Under the pieces are notes generated by a model. The model ran no database searches, had not been told where the DNA came from, and worked only from the letters and a program-made list of their open reading frames with translations. From positions 22,878,001 through 22,942,000 of the forward strand of contig NC_059439.1 in assembly GCF_021028975.2 (NCBI RefSeq): a DNA stretch of 64,000 bases. The letters run 5' to 3'. Below are positions 1-64,000 of this stretch, one piece after another; positions within the stretch are counted from its first letter, which is position 1, and every line of letters begins with the position of its first letter. This DNA is from Sphaerodactylus townsendi (Eukaryota). A program made the position numbers and the translations under genes.

Positions 1-268
1 CTTTGGGGAAAATAGGGTTGGACACACCAAACATTTTTGGTCAATCTCACTCAACTCTCCTGTTCCTTACAATCTACTCTTCATCACAGCTTCCAGCCTA
101 ATTAACTTTTAACAGTGCATGTAGAAAAAAAGTAGAAGAAGAGTTTGGATTTACCATCACCTCAATAATGCAGAACATGGTGTGGAAACAGAGATAAGTG
201 TTAGAATCCATGACCTTACATTCTTCTCTACACCCACACATAATTTTGAAACTTTGAAAACACTATAC

Positions 269-359
<91 letters not shown>
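269..359. repeat. (ATG/TGA)n trinucleotide microsatellite, about 30 units
   Basis: Perfect tandem run; it explains the poly-Met ORF 271..483. Confidence 0.98.
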
Positions 360-362
<3 letters not shown>

Positions 363-364
363 TA

Positions 365-1461
365 GGCTGTTTTTACAAGACACAATTACACTGGGGTTGA
401 ACCAGGATCATATATACCTGGACTTTTTTATCCCAGGGTCTGTCTACACATGGCTCCCCGCTTCTGCACACAAGCAGAGTTAGGACCTGTAGGAAATGCT
501 CCAATTTGCTCCGCATGAGCCAGACTTCTGTATTTACTTCAGAAGCATGTCTGAGCATGCCCAGTGTCCCACGTTCTGATTGGCTGTTATTTTTGAGTGG
601 CAGCTGCAAGAACCTTTGGCTTGCCTGGCATCCTGCATTCTGATTGGCTGTTGTTTTTGATTTGCAGCTTGAATGAATATCAGATGAGGAGATCAGGTGC
701 CTGTGTGGGAAAAATAAACTTGGTCTCTCCCAATTGGTGTTTTTGTGTATGTGCTGTGGAAATGTAAGAAATTGATCTGTGTTTCTGATGGTTTAAAATA
801 AGATTTTGCTATCAGAGGGAAAGAATAGTGAACAGATCTGCTAATTGATTTAAAATAAAGCTTGTACTGAAGAAAATATACCAAATTATTGTTCTTATTG
901 GCTGTTGCTTTTGAGTTGAAGCAGTGAACACCTGTGAGCTTGTCTGGCATCCTGCATTCTGATTGGCTGTTGTTTTGAGTGGTAGCTTGAATGCACATCA
1001 GGTGGTGAGATCAGGTGGCTGGGTGGGAAAAATAAATTGGTCCTGCTTCTGATTGGTTTTTGAATGGTAGCAGGCACAAGCTGGGTCACACTGGGATTTT
1101 TTTTAAAAAAAAAAACCCTCCAAATTGGGGTGCTCTGTGGTCTCCGGGCTGTATGGCTGTGTTATAGCAGCATTTGGAGGATCATAGATGCAAGCCACAG
1201 ATGTAGGCGAAAAGTCAGGAGAGAATGCTGCTAGAACATGGCCATAAAGCTTGGAAACCCCAGTGATTCCGGCCATGAAAGCCTTCGACAATAAACCTCC
1301 AAACTGGAGATTTTTGAAAATCCTGGACTAAGGTAAATATTGGGGGGGGGGGCAACACTGGGGCAGACTCTGTGCAGTTTTGGGAGTCATGCAAAATTCC
1401 TGGCTGCACAAGGATATTTTCTGTGCTCATCCTGAGATACTTTGACCGTGCAAAAATGGCC
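365..1461. mobile_element. Probable old non-autonomous PIF/Harbinger-type DNA transposon (~1.1 kb) with internal duplicated blocks
   Basis: TTA|GGCTGTTTTTACAAG ... CGTGCAAAAATGGCC|TTA gives imperfect TIRs and a 3-bp TTA TSD; internal blocks ~620-740 and ~940-1060 repeat (ctggcatcctgcattctgattggctgttgtttt). Confidence 0.5.
1127..1293. mobile_element. Penelope-like element pseudo-LTR remnant, folded back as an inverted pair
   Basis: gggtgctctgtggtctccgggctgtatggctgtgttatagcagcatt followed by the opposite-strand aatgctgctagaacatggccata...aaagccttcgacaata; same repeat as at 2714-2840 and 3438-3532. The hammerhead CTGA core is missing here. Confidence 0.85.
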
Positions 1462-1748
1462 TTAGTTACAAGGCAAAAAGAAAGAAAGAAAATGTCTATA
1501 TTCTAATTTATTTTATACATATCTACACTGGATGATAAAACAATGCTAGAAAATGAAAATCACATCACAGCTACTGACAGGAAATGGAAAATTAACTCGG
1601 TGAACATAATGGCTTCACTTCGTGAAGTGCTCTAAAAGTCAGTTCATGCCAGTAACGTTTCACTCCAGCTCTGTCATTGAAACCTCATGTTCTTTACTTT
1701 AACAAATCATTTTTAATTCATCTTTTCCTCAGCAGATAAATCAAGGAG

Positions 1749-2690
1749 ATGGGAGGGAATATGCAAACAGGAGAAAATGGAACAAGAGTGGTGGAATTCA
1801 TCCTTCTTGGTTTTCCTGGGTCCCCATATTTGCATATATTCATCTTCACACTCTTTCTTATCATGTATCTCCTGACAATTTTGGGAAACATGTCCATCAT
1901 CATTCTAGTAACAACACAATGTCGTCTCCACTCTCCCATGTATTTCTTCCTCTGCAATCTCTCTTTCCTGGAGATATGGTACACCACTGCAATAATTCCA
2001 AAAACTCTGGGAATCATTACAGGGAGTAGCAGAAGCATCTCTTTAGCTGGTTGCAGTCTACAGATCTACTTCACTTTTTCCTTTGGATGCACAGAGTTTT
2101 TCCTGCTCACCGTCATGGCTTATGACCGATACTTGGCTATATGTTTTCCACTGCACTACAGCACTATCATGGACATTAGCCTTTCAAGCAAGTTGGCAGT
2201 TGGCTCTTGGCTGTGTGGTTTCCTTATTATTTCTATAATAGTAATTCTCATCTCAAGGCTTTCCTTTTGTGGACCCAATGTGATTAACCATTTCGTGTGC
2301 AACATTGATTCATGGATAATTCTGTCTTGCACAGATACCTATGAAGTTGAATTGGCAATGTTTATTATTTGTGTCTTTGTCATCTTGGGCTCCTTTTTGA
2401 TAACACTTCTTTCATACATATTCATAATCGGTACCATTCTACAAATGCCTTCTGCCAGAGGACAGCAGAAGGCCTTTTCTACATGTGCCTCTCACCTTGC
2501 TGTTGTTGGCATTTGGTATGGATCCACTATCTTTCTTTATGTTAAGCCATCTAAGGGGACGTCTTTGGAAAGTGCCAAAGTAGTGAACATTCTGAATACA
2601 ATTGTGACTCCACTACTGAATCCTTTTATCTACACACTGAGGAACAAAGAGGTTAAGGAGGCTGTGAAAAGTTTGTTGCACAAGGCATGA
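1749..2690 (+). CDS. Olfactory receptor, intact, 313 aa (class II, OR6-like)
   Basis: LHSPMYFFLCNLS, MAYDRYLAIC, KAFSTCASHL and [12 protein letters not shown] motifs; N-terminal NGT sequon; pyrimidine tract and AG acceptor just upstream (tcttttcctcagcag). Confidence 0.97.
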   Translation: MGGNMQTGENGTRVVEFILLGFPGSPYLHIFIFTLFLIMYLLTILGNMSIIILVTTQCRLHSPMYFFLCNLSFLEIWYTTAIIPKTLGIITGSSRSISLAGCSLQIYFTFSFGCTEFFLLTVMAYDRYLAICFPLHYSTIMDISLSSKLAVGSWLCGFLIISIIVILISRLSFCGPNVINHFVCNIDSWIILSCTDTYEVELAMFIICVFVILGSFLITLLSYIFIIGTILQMPSARGQQKAFSTCASHLAVVGIWYGSTIFLYVKPSKGTSLESAKVVNILNTIVTPLLNPFIYTLRNKEVKEAVKSLLHKA

Positions 2691-2794
2691 AAAAGAACAT
2701 GTTGTATAATGTATTGTCGAAGGCTTTCACTGCCGGAATCACTTGGGTGCTGTGTGGCTTCCGGGCTGTATGGCAGTGTTCTAGCAGCATTCTC

Positions 2795-2837
2795 TCCTGA
2801 CGTTTCGCCTGCATCTGTGGCTGGCATCTTCAGAGGA
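2795..2837 (-). ncRNA. Minimal hammerhead ribozyme motif in the Penelope pLTR (minus-strand copy)
   Basis: Minus strand reads TCCT-CTGAAGA-T-GCCAGCCACAGATGCAGGC-GAAA-CGTC-AGGA: stem I TCCT/AGGA, CUGANGA core, stem II GCC/GGC, GAAA and a GUC cleavage triplet. Minimal hammerheads are known in Penelope pLTRs. Confidence 0.75.
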
Positions 2838-3438
2838 TCTTCTGGTTAATGAGTGTCATGGTGTCTGCTATGGGGACCTTGGTGAATAGGGAAACCACAT
2901 CAAAGCTGATCAGTTTGTCATTGGGGTTGAGTTTGAGTTTGCTGATTTTTTCAATGAAGTGAGTTGAGTCCTTAATGTAATGTGTAGTAAGTCCAATATG
3001 GATTTGTAGTTGTGTGGCCAGAAACTTTGCCAAATCATATGTAGGAGATCCAATTGCACTCACAATAGGTCTGAGTGGAGTGGAGTCCTTGTGGATTTTT
3101 GGGAGTCCATACAGTCTAGGAGGGTGAGCTTCAGATTTGCAGAGATGTTGGCAAATGATTGGATCAAGTGAGGAGTTTTTAATCAAGGTGTTGGTTTTCC
3201 TGGTGATTTTGTTGGTTGGGTCCTGTTTTAACTTTTTTGTATGTTGTGGGGTCCAAAAGTTGTCTGATTTTTTCTTTGTATTGGTCTGTTTCCATGAAAA
3301 CCATGGCATTACCTTTATCTGCTGGTAGAATGATGATTTCTGAATCAGAATTGAGATCTTTGATGGCTTTTCTTTCTTTCCTTGTTATGTTACTGGAGGG
3401 AAGTTTTGCCTTTTTCAGTACCTCTGAAGTACCTCTGA

Positions 3439-3481
3439 TCCTCTGAAGATGCCAGCCACAGATGCAGGTGAAACGTCAGGA
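3439..3481 (+). ncRNA. Minimal hammerhead ribozyme motif in the Penelope pLTR (plus strand, sense to the OR)
   Basis: TCCT(3439-42) CTGAAGA(3443-49) T GCC...GGT GAAA(3470-73) CGTC AGGA(3478-81); the stem II closing pair is a G-U wobble. Confidence 0.72.
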
Positions 3482-4105
3482 GAGAATGCTGCTAGAACAC
3501 GGCCATACAGCCCGGAAACCACACAGCACCCAAAACATGTTGTATACTTTGCAGGAGGATAAAATATGCTTTGAAATCTATGGGAAGTGTGTGACTTTAG
3601 GCTGTAGACTCATTTTGAAGAGTGCTGAAAGTACGTTGAAATAATCCTTCAAAAACATGCAAAACTATGCAGAAAAAGGTAAAGGTCAGTGTTAGATCAA
3701 GATTAATAAAACATGGAGGCACAATGACGCCTAAAGGAGAGATTCAGAAGACGACCACAGTAGGCAGTCTTTCAGACATATTAACCGCAAACCATGCAGG
3801 GCTGAAACCATAAGCTTATGGCAGAGATATACGATATGACCGACATTGAGGGAGGACTTTTATAAAGAAAAACTTTATTACAACTTCTATTAAAATCAAC
3901 ACATGAATATAAAACCTATGAGTATATGACATTATTAGCTACCATATCACACTGAAAATGGTTCATCATTCTGGAGATCTTGCAAGATGTTAAAGTAAGC
4001 ACTTTTAGTTGAATCCATCCCTAAAGTTAATAATACATCTTTCATTTAAGAAAACACAAATCAGAAGATCTGCTGAACTTCACACACAATATCTACTGGA
4101 AAGCC

Positions 4106-4124
4106 TATATATATATATATATAT
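4106..4124. repeat. (TA)n microsatellite
   Basis: Direct observation. Confidence 0.9.
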
Positions 4125-4130
4125 AAAAGA

Positions 4131-6559
4131 CTAGCAGGCCCAGCCATGCATTGCGGTGGCAATTGTCCTTCTCATCACAGTCCACAACCCACACAGATGT
4201 CCATGAAGGTCCAATGATTCCCAGCATAGCCTTTTGGGGTGATCAAATGGAATTCCTCTTTCCCTTTTCAATGCACATTGTTATATGTTGCTGTCTTTTT
4301 TTTTAGTATAATGTAACCCTTCCCATTCCACAACGGAACTGTCCAGAGTGTGAATCCCGCTGTCCATGAGGCTGGTTGACATGCACAGTCCTGGCTTGGG
4401 TAAGGCAGAACTGGGGCAAGCAGGCTATCCCAGTCAGGCAGCAGAGCAGGGTGGTGAGGTGCTCAGATCGAGGCCAGCTCCCTGGGTTCGTAAAGGGCCA
4501 TGTGCAAAAGAAGCGGAGCAGGTAGTGTAGGTTCGCCCCCACCCCACGGATTTTCTTAGAAGAAAAAGGCAAACTCCAACTCACTTTTAGTAAAAGAGAG
4601 CTGCGGCGAATATGGGTGAGGAAGTGGGTAAGTGGTGGTTGGATGTGAGGGAGGGCAGAGTGAGGTGTGTGAGAATGAGCTGGATGTGTGTTGTGTGGTA
4701 GCAGTGGGTGAGGCACAGAGAGTGAACTCTACTTACTAGAGTTCTTTGAGGGTGTAAACAGGCATGTGGATAAGGGGGAACCAGTGGACATTGTCTACTT
4801 GGATTTCCAAAAGGCTTTTGACAAAGTTCCTCACCAGAGACTATTGAGAAAACTCACCAGAGACTCACCAGAGATTATTGAGAAAACTCAGCAATCAAGG
4901 AATAAGAGGGGAAGTCCTCCTATGGATTAAAAACTGGTTGAGAAGCAAAGAGTGGGTGTAAATGGGAAATTCTCACAATGGAGAGATGTAAGGAGTGGTG
5001 TCCCACAAGGATCCGTTTTGGGACCAGTGCTCTTTAACCTATTCATAAATGACCTGGAAGTAGGGGTGGGTAGCGTGGTGGCCAAGTTTGCAGATGATAC
5101 CAAATTATGTACGGTGGTGAGAACTGCAAAGGATTGCGAAGAGCTCCAAGCGGACCTTGATAAATTAGGTGAGTGGGCTAAGAAATGGCAAATGCAGTTC
5201 AATGTAGCAAAATGTAAAGTGATGCACATAGGGGCAAAACCGTAAACTTCACATACACACACTACAGGGGTCAGTGCTATCAGTTACAGAACAGGTAAGA
5301 GATTTGGGTGTCTTAGTTGATAGTTCCATGGGAATGTCAACTCCAATGCATGTGGCAGCTGTGAAAAAAAGGCAAACCTCTATGCTGGGGATAATTAGGA
5401 AAGGAATTGAGAATAAAACTGCAAAGATTGTCATGCCCTTATATAAAGCAGTGGTGCGACCGCACTTGGAGTACTGTGTTCAGTTCTGGTCACAACATCT
5501 CAGAAAGGATATTGAAGAGATAGAAAAAGTGCAGAGAAGGGCAACGAGGATGATTGAGGGACTGGAGCACCTTCCTTATGAGGAGAGGCTGCAGCGTTTG
5601 GGACCTCTTTAGTTCTGGAAGAGGAGAGACGTCTGTGGGGGATATGATTGAAGTCTATAAAATTATGCATGGGGTAGAAGGTAATGTTGACAGAGAGAAA
5701 TTTTTCTCTCTTTCTCACAAATACCTAGAACCAGGGTGTACATACATTGAAAAATGCTGGGGGGGGAAGAATCTAGGGACTAATAAAAGTGGAAACACTT
5801 TCGCACGCGAACGCGGTGGATTGGTGTTTGAAATATGCTGCCACAGGAGGTGGTGATGGCCACTAACCTGGATAGATTTAAAAGGGGCTTGGACAGATTT
5901 ATGGAGGAGAAGTCGTGATTTCCATGGCCGTACCAATCTTGGATCCCTTTGGATCTGCTGAGATTGCAAAATGCCTTAACAGTCCAGGTGATCGGGAGCA
6001 ACAGCCACAGAAGGCCATTGCTTTCACATCCTGCACGTGAGCTCCCAAAGGCACCTGGTGGGCCACTGGGAGTAGCAGAGAGCTGGACTAGATGGACTCT
6101 GGTCTGATCCAGCTGGCTTGTTCTTATGTTCTTATGTTCCTATGAAAGTTACCTGCGTGTCTGTGGGGGGGACCCAACCTGACGTCTCACACGGCAAAGT
6201 GTGTATGTGTTTCACTTCCACTCGTATTACCTAACAGTATTACCTATTTACTGTTTCCACTGCTCATCTCTGCCCACCTGCACGAACATTCCAAGCCCTC
6301 ATACCAAGCCCTCAGGCCACAGACAGACAGGCTGCACGAACATTCTAAGGGTGACAGTTAAACAGAGGCTTCATGGCCTGGTGTGCTAAGAAAAAGATGT
6401 TTTACCTGGCTCAGGAATGGACTTTCAGCGGTTTGAAGGTCCCAGTACCTGCCAGCAACAGGGTCAGACGTCCTGTGAAAATTTGGGGGCGATCCATCGA
6501 GCAGCTTCTGAGGGAGACCATCAGGGACAAACACACTGTTAGATTTATATATAGATAGA
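4131..6559 (-). mobile_element. Non-autonomous Helitron, interrupted by a CR1 LINE
   Basis: Minus strand starts TCTATCTATATATAAAT (6559) and ends with a GC-rich hairpin (GCCACCGCAATGCATGGC) about 12 nt before the CTAG terminus (4131); it sits between host A and T with no TSD. These are canonical Helitron termini. Confidence 0.8.
4727..6144 (+). mobile_element. CR1 LINE, 5'-truncated, RT region and 3' tail, nested in the Helitron
   Basis: YLDFQKAFDKVPH, SGVPQGSVLGPVLFNLFINDL, KFADDTKL, VRPHLEYCVQFW and EKVQRRATRM motifs; ends in the (TTCTTATG)n octamer tail; frameshifted. Confidence 0.95.
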
Positions 6560-7212
6560 TTATCTTATGTGGCCAGGTAATGCCAGGCTCTGCTCCAAGT
6601 TAAGACAGTATCATATGGTATTAGGATTAGGATCTGGAGACCCAGAATGTCCCTTCTGCCATGCAACTCACTGAATGACCAAGTCATTCTCTCTCTCTTA
6701 ACCTACTTGCCTCAAAACAATATTGTTTTGAGGTCAGAATGGAGAACAAGAATATGGTGACACATCAATGATGCATATTTGTTTTACACTACTTCAAAAT
6801 TTTTACACATGTTTGCCATTTTCTCCAGTGATTCCAAGACTACAGGTAGAGGATTTTTTTAGAATGCAAGAGAGGATTTCCATTAGACTGCTGGAGGGAC
6901 CTTTCATGGCTGAATTACCAGGTGGGAAATGTGACTGGGATTAAAGAATTACTGGGAGAAAATCCATATTGCTTCAAGAAGCTTTCTTTTTGAATAAGCC
7001 ATAAAGGCAGAGGTGTTTTTTTTTTTTTTTTGTGGCTCACCCCAGAATTAAGAAGCAACATTGGGACTGAATGATCTCCTCCATTTTATGCTCGCAGCAA
7101 TCCACTGAGGTAGTTTAGGCTGAGAGTCTGTGGCGAGTCCAAAGTCACCTAGCGAGCTTCCATGACAGAGTAGAGATTTGAACCAGGATTCCTCAGATCC
7201 AAGCCCAATATT

Positions 7213-7348
7213 GGCCCGCACATGCAAAATAATGCGTTTTTAAACCACTTTCACAACTGTTTGCAAGTGGATTTTGCCATTCCGCACAGCTTCAAAGAGC
7301 ACTGAAAGCAGTTTGAAAGTGCATTATTCTGCATGTGCGGAATGAGCC
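7213..7348. mobile_element. Harbinger-type MITE (AT-rich ~140-bp family)
   Basis: GGCCC(..)GCACATGCAAAATAATGC ... GCATTATTCTGCATGTGCGGAATGAGCC; TSD ATT/ATT. Confidence 0.88.
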
Positions 7349-7764
7349 ATTGTAACCTTCAGCGGGGATATTCAGATTCCTTTCATTTCTGGCCCTGGGT
7401 GATCCCATGATCCTTGTAAACTGGAATTTGAGATTTCTAGTTTTATTTTCTGGGGAGTTATGCCTGTCACAAATGAACACAACAATGGACATGTAAATAC
7501 TTTTATTTACCTTCACAGGCAACACCTGTGCTCACATATAGAAGTCACAGTAAGGTTTAAATGCAGTTTAAAAGACCCCATTCCTCATGGCAATCAGTTT
7601 AAAAAACTGAATTCCTATCTTTCATGTTGTCCTCAGAAAAACTGAGGCTCAGGTGTGCGGAACTGATATTAAAAATTAAATCCCAGCCAAAGTCTGTACA
7701 GTTTATGCAGATTTTAAATTTATACTTTTGCATAAAACCACATAACACATAATAAACTCTTGGT

Positions 7765-8799
7765 TCATCTCCAGTGCAAGCAATTTCTCAAGGCCTCCTT
7801 CACATCTTTGTTTCGTAGTGTGTAGATAAAAGGATTCAGCATTGGAGTCACAATAGTATTTAGGATGTTCACAGTTTTGGCTTCATCCTCTTGGAAAGGA
7901 TAATGTCCGCTAGAAGCTGGCGCTCTTTGACAAACCAGAAAGATGCAGTGGAGCCAATACCATATCATCCCACCAACCGCAAGGAGATGCTTAGAGAGCA
8001 TGTAGAGAAAGCCTTTTGCCTGTCCTTTGTGTAGAAGGGATGACGCAGAGATGCAGGAAATGAGTGTATATGTAGGAAAGAAAGGTTATCAAGCTAATGA
8101 GCCCAAGACTGACAAATGAAACGATATTCCACAAATACTGCCATCTCAAATGGCATAGGTATCAAAGTACAAGAGAGGGACTATCCAGCGAACTCCATAC
8201 TCGCAGTAAAAAAATGGTTAATCACATTGGAGCCCACAGGTGAGAGGATACAGTGCTTGTGGATGAGGAAAAAGCTGGTATGCGTAAATAATATGAATCC
8301 ACACAGCCAAGAGCTGGAGTGCCCAGTTTACCAGAGAGGCTAGAGGTCCATTATATGGTGCTGTAGTGCAGAGGGTAACATATGTGCACAACATCGTAGG
8401 TCATCTTAAGCCATAGCTGATAGCAGAAAATATTCTGTGCACCCAAAGGAGAACACAAAGTACATCTGTAGAATGCAGCCAGTGAAAGAGATGTCTCTGC
8501 TCCTCCCTAGGGGAATAATGTAGCCCAGGGGACTCTTTAGGAATAGAAGCTAAGTTGTGTACACCAAATCTCTCAAGAAAGAGAGATTGCAAAGGAAGAA
8601 AATACATGCAGGAATGTGGAGGCGCTGGTTTGGCTATCGCTAGAATAAAGATGGTCACATTTCCCAATACAGTCAGGATATACATAACTGAAAAGAGTGT
8701 GAAGATGAACAGTTGTAAATATTGAGACCCAGGGAAGCCAAGAAGGATAAAACTCAACACTCTTGTATCATTCTGTCTATGAGAGCTATGCTCCCTCAT
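7765..8799 (-). pseudogene. Olfactory receptor with many frameshifts, tandem paralog of the 13914-14855 OR (may be an intact gene in error-rich sequence)
   Basis: N-terminus MREHSSHRQNDTRVLSFILLGFPGSQYLQ and C-terminus [35 protein letters not shown] closely match the paralog; the interior has many 1-2 nt insertions (1035 vs 942 bp). Confidence 0.85.
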
Positions 8800-9143
8800 T
8801 TGTCCTTTTTTACCTGTGGCTGCAGTGGTAACAACAATGGATAACTGTATTAAGATACTGGCATTAATAAATCACGCCTGTATTTATGATACTAGAGGAA
8901 AGCATTATTTAACAAAACATACTCTTATAACCTCATGAACAGAGATGGTTTTAACCAAGTTAAAAACATGGGGTAAAGATGAAATGTGTTAGGTTAAGAG
9001 GATTTAACATCAAAACTGATCACCTGCTCATAGGAGATAAATTTCAGTGGATCACTGATAGACCAGGTGTATTGCGAGAGGATTCTTAGACTTGCTCTAA
9101 GTGTTCTTAATTCCTCATGTGAATGTTACTTCGGCCATTCTAT

Positions 9144-9765
9144 GGCCCGCTTCAATAGGGAGTGCATGGAGGCCCGTGGATTGGCAAAAAAACACTCATC
9201 CCCAGGCTGCCATTCGGGACAGGGGGGGCACAGGGCTGCTTCACAGCTCGCGAGACTGCCCCTCACGCTTCGCCCATCTCCAGCCCCAGCCGGCAAGGTT
9301 TCCACGAGTGCTTTGGAAGGCGCGACTTTGTTATGAAAACGCTGCTGGAAGCCGCTGCCTGCGTCTTAACGGGCTGGCGCCTGGCGGGCGCTTTCCCACA
9401 CTCCCTCCCCTGCGCCCACCTTGCATCTATGGCGGACATTCTCCGGTTCATACCGCCGAGGTTCCTGGGGACATGTTCTTCCGCCCCGCTCGGGCGACGC
9501 TGGAGCAGCGTATGCCAGGAGGTCAGGGAGCAGTGGTCCTCCAGGTCTTCCGGTGACGACGCTGCCGAGGTCTGCTCTGGAAATCGATGCCGGGTCGGTT
9601 CTGGCTTATTTATGGCGTCTGCAGCTGGCTATCCCGGTTTCTTTCTAGAGACAGTTCATGCTTAAGCGAAAGACGGTCCCAAGCGTTGCTGTAATCCTAA
9701 TAGTCGGCCTGCAATGAAATCGCTGGACTCCAGCCAGCTTCCACCTCCATGCTGGAAACGGCAGG
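9144..9765. mobile_element. GC-rich Harbinger-type MITE (degraded or error-rich copy)
   Basis: CpG-rich block absent from the paralog (cattctat|gttattt at ~15686-15700); begins TAT|GGCCC and ends near ...ATGCTGGAAACGGC, like the 32224 and 38777 elements. Confidence 0.7.
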
Positions 9766-10801
9766 CTCATGTTATTTTGACTGGCACCCGGGTTGTAAAA
9801 TGAACTCAAAATCTCTTCATGAACTGAGGTACGCTCCTGGAAAATTCCCCCATAAATTCCAGATGTTTTGTGAGGGCATTATATTTCTAGATGTGGACAC
9901 CTAGCTGTTAGATTCAAGTACAGTAAAACCCACAGAGATCAACTAGGTTTTCACAGAGATGCAAAGCTCCTTGCATTAGGTGTATCAGATACTCCTATCT
10001 GATACTCCCTTTAATATATGGTATCTCACAAACGGTGCTTTGACTCCTGAAACTGATAGCTTGAAAATCTTGTAGGTGTCTAAGCTACAACTGAACTCAA
10101 TTCTAGTTAAGTTCTTTGTTTCCAGCTGTAGCATGAACTTATATATCTCTTCATTAATTGAGGTAATCTTTTAAATAAAACTGACTGCAGCATGAATGGT
10201 AGCTCAAATCATAGCGCTTTAGCAGCTGGGGACAGTGTCTCTACCACACTGCCATGGCATCTCAAAAAGCAACAACAACCAAAAATCCCCCAGCCATATG
10301 GAAAGTTCTTCCTAGCCCAAAATAGAGTTACACTGCCCTTTTGGGTGACATAACTCCGAGATTTGTTCCATGGCATTCCTATCTCCAAAACCCATGTGGG
10401 AGCTGTCTAAACTTGGCTCCTTCCCAGGGACTGCCCCATTCCACCACCCCCTCACTCTGGCACCCACTTGGATGCCAGCCTAGTGGCATGGTTGTGACCA
10501 CTTCCAGGCTTTGCCACCACAGAGCTGTGGGGCACCTGGAAGCCAGCATCTTTGCCATCTTCAGCAGTAGGGATGCCATTTCCACTGGCAAAGAAGGCAA
10601 CGATACTGGCGTGGTGCTCCACCACTCCCAGAAGCTGTTTCACTTCCTCTCCCAGATCGGGCTGTAAGAGTTTTACATTCTATATATGCAGAGTTTTTCT
10701 TGATTCTTTCCCCCCTTATTTGTCAAAAAATAGAAATAGAATACTGACCTCCCCACGCTGTCTTGCAATTAAATTAAAATTAAAGTTAAACTTGTCGTCA
10801 C

Positions 10802-10951
10802 NNNNNNNNNNNNNNNNNNNNNNNNNNNNNNNNNNNNNNNNNNNNNNNNNNNNNNNNNNNNNNNNNNNNNNNNNNNNNNNNNNNNNNNNNNNNNNNNNNN
10901 NNNNNNNNNNNNNNNNNNNNNNNNNNNNNNNNNNNNNNNNNNNNNNNNNNN
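10802..10951. other. Assembly gap
   Basis: N run. Confidence 1.
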
Positions 10952-11042
10952 CTAATAGGCTTTAAAAAAACATGAAAAACAAAATGTGACATTTAGTCAG
11001 TTGGGGAAATGACTTAATTTATATGATGCTGGTTTACACTTA

Positions 11043-11160
11043 GACTCCTTCCACACATGCAGAATAATGCACTTTCAAACTGCTTTCAATGATTTTTGAA
11101 GCTGTGCGGAATAGCAAAATCCACTTGCAAACAGTTGTGAAAGTGGTTTGAAAAGGGGCC
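11043..11160. mobile_element. Harbinger-type MITE (AT-rich family, internally deleted)
   Basis: TTA|GACTCCTTCCACACATGCAGAATAATGC ... AAGGGGCC|TTA. Confidence 0.85.
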
Positions 11161-11163
11161 TTA

Positions 11164-11303
11164 GGCTGATTCCGCATGGGCCAAAAACAGTAGTGTGAAA
11201 ACGGAGTGAAAACAGTATAAACCCTCTTACACCGTTTTAAACCCTTTTATACCATTGTCACACTGTTTTCACACTGCTGTTTTTGGCCCATGTGGAATCA
11301 GCC
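11164..11303. mobile_element. Harbinger-type MITE (second family, nearly fully palindromic)
   Basis: TTA|GGCTGATTCCGCATGGGCCAAAAACAG ... CTGTTTTTGGCCCATGTGGAATCAGCC|TTA. Confidence 0.92.
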
Positions 11304-11331
11304 TTAGATTCTCAGAAATATTTTTATCAGA

Positions 11332-11472
11332 GGCCCCTTCCGCACAGGCAAAATAATGCGTTTTCAAGCCACTTTCACAACTGTTTGCAAGTGGATTTTG
11401 CTATTCCGCACAGCTTCAAAGAGCACTGAAAGCAGTTTGAAAGTGCATTATTCTGCATGTGCGGAATGAGCC
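11332..11472. mobile_element. Harbinger-type MITE (AT-rich family)
   Basis: AGA|GGCCCCTTCCGCAC ... GTGCGGAATGAGCC|AGA. Confidence 0.92.
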
Positions 11473-12500
11473 AGAGTAAATTAGGGTAGGTAAGTTCCTG
11501 TCTCCCATTTTACAACTGACAGTTGCATAATGTTGATTTAAACACCTATTTAACTCTAGACTTAATTGTTTTACGCTCTTCCCTTTAGATAGTAATATCT
11601 ACTTCAAATGCAAAGCTACAAATGGCTTATGGAGGGATTCTGCTGAGGCTGGGTGCTGGGCTGGCATTGCTGATAATTCATGCAACCTCTTAGAGTTTGT
11701 AGACAGAAGAAATAGAATAGAATCACTTACCAGATATGTGGCGATTCATCCCATTGGAGCAATATGCCCCCCAAAAAACAAACACCCTTTGATTAAATGT
11801 CCAGAATGGCCTATTATTCCACCCATGCAATATTTAACTCAAACACTTCCAGTCTCCATTTTTCTAAGTATGCTTGCATTGATTCATTTGTCCTTTCTTC
11901 TCACCTAGGCTACACCATGACAAAGAAGACGCACTGACACAATGGTTTCTAATTCGTTTAGGTCCTTTGTATTACCATGACCAAATGCTTCCTTGAAAGG
12001 TTATCTCCAAAGACTTGACCAACTTGGGAAAGCTTTTCTAGTACAAACATGAAAAAAAAAACATTCCCAAAAAGTACTGAAGTTTTCTGAGTTTATTCTC
12101 TCCATGGATTTGCATTTAAGCAATACTAAGAGAATGCCTCTGAGAATCAAACCATAAATGAACTTAGGAAGCATGTATAATTCACAATTATTAGAGTACG
12201 TTCCCTCATTAAAAGCTATTACAGTTCAGTTGGAATTTAATTTTAATTTTTCCGTCTACCATGTTTGACTCATTACTGCTTATAATTTGAAAATTCTGAT
12301 CATGGATATAGTTCAGATCCTGATGTATTACTCTCACAGTTTTAGCTATAGATAATCATGCTCTAGCTTGGAGTATCTCGGGAGTATTTAATGGGCAGTT
12401 GGTGTGTTATCACTACCAGTCATAGAATTCTAAATAAGCAGGTAATATAGAAAAATTAAAAATTTCTGTGATATCATGCAATGTATAGCAGAATGTGTAT

Positions 12501-13140
12501 TAGGGGTGAGCACCATTTTTTTCAGAATTTTTCAGATTTAAGTATAATTGACCCCAACATTTTTGGTAAATCTGAAACAAGCCAAATACCGTACTGATAG
12601 GTTTTGTGTGTGTGTGTGTGTGTGTGTGTGTTGGCTTTTTTCAGATATGTGAAATTTTTCAGATCCATTACACTCTATGGGAAATATTTGCAGAGTTTGT
12701 GGTGGGGGGAGGGCATTAGAGGTAGAAGCACCAAATTTACAGCTTAACTGCTGGTGACTTTTCATATGGGCACTTCCAAGCATTTCCATTTTCCCTCCAT
12801 TTGGGGGACAATAAAATTTGACCTTCTGACCAAATCTGGGAGATCTTCCAAGTCACCAGCATCTATGCTGCAATTTGTTGGGGGGGGGGGGGAAAGCCCT
12901 TCCAAGAGCCCCAGAAAAATTGCCTATAATCTATAATAGAGCAGAGGGGTTTAAGGGTTCCTTTTGAAGCCCATGAAAAATCCTGAAAAGCTGAAAAAAT
13001 CATTTTTGTTTGTTTGTTTTGGCTTTTCAGCTGTGGCTTTTTCCAACTTCTATCAAAATCCATCTTTTTAAGCTAAAAACAAAATTGAAAATTGAAATTC
13101 AGGTTTACTTTTGTTCATGATTGCCTAATTCTCATCCCTA
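12501..13140. mobile_element. Old non-autonomous DNA transposon, hAT-like termini, with an internal (GT)n
   Basis: TAGGGGTGAG ... CTCATCCCTA terminal inverted pair; TSD not clear; similar decayed elements at ~28150-28545 and ~47976-48545. Confidence 0.45.
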
Positions 13141-13493
13141 ATGTCTGCTGAAATAGTAGTGTATATCTAACTGCACAGGCATTGTAAACTGAATGAGTAA
13201 CTGTATACACTAAGATTTCAGTCCAGTAGCACTCAGAGACCAACTAGTTTATTGGGATATCAGTTTTTGAGAGTCAAAATCCCCTTTATCATGGATTTCC
13301 TCAATCAGAAAGACTGAGGATCGTGTGTGTGTAATTGACATTACTGGAACAAAAGTTTCCTCACATAAAAATAATACCGATAGCTGATTTCAGTGCAATA
13401 GTGGTTAATGATATCTCATATCTCATTAGGAGATCAGGACTTGACCAGGAAGAGTTACAAGTAATTTCCACCCCTTCTTTTAGGTGATCAAAG

Positions 13494-13685
13494 CAGAGGT
13501 GGGATCCAACCAGTTCTCACCACTTCTCTAGAAGTGGTTACTAATTTTTTCTGAGTGCCGAGAAGGGGTTACTAAAGCAACTTCCCTGCCCAATAGGGAC
13601 TGGAGGTGTGTGTATGCAGTGGTGCCACTTTTTGAGTCCCACCACCATCGGAACCTGTTATTAACATTCTTGGATCCCACCACTG
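13494..13685. mobile_element. hAT MITE
   Basis: TIRs CAGAGGTGGGATCCAA / TTGGATCCCACCACTG; 8-bp TSD GATCAAAG on both sides. Confidence 0.93.
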
Positions 13686-13913
13686 GATCAAAGGATATTG
13701 TCTCTAGACCCTGCTGGCATTAGTCTGGCCAGATTTTCTTTTTTTCAATTTAACAACATTTGGCTAAATGGATTAGTAAATTTTGAGAACTTGGATGAAC
13801 TTGGAATTAACATTAAAAACTTCGGAAGATCCAGCCAAAGTCTGTACAGTTTATGCAGATTTTAAAATGTATACTTTTGCATAAAACCACAGAACACATA
13901 ATAAATTCTTGGT

Positions 13914-14855
13914 TCATCTCCAGTAGAAGCAATTTCTCAAGGCCGCCTTCACATCTTTGTTTCGTAGCGTGTAGATAAAAGGGTTCAGCAATGGAGTCAC
14001 AATAGTACTCAGGATGTTCACAATTTTGGTCATTTCTGAAGATGTCCGTTTAGAAGGCTTGACAAACAGAAAGATGGTGGCACTGTACCATATCATCACA
14101 ACCGCAAGATGCGAAGAGCATGTAGAGAAAGCCTTTTGCTGTCCTTTGGTAGAAGGGATGTGCAGAATGGTGGAAATGATGTATATGTAGGAAAGAAAGG
14201 TTATCAAGCATGAGCCCAAGATGACAACGAACGATATCACAAATGCTGCCATCTCAATGGCATAGGTGTCAGTGCAAGAGAGGACTATCCAGGAATCAAT
14301 ACTACAGTAAAAGTGGTTAATCACATTGGGCCCACAGAAGGACAGTCTTGTGATGAGAAAAGCTGGTATGCAAATAACAAGGAATCCACACAGCCAAGAG
14401 CTGAGTGCCAGTTTACCAGAGAGGCTGAGGTCCATTATGGTGCTGTAGTGCAGAGGGTAACATATGGCCAAATATCGGTCATAAGCCATAGCCGATAGCA
14501 GGAAATATTCTGTGAGCCCAAGGGCAAAAACAAAGTACATTTGTAGAATGCAGCCAGTGAAAGAGATGTTTCTGCTCCTCCCTAGAATAATGGCCAGGGC
14601 CTTAGGAATAGAAGCTGTTGTGTACCATATCTCCAGGAAAGAGAGATTGCAAAGGAAGAAATACATGGGAATGTGGAGGCGCTGGTTTGCTATCACTAGA
14701 ATAAAGATGGTCACATTTCCCAATACGGCAAGGATATACATAACTAGAAAGAGTGTAAAGATGAACTGTTGTAAATATTGAGACCCAGGGAAACCAAGAA
14801 GGATAAAATAGAGCACTCTCGTATCATTCTGTCTATCTAGGTTGTGCTCCCTCAT
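13914..14855 (-). CDS. Olfactory receptor, intact, 313 aa (OR6-like; related to the 1749 OR)
   Basis: All OR motifs present; the likely start is MREHN at 14855, after the acceptor tttcaacAG at 14871-14870; NDT sequon. Confidence 0.97.
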   Translation of the reverse strand: MREHNLDRQNDTRVLYFILLGFPGSQYLQQFIFTLFLVMYILAVLGNVTIFILVIANQRLHIPMYFFLCNLSFLEIWYTTASIPKALAIILGRSRNISFTGCILQMYFVFALGLTEYFLLSAMAYDRYLAICYPLHYSTIMDLSLSGKLALSSWLCGFLVICIPAFLITRLSFCGPNVINHFYCSIDSWIVLSCTDTYAIEMAAFVISFVVILGSCLITFLSYIYIISTILHIPSTKGQQKAFSTCSSHLAVVMIWYSATIFLFVKPSKRTSSEMTKIVNILSTIVTPLLNPFIYTLRNKDVKAALRNCFYWR

Positions 14856-15146
14856 TTGTCCTTTTTTACCTGTTGAAACAAATACCTGAATTAACATACT
14901 GGCATTTATAAATCACACTTTTATTTGTGACACTGAAGGAAAGCAAAGTCTAACAAATCTTCCTCTTATAACCTTATGAACAGAGGAAGCTTTAACCTAG
15001 TTAAAAACATGGTGTTATGCTGAGATTTATTTGGGTTAAGAAGATGTCACACCCAAACTGATCTCACCTGCTGAGAAGAGATACATTTCAGTGGATCACT
15101 GATGGGCCAGGTGAATTGGGAGAGGATTCTCAGACTTGCTCTAAGT

Positions 15147-15647
15147 CAGTGGTGGCGAACCTATGGCACGGGTGCCAGAGGTGGCACTCAGAGCCCTCTC
15201 TGTGGGCACATGCAAATAGAATGCCCCACCCCCCACACATTTAGGCTGGCCTGGGCCAATGGGCTCAATTATTAGCATTAAACCTAAGACCTAGTTTTGG
15301 GGAAGCAGTGTAGGGAACCCTGTTAAGCACTTTTAAACCCCACTGATTTTCATGCGAAGACCAAAACCGCAATCCTTTACACCTGGGAATAAGCTCAGTT
15401 GCTGGCAATGGGGCTTGCTTCTGAGTAATCCCTCCTAGGGTCGTGATTCACCCGTTGGAAGACTTGCATGGTTGCTTCAAAGCAGCCACCAAGTGACTCC
15501 TGAGTAATGCACACCTTGGAGCCAACCATTTTTTCTAAACTAAAACCTCAGTATTCAGGTTAAATTGCCGTGTTGGCACTTTGCGATAAATCAGTGGGTT
15601 TTGGGTTGCAGTTGGGCACTCAGTCTCAAAAAGGGTCGCCATCACTG
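15147..15647. mobile_element. hAT (Charlie-like) non-autonomous transposon, 501 bp
   Basis: TIRs CAGTGGTGGCGAACC / GGGTCGCCATCACTG; 8-bp TSD CTCTAAGT; the empty site (single CTCTAAGT) is in the paralog at 9095-9102. Confidence 0.95.
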
Positions 15648-16005
15648 CTCTAAGTGTTCTTCTTCTCATGTGAATGTTTTCGCCTCATTCTATGTTATTT
15701 GACTGCAGTTGTAAAATGAACTCACAGTCTCTTCATGAACTGAGGTAATGTTTTAGCAAATTTCCTTATACATTCCCGATGTTTTGTGATTGCATGTGAT
15801 TGCTCTGTGTGGACATCTAGATGTTAGATTCACCAGATAATATCCTGCCACTCTTGTGGAGGAGTGGGGAATTAAACCCTGTTCTCCAGATTGGAGTCCG
15901 CTTGCTCTTAACACCTGCACCATGCTGGCTGGGTCACTGGCGTTATTGGTAATTTTTGAAACCTCTCTGAATTTGTAGACAGAAATGATAGAATAGAATC
16001 ACTTA

Positions 16006-16135
16006 GGCTGATTCCGCACACGCAGAATAATGTACTTTCAAGCTGCTTTCAGGGCTCTTTGAAGCTGTGCGGAATGGCAAAAACAGTTGTGAAAGCAGCT
16101 TGAAAGTGCATTATTCTGCGTGTGCGGAATGAGCC
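16006..16135. mobile_element. Harbinger-type MITE (AT-rich family)
   Basis: TTA|GGCTGATTCCGCACACGCAG ... GTGCGGAATGAGCC|TTA; empty site aatcacTTAccag in the paralog at 11721-11733. Confidence 0.95.
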
Positions 16136-16827
16136 TTACCAAATATACGGTGGTTAATATAGAGCAATATGCCAAAAAGAAAAAAAAAAGAGAGCAATAT
16201 ACCAATCTTCCCCCTTTGATTTAATATTCATAATGGTCTATTATCCCACTCATGCAATATTTAACACAAACACTCCTGGTCTCCATTTTTCTAAGTATGT
16301 TTGTATTGATTCATTTGCCTTTTTTCTTACCTAGTCTAAATGGTGAGCGAGAGGTCTGCCGACACACTCGTTTCTAATTCGTTAAAGCTCTTTATATCAC
16401 CATAACCAAATGCTCCCTTGAAAGGTTATCTCCAAAGACTACATCGACTTGTGAAAGCTCTTTCTAACAGTTTTTGCACAAGTATAAAAAATAACATTTC
16501 CCATGAAGCTCTGATGTCTTTTGAGTTCAATTCTCTCCATGGATTTGGATTTAAACAATACAAAGAGAATGCCCGAGAGAATTACACAGTAAATGCTATG
16601 GTAGTATGCTATTGAGATGTAAGTCGCTGTCTCCCATTGTTCTCAGGCTGCTAGGAATGTCATTATATGAGTATTGTTTATAATTTGTGATGTTATTTTA
16701 TGATTATTGTTGGTTATTATGCGATGTTATGGGATGTAGTGATGTATTATGTTGATGCTGTACTATTATAAATCCAATGTCGGCAAGCTGTATGTATTAC
16801 AGCTAGGATGTTGGGTTAAAATACTAT

Positions 16828-17290
16828 GGCCGTGTCTGCACGGGCAATTCAGGGCGGCCTGGAGACGGTAAAAACACCGTCTCCAGGCCGCCATTCGCAC
16901 AGGGGGCACAGCTGCAACACAGCTGCGCCGCCCTCGCGCCGCCCGGCCGGCCTGAAGGCGGCGTTTCCCCAGAGCGCTTCCCAGCGCTCTTTTGAAGCCG
17001 CATGGCGCTAAACGCTACCCGGCCGAATGGCATGACTTCATGCGCCTCCCCACCGGCACTCACCTTCTCGGGCCTCCGTGGCGCCGGGGACTATCACCTC
17101 GCCTCTGCGCCTGCTTCAGGCGGGCAGGGCTAAGCGTCCCCAGGCCTCGGCGACGCCAGGCCCGAGGTGTAGAACCCGAATTCGGCTGCCCAGTTGCGCC
17201 CGGCTCGTGGCGCCGGCTGCCCAGGCTACTTCAAGGACCGTCCATGCAGGCTCGTCCCAGCGTCGCCAGGTCGGCGCCAACGCCGATATT
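16828..17290. mobile_element. GC-rich Harbinger-type element (one TIR recognisable; degraded or error-rich)
   Basis: Starts TAT|GGCCGTGTCTGCACGGG; aaaacaccgtctccaggccgccattcgcacagg matches the 38777 element; right end unclear. Confidence 0.65.
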
Positions 17291-18378
17291 CATTTATTTA
17301 TTCATGCCATGTTATGCCATGTTATTCAATTCCTGTTTATTTAATCATGGACAATCTAAAGTAAAGTATAATCAAATCTCTCAGCAAGCATGTATTGTTC
17401 GTAATTATTATTTATTTTATTTATATTTATATTTATTTATATTTCAAATTTATAGGCCGCCTCTTCCCCAAGGGGCTCGAGGCGGCTTCCAACATGGCTG
17501 TTCTCTGACAGCAGCTCCAACAGCATAAATTAACACATTTAAAATCCAGCATAAATTAACACATTTAAAATCCAGCAACAATCATATACAATTTAAACAA
17601 TAAACCAATAAAACGGTAAAAACGGGCGCCCAATCCCAAGGCTAAAAGGGAGAATTAAATAATAGAAGAGGAAAAAGGGGGGAGCGGCGGCCCCAGATAG
17701 AATCAACAGTGTTCCTTATTACTGTTCCTTATTAAAAGCCTGTTCAGTTGGATTTTAATTTTAATTTTCCAGTCTGCCATGTTTGTTTCATTACCACTGA
17801 TAATTTGAAATTTCTGATCCTAGATATAATTCAGATTCTTCAGTATAATTTATTGCTCTCCCAGATGGGCAGCCTCACCCAAGGTGCCGGCCACCTGGCC
17901 TTGGTGACATGGCTGTCCCAACCCATCAGTACCAAAGTGGCTTCCCAGCAACATGGGGAGACTTAAAATGCTGAAAGTCTCCCTGCCACCAAAAAGACCC
18001 CATTGGGCTGAACAAACCTATGTCAACCTTTATTATTTTTTAAAAAAAGTTTTGTATTAAGTTTTTAAGCAACTACACAACATAACTAAAACAATATATG
18101 CAGTTCTATGGTGAGCCAGTCACCCTAATACTAAAAAACTATGGTACTTACACAGTAATACCAGAAAAACAACAACGATTTGACTTCCTTCCTAGGACGC
18201 ATTGCAAAATCTATTTTCTTTTTATCCTGTTATAGGAGTTAACCCACTGATTTAGTTCTTCTTTTCCTGTTTTGGTTGTTCTAACTGCCATCTATTTATA
18301 GATTTATTTGTATGATTGATACCATTGAATTCCTTTGCTTCGTGCTATGTTGCATATTTGAAAAACTTTATTATAGTT

Positions 18379-18412
18379 TGGGTGCTGTGTGGTTTCCGGG
18401 CTGTATTATATT
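18379..18412 (-). mobile_element. Micro-insertion of a Penelope pLTR end
   Basis: tgggtgctgtgtggtttccgggctgtat flanked by the 12-bp direct repeat TTTATTATAGTT (18367-78 / 18413-24). Confidence 0.8.
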
Positions 18413-19738
18413 TTTATTATAGTTGACGTTCACCACTTAGGAAGCATGCTTGAAATATATTGGGTAATGGCTCTCCTTAAAGTAATTTTATCTGCTGTTC
18501 AAAGATAATATCTGATCAACTCTTGGAAACTAGAGGCTCCAGACTTATATGAGCCCTGGGTGTAGACCTTCAGCTGGTGATGAGGGAGGTGACATAGCTT
18601 GGTGGCTTGGCCTGGGCTGCCTTTTTCCTCTTTTTTCTCCTATGAGCACTTTGCCTCCAATCTTCAGGTATTTTCTACCTGGGAGCTGGAAACACTATCT
18701 CTTTTCCACCAACAGTCAACATACCTTTATCAGTCTGTTTTAAGCTTTCCCTCTTTGCACTCTCAGCAACCTGTATGTAGGAAAAATGGCTCTTTTTTTT
18801 GGTGGCAGGTGCTGGACCAGGCCTATTTACATGGTAGGGAAACCTCAAGGACCTGAGGGGAGGTATCTCACTTTCCCCTCTGTCTCCTTGCTACACTAGT
18901 TGCTCTTCCTGTCCCTGTGACATTCTCTGCTTCTTAGCCATTCACTTTTATCTGCCCCCATCCTCAGCCATATTTATTATTTATTCACTTATTTTGTACC
19001 TTTCTTCCCACTAGAGACCAAAGCAGCTTACATTATTTTTTCTCCTCCTTTTTATTCACACAAGTTTGTGTGGTAGGTTAGGCTTAAAACATTTGAATGG
19101 CAGCCAATCACCCAATGAGCTTCCACAGAAAGATGGACATTTGAATAGCAAAGTGAGAGGCTTGGATTCTGATCTGAACTGATTTTTACCAGGATTTTCC
19201 CCCTTAGAAATCCACAGGAGACCAGAAATTGGATAAGTTTTAATACTTTTATTGAACAAAATAATAAATGTTATACACTCAGGTTGTCAAAAATACACAT
19301 GCTTAAACATACAGAGAGACAGAGACAGAGAGACAGAGACAAAGAGGGAGGGAGGGAGGGAGGGAGGGAGGGAGAAAGATATTCAAGAAGTCCAGGAGTT
19401 AGATTCAAAAGTAATTCCATTGCTGGTTGCTCCTTCATGCAAGGAGATTTCCACTGGAGAGCTTCACTGTTCGGAGAACAGAAGCACCTATTTATTAAAG
19501 ATTTATGTCTGATTGAAGGTCAGAGACCAAATCTTTCTTAGTGTGACTAACTAGGGAAGTGGAGATAATATCAGGCTTCCGAAGCAGTTGGGAAGGCAGC
19601 TGGCCTGGACAACAGATCAACCAATTGATTTGCAGCAATCACCATGTTATCACCACCATTCATAGGTCAATAGACTTATCAAGGAAGGTCAAGGGATCTA
19701 TTGTCTCTGGAAGAAAAACTCTGGAAGGTAATGTCTAA

Positions 19739-19846
19739 GGCCCTATCTGCACATACAGAATAATGCACTTTCAATCCACCTTCAATGCTCTTTGCAGCTA
19801 TGCGGAATAGCAAAATCCACTTGCAAACAATTGTGTGGAAGGGGCC
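19739..19846. mobile_element. Harbinger-type MITE (AT-rich family, shortened)
   Basis: TAA|GGCCCTATCTGCAC ... GTGTGGAAGGGGCC|CAA. Confidence 0.85.
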
Positions 19847-20480
19847 CAACAAATGGAAGCAAGCTGGAACACTCATTGTCTGTCCATATCATGCAGTCTC
19901 GCAACAAACAACTGCCTACTGGGAAATCTGTGAACCGCCTCTGGTCTTTTCTTCACAGCACAAACAAAATGTTTGCAGGATGTTGGGGAGGGGGCAGGGA
20001 CAGCTTTTCTGCAGGTCTTTTTCCACAAAACTGTTTGCAAACATTTTATTTTTGCTCAAAATGGTTCTTTCTTCTGAAAACACTAAACTAGGGTCTGTTT
20101 CACTAGGACCTGACATTTTGTGTTTTCCCACAATATGATTCTATTTTATCAATATGTTACATGCTTTAATTTTAAAAAAAAATGTTATGTTGCAGTACAA
20201 ATCTCCCATCTGAAACAGCAATAAAGTATTTTACATCTATTCTGATGATTTTTGTTAGCCTAGTATGTTCTGAGATGGCTTCACAGAGGGAACAACCCCA
20301 AGCAAATCTACTAAGATGTATACACCATTTAATTTGGTGGGGCTTATTCCCAGGAAAGTGTTCTTAAGAAATTTGAGGGAATATCTGCTATCACAAGTCC
20401 CACATTTTAAAAATCTGTACACATTGCTTAAAAGTTTACAAATAATAGGTTGGGGGCCTGCAATACATTAGGCTGACTAA

Positions 20481-20768
20481 GGGAGCAGCAGTGGCATAGG
20501 AGGTTAAGAGCTCATGTATCTAATCTGGAGGAACCGGGTTTGATTGCCAGCTCTGCCGCCTGAGCTGTGGAGGCTTATCTGGGGAATTCAGATTAGCCTG
20601 TACACTCCAACACACGGCAGCTGGGTGACCTTGGGCTAGTCACAGTTCTTCAGAGCTCTCTTAGCCCCACCTACCTCACAGGTGAGGGGGGAAGGGCAAG
20701 GAGATTGTAAGCCCCTTTGAATCTCCTGCAGGAGAGAAAGGGGGGATATAAATCCAAACTCTTCTTCT
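20481..20768 (+). mobile_element. tRNA-derived SINE (Squam3-like), near full length
   Basis: A box (GTGGCATAGGAGG) and B-box-like GGGTTTGATTGCC; gggtgaccttgggctagtcac core; ends tataaatccaaactcttcttct; close copy at 61900. Confidence 0.88.
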
Positions 20769-21247
20769 AATTCTGTATTGGCTAAAGGGTGAACTGACCA
20801 TCACTTCTCTTCATAAATCTTTTGAAGGTGGTTTCTGAAAATTCTAAGGTTCTCATCCTAATTCACTTAAAGGAATATCTGAAAGCGATACAGAGGTACT
20901 TTCTCAGTCAATTTTAAAAAATCACAAGGAAAGACACACAAGTTTTGACAGAAATAACAAGAGTTCTTATAAGGGTTCCATACATAGTAAATGTTCATTT
21001 GCTAGTGCCAACATGATGTAGTGGTTAAGACTGGGGAATTCTAATCTGGATAAATGTTCCCCTACCCCACTCTTCCACAAGAAGTCTACTGGGTAACCTT
21101 GGGCTAGTCACAATTCTCTCCAAACTCTCTCACCCCCACTTATACCTCATAAGTTGCTTGCTTTGGGAAGTCTACATTCAGTGCTTCATACATGGTCCTT
21201 TGATCTGATTTTGCTGTACAACTTCTCATACAAATTCCTAGCTTCAT

Positions 21248-22243
21248 TTATTCTTTTTTACACGTTTGGATAGATGACAAATAGTACTGAAGGTTTGAGA
21301 AAACTGAACCTTTACGCAGAAATTTAGTTAATACTTCTTGGACCTCCTTGTTTCTTAAACTGTACACAATAGGGTTAAACAGAGGGGTCAGAACAGTGTA
21401 CAGTAAGGAAAGGATTTTATTTAATTCCACTGACTGAGTTCCTATAGAGACACTGTATGTGACCCCTAGCATTCCATAGAAAATGGTTACAATGGTAAGA
21501 TGAGAACTGCAAGTGGAAAAGGCTTTCACCTTTCCAGAGGAAGATGGGATTTTGAGAATAGTTGATATTATCTTTATGTATGATGTAATGGTCAGGAGAA
21601 AAGGAAACAATGATACAGCAAAGCATGCCACAAAGATGGCCATCTCTGCTGGGTGAGTGTCAGAGCAAGACAGTTTCAACAAGGGGGTCAGGTCGCAGAA
21701 GAAATGATCAACTTGATTGGGTCCACAAAGGGTTAAAGATGTGGCTACAATGTAGTTCAACCCAGCAGCTAACAGGAAACCCCATAACCAGGTCCCAGCA
21801 GCTAATTTAAAGCAATAGCTCCAGTCCATCATTTTGGCATAATGCAGAGGGTTACAGATGGCCAGATAACGATCGTAGGACATCAGCAACAGGAGGAAGC
21901 ACTCAACAGTTCCCAAGGCACAAAAAATGTACAGCTGTATAAAACAACCTGTCAATGAAATGATTTTCTCCTTTCTCAGTAAATCCACGAGCATCTTGGG
22001 AGTGAGGTTCGCAGTATACCATATTTCCAGGAAAGACAGGTTGCCAAGGAAGAAATACATGGGTGTATGAAGCTTCTTATCCATAGATATGACAACTAAA
22101 ATGAGAAAGTTTCCTACTAACGTTATAAGATACACAGCCAAAAACAATGGAAACATTAAAAGCTGCCATTCCTGGAGAGTCCCAAAGCCGAGGAGTATTA
22201 ACAGATTCATTGCTGTTCCATTGTGCTGCTCATTGTTTTCCAT
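21248..22243 (-). CDS. Olfactory receptor, intact, 331 aa (OR6/10/11-like)
   Basis: LHTPMYFFLGNLS, MSYDRYLAIC, HFFCD, KAFSTCSSHL and PLFNPIVYSLRN motifs; NGT sequon. Confidence 0.97.
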   Translation of the reverse strand: MENNEQHNGTAMNLLILLGFGTLQEWQLLMFPLFLAVYLITLVGNFLILVVISMDKKLHTPMYFFLGNLSFLEIWYTANLTPKMLVDLLRKEKIISLTGCFIQLYIFCALGTVECFLLLLMSYDRYLAICNPLHYAKMMDWSYCFKLAAGTWLWGFLLAAGLNYIVATSLTLCGPNQVDHFFCDLTPLLKLSCSDTHPAEMAIFVACFAVSLFPFLLTITSYIKIISTILKIPSSSGKVKAFSTCSSHLTIVTIFYGMLGVTYSVSIGTQSVELNKILSLLYTVLTPLFNPIVYSLRNKEVQEVLTKFLRKGSVFSNLQYYLSSIQTCKKE

Positions 22244-23572
22244 TAGGCAGACCTAATTTGGGGATGAAATTAATTTTCTTTTTAAAAAATTCGTCAAATA
22301 TTTTACATGATGCAGTTATATTTATTAATGTAGATACCTAAGAGTCAGTTACACACTGTAAATAGTGAATAATTGAAAAGGAAATGGAAGAGAAAATTAA
22401 AAGTATGAAGCAGATGTTACCTTTTTATGCCTGTCATCCAGCTTCTATAAATGTGCATTCTTCTTCCTTCTTGTATTTCTACTAGTTTCAGACTTTTCCA
22501 CTTACTTGGGTTCTGGACCCCTCAAATTTTCCGAGTTTCCTGCCTCTTCCAACTCGCTGATATTAATTGCCATCTGTTCTTTATCATATCCCTTACCAAC
22601 TCCAATAACTGTTTCCCAGTTTTATTGCTTGCAATGATTGCTTTACATATTTGCAAATAACAGTAACCAATCTATAATTTCATTATATATGTTGTAAAAA
22701 AATTACAACAGAGATTTGTCATGTAGACAAAGATATGTTTACACAATAAGGCTCTGGGGAGTATTATTGAATCAGGAGACTAGTTTATCTTTAATATGCT
22801 GCTCACATATGAGAAAAACAGTGTTGCTAACAGTAACTATTGTTCATCTAATAGTCCTCTGTGCAGGCACACATAGGACTGAGCTTGTGCAGGCCATCCA
22901 TAGATCACAAAAAAAATTCTGATGCCAAAAAAATTGAGCTTTAGGTCAACATTTGGGTGGTCTCCTTTCCTCCATCACAGCCTGGACTGGCCCAGTCCCC
23001 ACCCAGGTCACAGGACTGGGGAGGAGAGGGGCACCCTTCCCTCTGGATCTTCCCTCACTGCCATGAGGAGACACCACCCAGGAATGATGATGACAACCCA
23101 CAGAAGGGAAGGAGGGAAAGACATGTACCTATATTGAACTTATAGCAATACCATTTTTCATCTGTGTGGCTTCTGTGCAGTCCCATGTGGGAGAATAGAA
23201 AGCTTACAACTGTGAAGCACTGATTGCAATACAGCATGGCCCACATTCATCTCAGCCCTAGCATCGACATCCACAGCTTAATGGTTGATGAAAATCAAGG
23301 GAGTAGATCACATAGCTGCTCTTCATACCCTGCCAATAAAGCATCAGTAGTCACCAAGATAGATGAGGCTTGTGCCCCTAAGGGCAGGTTACTATTATCC
23401 AGTCATCATTTCAGGGACTTAAGAACATATCTGGGAATTGATAGTCTCTACCATTGAAGGTTCACCTTGATTCTGAAGGCTCTCACAAATCAATTTTGTA
23501 TGGGGTGCATGCGAAGCCTAGCGAAGCACACAGTGGACACAGTCAATGCCATTAAAACCAAGTAATTTCTGA

Positions 23573-23654
23573 ATGTTCCTCTGCCCTCCCCCAAGATATG
23601 AAGGCCCAGGTATATACCTGGGCCTTTATATCTTGGGGGAGGGCAGAGGAACAT
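23573..23654. repeat. 82-bp near-perfect loopless palindrome
   Basis: 41-bp arms ATGTTCCTCTGCCCTCCCCCAAGATAT(G/A)AAGGCCCAGGTAT with one mismatch, centred at 23613/23614. Confidence 0.97.
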
Positions 23655-24047
23655 AATAACGAGTTTATTTGGTAAAGTATTCTGCTTGGTTTATCCTGGA
23701 TTTCATGTTCATCTGTTTCATTTGATTGCCCAGGGTTTTTTAATTTTTGAGCATGAGAACCTTTAGTGAATTCTTTGCAGACCTCAGGACAGAATGGATT
23801 ATAGCACTAATTTCAGTTAATTATATGATATTTATCCACTGAAAAGACTTTCCCTCTGATGCAAGTGGTCCTGGCACTGACAGAGAATCCTCTTGTGTCT
23901 GAAAACAAGTTTCTTGCATGAGAAAGATGCTCCACCATTTCCTGAGCAGTGTGGTAGTAATCATAGAAGGAAAGCTATCCTCATATTCTATTTTTACACT
24001 AAAATAACAACCCTTGCCCAGATATCATTTAAACAATAGACTTTTCT

Positions 24048-24986
24048 TCAGTTTTTTTGGAAGTGAAAGTATTTACTAGTGAATTTCTTGAAGGCAGCAT
24101 TCACTTCTTTATTTCTGAAGCTATAGACAAGAGGGTTAACCAGCGGTGTTAAAACAGTGTAGAAAACCGAGAAGATTTTCTTAATGTCCGAAGTTGAAGG
24201 TGAGGATGGCACAATATACACCAAAATCAGAGTCCCAAAGAATGATGTCACCACAATCAGATGAGAAGAGCAAGTCGAAAATGCTTTTTGTCTGCCTAAG
24301 GTTGATGGGATCCTTAAAATAGTAGCAATGATACAAATGTAGGAAGTCAGGGTTAAAAGAAAAGGAGGAAGAGCACAGACTGTAGAGAATAAGAGATCAA
24401 CTAATGTAATCAGGGATGTGTCACTGCATGAAAGCTTCATCAGTGGAGCAAAATCACAAAAGAAATGGTCAATTTCATTGGGCCCACAAAAAGTTAATTG
24501 GGACATGAAAGATACTATGACTGTGTTCACCGCAAAGCCACCGATCCAAGAACTGGAAGCTAAAATAAAACACATCTTGTTATTCATGAGATGTGGATAT
24601 TGGAGAGGACTGCATATCGCTGAATACCGATCGTAAGACATGGCTGATAACAGAAAACATTCAGTTCCTGCCAAGCAGCCAAAGAAATAAAATTGTGCTA
24701 TGCAGCCACTAACAGAAATGGTTCTGTCCCCATTAAGGAAACTGACTAGTAGTCTAGGTAGGAGGGTTGAACTGTAGCAGGTTTCTAAGCAGGATAGGTT
24801 TCCTATGAAAAAGTACATTGGGGTGTGCAGGTGCTGATTAGCCACAACTAGAAGAATGATGAGGAGATTCCCAGTAATGGTCACAATGTAGATCAGTAGA
24901 AACAGCAGGAAAAGAAGAATCTGAAGATGGTGAAGCTCCCCGAATCCCAGCAAGAGGAATTCAGTGGTAACTGTGTGATTTTCCAT
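24048..24986 (-). CDS. Olfactory receptor, intact, 312 aa (OR11/6-like)
   Basis: All OR motifs present; the likely start is MENHT at 24986, directly after the acceptor tcttaccAG; AATAAA on the minus strand at 23669-23664. Confidence 0.96.
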   Translation of the reverse strand: MENHTVTTEFLLLGFGELHHLQILLFLLFLLIYIVTITGNLLIILLVVANQHLHTPMYFFIGNLSCLETCYSSTLLPRLLVSFLNGDRTISVSGCIAQFYFFGCLAGTECFLLSAMSYDRYSAICSPLQYPHLMNNKMCFILASSSWIGGFAVNTVIVSFMSQLTFCGPNEIDHFFCDFAPLMKLSCSDTSLITLVDLLFSTVCALPPFLLTLTSYICIIATILRIPSTLGRQKAFSTCSSHLIVVTSFFGTLILVYIVPSSPSTSDIKKIFSVFYTVLTPLVNPLVYSFRNKEVNAAFKKFTSKYFHFQKN

Positions 24987-25566
24987 CTGGTAAGACACAT
25001 TTCCTCTGCTGTTCATTATGATGATCAAAAATATGTTGTTGTATTACCACTCTGGAAAATAAAAGATCAGATGTTAGGATAGTAAGAGCCATTGTCTTAA
25101 CCGACACAGATTATGATCAAGTACAATGTTCATTGATATCTCAATGGAGGGAGGAAGTAGATCCCTGGGGATATGTCACACAATTCAGTTTGCCAATTCA
25201 TTCTGTAGCAGAAAGACACGTTGTGCCCCTCCTCTGGTCATCATACATTATATGCACAGGACAGGTTTCAACCTCAGTATAAGGCCCTCAGATATTGCAC
25301 ATCTCTTCATCAGCTTCAGGTGGAACTATTCACTAATGTGAGAGAAAGTAGTGTGGTTTGGAACAGTTTTGGGTACCCTTTACCCCACTGAGAATGAATT
25401 CTGATTCTGTCTTTAAAGGGTTACCCTAAATTCGGTTTCTTATTCAATAACAGTGAGACAGTGTCGGGTACAGATTGTCTGTCTGTCTGTCTGTCTATTT
25501 CAGTAGCATTAGCTGCAGGAAAAACAATTTATTATTGCCCATATCCTACTGCTCTTCTCAGTATAG

Positions 25567-27134
25567 TCAATCAATCAATCAATCAATCAATTTTATTGAA
25601 AGCCATAGGCCATTACAATATTACAATATTATTACATTAAAACTTCTGAGCCAACTTGTTATTCCAACAGGTAAGAAAAAGAAAAAAAAATTCACTAAAA
25701 ATCCATCATGTGAACACTAAGTCTTTCACTTTCCCCCCCTACAGTATGTCTAGATTGTATTCCCACCTAACTTATACCAATTTAGGTTTGATCATTTACT
25801 TTATTACGTTGTTGGAGCGAATCTTTGTAGCTGCCAAGGCGAATAGGCCAACCCTATAGGATATATAGGGATCCAAATCCGCAAGGAGAAGGTATAATTT
25901 GTCTGACTCATAATATACCTGGGACAGGGATATGAAACTATTCAGAAACTTAGCCCTAGGCTCTGCGTACAGGGGGCAGTTCAGAACATAATGAGGTAAA
26001 TCCTCTACTTCCTGTTTGCAGATACAAATTCGTTGTTCAACTGGTATTTTGGCATATCTGCCTTCTAAATAATTTGTTGGCATTGTTTGAAATCGTAATG
26101 CTGTCATAGCCTTCCTTATCTTAAACTGAGTAATGCCAGCAAGATAGGAGGCTCTATGATGATCCTTTTTAAGGTGACTATACCAGGGAGCAAACTTGGA
26201 ATGTAAAATTATATCTCTGTCCATACAGTTATCTCCTTTGAATATCCAATCCCGAAGGTCGTGATTTAAAATTGGTGAAGAGAATAAATGATCTGGAACA
26301 GAATAACTGAGCAATATATTATTTAGGGAGGTATTATGTAATTTTGAGGCCTTTAGTAATATCTGCAGACTTTGATTCCCAAACGAAGTCGGTTTTAGTG
26401 AACTCTTTAACGTATTTCAAAATTGCCAATTCAGCTCGAGCTTTAATAGAAGGCAAACCGAGTTCTGCCCTAAGGAGGGCTGCTGGCGTTCCTTTAGGGA
26501 GTAGGAGAATTCGTTTAAGGAAGGAGTTTTGAATAGTTTCTATTTTATGTAGGACTTGGACATTCCATCCCCAAATCTCTGTAGCATACAGTAACATAGA
26601 TATAACTTTAGTTTTAAAGATTTTTAGGGCTGGATCAACTAAATGACCTCCTTTTGTATGATAAAATCTCAATATTGCCCCAACAGATTTTTGGGCAGCT
26701 GCTTTGACCACTGCTAAGTGGGCATTCCAATTTAGTGAAGGGCTGAATGTAACACCTAAATATTTAAAATAATTGCATTGCTCTATAGGAATATTATGGA
26801 TGTTCCAACTGTATTTTCTTGGTCTTTTCTTGAACACCATTACCTTAGTTTTGGAATAGTTTATGGAGAGGGCCTCCTCTCTGCAGTACTCACCCAAACT
26901 ATATAGGAGTCTCCTTAAACCATTCCTTGTAAGTGAAACTAGGACCATATCATCTGCATAAAGCAGAATTGAAATTTTCTGTTTTCCTAGCGAGGGGGCA
27001 ACAAATTCATGGCCAGTCAGCTTAGGAATTATATCATTAATATAAAGATTGAATAAAATGGGGGCAAGTAAACAGCCCTGCTTGACTCCTTTCCCTGCTC
27101 TAAACCCATCTGTTAGAGAGCCTGAAAGTTTCAT
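25567..27134 (-). mobile_element. 5'-truncated non-LTR retrotransposon (RTE-X-like), RT C-terminus, CCHC finger and (ATTG)n tail
   Basis: GVKQGCLLAPILFNLYIND, LLYADDMVL, FKYLGV, LLYATEIWG and CICKQEVEDLPHYVLNCPLY motifs; the 3' end is aataaa-(attg)n at 25567-25597; one frameshift/stop near 26330. Confidence 0.9.
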
Positions 27135-29909
27135 TTAGACTAAGGGGCTTCCTTCCAGTTCAAGCAGCTTTTCTTATTTTTGAAGGTTTTTGATGCTGGA
27201 GGAAATCTTCAGACTTTGATTAGTAAAGTATTAGCATAAGGAGCACCAAGATAAATTTCAGTGGGCATGCTCAGGAGGAAGGCTCTAACAATAGCATGTC
27301 TTCAAAGGAATTCCTGCTACATTTGTGGAGTAGGGCATATAAAATACAGATGAAATACAGATAAAATACAGATGAGTCCTGAAAAATAGAACAGATTGGA
27401 AGAAAACTATTATATGAACTATGGATAGGCATTCTACCATAATTCTTGAGTTGATAAGATGAAAGTCTTACGAAAAGCTTATAAAACCAAAGACTTACCT
27501 TCATAAACAATGCAATTTTACTCTCATTGTATCCTTCCAGACGCTCACCATATTTTTCAACAATCTAAATCTTTCTTCTTTCTAAAATTATTAAAATACA
27601 TGAATGTATCTTGGCAATTTGTAACATGAAGGCTACTTATAATATGTTCTAATCTGTCCATTAGTAGTAAAGGATACATGTTTGCTATGTACTTAACATT
27701 CAGTCTCCAATGGGCTTTTACAGAAGTGTTCCGTTTATCCCACATGCACACTATAAATCCCCAAATGATCAAAACAGCAATGCAAACCCCAGAAGAAATG
27801 TTAGTCTTCAGGAAGTCCCAGATTTATTTTAACCAGATTCCCAAGTTAATCTATTATATCAAAAATATTGTTTGGCTTTGTACAGCATCAGACTATTGAT
27901 CTATATATCTCAGCAATATTGGTTATGAATGACAGCAGCTCTCAAGGTTCTCAAGCATGTAAGATCACTCCCCACAAGGCTAGAGGTAGTCAGAGTTTAT
28001 TTGCCAATTGCCATTGCCTGCCTCCACATAGGTTGAGAGACTTTTGAGAGAACTGAGACTGGTTCAAGATCACCCACCAGGGTTCATGTGGAAAAGTAGG
28101 GAAGTGAACGCAGTTCTCCAGATTATAGAATGACACTCTTAATCTACTACTAGGGTTGTGCAATCAGATAAAGCTGAGCCAACCTCCATATCAAAATACA
28201 ATTTGGAGGGGGGGGGTGGAGGTTGCAAAAAAAAAGCTATCCAAGCACGACCAAATATCCAAAGCCTAAAACATGTCAAAAAGTGTTACACTTTTATGGT
28301 TTTCTGCTATCTCTTCCCACTGTCTCTGCAGGGGGGCCGGCCAGCAGAGCTAAAGGCAGGGATCAGGTCACCCAATCCCTGCACTGAGATCTCCCCCCCC
28401 AAAAAAAAATTTGAAAGCTGAAAAAATTGGCATGGTGTTCCAGCTTGTTTTTTGTGGGTTTTTTTTTAAAAAAATCCAGATCTTGTAAACCTGAACCCAA
28501 AAAATATTGAAATACAGCTGAGTTAGTACAGCTGAGTTTCCCCACTTATAGAAGAGTGATACTGAGTGCAGTAAACAAATCTCCCAAGAAGTATATTGTA
28601 AAAAAGTAAAACTTTATTCATGTAGATTCAGTTCCCATTCAGGTTGCAGTCCAAAGGAAGCAAGAGAAGTCATGGCACTTCCCCTATCTCAAATGGCCAG
28701 CTTGTTTGACATCATGTATATGGAAGTATGAGGCATTGTTTTTACAGGAGAGACTTTTATGATTCCATAAAAAGTCATGTGGAGAGTGGGAACAACAATG
28801 GACACAGAGAGACAGGAGGGTTCAAAGGGCAGCTCCCAGATTAAGACAAAGGGAGTGTGTGGAGAAATTGTCTTTTTTAGCTTAATTACAGCCATGTTTG
28901 AGAGACCTTTTCCTCTTTAAGATAAAAATTTGTTTTCTGATTCTGTTCTCTTTAGACTTTGCAGCTGTAAAAAACCCTTTTTATCATCCAAGTCCATTGT
29001 TCTTAGAAGCTTTTACCACCTGAAAATTGTTAAGTGATAATGTCTCTAGACTGTGCTCAATTGGCTAAATGATTTTATTGGCTTGTAGTGATCACCTGAT
29101 GTAAGTTTGTTCTATAACTGTATTTCATTATTGTAATGACCCTTTTCTTCTCAATTCTATGGAATTTATTGGGTGCCAACCTGCTTTAGCACCTTAGAAT
29201 GATTTTTTTCTTGATGTTCTTGCTGTATGTGACTTGTGGTTATGTAATTATGGATTTCTTTTAATGTTATTGTTTTATTTTTATTTTTTATATTTATAGC
29301 TTTGGCAGTAACCCAACATTTCTTTTGAAAGTTTTGTGCATGTTGTTGGAAATGTTATTCAGGTTTATTTGCCTCTTAATGAACAAAAAAAATTATATGA
29401 GAGGTTCTTTCGCTTTGACTGCTTCTGTTACAAACCAAGTGAAACTTTCATGGTAGAAGGTGCAGCCTTGCATTACAGAGTGACATCCCATTCAAAGAAG
29501 AAAACACTTCTACACACTTGGCAGGATGTAGCACCCACCAGTGTCTAAGCATGCTGATTTATTCACTCCAACAATATCATGATAGTGGGAATAATGCTCT
29601 ACTATTTGGTTTTCTATAGAGGTTTTTTGAAGAAAATTCTATAGCAACACCCAACTGTTATTACAAAAACTTCCAGTTTCTGGCAGAAGTGATGTCACAC
29701 ACCAACATGATACCAGTCTGTCTGTCTCTAACCCCCAAATTCTGTCAGGGTATTAGGTGATAGCCTGAGACCCCTAACTAGAAGCTTTTGTTTTCTGTGG
29801 CAGGTTTAACTCATCCAAAAATAAAATTGTATATTACTTGTTGATGTATACTTTCCCCAGAAAGTTGCTGAAGGATAAACAAAAATGCAGACATTTCAAA
29901 TCTGTTTTA

Positions 29910-30811
29910 TTAACTCCTCCTCTCTATTATCAACTTCCTGGAATTGAGATCAGGTCTTAGAATAATTATGTAACATTTGGGGAAAAAGATGCAAGTCAAT
30001 AGCCCACTGTTAGAAGCCAAGATGGCAAAAATCTCTACAGCCACAATATGCTTTCCTTTAGTGCTCAGGTAAGCTGGAAGGAAAGAGATCCAAATGCTGC
30101 AAAACACCAGCATGCTGAAGGTGATGAACTTGGCTTCATTGAAAGTGTCTGGCAATTTTCTGGCTAAGAAAGCTACAATAAAGCTGATGATGGCCAGAAA
30201 ACCCATGTAGCCCAAGACACTGAAGAACATGGTGACTGAACCATCATTACATTCAAGTATGATCTGCTCAGCCTGTGAGTGCATGTCAGCATGTAGGAAA
30301 GGAGGAGTGGTGGATGCCCACGCAATACAAATGGCCACCTGAATGAGGGAGCAGGAAAGAACAATGAAGTTAGCCACACTTTTCCCTAGGAATTTTCTCA
30401 ACCTATTGCCTGGATTTGTGGCCTCGAAAGCCAGGACCACTATAATTGTTTTTGCCAACACACAAGAAACAGATACAGAAAAAGATATGCCAAAAGTCAT
30501 TTGTCGTATGAGGCAGGTCTCCTTGATTGGTTTGCCAATGAAGAACAGGCAAGAAAGATAGCAAAGCAGAATGCAGATGAGAAGAACGCAGGTCAAGTGC
30601 CGGTTGTTCACTGTGATGATGGGTGTATTCCAGTTCTTCAGGATGATCTGCACCACCAAACATGTGATCGCAGAAAAGGAAAAAGCAACAGAAAGTAAAA
30701 CTGTTCCCAAAGGCTCTTGGTAGGATAGGAAAGTGATGACCTTTTGACTGCATTGGTCTCGGTTTTTGTTTGGATACTGATCCTCGGGGCACTTGACACA
30801 GTAAACTGCAT
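29910..30811 (-). CDS. V2R (vomeronasal type-2 receptor) exon 6, end of the Cys-rich domain and 7TM
   Basis: [36 protein letters not shown] and [15 protein letters not shown] motifs (class C GPCR); acceptor ctgctccAG; 902 bp. Confidence 0.96.
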
Positions 30812-30984
30812 CTGGAGCAGACAAAGGCAAACAAATCTTTTACTTCCTAGTGGTGCTCTTTGTTTTTGTTAAACAAATATAACAAATGGTGGCTGAACTG
30901 ATCTTCTGGACACTTGTAGCTGATAAGGGTAATTTGCATTTTTATAACTTGGCATGCATAGACATTACTATAAAGAGGAAGAGG

Positions 30985-31200
30985 AGGAGGAGTTTGGACT
31001 TAAATCCCACCTTTCTGTCCTGTAAGGAGATTCAAGACGGCTTACAAGCTCCTTTCCATTCCTCTCCCCACAACAGACACCTGGTGAGGTAGGTGGGGCT
31101 GAGAGAGTTCTGAAGAAGGACCCTCTGCCACTCAGGTGGAGGAGTGGGGAATCAAACCCAGGTTTTCCAGATTAAAACCCATCTGCTCTTAACCACTACA
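30985..31200 (-). mobile_element. Squam3-like SINE, internally deleted
   Basis: Reverse complement of the 20481 SINE; other decayed copies at ~7060-7205, 15835-15930, 19000-19140, 21010-21160 and 27975-28150. Confidence 0.8.
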
Positions 31201-31514
31201 CAATTCTGAAGTTTGTGTATGTAATTCTTTGGGACTTTTTTTTAATCCTGCAAGGATACATTGCTTTCTTCTTCACCATCTTAAATTCATGACAACCCTA
31301 TGAGATAGAATAAGCCTACAGAGAGTATTTTATGTAGGATCACCCAGTAAACTCTGTGGCATACTGGGGGTTTGACCCTGGGTCTCCCTGCTTGTATGAG
31401 CAGATTTCAGCCACTATACTTCACTGACTCAAAAAAAGAGAGATTATTATAAAATACCCCAATGACTGCATGTGAAAGTATACTCCCCTTCAGAATCCAT
31501 GTACCATCACTTAC

Positions 31515-31641
31515 CAGTGCTATTAGAAATCATGTTTTCAGGGCATGGTGCACAATCATAGCAACAAGGTGATTTCCCTTCCTGAATTATCTGGCTGTGC
31601 CCAAACTGGCAGCTCTCAACACATTTGGATTGTGGCGGCAT
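31515..31641 (-). CDS. V2R exon 5 (cysteine-rich NCD3G domain), 127 bp, missing from the ORF track
   Basis: ctgcatAG|MPPQSKCVESCQFGHSQIIQEGKSPCCYDCAPCPENMISNST-G|GTAAG; phase 0 in and phase 1 out, joining exon 6 as Asp. Confidence 0.95.
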
Positions 31642-31683
31642 CTATGCAGAAACAATTGGAACCATTATTGTGCCAGTGTTTTA

Positions 31684-31824
31684 GGTTCATTCCGCACATG
31701 CAGAATAATGCACTTTCAAACTGCTTTCAGTGCTCTTTGAAGCTGTGCGGAGTGGCAAAATCCACTTGCAAACAGTTGTGAAAGTGGTTTGAAATCGCAT
31801 TATTTTGCATGTGAGGAAGGGTCC
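31684..31824. mobile_element. Harbinger-type MITE (AT-rich family) in V2R intron 4
   Basis: TTA|GGTTCATTCCGCAC ... GGAAGGGTCC|TTA. Confidence 0.9.
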
Positions 31825-32223
31825 TTAGTCTTGGTTGCCGTGTACGTCCTGCTTCATTCACTCTCAAACAGAGGCTGCCCATGAAATCTTTGCGTTTACG
31901 TCATTTCAGAGTTTGCAAAGGATATTGGCCTGACCTTTTATTTTTATTAAGACTTGACAGACATGAGGTACAAAGCCTCTGCTGATATTCTGGCTGCACC
32001 TGCCTCATTCCAAAGTTGAAACTTTTTTTATTGTTCAGAACTTAGCATAAATGTTACCTGTGCCCAGATGAAAGAAAATGTTTGAATCATATTTATTTAG
32101 ACCAGGTCTTTCAGTTGATAATATAGTGCCATTCCAGGACTGGGAAAAGAGATGGGATGAGTGGCCTTCAAAGTGCCTTTACAGTTCTAAATTTCCATGT
32201 CTCACACAGCCAGAATTAACTCA

Positions 32224-32648
32224 GGCCGTTTCTGCATGGCCCCCTCGCGCCCCCACGCCGGCAAGCGTGCGAGCAGGCAACAGGGAGGCCGGCAGAAGGC
32301 AGGCGGCTCCGCACGGAGCCGCCTCTGCGCCCTCCCCCGCCCCACTTACGGTGTCCTCCTCGTCGCCTGCGGGGCGTCGCAGCCCCGCCCACGCTGCCCT
32401 CCGACCCTGGAGGTAGGAGGACAGTGTGGGCGGGCTGCACTTCCCGCAGGCGTGAGGAGGACACCGTATTAGAGGGAGGAAAGCGTCTTCGGCGTGGCGG
32501 TTAGCACGCCAAGAGGGAAGGCGATCCTCCCAACAACAACCCTTTAGCGAGGGAAGAGGTGTCCGCCGCTGCTCGCGTTGCAGCAGCGGGCGCTATTTAG
32601 GCGGCCTTTTCCCCCAGGCCGTCGTTAATTGGCCGTGCGGAAACGGCC
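32224..32648. mobile_element. GC-rich Harbinger-type MITE in V2R intron 4
   Basis: TCA|GGCCGTTTCTGCATGGCC ... GGCCGTGCGGAAACGGCC|TCA; CpG-rich interior. Confidence 0.92.
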
Positions 32649-33171
32649 TCAGTTTTTTTAGCTATATTTCCCCTACTTAATTATCTTCCAACACTATACT
32701 GGTCCTTGCTTCATTTACTATCTTGGAGCCACAGTTTTGGGCAGTAGAGGAACTGTAAAAAGAAATTCTTTTGGTATCTGCATATTTAGCAGACACAAAG
32801 GAGAGGGGAATAATTAAGGAGATAAATCTTCTATACTACTTTCTCTATAATACTGCTTATTGGAAACGTCATATATTTAGATTGAAGAACAGTCTGTGTG
32901 TGTGTGGGGAGGGGGGGCAATTTAAATCCATTAATGAAATTTATTAAAACAGGATTTTTTAAATCATTCCTTTACTGTAACAGTCTTTCATGGTATGACT
33001 GAACACTTATAAAACTACAGCCACAAAACTTTCCCTTGTGCATTCAAGAAAAAAAAATGGTAGACACATCATCTCTCTCTAAAAGTGTGCAATGGACTTA
33101 ATCCAGTCAGTTCTTCTGCAGATGAAAAAGAATGATGCGTATCCATTTGGTTCACCTAAAAGACTCTCTAG

Positions 33172-33312
33172 GGCTTATTCCGCACATGCAGAATAATGTA
33201 CTTTCAAACTGCTTTCAGTGCTCTTTGAAGCTGTGCGGAATAGCAAAATCCACTTTCCAACAGTTGTGAAAGTGGTTTGAAAACGCATTATTTTGTGTGT
33301 GCGGAAGGGGCC
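33172..33312. mobile_element. Harbinger-type MITE (AT-rich family)
   Basis: TAG|GGCTTATTCCGCAC ... GTGCGGAAGGGGCC|TAG. Confidence 0.92.
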
Positions 33313-33565
33313 TAGGAGTCATTGGAGCAGCATGCAGAAAAACCATGTGGAGCAGGGGAAAACTGGGCTAGATTAAATAAAAGAGCTAGCTGCATCTAAC
33401 CCAATATGTTTATTAACACCATATTCATTGGTTTCAAATATGTTGTGTTTGCCAGAAGGAAAAAATAACAATTGCTTTGCAAAACAAGCCATAGTATATA
33501 ACCTACCTAGGGGAAAGTCTGGCATGTGATCTATAGCTATTCACCCACCTGGGCTTTTTTCTTAC

Positions 33566-33778
33566 CTGTTGCAATCTGTTACTCCACACAATGGTGTCCT
33601 CCCTGATGAAGAACTCATGACTTGGTAAAATTTTTCCAACCTTGACTTCAAGGAATGATTGATTAGGAAAAGTGACCCAGTTGATGATATCATACCCAAT
33701 AGATAATTCTCCACTTTCGAACAGGATTTCATGCAAAGCTCCATTGTTAAAATAGATATTTTCCAGGGAAGAGTGAAG
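33566..33778 (-). CDS. V2R exon 4, 213 bp
   Basis: aatctAG|LHSSLENIYFNNGALHEILF...GYDIINWVTFPNQSF...LQQ|GTAAG; phase 0/0. Confidence 0.95.
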
Positions 33779-33920
33779 CTAGATTAGGAGAGAAGACCTG
33801 TGAATATTGATGATGGAATCCATACATACAATGTTCCATTCATTTTGTCATTAGATGAGAAATTCAAAGAAATAAAATACACTAGTTTTTTCCCCTCATC
33901 CAACGTGAATGAGAGTCTGT

Positions 33921-34071
33921 GGCCCCTTCCGCACATGCGGAATAATCCACTTTCACTCCACTTCCACAACTGTTTGCAAGTGGGTTTTGCTCTTCCGCAC
34001 AGTAAAACCCGGCTGCAAAGTGCATTGAAAGTGGATTGGAAGTGCATTATTCTGCATGTGCGGAAGGGGCC
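33921..34071. mobile_element. Harbinger-type MITE (AT-rich family)
   Basis: TGT|GGCCCCTTCCGCACATGC ... GCATGTGCGGAAGGGGCC|TGT. Confidence 0.93.
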
Positions 34072-34563
34072 TGTATGATCGGAGTGCTGGTGTGATGTAG
34101 CGGTCAGAGCATTGGACTTGGATCTGAGAGACCAGGTGTGATTCCCCATTCAGAACCAGTCACTGGCTCTTTCTGCACAACACAAATAAAACATTCTGAG
34201 GAAGATAATTAAAATGTTTCCTGTAGGACTTCTGCACAGCTTTTTCCTTAACATTTTTGGTGTTTTATTTTTCCTCAAAGGGTTTTGTTTTGAAAACAGT
34301 AAACTAGCATCTTTTTTCCCTGAAACTGTTTTTAAAACATGTTCTGCTCACTGCACAGAAATCAGGCAATGTTTTAATTTTTCTGCTCTATTTTGAAGTT
34401 CGCACTTTTGTTTCTCTTGCACCTCCCATTTTTTGCTCAACACTTCTGCACCACTGTTCATTATTCAATTCAGCTTTTCACTTAAAGAAAGTTTCCTAAT
34501 GGTCATTTTAATTTTCCAGCTTCAACACAAATCCATGCTTATAAAAATCCATATTGACTATAC

Positions 34564-35379
34564 CTGCCATGGCTGAACATTCAAATCCTGGAACTTGCCT
34601 CTATGTGACATGATTCCTTGTTTGGATAAGTACATGAAATGTAAAGCATGAGCCACAGCATAGACAGCATTGTAGATTGCATAGCTCTGACCATTCATAT
34701 CCATCTCAAACCTCCTTATAGAAAGACTCTCCAACTTTTCATTTCCTGTACATTTTTCAAATTGTCCATGACTTTCACTGGACAGATGACAGTTGAAGGC
34801 ATCTTGCCAGAACAAACAGAGAAACTGCTTCATTGATTCATCTAGTTTGAAGTTCTGAAGAAAGTCCAAAAATCCTGGCACACTTTTAGTGCTGGTACTG
34901 AAGGACAAAGCACCCTGAAAATATTGTGCACCAATAAGTACCCCAGGCCTTGAGGTGCTGAAATACCATTGAGGTGGCAAAATCCAAACCTTTCCTATAT
35001 AGATCTTGGTGATGGATTCAAAAACAACTAGCTGGATTGTTAAGACACAGATTAAGTGAGAGGTTTCCTGGAGAATGATCACATTGACTTTAGTTAAAAG
35101 GAATGCAAGTCGGTGTTTCTCAAGAAGGTCGATCTTTAATATGTGCTTATGCAGAAAAGCAACACAAATGTTATTCTGGGCAAGGACAGGTGTGAAGTTC
35201 TGGAAAAAGCTTTCTCCTTCATCATCGTCTGAAATAATGAGACCAACCCATCTCCACTGGAAATGCAGAAGCAGCTGGACAATGCCCATGTGATGAGTGG
35301 ATTCTTTTGGTGAGATGCAGTGCAAAGACAGAGATCCAGTTTTCCCACAGAATGAACTCTTATGTGTACCATAAGTAAA
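34564..35379 (-). CDS. V2R exon 3, 816 bp (Venus flytrap domain)
   Basis: cctgttAG|FTYGTHK...GIVQLLLHFQWRWVG...SYAIYNAVYAVAHALH...VQPWQ|GTATAG; open frame, phase 0/0. Confidence 0.95.
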
Positions 35380-36339
35380 CTAACAGGAAAACCAAAACTG
35401 GTTAGAGTTGGGAAAGTATCAAGAATGTTCTAACTGATTTATTTTGAAATCTTTTTTTCTGTCCATCCTCCAAGATGCCTATACTGAGTCAAGCTTGTAT
35501 GTAAAATGCATAAGGACCAAGGTCAGCAACAACCACTGGTTGAATTGCTACTACATGACTAACCCAGCCCTGCCTGCTCACTTTTGTTCAATAGCAGCCA
35601 CCACAAGAAAGCCATGGTGGCTTGGGGTTTCACACTTATGATTCGGGAGTCCAAGGTTTGAATCACCACAGAAGTCCACTGGGTGATCCTGGGTCTTTTA
35701 CACTTCCTAAATTACCTCACCAGGTTGTTGTGAGCATACAATGAAGGAGCAGAAAGCTATGTAGTCTGCTTTGGACATGTTTTTTTGTGGAGAAAGGAGG
35801 GGTATAAATGATGTAAATAAATAATAAATTTAGCTGAAGACTGTGGGTGGAATAAAAGAAGCTTGATTGGTGAGTGGGAAAGAGATAAGAGAGCAGAAAA
35901 GGAAGGAAGATATGGAAGCTTTCAGAGGTGGGAAAGTGAAAATAATAACAGGGAGGAAATGAGATATGGCCACAAGTCCTTGAAGGTCTCCTTGTTATAA
36001 GTAATCTCAGATTGTATGGCAGCTAATATAGGCCGGTGTCAAGGTACACACAACCTTGCTCTTCCTTTTCTATTGCAGAGTTTTTAATTTCCTAAGTTTG
36101 AAGATAAACAGCATATTTTTACCAAGTCACTAAGAGGCATCCTAGAGTAACATCTCTAGATTTTCTCAATAATTTCAACCTCTACATATTTAGACACAGG
36201 GAGAAATAGTCAGCAACAAATTAAAAAAATGCTTGCTTCTCTAGCCCAAATTATCTTTACGCTGCTGTAATAGTTTTTATTCATCTACCTTTTTTGAGAA
36301 ATGTAACATTAATTACAACTACTGGAAGAAGAAGAAGAA

Positions 36340-36357
36340 GAAAAGGAAGTAGAAGTG

Positions 36358-36394
<37 letters not shown>

Positions 36395-36665
36395 CAGTAG
36401 TTTTGGATTTATACCCCACCTTTCTCTCTTTTAAGGAGACTCAAGGTGGTTTACATGCTCCTTTCCCTTCCTCTCCCCACAGCAGAGACCTTGTGAAGTA
36501 GATAAGAGTTCCAAAGGACTGTGGGTAGCCCACGGTCCCTCAGCAGGAGTGTAGGAGAGTGGGAACACATCTGGTTTATCAGAGAAGCCTCTGCCACTCA
36601 GGAGTGGGGAATCAAACTCATTTCTCCAGATTAGAATTCACCTGCTCTTAACCAGCACAACACAC
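36340..36665 (-). mobile_element. Squam3-like SINE with an expanded (GTA)n/(GAA)n tail
   Basis: ttggatttataccccacc...ctgctcttaacca is the reverse complement of the SINE; microsatellite tail at ~36325-36400. Confidence 0.8.
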
Positions 36666-36773
36666 TGGTAGAATATTAATGAATGAATGTTTTAACTAAG
36701 AAGCTCTATTAAAAACCCCACAATAGTTCAGAAAATAAGTATTCCATCCATAACCAAATATACATGTACTTAC

Positions 36774-37065
36774 CTGAGGAATCTTGTAGGTGTTGAAAAT
36801 GCTGGCTATCTCAATCATGCTTCCAGTGGGGAACTCCCCAATAACAGAAAGTGCACCATTTTCCCTATCACACTTATAGTTAGGTGCATGCCTTTGCTGT
36901 GTAAAAAGTAGATCCAGGATGACTTCATGTGTAGTTTTTGAATGAAAGAAATTGTCATAGATGTGAAATCCAAGGCTGACATTGGGCAAGAGTTTGGGAT
37001 TCTTGTTGATCTCGTTGATGGCAAAAAGCAGGGACAGGACAGCCTGATATTTTCTCATTTTTATA
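36774..37065 (-). CDS. V2R exon 2, 292 bp
   Basis: tctctgcAG|T IKMRKYQAVLSLLFAINEINKNPKLLPNVSLGFHIYD...APNYKC...YKIPQ|GTAAG; phase 2 in and phase 0 out. Confidence 0.96.
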
Positions 37066-37620
37066 CTGCAGAGATATGGACAATGAGATTTAGAAATGGT
37101 TGTCAAAAACAAAATCTAACACATTATCAGTAATGTGTAAGGTCTGCTGAGTCTGTCTGCTAGAATGAGAAGGGAATGTGAAGATGTGAAGAGTGAATAT
37201 GAGGAGGATATTTTTGTTCATTTGTTTATTTTCATTTGTTAGTTTTATATGTAGCTCTTCCCCTTATGGGCTCTGGGAGACTTCCAACATTTATACATAA
37301 ATACAATACAATACATATCTAAAACCAGACAGTGATTTAATTACAGTAAAATCAGAATACAAGGAGGGAACTGAAAATGTGAAAGAAGAGGGAAGCCAAG
37401 ATGATTAAAAAACTGTAACTCCCTCAGTCACATGCCTGGTGGAGCAACTCTGTCTTGCACGTCCAATGGAATTGCATCAGATCCTGCAGGACCCAGCTCT
37501 CACTTGACAGAGTACTCCACCAGGTTGGGGCCAGAATTGGGGCCCTGGCTCTCTTTGAGACAAGCTAGACAATTTTCAGGACAGGGATCACCAGGAATTT
37601 TTCATTCACCTACTGCAGCT

Positions 37621-37767
37621 NNNNNNNNNNNNNNNNNNNNNNNNNNNNNNNNNNNNNNNNNNNNNNNNNNNNNNNNNNNNNNNNNNNNNNNNNNNNNNNN
37701 NNNNNNNNNNNNNNNNNNNNNNNNNNNNNNNNNNNNNNNNNNNNNNNNNNNNNNNNNNNNNNNNNNN
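37621..37767. other. Assembly gap in V2R intron 1, bordered by (GTCACC)n at 37768-37797
   Basis: N run with an adjacent hexamer repeat. Confidence 1.
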
Positions 37768-37877
37768 GTCACCGTCACCGTCACCGTCACCGTCACCATC
37801 ATCCTTAACTCTAATGCAACTATTAGCAATCTTAACCATCTTCCAACAAACAGTATTAGTACTAAAGAAGAACTTAC

Positions 37878-38101
37878 AGAGAAGAATAAAGTCTACTGTC
37901 TGGAGGTGTTGTGTAATTGAGCAAAACCCCCAAACTCTCTGTTAGAGAGAGGACCCCACCAATGATGGCTTCTCCTGATTTGTAGAGGTTGTCTTGGATA
38001 GTTCTATAAAGACTACATTTGACTTTCATATCCTGTACACACACAAAACTTGGGAAAAGCAGCCATAACAGCCAACCAATGACAAATACATGTCTACCCA
38101 T
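37878..38101 (-). CDS. V2R exon 1 (signal peptide), 224 bp from ATG 38101
   Basis: MGRHVFVIGWLLWLLFPSFVC hydrophobic signal; YKSGEAIIGG motif; ends CT|GTAAG (phase 2, matching exon 2). In-frame upstream Mets exist, so the start is uncertain. Confidence 0.88.
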
Positions 38102-38418
38102 GCGATAGTTGCACATGTGCATTCTTAGAGAATAATCTTGAACAGGTTTACTCAGAATACTGCTCAATGATCCTTACTCCCAGGAAAGTATGCTTAGGGT
38201 AGCACAGAAAATCATGTCCTCTGCTATAAGAGCCTAACAGGAAAGAGCTTACATCAATTCAGTCTTACTCCTCTATGCAGCAACAACCCAGATTTAATAT
38301 GTGTATTTGAGATTAGTCATAGAAGTAGATTCAGAAGCTAAGCATCAGCAGTGTAATTTAGATTGTTCTTTGACTATAATTTTACAGGAAATAAAATTAG
38401 TAATCATGATTTTGATTG

Positions 38419-38500
38419 CCAGCCACAGATGCAGGCGAAATGTCAAGAGAGAATGCTGCTAGAACACGGCCATACATCCCAGAAACCACACAGCACCCCA
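38419..38500 (+). mobile_element. Short Penelope pLTR insertion upstream of the V2R
   Basis: ccagccacagatgcaggcgaaatgtc...aaaccacacagcaccc with a 13-bp TSD ATGATTTTGATTG (38406-18 / 38501-13). Confidence 0.9.
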
Positions 38501-38776
38501 ATGATTTTGATTGTTAGATAACAACAATTTTGATAATTACAGAGTAGAAAATTCCTAGATATCACCAATTTTCTGTGAAACTGAAAAAAATATTTTCCAA
38601 GTTTCAAAAAAAGTTATTGCAGGTGTTTCAGAGAGCTAGTTGGTTCTTTCTGCAGTGCTTGTACTAAATATGCAACGATGAAATGCAAGGATTGCCTTGG
38701 TATGTGACTTGGGTGGGCACCTCCAAAACTGTAAGGCAAAAACATGCACAAAAATCACTCTGTAAGTTATTACTAA

Positions 38777-39237
38777 GGCCGTTTCCGCATGAGCCAAAAA
38801 CACCGCCCCCAGGCCGCCGTTCGCACAGGCGGTGCTGCTGAAACACAGCAGGCGTCAGGCCGCCCTAAAAAACAACCCTTTAAAGGGTTGTTTTTGAGGG
38901 GACAGCGTCTTCCTGGCGGCGCGGTGCGAACAGCACCGCCGGGAACACACTGTTTCCCCTTCCCTCTCCCACTTCCCTCGTCCCTGTCGTCGTCCTGCTG
39001 GCCTCCTAAGTCCCTCCCTCGCTGTCCTCCTACCCCTGAAGGTCGGAGGGCAGCATGGGTGGGGCTTAGGAGGCCAGCAGGACGACGACAGGGACGAGGG
39101 AAGGGGGGAAAACGTCTGCGGCAGCCTCTGCTGGCAGCCCTCTGCTGGGCCCACTGCAGCTGGTAACGGGCCTCCACCCCCACACCGGCAGAATTCTTGC
39201 CGGCGTGGGGGCGCTTAGAGGCCATGCGGAAACGGCC
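38777..39237. mobile_element. GC-rich Harbinger-type MITE, 461 bp, with internal palindromes
   Basis: TAA|GGCCGTTTCCGCATG ... CATGCGGAAACGGCC|TAA, perfect 15-bp TIRs. Confidence 0.95.
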
Positions 39238-40284
39238 TAAGATTTTGAGAATAGTAATAACAAATCCAACATTTGGTTTATTGGTCAGTTTGCTCCCGAG
39301 CCCCATTCACCCTGCTCCTCAAAGATTGTGATTGGACAGTTACACAATTCTAAGTCCATTGAAGTGAATGCAATAACTTTGGTAGGTAACAAGACTCTTG
39401 TGGATGTACCAAAAGAAGATGTAAAAAATACTTTTAAAAACCCAGACTCCATTCTTATTTTGAAAAAGTCTCACGCTGAAAATAAAATATGCATATTTTC
39501 TTTATTAGAGTACCTTAAAGAAAATAAAGACATTAGTCAAGAGAAGAATTCCATGGGGGACAATTATCTGCATTATTTATTTATTTATGTTTCTCCAATG
39601 CTAACTTTGCTGGCATGGCAACCAAGTTCTGCACAACTGAGCTACTGAAAACCTTTTCTCTATGTTGCTCTGGAGGTTTTGCTATAATATTTATTTGAGT
39701 GTATATATATATACATATGTATATGGATAGATAAGTCAAATGGTTCTCACTACAGTTTTACAATTACAATTACAATTACAATTACAATCAGGCTTACACT
39801 TTAAGGAAATATATCATCAATAGCATGGGAATCTGTAATACATCAGGATTACTTCAATCTGGAGAATGATTTTTTTCTGATTTTAAAAGGGTATTTTAAA
39901 AGGTTTTTTTTCTGATTTTAAAAGGGTTTTAAAAGGCAAGTAATGCATTATTTTTCCTCATTTTAATGTTAAGCTGTCGAAAAGTAACAAACTTTTAATG
40001 TTTTTGTCATAGCACAAGCTTTTATGAAAATATTATAGATTTTAGACTTTTAAAAGATCAGCTTAGAAGGCTCTTTATTATAGTCTGCAACAGAAGATTT
40101 GAGGATTTCATTTTGTGGTAGGCAGTAATTAAAATTCAAAACCTAAGTGCTCAGAAGTAAGTCTGGCTGTTGTGTTATTGGGCTGGTTCCTAAAGGCAAA
40201 GAAAATTTGCCAAGGGCAAAATTTGCAAATTTAAAAACATTATCTTTTCTTTCTGATTATGTCCCTCACTCCAGATCAGCCTCT

Positions 40285-41220
40285 ATGCAGGAAGTAGGAG
40301 CAAATGAGACAGAAGTGACTGAATTTATCCTCATTGGCTGGTCAGGATGCCCCAAGCAAAGGATGGCACTAATGATCTTCTTGATTGTTGCTTATGCTGT
40401 AACAGCTGTTGGAAATGGACTCATTGTGTTAGTGGTTGTATCTGATCCACGGCTTCACAACCCCATGTATTTCTTTCTGTGCAATTTGTCTTTTCTTGAT
40501 CTCTGCCTCATAACAAATGCAGCTCCACAATCTATAGCCAACTGTTTAGTGGATCGGCCTATTATGTCTTTTCCTTTGTGCTTCATCCAAATCTATTTTG
40601 GTTTATGCTTTGGGTCAACAGAATGTTTACTTCTGGCTGTCATGGCTTATGACCGTTACATTGCTATCTCCAATCCACTACGCTACACTCTCATCATGAA
40701 TATGAGAGTTTTTATCATATTGGTCACTGTGACGTGGACTAGTGCCTTTATGCTGACCATTGTCCCCTGTCTGGCTAAGCCAGCCAGATTTTGTGGAAAC
40801 AACGAAGTTGATCAATTGTCATGTGAATTTAAATCTGTATTTTAACTCATTTGTACAGATACATCTTTAAGCCAAATAAGCATTTACTTCACCAGCAGCT
40901 TTTTGTTAGTTTTTCCCCTAATCTTTATCCTTCTTTCCTATTTGCGCATTCTTGTGGCCATCTTGAGGATGCATTCAGGTGGCAGGATGAAGGCTTTTTC
41001 GACATGTGGGTCCCATCTTGCTGTGGTGTCCATGTTCTATGGCACTTGCATCTTCTCCTATCTCCTTCCTCAAACAAAGAGCACAAGTAACATTGAAAAA
41101 ATAGTATCTGTATTTTATGGAGTGGTGGTGCCCATGTTGAACCCATTAATTTACACCCTCAGAAATCAAGATGTCATGGGGGCGTTGAAGAGACTGCTAA
41201 ATCAAAAAAGTATCACATAA
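40285..41220 (+). pseudogene. Olfactory receptor (OR2/13-like, 311 codons) with a single in-frame stop
   Basis: ORFs 40147..40845 and 40903..41220 are in the same frame; TAA at 40843-45 replaces the Lys of the xKLxCxDT motif (SVF*LICTDT); start MQEVG at 40285 after the acceptor ctcactccAG. Confidence 0.92.
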
Positions 41221-41479
41221 GAGCTGATCTATGCCAATATATAATTTCCCCCCTCTTAATTAAATGTAGCAGCATTCAGTCATTTTATTTCTGCAACATA
41301 ATTTGTTTTCATCCCTCTGTTTTGACATATTTGTGCACACATTTTATTAGATTTCCTGTTCAAGTGAAAAAAAAAAGTACTGTTGCAATAACCTGGGTTG
41401 AATCCTTCCAGCCTCTTTCGTTGCCCTTGTCCAATTTCCCTTCTTCATGTGGCTTTTTCCCTACATGGCTTTTGTTTGG

Positions 41480-41900
41480 GCTTAATATTATAACATCTGC
41501 AAAGCTTTTTTTTTGCTCAGAATTGGAAGAAAAAAATGACCTCAAAGAAGGATAGGTTAGCAAAAGTAACAGAATGTTTTCAGCTATTTAAATTAACTCG
41601 TTTATTACAACACAAAATGTATGATAAATTTGGGAAATGGAATTCTTTTTGTGTACAATGAGAAATTAATTTTAAGAGTGTATATTTGATTTTTTATAAA
41701 TAGTTCTATCATTTGTGTCTTAGGCTGATTCCGCATGGGCCAAAAACAGCAGTGTGAAAATGGCGTGAAAATGGTGTAAAAGGGTTTATACCATTTTCAC
41801 GCCATTTTCACACCGCTGTTTTTGACCCATGTGGAATCCACCTTAGAAATTTGTATGTATAAGTTTCAGGTTTATATTAATAAATATAACTTTAAAAAGA
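41480..41900 (+). mobile_element. Decayed L1-like ORF2 3' end
   Basis: Remnant AKL..AQNWK..-like peptide followed by an AT-rich UTR and aataaa; interrupted by a MITE. Confidence 0.4.
41723..41842. mobile_element. Harbinger-type MITE (same family as 11164)
   Basis: TTA|GGCTGATTCCGCATGGGCC ... CCCATGTGGAATCCACC|TTA. Confidence 0.92.
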
Positions 41901-44151
41901 GAATGGTCAGTGTTTAGTGTTGTTCACATGTGTTGTTCATTTTTATAAAATAAAATAATAATAATGAGGGATGCAACCTACTGCCCCTCACCTCAGAATG
42001 CACTACATAGTAATTTATGGCTCATTGAGTCCACCCTGAGATATAGAATAATAGATTTTAGAAGTTGGATGCTCTTTCCCATCTTCCACAATTTTGAAAC
42101 ATTCTGAGACAGGTGGGGGGGATTGCAAATGATTATGTTTCTCCTCAAATGAAACTTCCAAGGAAGTTTTAAGTCTAGTCAAATGTTATTCAACAAAAGC
42201 AGCAACATTTTCAGCTGCATCCCATCAATCTTGTTTTGTATTTATGTGTGTGCATGTTTTGCCAAAGAAAAGAAAATAATTATTCCAAAACACCTAGTGG
42301 AATAATTTTGTTTTGTTTGTTCTGTAAAACCTAGGAAGATGTGAGGAGTGTAATCTTCAAGTTCATGTACTTAATAGGTATAGATTATGCTTAAGTCTTT
42401 TTTAACAAATTACTCCATGGGGATTATATGAGTTAGAAATGCAAGGTAAAAACACACACATACACACAAGCACATGCACCCCCCCCCCCATCACTCTAAT
42501 TCGTTCTTGGCTTCTCTGGATGAAACCAGTTCAGTGAAAATGACTCATAAGTAGCCCTTGTGTTAGCGATCCAAACTCAAATTTTCTTTATAAAAACAGC
42601 CATTGAAAAATTAGAAAGCTAAATGTAAACAAGGGGAACTCAGAAAGCAGCAAATTCATTTTAGTGAAGTGAAGACTGAGAATTTTTTTTAAAAAAATCC
42701 TTATTGATGCTGATGGACACTCTGCTTTGAATTTATGACTAGCTATTTTTAAGCCACACAACTCTATTATCATTCCAAATTTTGCCTTCCAACTTTACTC
42801 TGATCCCCACTTTCAGTGAAACATTATTATAAATGGAAATGGAAGTCCTTAATGACTTAATTAAAAGAAGTACAAATTGTACTTCAGGATATTAAAAAAC
42901 ACACACAATGATTTTTCAGTGTTCCAAGGAGTGACTCATACACATACATACAAGGTAAGCCACTTTTTTGTTTGTTTTCTTTGGCATGGTGTTTTTAATG
43001 CATTTTCAAAACATTACTATTAAATGCATTGGAATTATGCTAGTACCAGTAAATGCTTGAACACTTTTATTAAACCTCTAATAAACTTGGACTGAATCAT
43101 GGCCATTGTAACGATCTTTGAACAAAACATGCGACTACAATTTGATATACATATTTGGTTATACATATGGCGTATAAATCTATGTGTTTGCTAGATTTAA
43201 GCAAATGATTTAGAGGAGGGTTGGTGGACAGCCATAAATTGGATCCAATCGGTTATTTCACTCAATCTCACCCAATCTTACTCCAAACTACCCCCTGCCC
43301 CCAAACCTTGCATGGCTTTTGAACATGCAGTTTTTATTATTCTCAGCATATCCACTTGGGGTGGTCAAATATTATGTCTTCTTAGTTTTTTACCAGCTGA
43401 AAAGAAAGCTGGATTCAACTAACTGTCTGAAAAAAAGAATCAGGAAACTTTCTCCCCTGTCAATTGATTATGCACACAGGATTGTTTTCTTGTTAGAAAT
43501 TGAGACACTTCCCAATGTGTTCTAAATGGAGTCAATTTATTCTTCATGCCAACTGTAATGCAAGAGTGAAGCTAAACCAATTACCGAAATCATTGGGCTT
43601 TGACTGGACAAACTACATATGGTCACACTGCTGCTTATGCCAAAATCATGATCATAGAGCAGTTGAATGGGCTAAATCTCACCATTATGAAGATTATGCA
43701 GCAGTTCTATATCTCTTATGTGTAAGTAACAGTTAAGTGAAATCTTCTGGGGCTCTACTTTTTGTATTTGAACAAAGCTTGGATGTTGGAGTCATAGCTT
43801 GCCTTAGAGATTCAGCTGGAACCTTCAGCAAAAACTAAGCTGGTAATATTCCTCGTAAGAGTATTGGTTATTATACCATGCTGATGGTACATTTGGCTTG
43901 ACTTTCCATCTTTACTCTATGCCCAGCCGGATGCTACAGGGGGCTTTGCAATCATCTTTCCTTTTCTGTTATTCCTCAGTATCCCATATTGTCTACCATT
44001 TGCTTCAATAATGTATTTCTCTAGCACAAGACCTTTCTCTGATACAAGAGACTGATTTTAGCAGAAAATAGGCTGTCCAGATTAGAGGAATTCACTGTAG
44101 GTGACAAATCAATACAAGCGTCCCATAAAGGATTCAAGACTATGGATGAAA

Positions 44152-44280
44152 GAGGCAATTTGCCACTGCCTGCCCCTTCATAGCAACTCTAGACTTCCTT
44201 GGTGGTTTCCCATCTGAGTTCTGACCAGGGCCAACCCTGCTTCCAAAATCTGATGAGACTGGTCTAGCCTGGGCCATCTA
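44152..44280 (-). mobile_element. 5S rRNA-derived SINE head (5S-Sauria-like), decayed
   Basis: Minus strand gtctcatcagattttggaagcagggttggccctggtcagaactcagatgggaaaccacc resembles 5S rRNA ATCTCGTCTGATCTCGGAAGCTAAGCAGGGTCGGGCCTGGTTAGTACTTGGATGGGAGACC, followed by Sauria-like ggcaggcagtggcaaa. Confidence 0.7.
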
Positions 44281-44882
44281 GCTCTAGGCGAATATTATGT
44301 TAGATTCTGTAATTTCTGTGGCAGAGGAAAAGTAGTTGACTCTCATTGGGAGCAAAAAATTCTGAAATCTATTTTTGTGAGAAAGAACCAAATTTCAAAC
44401 TCCCCCTAATTTCAAACCTCACGAAATATTAGCCCAGTAGAAATTTGAGGATTGTATGCATTGTGAACTTAGAGCCACCTAAGATCACATGAAGATCCTT
44501 GGTATGATTTCTTGTCATAAATACTTTGCAGGGCAGCCTAATCAGAACCCCATCCCGTTAAGCCCATTGACATCAAAACACTTCAAACACTTTTCTTTTA
44601 GGTCTGCACTCTTGTTGAATTGAGATGCGTGGATGTGTGGATTTGAAGGTGGGTTATTTTTGTAACAACTGTTTAAAAAACAGGCAAGACATAAACAAGG
44701 CAAAAACAAGGAGCTTTACACTAATAGAAGTTCTTCACAGAACAAAGTAATATGGTACAACCCATTGTTTTTGATGCTGGTTGCAATTTTTTTAGAAAAA
44801 CTGTTTAAACTATGTATTGAAGATATTACACGTCACATCAATAGCAATAGAACTGACATTTCATTGCTGTTAACTTTTGACA

Positions 44883-45125
44883 AGGAGCCCCATGGTGTGG
44901 AGTGGTAAACTGCATATAGAGCTCCAGCTTGACTCAATCTTTTATGCTGCTGAGGTCAGTAAAACGAGTACCCACTTTGCTGGTGGTAAAATGTAGATGA
45001 CTGGAGAAAGCAGTGCCTAACTATCCTGTAAACACTGTATACCTAGTAAACGTCCGGTTGTGACATCACCCCATGGGTCAGTAATGATCCAGTGTTTACG
45101 CAGGGACTATCTTTACCTTTTTACC
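44883..45125 (+). mobile_element. Sauria SINE (Squam1-like)
   Basis: aggagccc..ggtg..gagtggtaa head; gaggtcagtaaaacgagtaccc; gtgacatcaccccatgggtcagtaatga; (ACCTTT)-like tail. Confidence 0.82.
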
Positions 45126-45207
45126 ATTTTATACTGAGACTACAAAAATGTAACATGTTCAAGATAGTTAATTGTGTTCTTTTCCTTTCTGACCAGGTGA
45201 AGTCCTC

Positions 45208-46143
45208 ATGTCAGAACTAGGAGAACTGAATGTTACTGAAGTAACAGAATTTGTTCTCATTGGTTTCTCTGGGAAGCCCAAGACCAGGATGGGTTTAATT
45301 GCCTTTATGACAATTGTCTATTTGGTGACCATACTAGGAAATGGAGTCATTGTCTTGGTGGTCATAACTGAGACCCATCTCCACAACCCAATGTACTTTT
45401 TCCTTTGTAACTTATCCATACTTGATATCTGTTTTTCTACATCTTCAATTCCTCAAGCTATTGCCAATGCTTTGGTGGACAGGCCTATCATGTCTTTTTC
45501 CATGTGTTATACTCAGATGTATACTGGTGTCTACCTTGGAACAACTGAATGTTTCCTGCTAGCTGTCATGGCTTATGATCGGTATGTTGCTATCTCCAGC
45601 CCTCTGCGTTATATGATCATCATGAACGGGAATGTTTGCATCATTTTGGCTGTTTTTGCATGGTCAATTGCCTTCACTTTATCCATTCTTCCCGGCATTG
45701 TTAATCCAGTACAATTCTGTGGTCACAATGAAGTGGATAATTTAACCTGTGAGGTCACTGCTCTCTTAAAATTGGTCTGCTCAGATACTTCTGTGAACCA
45801 GCTCATAATGTATTTTACAAGTAGCTTTAGTCTGGTTTTCCCTTTCTGTTTTATCCTCTTTTCTTACATGCGGATTATTGTGGCCATTCTGAGAGTCGAT
45901 TCTTCAAATAGTAGATTGAAAGCTTTCTCAACCTGTGGATCTCACTTGGCTGTAGTCTGCCTCTATTATGGAACATGTATGTTCTCATACTTAAAACCTC
46001 AACCTAGGGTTAGGCAAGAGAGAGACAAAATTATTTCTATATTTTATGGAATAGTGACACCCATGTTGAATCCTTTAATCTATACACTGCGAAACCAGGA
46101 TGTGATAGGGGCACTTCAAAGACTTGTAGGGAAGAAAATGTGA
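45208..46143 (+). CDS. Olfactory receptor, intact, 311 aa (OR2/13-like; paralog of 40285)
   Basis: LHNPMYFFLCNLS, MAYDRYVAIS, KAFSTCGSHL and PMLNPLIYTLRN motifs; NVT sequon; acceptor tttctgaccAG 11 nt upstream. Confidence 0.97.
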   Translation: MSELGELNVTEVTEFVLIGFSGKPKTRMGLIAFMTIVYLVTILGNGVIVLVVITETHLHNPMYFFLCNLSILDICFSTSSIPQAIANALVDRPIMSFSMCYTQMYTGVYLGTTECFLLAVMAYDRYVAISSPLRYMIIMNGNVCIILAVFAWSIAFTLSILPGIVNPVQFCGHNEVDNLTCEVTALLKLVCSDTSVNQLIMYFTSSFSLVFPFCFILFSYMRIIVAILRVDSSNSRLKAFSTCGSHLAVVCLYYGTCMFSYLKPQPRVRQERDKIISIFYGIVTPMLNPLIYTLRNQDVIGALQRLVGKKM

Positions 46144-46470
46144 TCCTCTGTGTTGTGTTTATTGTAATTTGCACAAACTTGGAACTACTTTTCATCTGGG
46201 CTGACATTTCCATCATTTTTGTTTTCCTGATTTTTTTTCATGCTGTTTCATTATTTAACCAATAAAACTGCCTTTGTTTAACTGAACTCATGTTACTACC
46301 AAAATATGAAGACAATAACTTCTTCAAAAGTATGTGTAGCAGGTGATGAAAGTTGAACCTGCTGAATATTTTCTGATCCATCGCTCCTTGTGCTCATTAG
46401 CATAGATGGTTAGATCATTTTATATACATAAATAAAAACTCAAAATAGTTTTATTAGTTTTTTTTGGGGG

Positions 46471-46799
46471 GGAGGAGTCCTGTGGCACAGAGTGGTAAGC
46501 TGTTCATGATCCAAGTTTGATATGAACCCAGTTTTGATATGAACCAAGTTCATGATCCAAGTTTGACATTGATGGAAATCAATTTCAGGTAACTGGTTTA
46601 AGAAAGAGTCAGTGTTCCATCCTTCCAAGGTTGGTAAAATGAGTACCCAGCTTACTGGAGCTAAAGTGTAGCTGACTGAAGAAGGAAAGGGCAAACCACC
46701 CAGCAAAGAGAGTCTGCCTAGTAAAGTTAAGGATGTGATGTCACCCTATGGGTCAGTAATAACCCAGTGCTTGCACAGAGGGTGACTTTTACCTCTTTT
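46471..46799 (+). mobile_element. Sauria SINE (Squam1-like)
   Basis: ggagtcctgtggcacagagtggtaagc head; ttccatccttccaaggttggtaaaatgagtacccag; tail ttttacctctttt. Confidence 0.82.
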
Positions 46800-47383
46800 G
46801 TGGTGGATGGTGAAATCAGGTTTGGAGGAAAATTGCATAAAAATAAGCTTTCTGTAACAAAATTTCAAATATTGATGGAGCCAGGAATAAAACACACATT
46901 TTTTTCCAATTTTCTTTCATAAAACTAATAGCAGATTTTCTCCCTCCCCCCATTCAGCCTTCAGAGCTATTGATTGACACTAAAATCACTTCCATCATAC
47001 CCAGGATCATTCTTGATACTAAAAACAATAGAAAACTGTGTTTCTCTCACTCCAACTGCCAGTCTACCTGCCAGCTTCAGTAGTCAGTTCCTATTGTTGA
47101 AATGATAAATATGAATTAGTAATAATCCTCTAACCTTCTATTGAACAGTCTTAAAAGGTGGCGAAAGTTTCAAATATATCATGGATAGAAGATTATATAT
47201 ACTTTTATAATAGAAGATTATATGCTTACTCATCATTCAATATCTGTCAAGTATTTTTTTAAAAAAATATGATAATAATCACCATTGCAAGCTTTTTAAA
47301 AAAAATCTATGAGAATTTATTATATAATATTGAATAACATGATCATGTCTATCAAATATTGTATATCTTATGATTCATGCTAA

Positions 47384-47810
47384 CAGGCCGAAAGATAATA
47401 AGTAGGCGAACCCACGCATATACGAATAATTTTAACTTGAGTGACTCATTTTAACGCTAAGTTATGGATTGGAATCATTTTAACGCTAAGTTATAGATCG
47501 GATTTATTTTAACGCTAAGTTATGGATTGGATTTTTTTAACGCTAAGTTATGGATTGGATTTTTTAATGCTAAGTTATGGACTGGATGTATTTTAACGCT
47601 AAGTTATCGTATGTATGGGACAAGTGAAACAAATTAGGCCTCAGTGTTGATTTTAGGGTATTTCATATATTACAATTACACTGGGAATTACAAGGTTGAG
47701 AGTGTGTATAGAATTTGTTGATCCTTGACTGTAATTTGCTGTATAGAATTTGTCGGTCCCTGACTGTAATTTGCTGGTCTTTGACTGTAATAATAAATTG
47801 ATTGATTGAT
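47384..47810 (+). mobile_element. 3' UTR fragment of an RTE-X-like LINE containing a ~28-bp minisatellite
   Basis: Ends tggtctttgactgtaataataaa(ttga)n like the 25567 element; 13-bp TSD TGATT(C/T)ATGCTAA (47371-83 / 47807-19); six copies of ttttaacgctaagttatggattgga at 47449-47607. Confidence 0.75.
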
Positions 47811-48589
47811 TTATGCTAAGATTTATGATAATCACCATTCAGTGCTGATTATATCTCTGCTTACTGCTCGTAATTGTTGCCATCATCATTTATTTATTCA
47901 TTGTTTATTGTATGTGTATTCTCCTCTTTTATTTTTATTTTGATGTAACTCTAAATGATGCTGTGATATTGTCTCTAGGGGTCTCTACCATTTTTTCCGA
48001 ATATTTTTCGGGTAAAGTTTAAAAAACAAACAAACAACAACAGTGGAAACCCCATACTGGCATGATGTGTTCCTCAGATTTTTCCCCCCTTCAGGATTTT
48101 CAGGTCTATTAAACTCAATCCCAAAAAAATTCCAAGCCTCTGAAGTCCACATGGACTTTGTGGGTGACAGGGAACAGCCAAACACTTTGTTTGGCATGTC
48201 TTGGCCAAGCCTATTTATCTGCTCCTCCCCTCCCCTGAAGTGCATGTGGAGCTGAATGATGGGCCCAGCTGTTTGCTACTTACTGCCTCCTGCAGCCTCT
48301 GAATCTCATGTGTACTGTGGCTGGTCAGCCTATAATGGAAGGGGAGAAAGGGGTAAATAGTTCCCCACCTTTTTAAATGGTGGCAGGGCTAAAGCGACTA
48401 GAAATATGCTGAAAAAATGCCAGATTCTTTTCAGGATTCACTTTTTTAGCTTCATTATATTACTGTCATTTTGGGGGCAATGGCGAAAAAACCCAACTAC
48501 AAATACGGTATTTTTGAGGTCAACTTTGATGAATTCACACCCCTAATTATTTCTATTTTGGGCTTTTTTTAATGTTCTGCTTTTTTTAA

Positions 48590-50190
48590 TGTTCCTGCTT
48601 CAAACACTCCACTATCGTCCCAGTGCCGAAGAAGCCTTCCATCAAGGAACTGAACGACTACAGACCAGTTGCTCTAACATCTGTAGTTATGAAAACTTTT
48701 GAAAGGCTAGTGATGTACCATTTGAAAACCATCACGGATCCACTGTTGGACCCCTTGCAATTTGCATACCGAGCAAATAGATCGACAGATGATGCTGTTA
48801 ATATGGCTTTGCACTATATCCTACAGCATCTTGAATCGCCAAAGACCTATGCAAGGGTCCTCTTTGTTGACTTTAGTTCAGCATTCAATAGTATCAGACC
48901 GGACATTCTTCTAACCAAACTAAATCAGCTAGCAGTACCTGAGCATATTTGTAAGTGGATCACAAGCTTCCTAACAGATAGGAAACAGCAGGTGAAGCTA
49001 GGAAAAATTACATCAGACACCTGTAAAATGAGCATTAAAATTTCAAGGCTGTGTGTACTTTCAATTACTTCTCTTCTGTATACCAATGACTTACCAAATG
49101 ATCCATCTGTTAAAAAATACTGAAATTTGCAGATGATACAACAGTGATTGGTTTCATCTCGGAGACAACTATGAAACCGCGATACAGACGGGAGGTTGAA
49201 CAACTAGCCTCGGGTGCCACTGGAACAATCTAGAACTGAACACTTAAAACTATAGAAATGGTGGTAGATTTCAGGAGAAACCCTCCCATCCTACCTCCTC
49301 TCACAATACTAGACAAATCAGTATCAACAGTGAAGACCTTAAATTTCCTAGGCTCCATCATATCTCATGGACCTAAAATGGACACCTAATATCAAAATGT
49401 CATTAAAAAGCACAACAAAAGAATGTTCTTTCTCATGTACCAACTCAGGAAGCTCAAACTGCCCAAGGAGAGCTGCTGATACAGTTCTACAGAGGAATCA
49501 TTGAGTCTAAGTTATCTGCACCTCTATAATTGTACTGGTTTGGTTCTGCAAACCCAACAAGATCCTTACATGACTCCCCAGAGAGAATAATCAGAACTGC
49601 AGAAAAACAATTGCTATTAACCTGCCTTCCATTGAGGACCTGTATACTGCAGTAATCGGTCAAAAAAAAAAAGGGCTGTGAAAAATATTTACTGACCCCT
49701 CAAGCATCCTGGACATAAACTGTTTCCAACTCTTACCCTCTAAACGTCAAGCTACAGAGGCACTGCACACCAAGACAACAACTAGACATAAGAGAACAGT
49801 TTTTTCCTCACGCCATCACTCTGTTAAACAAATAAATTCCCTTTGATAATGCCAAACTATTTATTATATATTTATTATATAATTACTGTGCACTACTTTT
49901 TTTTTCTATCATTCCTATTACCTCATCTCCTCCCACTATGAGCTGTATTGACTATAGCCTGTGCTGACATTTCCCATTTTATTTTATGATTTTACATTTT
50001 ATGTTTTATTACTATTGATTGTTTTCCTGATTGCTTACTAGGACCTATATGACAATCATTATGCTGTACCTTATGATTCTTGACAAATGTATTTTTTCTT
50101 TTTTATGTACACTGAGAGCATATGCACCGGAGACAAATTCCTTGTGTGTCCAATCACACTTGGCCAATAAAGATTCTATTCTATTCTATT
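48590..50190 (+). mobile_element. Rex1/Babar-like non-LTR retrotransposon, 5'-truncated
   Basis: [48 protein letters not shown] and KFADDT motifs; 3' end ggccaataaag(attct)n; many indels after ~49000. Confidence 0.88.
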
Positions 50191-50810
50191 TATATTTTAA
50201 ATGATTTTTACAAATCTGAACAAAACATAGAAATGCAAAAAAAAATAGATTAGTTCCCATCTGTCAGTTTCTAATTATCTTTGTCAACTGCCAAGTGTAC
50301 AATACTCAGGTTTTTTTAAAAAAAATATAACCTGTCACTCAAAAGTTTGTGTCCAAGACAACTTATCATTATGCAACTGCCCACGACACAAGGAAACCCT
50401 GGAATTCCAGACTGGGTTCTTTAATTTTAAAGGGCTGGGGGAGTGGGCAGACCCCTTTTCAAGACTATTACCCCCAAATCTCCATAAATTTCTCAAGGCC
50501 CTGCTGGGAACCTTAGCTCCTAGCTACTCAGGGGAAAAATGACTTTGTAAATTAACTGAAAGAAAAAGAACGTAATAAACACAAAGTCCTATAGAGGACT
50601 TGAAAGGCTCCCAATGGGACAGAATGGGATTCTGAACAGGAAGAGCTTGTTAAAAGAAAAAAAGTGAGAGTAGAAAGAAGAAACTGTAAGCCCAGACCTA
50701 TGAGAACTTGGAGTATCCTGGAGAGAGAGATGGGTGGTAACTACAAAATGTCATATTTACTCCTATACATCATGCCACCAATATACTGGCTAATGCCATT
50801 GAGTAGGTCA

Positions 50811-50947
50811 GGCCCTTTCTACACACGCAGAATAATGCACTTTCAATCCACTTTGCAGCTGGATTTTACTGTGCGGAATAGTAAAATCCACTTGCAATTT
50901 GTGAAAATGAATTGAAAGTCCATTATTCTGCATTTGCGGAAGGGGCC
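50811..50947. mobile_element. Harbinger-type MITE (AT-rich family)
   Basis: TCA|GGCCCTTTCTACAC ... GCGGAAGGGGCC|TCA. Confidence 0.9.
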
Positions 50948-51262
50948 TCAGTGAAACAAAATAATCCACTGACAAAATAATGGTTTCTGCATACTCAAGG
51001 GACTTCTCAGGTATTCAGAAAAATAACTTTTAAAAAAAAATCCACTAAATTTCTACAACAGGACCACAAGTTTAGAAACGACTGAAAAATGCCAAAAACA
51101 AAACAGCTTGCTCAGGATAAAATATGCTACAGGAGACTTAAAATTTGAAAGTGATTGAAAGTTTTGGTTAGTAAGTTGCATACACTGAAATTACTAGTAT
51201 GCTCACACCCCTAAGAAATCAAATAATTTACACTGATTGCTAGTATCCATTTGCTGCTACTT

Positions 51263-52205
51263 TCAAAATATGACTTTAGTACTGACAAGCCTTTTCAAGG
51301 CACTACACACTTCTCTGTTTCGTAGGCTGTAAATCAGGGGATTTATCATTGGGGTCACAATAGTGTAGAACACAGAGGATATTTTGCTCATATCTATAGA
51401 CCGTTTAGCAGCAGGAACCACATACATTGAAATCAGTGTCCCATAAAATGTAGTAACTACTATGAGATGAGTGGAGCAAGTAGAGATGGCTTTTTTAGAT
51501 CCTGTGCCAGAAGAATGTTTCAGAACAGCTGACAGTATAAATATACGATACTACGGTGAGTAGAAATGGGACCACTGTTAGACTGGAGGAAAGGATGAAA
51601 GAAGTCTTTTCAAACAGGTAAGTATCAGAGCAAGCGAGCTTCAAGAGCGGAGAGAAATCACAAAAGAAATGATCAATTTCATTGGGGCCGCAAAAGGTTA
51701 AGCTAATCATGAGAAGCACAGTGATTAAGGTGATCAGAAAACCACTGATCCAAGAACCAGCAGCAAGCCAAACACACGCACTGCTCTTCATAATGGTTGC
51801 ATAGTGGAGTGGATTGCATATGGCAAGATAACGATCGTAAGACATCACTGATAACAGCAGACATTCGGTACCACCCAGTGATCCAAAGAAATAAAACTGG
51901 GTCATGCAGTCACTAAAAGAGATGGACTTCTCCTCCAAGATCAAGCTGGTGAGCATACGGGGGACTATATTGGAAGTGTACATGATCTCAAGGAAGGAAA
52001 GATTTCCCAGGAAGAAATACATGGGTGTGTGCAGGCTACGATCAGCTGACACAGTGATCAAGAGTAAGGAATTGGTAGCAAGGGTCACCAGGTAGACCAT
52101 CAGGAACGAAGCAAATAGAAACCCCTGAATTTCAGGCATGTCCGAGAATCCTAGGAGTATAAATTCAGTAACCAGTGTTCCATTCCATGACATCAGGTAT
52201 TCCAT
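51263..52205 (-). pseudogene. Olfactory receptor with a single frameshift after TM5
   Basis: Intact to ...SYIYT; at ~51531-51535 the frame shifts, then SAVLKHSSGTGSKKAISTCSTHL...PMINPLIYSLRNREV...VIF* continues to TGA at 51265-63; span 943 bp (restoring 2 nt gives 314 aa). Confidence 0.92.
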
Positions 52206-53157
52206 CTAGAGGGAATGATAACAGTTAAAGGCAGCAAAATTATATTAATGGGAGTTTAATAACTACATCCAAGTGACTGAGAGGACCAGAAGAAGAGGTC
52301 TTTGCTGCTTTCCTGTTCCTTCTGCAGCCCTCAGCCCATTATTGAATGTTGCTGAAGGACATAGAGGCATGATTTTCTTACCAGAGGATATCAGGAAGGG
52401 GTGATGAAGCACTGGGGATGCAGGACCACGCAAATGCACAGTTTCTGGATGGGTAGAAGAACCCAACAGAGGCACAAGGGATAAGATCATTTGCTGTCAC
52501 CAGGTTCTGCTTTCCATTAGGATCTTTTGTGTGTAAACTTAATGGTGGTCACAGCCTTCCAACAACCTCATCACTACTTCCTGGGCAACCTCTCTTGCTA
52601 CTCCATTCTCCTCTACCTTTGGCCATGGCAGGGGAAATTGTCCATGAGCCTGATCCACTGCTGCTCCCTGCACTGTCTCAGAGGGTCAAATAGCCTTTAA
52701 AAGAGTGTGAGGTACAATATGTTGGAGTGCAATTGCAAAGGGGAAATTCCTTTTCCTTCTCTGTGTGAGCTGTTAAGTTATCCAAGCATTAGTGAAACTA
52801 ATATGTTTGGGTGATTTGTGTTGTTTCAATATTCTCACTGCATTTTCCCCAATCTGGTTGAATTCCTTGCTGACGCACTCTTTCCTCTAGAGTTCACTGC
52901 CCCCTCAGAAGCAGGTTCTTTTATCACTGGCAAAAAAGAAGAGGAAGAAAGGAGTAAGGCATTGGCGAATTCCTCCCATGAGATCTGCTTTACAAGTGGT
53001 TAGGTGGATCAGGTTTGTGGACCTCCATCCAACACGGAGTTGTATGGTTGACTTCTCTGAAATCTGTAGGCTTATTCAGGCTTAACTCTGGTAGACTAAG
53101 TCATCAGCTTGAGACTACCAGGAGAGTTCTGAGGAAAGAAATATTTTGAACCACATA

Positions 53158-53304
53158 GGCCGATTCCCTAATGCACGCTATGGGAATAATGCATCTTTCA
53201 GCAAGCTGCTTTCAGGGCTAACTTTGAAGTTGTGGCGGAAATTTGGCAAAAACAGTTGTGAAAGCAGCTTGAAAGTGCATTATTTTGCGTGTGCGGAATG
53301 AGCC
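53158..53304. mobile_element. Harbinger-type MITE (left half error-rich)
   Basis: ATA|GGCCGATTCC ... GTGCGGAATGAGCC|ATA. Confidence 0.88.
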
Positions 53305-53416
53305 ATAGAGAGTGTCTTTCTCACTTCCCACTCCTGCTATAACAGCCCAAAATGTACCCCTTCAAATGCCGTTCCCCAATGCATGGGGTAGAACATGGCA
53401 GATAAAATATAACTTT

Positions 53417-53551
53417 GGCTCATTCCGCACACGCAGAATAATGCACTTTCAAGCTGCTTTCACAACTGTTTTTGCCATTCCTCAAGACAGCTTCAAAGAG
53501 CCCTTGAAAGGCAGCTTGAAAGTGCATTATTCTGCATGCAGCGAATCAGCC
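53417..53551. mobile_element. Harbinger-type MITE, inverted relative to 53158
   Basis: GGCTCATTCCGCACACGCAG ... GAATCAGCC; flanks TTT/TTA. Confidence 0.88.
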
Positions 53552-54027
53552 TTATGCGGCAATTCTCCAACTAAGCAGGATAAGTGCATGGAAGTCTACA
53601 CATGCTCACACTTCCTCTTTCAGCAACGAGGAAATCCCATTTCATGTGCCTTTAGCAGCAAACTGTTATGCAGAATCTGCTACTACATCTGGAGCCTAGC
53701 CAAAAAAACACACCCCTATTGTTTCATTGCTGCAAGGCACACAAAGATACATGATTTGAAACTGCTAACGTATACTCAAAACATGGCCAGTTTACATGAA
53801 AAGGCAAAATGATTCTAATAAGAACATATCTCTGTTAACTGAGATCTTTTCCATCATAGCAAGAATGAGGAAATAATCTTTAGAATACCCCTCCTTATTA
53901 TAACTGTTTAGGCAGTTAAAGTTTTTGTTCTTTCAACCTTGTTATCTGTTTGAAAAATACTCTCATTCATTACCACTCATCTCATTACTTACCAAGAGAA
54001 GCCAGCCCTGCTTTTCATACTCTGAAT

Positions 54028-54141
54028 GTAGGTAGGTAGGTAGGTAGGTAGGTAGGTAGGCAGGTAGGCAGGCAGGCAGGCAGGTAGGTAGGCAGGTAGG
54101 TAGGCAGGTAGGCAGGTAGGCAGGCAGGTAGGTAGGTAGGT
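54028..54141. repeat. (GTAG/GCAG)n compound tetranucleotide microsatellite
   Basis: Direct observation; it explains ORF 53963..54145. Confidence 0.97.
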
Positions 54142-55111
54142 TCAATTTCTGTCTGATTCACCTTTAGGCATTTGTGATATCATTTAAAGATTCCCAGCCA
54201 ATGTGAACCGACTGAACTACTGCCATCTCAGAGATAACGTAACAGCCCAAATGCATCTTCGCCTTTTTGCAGCTGTGTCCCAATACATTGACTGTTACAC
54301 AGCTCTCATGCGTTCTGTGTTCCGGGTCACTGTAATTTCCATTTTGGTGTGCTAATTTCGAGGATGTGAATATAGAATGGAAATGGTTGTTCGGCATCAG
54401 TTTTGAGCTGATTTATCTTCTGCTGAATTTTAAACGTTTGCTTCTTTTTTAACTATACCCTGTGGTGACTTGTGTCAAGGGACATTTTGTTTGGCCTGCC
54501 CAGAATTACACTAGATGACACCTTCTTCCCTCCCATGACTCTATAAGCAGCAAACATTTGTATAATCAAACGATACGCATGTGGGACATTATAGAAAAAA
54601 TCTCAAATAATGAAATGAAGATATCTTCTATTAAATTGTAAACTTTGTGATATGCAAATAAAATGCTCAGTGCTGCATCTCTCTTGTATACATATTTTAT
54701 TTATTTACTATGCACGGCCGAGAATTATTCTCAGTACATGCTCATAGGTCTGCCAAACCCCACAACAGAGTGGGGTATTCCCTGTCCTGACACATCATTG
54801 CCCATGACCACTTGGAAAGGCAAAAGGGGGGCGGGTTAAAATAATAATAATAAAAACCTGACAGTGGCTTGGCATTGTCCAAAGCTTAAATTTCATATAT
54901 GCAATCTATGTTTTGAACTGTGCAAAGATGGCGTGACTTGGTTGGGTTCCAGAACATGAGTCTGGCATGATGCTGATAACATATAATGGGTAACTTTATT
55001 TAAGAAAGGTGTTCAGGCTGACTGTGTGAAAGAAAAAAATACAATTATTATGAGGCGTGGTTTTATTCACCATGTATTTACCATTGTCAGTGGAATATAC
55101 ATAGACATGGA

Positions 55112-55225
55112 CAGTGGTGGGATTCAGCAGGTTTGCACCACTTCAGCAAAACTGGTTGTTAATTGTTGAATTATTTGAATCCCACCACCGGAACCAGTTG
55201 TTAAATTATTTGGATCCCACCACTG
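55112..55225. mobile_element. hAT MITE (related to 13494)
   Basis: TIRs CAGTGGTGGGATTCA / TGGATCCCACCACTG; 8-bp TSD GACATGGA. Confidence 0.93.
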
Positions 55226-55554
55226 GACATGGATCCAATTATTGTGGTGCTTGTGCAATGAGATCTTTCCAATTGTCCTCCCAATGCAACCTATTGAGAC
55301 CCTCCCTTCAATTTTGAGCCTGAAAGTCATCTGATCTTCCAGAATATCCTTTAGAGCAATCTTGGGATTTGCTAAACAAACAGAAAATTGATGGAAAATT
55401 CTGTACCCTCTACCAAACCCATCCCACAATACATGAACTATGAAGGGGGGAGTGGAAATCTTGTCCCTTAACCTCACTGGATTCCTTCCTTCCCTCATGC
55501 TTGGTAATAGATAAAGTCACATTAACGACAGTCCTGGCATCTACAGCACATTAA

Positions 55555-56526
55555 TCAGTGTTGAGGTTTCCTCACAAACCCCCAAAATTGGCATAACATT
55601 TTTCTAAGAGTAACCCGTACGTCTTTGTTTCTTAGGGTATAGATGAAGGGATTGCTCATGGGAGTTAGGACTGTATACAAAAAGGAGAAGATCTTCTTCA
55701 GTTCTTTGAACTTTTCACCGGTTGGCAAGACATACATAACCAGTAAAGATCCATAGAAAATTGAAACAACAATGAGGTGTGAAGAGCAGGTGGAAAATGC
55801 TTTTTGTCGTCCGGTGACGGATGGAATTTTCAGGACTGTGATGATGATAAAACCATAAGATGTCACAGTTATAAGGAATGTAGGCAGAACTCCTATGGAT
55901 GATGTTATGAGAGATGCAGTTTCAATAATCTGGGTGTCAGTGCAAGAGAGTCTTACAACAGGTGTGAAATCACAAATGAAGTGGTCAATTATATTTTGGC
56001 TGCAGAAGTCAAGTTGTGTCAATAAATATGTTGAGACAACTATAAGTGCTGAGCCAATTATCCAAGATACCACAACGAGTAGGATACACATTCCATCATT
56101 CATCAGTGTAGTATAATTCAGCGGTCTACAAATGGCTAAGTAGCGATCGTAGGACATGGAGGCTAAGAGGTAACATTCCGTAGCTGCCATTGTGCCAAAG
56201 ACATGCATCTGTAGAATGCAGCCCCAAAGAGAAATGGTTTTGTCCCCTGTAAGAAAACTAGACAGCATTCTGGGCAATATAGATGTGGTATAGCAGATCT
56301 CCACAAATGACAGATTTGCCAGAAAGAAGTACATAGGAATATGGAGGTTCTGTTCAACCACAACCAGTGCTATAATGAGGAGATTACCAGATACAGTCAC
56401 AAGGTAGATTACTAGAAATAACAGAAAGAGAAAAATATTCAAATGTTCAACATTGCCGAAACCCAACAGGACAAACTCAGTGATGGATGTTCTGTTACGC
56501 CACTCTGAATTCTTCATAGGCTGCAT
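55555..56526 (-). CDS. Olfactory receptor, intact, 323 aa (OR11-like)
   Basis: LHIPMYFFLANLS, MSYDRYLAIC, KAFSTCSSHL and NPFIYTLRN motifs; NRT sequon; ttatAG|ATG acceptor. Confidence 0.97.
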   Translation of the reverse strand: MQPMKNSEWRNRTSITEFVLLGFGNVEHLNIFLFLLFLVIYLVTVSGNLLIIALVVVEQNLHIPMYFFLANLSFVEICYTTSILPRMLSSFLTGDKTISLWGCILQMHVFGTMAATECYLLASMSYDRYLAICRPLNYTTLMNDGMCILLVVVSWIIGSALIVVSTYLLTQLDFCSQNIIDHFICDFTPVVRLSCTDTQIIETASLITSSIGVLPTFLITVTSYGFIIITVLKIPSVTGRQKAFSTCSSHLIVVSIFYGSLLVMYVLPTGEKFKELKKIFSFLYTVLTPMSNPFIYTLRNKDVRVTLRKMLCQFWGFVRKPQH

Positions 56527-56582
56527 CTATAAGTGACAAAGTACATGAGAAAAGGAAAATATTAGTAGTGACCATTAGAATT

Positions 56583-56755
56583 NNNNNNNNNNNNNNNNNN
56601 NNNNNNNNNNNNNNNNNNNNNNNNNNNNNNNNNNNNNNNNNNNNNNNNNNNNNNNNNNNNNNNNNNNNNNNNNNNNNNNNNNNNNNNNNNNNNNNNNNNN
56701 NNNNNNNNNNNNNNNNNNNNNNNNNNNNNNNNNNNNNNNNNNNNNNNNNNNNNNN
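56583..56755. other. Assembly gap
   Basis: N run. Confidence 1.
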
Positions 56756-57156
56756 TATATAGTCTGCCTTTCTCACTGGGAATCAAGGCTTATTAAAAGT
56801 ATGATAGAAGTATTCAGACAATCAATACCCCCGTTACAAAATGTGATCAATTTTGAATGGTGGCAGTAATAGAATCTTAACTGCAACAGTTCCTTGTAAA
56901 ACAAAACTATTCACTCAATCAGTAAGCGGACTACATAGTATAACAACATTTGAACAGATTACTAGTAAAAAACAACATAATGCAATGGGACCAGGATGGA
57001 AGAACTGAAAGAAAAATCACATACTATTAAGAGGATAGAAGAACTGGAAGAAAAAGCACATACTATAGAGGACAGAAAAACTGGATGAAGTCCATACAAT
57101 AGAGAATAGAAGAACTGGAAGTGAAGAACTGAAAAATATATCATGAGTTACTAGAG

Positions 57157-57305
57157 CAGAATTTGGGAACAGATCTCAAATAGTTCGAATTACAGCATTC
57201 TCATCAAGCCTCTTACCAGCATGGCTGCTAATTGGCCATGCTGACAGAGGCTGATGGGAATTGTAGTTCCTGAACATCTGGAGAGCCTCAGGTTCCCTAC
57301 CCCTG
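57157..57305. mobile_element. hAT (URR1/Charlie-like) MITE
   Basis: Right end gggaattgtagttcctgaacatctggagagcctcaggttccctacccctg; 8-bp TSD TACTAGAG (57149-56 / 57306-13); left TIR degenerate. Confidence 0.82.
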
Positions 57306-57754
57306 TACTAGAGGATAAAAGAATGGGAAGAAAAAGCAAATATTACCAGAGCTACCTCCCAAACTGATCCGTTAGATCACAGCCTACAGGTCCACTCCTC
57401 GACATGAACAAATTCCTGAACAATTCCGTTTTACACATTTTGTTAATGATACAAATATAGGGGCCTTCCTAATAGCCTCAGGCAGGCTAATTCATAATGT
57501 AGGAACCACCACAAAGAATGCATGAGAACTGGCAGGTGCCAATTTTACCTGTCACAGAATGGTATTTTCAGCAGATTTCACTGTAATGAGTGAAACTATC
57601 ACAGGAGAACATAGCAGTAGGGGTGGTTTTGCCAGTATATTCATCTTTTGGACACAGGTGTGGAATGTAGATTGTAAGTAAATTAATTTGTTGTGAAACT
57701 ATTTGTGAAACTGAGATGATATGGGGCACAATTTTTAAAATGAAAGAACAGTTT

Positions 57755-58030
57755 GCTTTTATACTCCACTTTTCTCTACTGAAAGGAGTCTCAAAGTAGC
57801 TTACAATGACCTTCCTTCCCCCTACCCCACCATACTATGCACCTTGTAAGGTAGGTGAGACTACGAGAGTTCTGAGGGAAGTGAGACTAGCCCAATGTCA
57901 TCCCACAAGCTGCATGTGGAGATGAGGAATCCAATCTGTTTCTCCAGATTAGAGTCCACCACCTATGTGGAGGAGTGGGGAATCAAACCCAGTTCTCCAA
58001 ATTAGAGCCCACCACTCAACCACTACACCA
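57755..58030 (-). mobile_element. Squam3-like SINE
   Basis: Reverse complement of the 20481/61900 SINE; another copy at ~62490-62770. Confidence 0.8.
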
Positions 58031-58370
58031 TACTATCTCTCGTATGGCAAGACATATACCAATAGGCATATATTGTATGGAAAACAGACACTTTTGTGGG
58101 AGGAGAAAGAAGCAAAGTAAGAGTACTTGTGCTTTTCAAAGCTTGTGTGTGGTACTTGTGCTTTTCAAAGCTCAGGTAGGCAACCTATCTAAGCGAAATT
58201 GTTGATTTTCTCAGTAAAAAACGCCTGCTAATCTGAGCCACCCCAGAACTGACTGAGCACAATTATGCAATTCCTGGTTTAGGCATGTGAACCCAAAATC
58301 TAAGTGTGGGCACTGCTAAAGATGTGTTTTCTTTGTAATCATTTGTTAGAAAGTCATGTGAAACCTCTCT

Positions 58371-58700
58371 GACTTACCTGCTGAGAGCTATTTTCTAAGA
58401 GAAAAGAATACCAAGCAAAGACTCCTTTCACGGTATACATATATCCCAGAACTTGCACTAATTCAACACAGTTGCATCATGTTTTTATTCTCGAAGGACA
58501 ACTGTTGAACAGAAGGCAAAATGAAGTCCCTCAGGACAATTGTTGACTACAGAAGACATTTATTTCCCAAGGGAGTCTGTCATGGGAAACTAACAGACTC
58601 TACCTCTTTTTCACACATATGTATAATACAGATGTTTTCTAGTCATTCAGACTGATGGAGTCACTGCCCCAAGGAGGTCATCTCTTCACCCTGCCTCATG
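58371..58700 (-). promoter_or_regulatory. Putative promoter and non-coding first exon of the 55555-56526 OR
   Basis: Consensus donor CAG|GTAAGT on the minus strand at 58380-58372; upstream perfect O/E (EBF) site TCCCAAGGGA at 58565-74, further O/E-like sites (TCCCTCAGGA ~58527, TCCCATGAC ~58580, CCCCAAGGA ~58667) and a TAATT homeodomain core at ~58459. Confidence 0.55.
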
Positions 58701-60810
58701 AGCCCAGTTTGATTAACTTCTTTCATCATAAATTGCCTTAGGGTGGCCTCCAAACACTCCTAACCTGGTCAAAGGTTTACAGTGTTCCACCCAACCTTAC
58801 TCGGGCACTATTGGTCCCCACCAGGCTTATTTACATGAATATTGCCCATCCCACAAAGTAGCAAAGTGAAGCAAGCAAAAAATAAAATGGTTGATCTGAA
58901 AGCGCGCCCAGATTCCTACTCAGTCTCAAAGTGACTAGTCTGTGCTCCATCTTGGGACACAGGGATGGACTGGTGGGCATGACATTCTGGGGAAAGAGTA
59001 AGCCTATAATGGGTGCTTGTTCTGGATCTTTCAGTGGATGAGGAACTTAGATTTCTCAAAATACTCACCCAATTGCTTTTGTCCTCCTCTTTTCCCAGAC
59101 AAGATAAGTGGGCAAGGAAAGTTCCCAAACCATAGGAGGCAGATGTGTAGATAGTTTTCAATAATATTTAGTTGTGAATTTTTCAACCAATTGCCCCCAA
59201 TACCTATCACGATGTTAAAGCATGTTGTATTTCTGTATCCAATTAGATAGTCTGGACTAAACAATGCTTTAAAATGTATCTATTTAAAACATTTAGAGGC
59301 AGATATCTCCAGGATCTATATAATGAAGACTGCCTGTTGACCTTTACATTTGATAGATTGGTTCACAACTATGTATAATACAGGTTTTTGTACTGAAATG
59401 CATTGTGATCAGGTGGTTTTATTGTTCATGGTGTACTGTGCTATGATGTTGTTGTTTGCTGTCCTGAGCTCAGCTTACCAGGATAGGGTAGGGTATAAAT
59501 CTGAAGTAAAGTAAAAGTAAAACAGTACAAAAATTAGATAATTGTGACCTCTGTTCGTAGAACTAAGACTAGCAAACCAAACAGGAACTTTTCAGAGATT
59601 TTATTATTTATTGGGGGAAAAAGTTCTCTTTATTAGGCAAGATGATAGAAAATACAAGCACCTGAGAATCAACCCAATAGTGATTGTAAAAAACAAGCAT
59701 TAGAGTATCCAAATTTCTTAACATCTCTTGAACATACTAGAGTAACTACAATTTAAAGTAAGTCAATTTAAAGTAAGTTATTGTATTAAAACTGTTCATA
59801 GGGATTTTCATATCAGGACAGATCATACATCCAGAAATCTCATCTAATCTGACTTCCATCCAGAGAAATCTGTTTTGCTTACCATGGTAATGCATTTTTA
59901 AAGAAAAAATAATAATAATATTATTATCTTATTCTAAAACTCTTCTTTCTTAATCATGTGATTATAATCTATATAAAGCACTGGTTCACAACTATGTATG
60001 AGATAAATATGTGCAGCTGAGAATATATCTGGTATGTTCTCATATTTTTGAAAGCAAGATAGGAAGGCCAAATTTAACTCAGGTTAATCTCCGTTCCATT
60101 AACTGTCAAATATTAAAGAAAAATCTTATGCAATGTTCAATGATAGTTGAACCTTACATGAACTCATAGATTTCAGGAAAATGTTCATGATTGGCAAGAA
60201 AAGTGGTGATATAATCAAAATAGTGGTATAATGAAGAGTACGCAATTTGTTACTCTGCTACTTTGCTAATCCAGTTCTGACTATATTCCGCCTACTGCCC
60301 CCATTGCCTCTGCTAGTTTGCTAATCTCATTACCAACCCTGTAACAAGAAAATATCTTCAACTATTAATAAACATTTGCAAGGTTAGAGTATCAAAAATC
60401 CCCCATTTTTTCTTCTAAGCTTGTCTGTTTTTAGATTCTTAAATATTCTTCTTTCCTTGAATCAACAAAATTTCCCAAGAGTCCATACTTCCAGTGGGTA
60501 AATTCCTAACTCTCCATTATGAAATATTGCTGCTTAAAAATATATCCTAGTACATTTTCAAGAGCTACAGATTCTTTCAAACAATGAACAAAAGGAGGTA
60601 CCTGGCTTATTTCTGGAAAATCATATCCACACAATGACTGCTTAAAGAATAAACAATCAATAAGAATGCAAGCAGGCCAGCATGTTACTAGTAAGGAAGA
60701 CTGTTTTCAAGGGCCCTGCCTCCACGATGAAGATATGAACATAATGCAGTTCAAGTGAGAGCATTCATAATTAGCCATTATAAAGTATTCCAATTGTGAC
60801 GCCACTGTTC

Positions 60811-61791
60811 TCAAAGCTTCCTTTTCCTCCTTCTCTTCTGGATTTTAAGTTTCTGAAGTTTCCCAAAGCTTTTCCTCACTGCTTCCTTTACCTCTTTATT
60901 CCTCAAGCTGTATATGAGTGGATTCAGCAGAGGAGTAAGAAGTGTGTAGAACACAGAGAACAATTTCTTTACCTCACTCAGAGAGCTGATGTCTGGTAAG
61001 ACATAGACAATCATCAGAGAGCCATAGAAGCAAGACACCACAGTGAGGTGTGAGGAGCAAGTGGAGAAGGCTTTTTGTTTCCCTATAGTGGATGGGATTC
61101 TTAAAATGCTATGGATGATGCACACATAAGAGGTGAGGGTGATCAAAAGTGGGGGCAGAGTGCATATAAAGGAAACTGTGAATGCTATAGCTTCAACCAA
61201 ATTAGTATCATCACAAGAGAGCATTACTAATGGTGTGAAATCACAGAAGAAATGGTTGATTTCATTGGGTCCACAAAAAGTCAGCCGAGACACCAAGAAT
61301 ATTAGGACACTGATACCCAGAGATCCACATATCCAGGACACAGCAATCAGCAGGATGCACATTCTGCCGTTCATGAGCAACACATAATGCAGTGGTTTGC
61401 AAATGGCTAAGTAACGATCATAAGACATTACTGCTAGAAAATAACATTCTGTGCCTGCAAGAACCCCAAATAAATACAATTGTGCAAGGCATGCGCTAAC
61501 CGATATAGTTCTGTCCCCACTCAGAAAACTAGCCAGCATTCTTGGCAGGATAGCTGAGCTATAGCAGGTCTCCAGACAGGAAAGGTTCCCCAAGAAGAAG
61601 TACATGGGTGTGTGAAGGTGGGGGTCAAAGGTGACTAGAATAACAATGAGGATGTTCCCCACCATTGTTACAAGGTAAACAGCGAGAAACAGTATAAAAA
61701 GTAAAATCTGTGGATCCTCAGTGTTGAAGTCCAAGAGTACAAATGCCTCAGGAGCTGAATGGTTTCTTCCTTCTAAGTTTGTCAGGTGCAT
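60811..61791 (-). CDS. Olfactory receptor, intact, 326 aa (OR11-like)
   Basis: LHTPMYFFLGNLS, MSYDRYLAIC, HFFCD, KAFSTCSSHL and PLLNPLIYSLRN motifs; NHS sequon; ttcttAG|ATG acceptor. Confidence 0.97.
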   Translation of the reverse strand: MHLTNLEGRNHSAPEAFVLLDFNTEDPQILLFILFLAVYLVTMVGNILIVILVTFDPHLHTPMYFFLGNLSCLETCYSSAILPRMLASFLSGDRTISVSACLAQLYLFGVLAGTECYFLAVMSYDRYLAICKPLHYVLLMNGRMCILLIAVSWICGSLGISVLIFLVSRLTFCGPNEINHFFCDFTPLVMLSCDDTNLVEAIAFTVSFICTLPPLLITLTSYVCIIHSILRIPSTIGKQKAFSTCSSHLTVVSCFYGSLMIVYVLPDISSLSEVKKLFSVFYTLLTPLLNPLIYSLRNKEVKEAVRKSFGKLQKLKIQKRRRKRKL

Positions 61792-61899
61792 CTAAGAACC
61801 AGCAGAGAAAAATCAAATCATATTTAGACTAGAGTATTATATAGATTGTTTTTCTCAGAACTTTTGCTGAGATTCAAAAGTCTTTATTTAGTCTATGTA

Positions 61900-62196
61900 G
61901 AGCAGCAGTGGCGTAGGAGGTTAAGAGCTTGTGTATCTAATCTGGAGGAACCGGGTTTGATTCTCCGCTCTGCCGCCTGTGCTGTGGAGGCTTCTCTGGG
62001 GAATTCAGATTAGCCTGTACACTCCCACACACGCCAGCTGGGTGACCTTGGGCTAGTCACAGCTTCTCGGAGCTCTCTCGGCCCCACCTACCTCACAGGG
62101 TGTTTGTTGTGAGGGGGGAAGGGCAAGGAGATTGTAAGCCCCTTTGAGTCTCCTACAGGAGAGAAAGCGGTGATATAAATTCAAAACTCTTCTTCT
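61900..62196 (+). mobile_element. tRNA-derived SINE (Squam3-like), full length, CpGs retained (young)
   Basis: Close match to 20481-20768; lies ~110 bp upstream of the OR ATG in the 5' intron. Confidence 0.9.
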
Positions 62197-64000
62197 CCAA
62201 AAAAACCTCTATAAGCTCTGGGTGGCTTTCAACATTAAAGGTAAAAAAACATACATTAAAAATAATGTAATGCATAGATGGTGACTAAACAGTCTAATAT
62301 TAAAATACCAAAAACTAAATCTCAGTTCATAAAATAGGAACCACAAAAAGTGGCACACGGGGAGGCCTTTTCACAGTAAAAAAGCTCTATCTGCCTCAAC
62401 CATAAGCCCAGTGGAGCAGCTTGGTTTTACAAGCCCTATGAATTGTATCAAAAAAGAACAACAAGAACAGCAACAACAAGAAGAACAAGAAAATTTGGAT
62501 TCATACTCTGCTTTTTTCTTCTGTAAAGAGACTCAAGGAGGTTTACAAACTGCCTCCCTTTCTCTCCCCACCACAGACACCTCTGGAGGTTGGTGGGGCT
62601 GACAAAGTTTGGAAGGAACCATGACTAGCCCAAGGTCACCCAGCAAGAATGCAGGAGTGGGGAAACAAATCTAGTTCACCAGAAAATAGTCCACTGCTCA
62701 TGTTGAGGAATGTGGAATCAAACCTGGTTCTCCAGATTACAGTCCACCTGCTCTTAACCACTTCACCATGCTAGCTCTCAGGACCCTGAGGACGTAGTCT
62801 CACTGGACAGAACACTCCATGTCTGGGTGAGGTATCAATTCAGATGGAATGTTTCATGACATTAAAGATGAGATGAACAAAGAAATCTGGGTGTGTATAA
62901 GAAAGAGAGTAAGGATGATAAAAACCAACCCCTGGTCAACAATTCCTTTTTGTATTTTATCAATGAAGCCCTGACAGTGACTTTCTCTCTCTCCTCCAGT
63001 GGTGTGCTGGCAAACCCTGGAGAAGAAACCATCTGCGTTGTATAACTCTAAAGTAAAATCTGGGATCTGTATTTGGCCTAGAATCCTCTTTTTTTGTGCT
63101 GTTAAGTATTGTCAGACTCTTTATAGAACAAGGAAACCTGTAACTCAACATGATCAATTAATTATAAATACCACTGCCATTGGACCAGTCCAATTCCTTG
63201 ATACAGAATTTGAATTGCATTGAAATAAAACCTATATTAGCATATTAAATATTTTTGTTTCTGCAAATTGTGGGTCCTTGGTTATGAAGGTCTTCTTACC
63301 TTACAGTCTGGAACAATCTGTACATTTTATGATTGCAGTTGTCAAAATGATTGTACAAACCAAATTATTGCTTTGGGTGTCCAAATCAAAAATGTTCTCC
63401 AATATAATTTAGAAAGAAGTCATGATGTCACTGGCAGTCCAGGACATACTATATCAAAATTTCCATCTGGACATTTCTTGAGGCATGGGTGGTAGTCTTG
63501 TGGCACAGCAAACATCTGGCTATATCTATGGATCTTGTGTATGTCATTGCTGATTGCAGTGCAATAGGTTTTAAAAACAGGTAAATCTAACGAATTCCCA
63601 TGAAAATATCAATGAGACTGTAGTTAAAAGTAATAGTTAAAGCATAAGGGAAATTAATGGCTGTAGTGGGATTCAAACAAAGATTGTGGAACAAAAGATA
63701 AAGTAATTATAGACAGTGGGATTAGGGACAAGCATGACCAACAACATAAGAATAGAAAACATGTGTTTCTGTCCTGACAGATACACGTGTTTCCATCCTG
63801 ACAGATACACGTACATTCCTGAAATGGGAGCTTCTTATATTTGCTCTCTATCCATGCTGAAGGGAGAACATTGAATCACAGTAACATGAATACTCTCCTA
63901 CATTCCAAATTATTTATAATGAAGAGGAACCTATTTAACCTATTTAAACAAGTGACATCAAACAGTGGATTTTTAATCCTATTTATTTATACTTTATTTA

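What the first reader, a model, noticed from the sequence alone, without database searches (positions are those of the whole stretch)
2696..3710. Penelope element with inverted hammerhead-bearing repeats inserted just behind an OR stop codon
Seen: the TSD starts 6 nt after the OR TGA. The insert has ~95-nt inverted arms, each with a full minimal hammerhead motif (sense copy 3439-3481). I see no AATAAA between the stop and 3705-3710. Known: Penelope pLTRs carry minimal hammerheads that often need to dimerise to cleave. Inference: the OR mRNA 3'UTR would contain both a potential self-cleaving motif and its antisense copy, so folding could switch between a long dsRNA stem (ribozyme masked, ADAR/Staufen substrate) and a cleavable fold. 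That would be a TE-derived post-transcriptional control on an odorant receptor.
Basis: partly seen in the sequence, partly recalled or inferred. Interest (0 to 1): 0.7.

Follow-up and report, generated by a model that had tools for sequence, protein, structure and literature searches.

The report
Young Penelope insertion behind odorant receptor
A recent, broken copy of a very common lizard jumping gene landed just behind an odorant-receptor gene, likely inside the untranslated tail of its message, where its two mirror-image ends are predicted to zip into a long hairpin that would keep its small self-cutting RNA motif shut, so it is likely an ordinary insertion and not a gene switch.

Summary
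The anatomy is real: a 13-nt target duplication starts 6 nt after the OR stop and flanks an 825-nt Penelope/Poseidon-type insert with 97-nt inverted arms (94/97 matched), each with a minimal hammerhead motif. Four close paralogs show the empty site, and two of them carry the AATAAA now at 3705, so the insert likely lies in the 3'UTR. The switch idea fails. The hammerhead fold lies about 76 kcal/mol above the arm-arm hairpin, and the masking arm is transcribed first. The sense copy carries a G10.1-C11.1 to G-U change. The antisense arm cannot be a dimer partner. In published tests such motifs did not cut as monomers, and the Anolis relative cut only with its own protein. Inverted arms are the family norm (26 of 40 position-ordered copies), the 35-nt core has 12,878 exact genomic matches, and a hit behind some OR gene is near chance. 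Likely origin: both cut DNA strands primed reverse transcription, with one template jump. Expression was not tested. This scan noted the same pattern before, in this genome and in other genomes' 3'UTRs. Verdict: ordinary member of a known kind.

The parts
1749..2690 (+). Intact odorant receptor ORF, 313 aa
   Evidence: PF13853 E 3e-50; about 94% DNA identity to paralogs L062, L063, L064, L068
2696..2708 (+). Target site duplication, left copy (13 nt)
   Evidence: a single diverged copy in 4 of 4 paralogs
2709..2742 (-). 34-nt one-sided tail of the pLTR (element positions 98-131)
   Evidence: family 3' ends cluster at 92-105 and 126-138; a 30-40-bp tail is described in PMC8557442 and PMC11167929
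2743..2839 (-). Left arm: first 97 nt of the element from GATC; holds the family-majority hammerhead motif on the minus strand (core 2799-2833), antisense in the OR message
2840..3418 (-). Internal 579-nt piece of the element ORF (N-terminal part of the RT region, frameshifted), not contiguous with either arm in longer copies
   Evidence: 97% to positions 748-1329 of natural copy L052; 88% aa identity to the L054 ORF; 29 other copies continue differently on both sides
3419..3436 (.). 18-nt junction filler that repeats the adjacent arm end; likely slippage at the joint
   Evidence: absent from the 29 other copies fetched; origin inferred
3437..3533 (+). Right arm: first 97 nt of the element, sense in the OR message
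3439..3481 (+). Minimal type I hammerhead motif: stem I 3439-3442/3478-3481, CUGAAGA 3443-3449, extra U 3450, stem II 3451-3453/3467-3469 (G-U at 10.1-11.1), GAAA 3470-3473, palindromic ACGU 3473-3476, predicted cut after C3477
   Evidence: architecture as in PMC4209133; no Rfam hit
3534..3546 (+). Target site duplication, right copy
3705..3710 (+). First AATAAA after the stop; candidate ancestral poly(A) signal (+179 from the stop before insertion)
   Evidence: homologous AATAAA at +181 and +183 in L062 and L063, AATCAA in L064 and L068; no clear U/GU-rich element follows; use not shown

Best explanation
This is a young, internally deleted copy of an abundant Penelope/Poseidon-type retroelement that inserted 19 nt behind the stop of one odorant-receptor paralog, likely within its 3'UTR, where the arms are predicted to form one stable ~94-bp hairpin that would keep the hammerhead from folding, so it is likely an unselected passenger and not a switch. 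Shown: TSD, arms, tail, ORF piece, family abundance, empty paralogs. Inferred origin: the element's endonuclease cut both target strands 13 nt apart; each cut primed reverse transcription at one of the two internal start points (about +131 and +97); each cDNA ran to the RNA's likely 5' end at GATC, 29 nt behind a TATA-like box; the longer cDNA jumped onto an internal stretch of element RNA for 579 nt before the two were joined. Inferred consequence: if the OR message reads through to 3705 it gains about 840 nt and a long duplex that could be edited or lower expression passively; the ribozyme would stay silent.
For: Anatomy. Abundance: 12,878 exact matches of the 35-nt core, reversed-pattern control 0. 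Default layout: 26 of 40 position-ordered copies have a head-to-head partner; 37 of 40 end at 92-105 or 126-138; 17 of 26 pairs join one short and one long arm, as here; 24 of 40 begin within 5 nt of GATC; TSDs found in 13 of 26, 8-15 nt. In the similarity-ranked set 21 of 30, this copy included. Among the first 100 listed cores, 8 head-to-head pairs and 0 tail-to-tail, about 1,000 such pairs if extrapolated. Youth: 97-98% identity to sister copies against about 94% between OR paralogs, 4 of 4 of which are empty. Folding: 94 of 97 arm pairs at P>0.9, hammerhead-compatible ensemble 76 kcal/mol higher; modelled dimer -7.9 against -25.2 for free cofolding and -103 for the arm duplex over the motif. 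Literature: monomeric minimal motifs did not cleave and dimers weakly (PMC4209133); the Anolis Poseidon motif cleaved only with protein and no RNA-seq reads ended at its site (PMC11167929); inverted copies with a one-sided tail are typical (PMC8557442, PMC3846280). Chance: about 0.5 exact cores expected within 500 nt behind 150 OR genes (region size assumed), and 3 of 29 other ORs have a pLTR piece within 1.5 kb downstream.
Against: No RNA from olfactory tissue was available, so neither the UTR extent nor the absence of an effect is shown. None of the 29 other ORs checked has a young two-armed copy between stop and first poly(A) hexamer, so this placement is uncommon for ORs. The OR frame is intact. 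Folding energies are models and ignore proteins and helicases. A short-tract acceptor-like site at 3418 could in principle remove the masking arm, though no good donor was found (best 4 of 9 consensus letters). The twin-priming steps are inferred from end positions only, and 13 of 26 pairs gave no TSD with my search.
Confidence: 0.86

Rival explanations
1. Ribozyme switch: the OR 3'UTR alternates between a dsRNA stem and a cleavable hammerhead, and cleavage removes the poly(A) tail as in mammalian Clec2 messages.
For: The sense motif lies between stop and first AATAAA and keeps all core bases. A 3'UTR hammerhead that lowers expression is known for Clec2 (PMC6765202 section 12). A chosen OR message is very abundant in its neuron (recalled), which could favour dimers.
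Against: 76 kcal/mol gap, masking arm transcribed first; duplex survives full A-to-G reading while editing would hit core A's (inference); G10.1-C11.1 pair decayed (pair called highly conserved in PMC4209133); relative needs its protein (PMC11167929); even the isolated 61-nt piece adopts stems I+II with P about 0.03.
Confidence: 0.03
2. Co-opted dsRNA element: the ribozyme is irrelevant, but the hairpin has been kept because editing or dsRNA-binding proteins tune this receptor's message.
For: Predicted 94-bp stem in a probable 3'UTR; mouse OR messages have long, alternatively polyadenylated UTRs (PMC6624953, abstract only).
Against: Young and paralog-specific; contig lengths suggest the site is empty in two related organisms (indirect); about 1,000 similar hairpins genome-wide (extrapolated); retrozymes are depleted from exons in Xenopus (10.64898/2026.07.22.740005 results).
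Confidence: 0.05
3. The hairpin never reaches the mature message: transcripts end early at the weak AATGAA at 2953 inside the insert, or this paralog is not expressed, so only the antisense arm or nothing is carried.
For: AATGAA at 2953 precedes the right arm; the 3705 signal is kept in only 3 of 5 paralogs and lacks a clear downstream U-rich element.
Against: AATGAA is a weak variant (recalled); 3705 is the first canonical hexamer and is homologous to that of two intact paralogs. This rival changes the consequence, not the origin.
Confidence: 0.06

Closest known systems
PAc, Poseidon element of Anolis carolinensis (Frangieh et al. 2024, PMC11167929; main text read up to the start of Methods)
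   Same: Hammerhead with the ORF start codon at stem II; two internal ends 30-40 nt apart (here 97 and 131); AT-rich target; RT followed by a GIY-YIG-like domain in longer copies (L054).
   Different: No direct sequence comparison with PAc was run. This copy is dead: it has no endonuclease part and no promoter half of the pLTR, and its ORF piece is frameshifted.
Inverted 5'-truncated pLTR with one-sided tail of EN+ Penelope-like elements (PMC8557442 Fig. 2 legend; PMC3846280; passages read)
   Same: Head-to-head arms, tail on one end only, TSD around the whole unit.
   Different: Here the spacer is an internal ORF piece joined out of order rather than the usual 3' end of the element; 1 of 30 copies mapped has this layout.
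Minimal PLE hammerheads (Cervera and De la Pena 2014, PMC4209133; results and discussion read)
   Same: Short stem I, extra base between 9 and 10.1, palindromic 15.2-16.2 in place of stem III; pairs on opposite strands 100-700 bp apart were already reported there.
   Different: The sense copy has G-U at the conserved 10.1-11.1 pair and a short stem II.
Clec2 3'UTR hammerhead of mammals (as reviewed in PMC6765202, section 12 read)
   Same: Cut site between stop and poly(A) signal.
   Different: Clec2 has a split ribozyme shown to cleave and lower expression; here the motif is minimal, masked by a near-perfect antisense arm, young and untested.

Membership tests
EN+ Penelope-like element (Penelope/Poseidon type) | PLE-type RT ORF | tested here: met
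   Window piece alone has no Pfam hit but is 88% identical to the L054 ORF, which hits RVT_1 weakly, E 6e-5, below cut-off; the PLE-typical motifs in it are recognised from recall
EN+ Penelope-like element (Penelope/Poseidon type) | C-terminal GIY-YIG endonuclease in the family | tested here: inconclusive
   L054 3' ORF shows GVY...YIG with C/C/H/H residues by eye (motif recalled) but no Pfam hit; absent from the window copy
EN+ Penelope-like element (Penelope/Poseidon type) | pLTR that overlaps the ORF start and carries a hammerhead | tested here: met
   Direct pLTRs 2,724 nt apart in L052; ORF runs through the motif in L054
EN+ Penelope-like element (Penelope/Poseidon type) | Inverted truncated copy, one-sided 30-40-bp tail, TSD | tested here: met
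   97-nt and 131-nt arms, 13-nt TSD; 17 of 26 sister pairs alike
EN+ Penelope-like element (Penelope/Poseidon type) | RT phylogeny places it in Poseidon rather than Neptune or Nematis | not tested
   No tree built; the clade label rests on likeness to the published description of PAc
Minimal type I hammerhead (PLE type) | CUGANGA, GAAA, NUH cores with stems I and II | tested here: met
   Rfam models do not detect it
Minimal type I hammerhead (PLE type) | G10.1-C11.1 pair | tested here: not met
   G-U in the sense copy; C in 92 of 97 sister copies and in the minus-strand copy
Minimal type I hammerhead (PLE type) | Self-cleavage | not testable with these tools
   Needs an assay; folding models argue against it in this context
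Regulatory 3'UTR ribozyme or RNA switch (Clec2-like) | Lies inside the mature 3'UTR | tested here: inconclusive
   Paralog alignment supports it; no RNA evidence
Regulatory 3'UTR ribozyme or RNA switch (Clec2-like) | Two folds of comparable stability | tested here: not met
   76 kcal/mol gap
Regulatory 3'UTR ribozyme or RNA switch (Clec2-like) | Conserved at the orthologous site | tested here: inconclusive
   Empty in 4 of 4 paralogs; indirect sign of an empty site in two related organisms
Non-LTR retrozyme | Tandem head-to-tail, non-coding hammerhead repeats | tested here: not met
   Arms are inverted and enclose an ORF piece

The most novel reading that the evidence does not exclude
A single young Penelope insertion has given one odorant receptor a 94-bp hairpin 3'UTR that measurably tunes its message in olfactory neurons (editing, retention or decay, or cleavage once splicing or the element's protein frees the ribozyme), and it has been kept by selection: a transposon-made control on receptor output, with empty sister genes as built-in controls.
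Probability: 0.06. Interest if true: 0.55.

Novelty: new member of a known kind. Interest (0 to 1): 0.12.

Why it matters
As it stands it matters little: one of roughly a thousand similar hairpin insertions, here beside an OR gene. Two modest uses remain. The gene and its 94%-identical empty paralogs form a natural pair for testing what a long 3'UTR duplex does to an OR message. The junctions add one more case to the inferred two-ended priming of Penelope elements, here with a jump into the ORF; earlier notes of this scan proposed that priming model, and one paper search found no Penelope paper using the phrase 'twin priming' for it in the held library.

Tried and rejected
Rfam scan of 2400-4200: no hammerhead. 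Pfam on the window's 159-aa piece: nothing. Sequencing runs: no RNA holder listed; this is no evidence on expression. One RNA run of a related organism (X12, about 6% read, tissue unknown) had no depth in the 26 bins up to 2609 and reads only on the repeat tail, so it says nothing about this gene; editing could not be tested. Contigs on the left flank broke at paralog branch points and did not show the site. On the right flank, loose ends at 3536-3537 were OR-like, empty-site letters in X4 and X8 and none were element letters, but these come from paralog-like contigs; the ortholog-like contigs ran over the stretch's end, so their letters were not shown. Idea that the ORF-to-pLTR joint is a splice: rejected, sister copies have no GT donor there. 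Idea that splicing removes the masking arm: no donor above 4 of 9 consensus letters, which is at or below the usual background, and no acceptor passed my 0.72 pyrimidine cut; a short-tract site at 3418 remains. Retrozyme reading rejected (not tandem). Luense et al. 2017 on dimers is not held; I saw it only as cited in PMC6765202. Papers linking Penelope hammerheads to OR control: none seen in the listings (listings and abstract starts only). No supplements were read; those of PMC11167929 (Fig. S2, File S1) bear on end positions and on identity to PAc. A look-up of earlier findings by sequence gave nothing.

Full report
Observation. The window is an OR and V2R-like cluster of a 1.81-Gb genome; the repeat content points to a lizard (inference; earlier scan notes say gecko). 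The OR at 1749-2690 is intact. A 13-nt duplication at 2696-2708 and 3534-3546 flanks an 825-nt insert; its arms at 2743-2839 and 3437-3533 match at 94 of 97 positions; each holds a minimal hammerhead pattern; the first AATAAA after the stop is at 3705. Rfam does not see the motif.

Anatomy. Read on the minus strand, the insert is: an inverted 97-nt arm, an 18-nt filler, 579 nt from inside the element ORF (positions 748-1329 of natural copy L052, 97% identical), then 131 nt from the element's front end, that is the same 97 nt plus a 34-nt tail. In the 29 other copies fetched with the ORF piece, the sequence continues differently on both sides, so this copy joined non-adjacent parts. Longer copies have pLTR-ORF-pLTR, a weak RVT_1 hit and a GVY...YIG region by eye. 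The layout fits the description of the Anolis Poseidon element (PMC11167929); I did not compare sequences with it or build a tree.

How common. The 35-nt core has 6,430 + 6,448 exact matches in G000, control 0. I took the first 40 listed places on contig C1 in order of position (pairs merged). Of these 26 have a head-to-head partner, 20 end at 92-105 and 17 at 126-138, 24 begin within 5 nt of GATC, and 17 of the 26 pairs combine a short and a long arm; a TSD of 8-15 nt was found for 13 of 26; both arms had an exact core in 3 of 26. Among the 100 listed cores there are 8 head-to-head pairs and 0 tail-to-tail, about 1,000 pairs if extrapolated. The 30 best-matching copies gave 21 of 30, this one included. 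In 4 longer loci (L006, L008, L052, L054; a fifth checked, L018, gave no line) a TATA-like box precedes GATC, by 29 nt in most, so GATC is likely the RNA's start. Published work describes inverted truncated copies with a one-sided tail as typical (PMC8557442; PMC3846280) and maps two internal RT start sites to the ends of the tail, with both target strands cut and extended (PMC11167929). The simplest reading is two-ended priming with run-off at the RNA start and, in this copy, one template jump. That step is inferred.

Is it in the 3'UTR, and how old? Four paralogs at about 94% CDS identity (L062, L063, L064, L068) all show the empty site with one copy of the target. L062 and L063 have full 313-aa frames and AATAAA at +181 and +183 from the stop, homologous to 3705 (+179 without the insert); L064 and L068 have AATCAA there. 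So the insert likely sits in the ancestral UTR, though the signal is kept in only 3 of 5 and lacks a clear downstream element. Sister copies are 97-98% identical, so the insertion postdates the OR duplications. In run contigs, the ortholog-like right flank (about 96% alike) extends 31 and 38 letters left of 3534 in X4 and X8, but 22 letters in the near-identical X1. A contig built from 31-letter words should reach at most about 30 letters into a very high-copy repeat, so this hints at an empty site in organisms B and D and fits a filled site in A. The letters were not shown; the hint is indirect.

Can it switch? Folding 2688-3730 gives 94 of 97 arm pairs at P above 0.9; forcing hammerhead stems I and II with a free core costs 76 kcal/mol in ensemble energy. 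The arm duplex is -202 kcal/mol against local folds of -29 and -18. The antisense arm is transcribed first, so there is no early window for the ribozyme (sequence order). Reading every A as G leaves -171; a modelled two-molecule dimer scores -7.9 against -25.2 for free cofolding. The sense copy has T at 3469 where 92 of 97 copies have C, which breaks the G10.1-C11.1 pair that PMC4209133 calls highly conserved. In that paper a single minimal motif did not cleave and dimers cleaved weakly; in PMC11167929 the Anolis motif cleaved only with the element's protein, and no RNA-seq reads ended at the site. The 2790-2840 arm is a ribozyme only on the opposite strand. These are models and results on relatives, not assays of this RNA.

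Is the placement special? With one exact core per 140 kb, 150 OR genes (the number scored, a lower bound) would have about 0.2 cores within 180 nt and 0.5 within 500 nt behind the stop; 20,000 genes with 1-kb UTRs about 140 (sizes assumed). Of 29 other ORs, 3 have a pLTR piece within 1.5 kb downstream, one before its first hexamer, and none has a young two-armed copy there (L064 had only 454 nt). So it is uncommon per gene but unsurprising per genome.

Expression. No RNA holder was listed, and the one RNA run laid was of another organism and uninformative. A passive effect of the hairpin on this OR is therefore open, in either direction.

Earlier scan notes. After forming my reading I found the same fold-back stubs reported repeatedly in this genome and in 3'UTRs of other genomes, with like verdicts. 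They are unchecked AI notes and add no independent support; the run-off and twin-priming reading that I reached-43 matches theirs.

Verdict. A real but ordinary young Penelope/Poseidon-type insertion, probably in an OR 3'UTR, predicted to form a locked hairpin. The ribozyme switch is not supported. New member of a known kind; interest 0.12.

Noticed in passing
window 1125-1293: An older (82-90%) fold-back copy of the same family lies about 450 nt upstream of the OR start codon, with a decayed ~15-nt TSD; paralog L063 has the empty site. This paralog thus took two independent insertions, and the upstream copy is complementary to the left arm across the coding exon.
   Followed up: partly
window 18378-18406 and 38417-38506: Two more fragments of the same pLTR family.
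   Followed up: no
L093-L132, L001-L030: Most short copies begin at GATC, about 29 nt behind a TATA-like box and at an initiator-like TCAGATC (consensus recalled); several head-to-head pairs share the GATC palindrome at the joint (gap -4).
   Followed up: partly
L070 (+379 to +614 from stop) and L073 (+184 to +259): Other OR genes with pLTR pieces downstream: an inverted pair behind the first poly(A) hexamer in L070, a single antisense arm before it in L073.
   Followed up: no
L092 and L068 (G000 contig C1464, 12 kb): A small unplaced contig holds three close paralogs of this OR: one full frame, one 110-aa remnant and one cut by the contig end.
   Followed up: partly
window 3575-3950: In run X1 the near-identical contig (1 difference in 376) has about half the depth of a paralog contig (15.9 against 29.8); could be one haplotype only, unexplained.
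   Followed up: no
window 4720-5900, 25796-27134, 48689-49123: Other retroelement remains: a CR1-like stretch by eye and two RT-like ORFs (family labels recalled).
   Followed up: no
window 29910-37058: V2R-like exons (class C GPCR motifs, recalled) sit inside the OR cluster.
   Followed up: no
window 555-1085: An imperfect ~64-nt repeat array with CTGATTGG motifs upstream of the OR.
   Followed up: no
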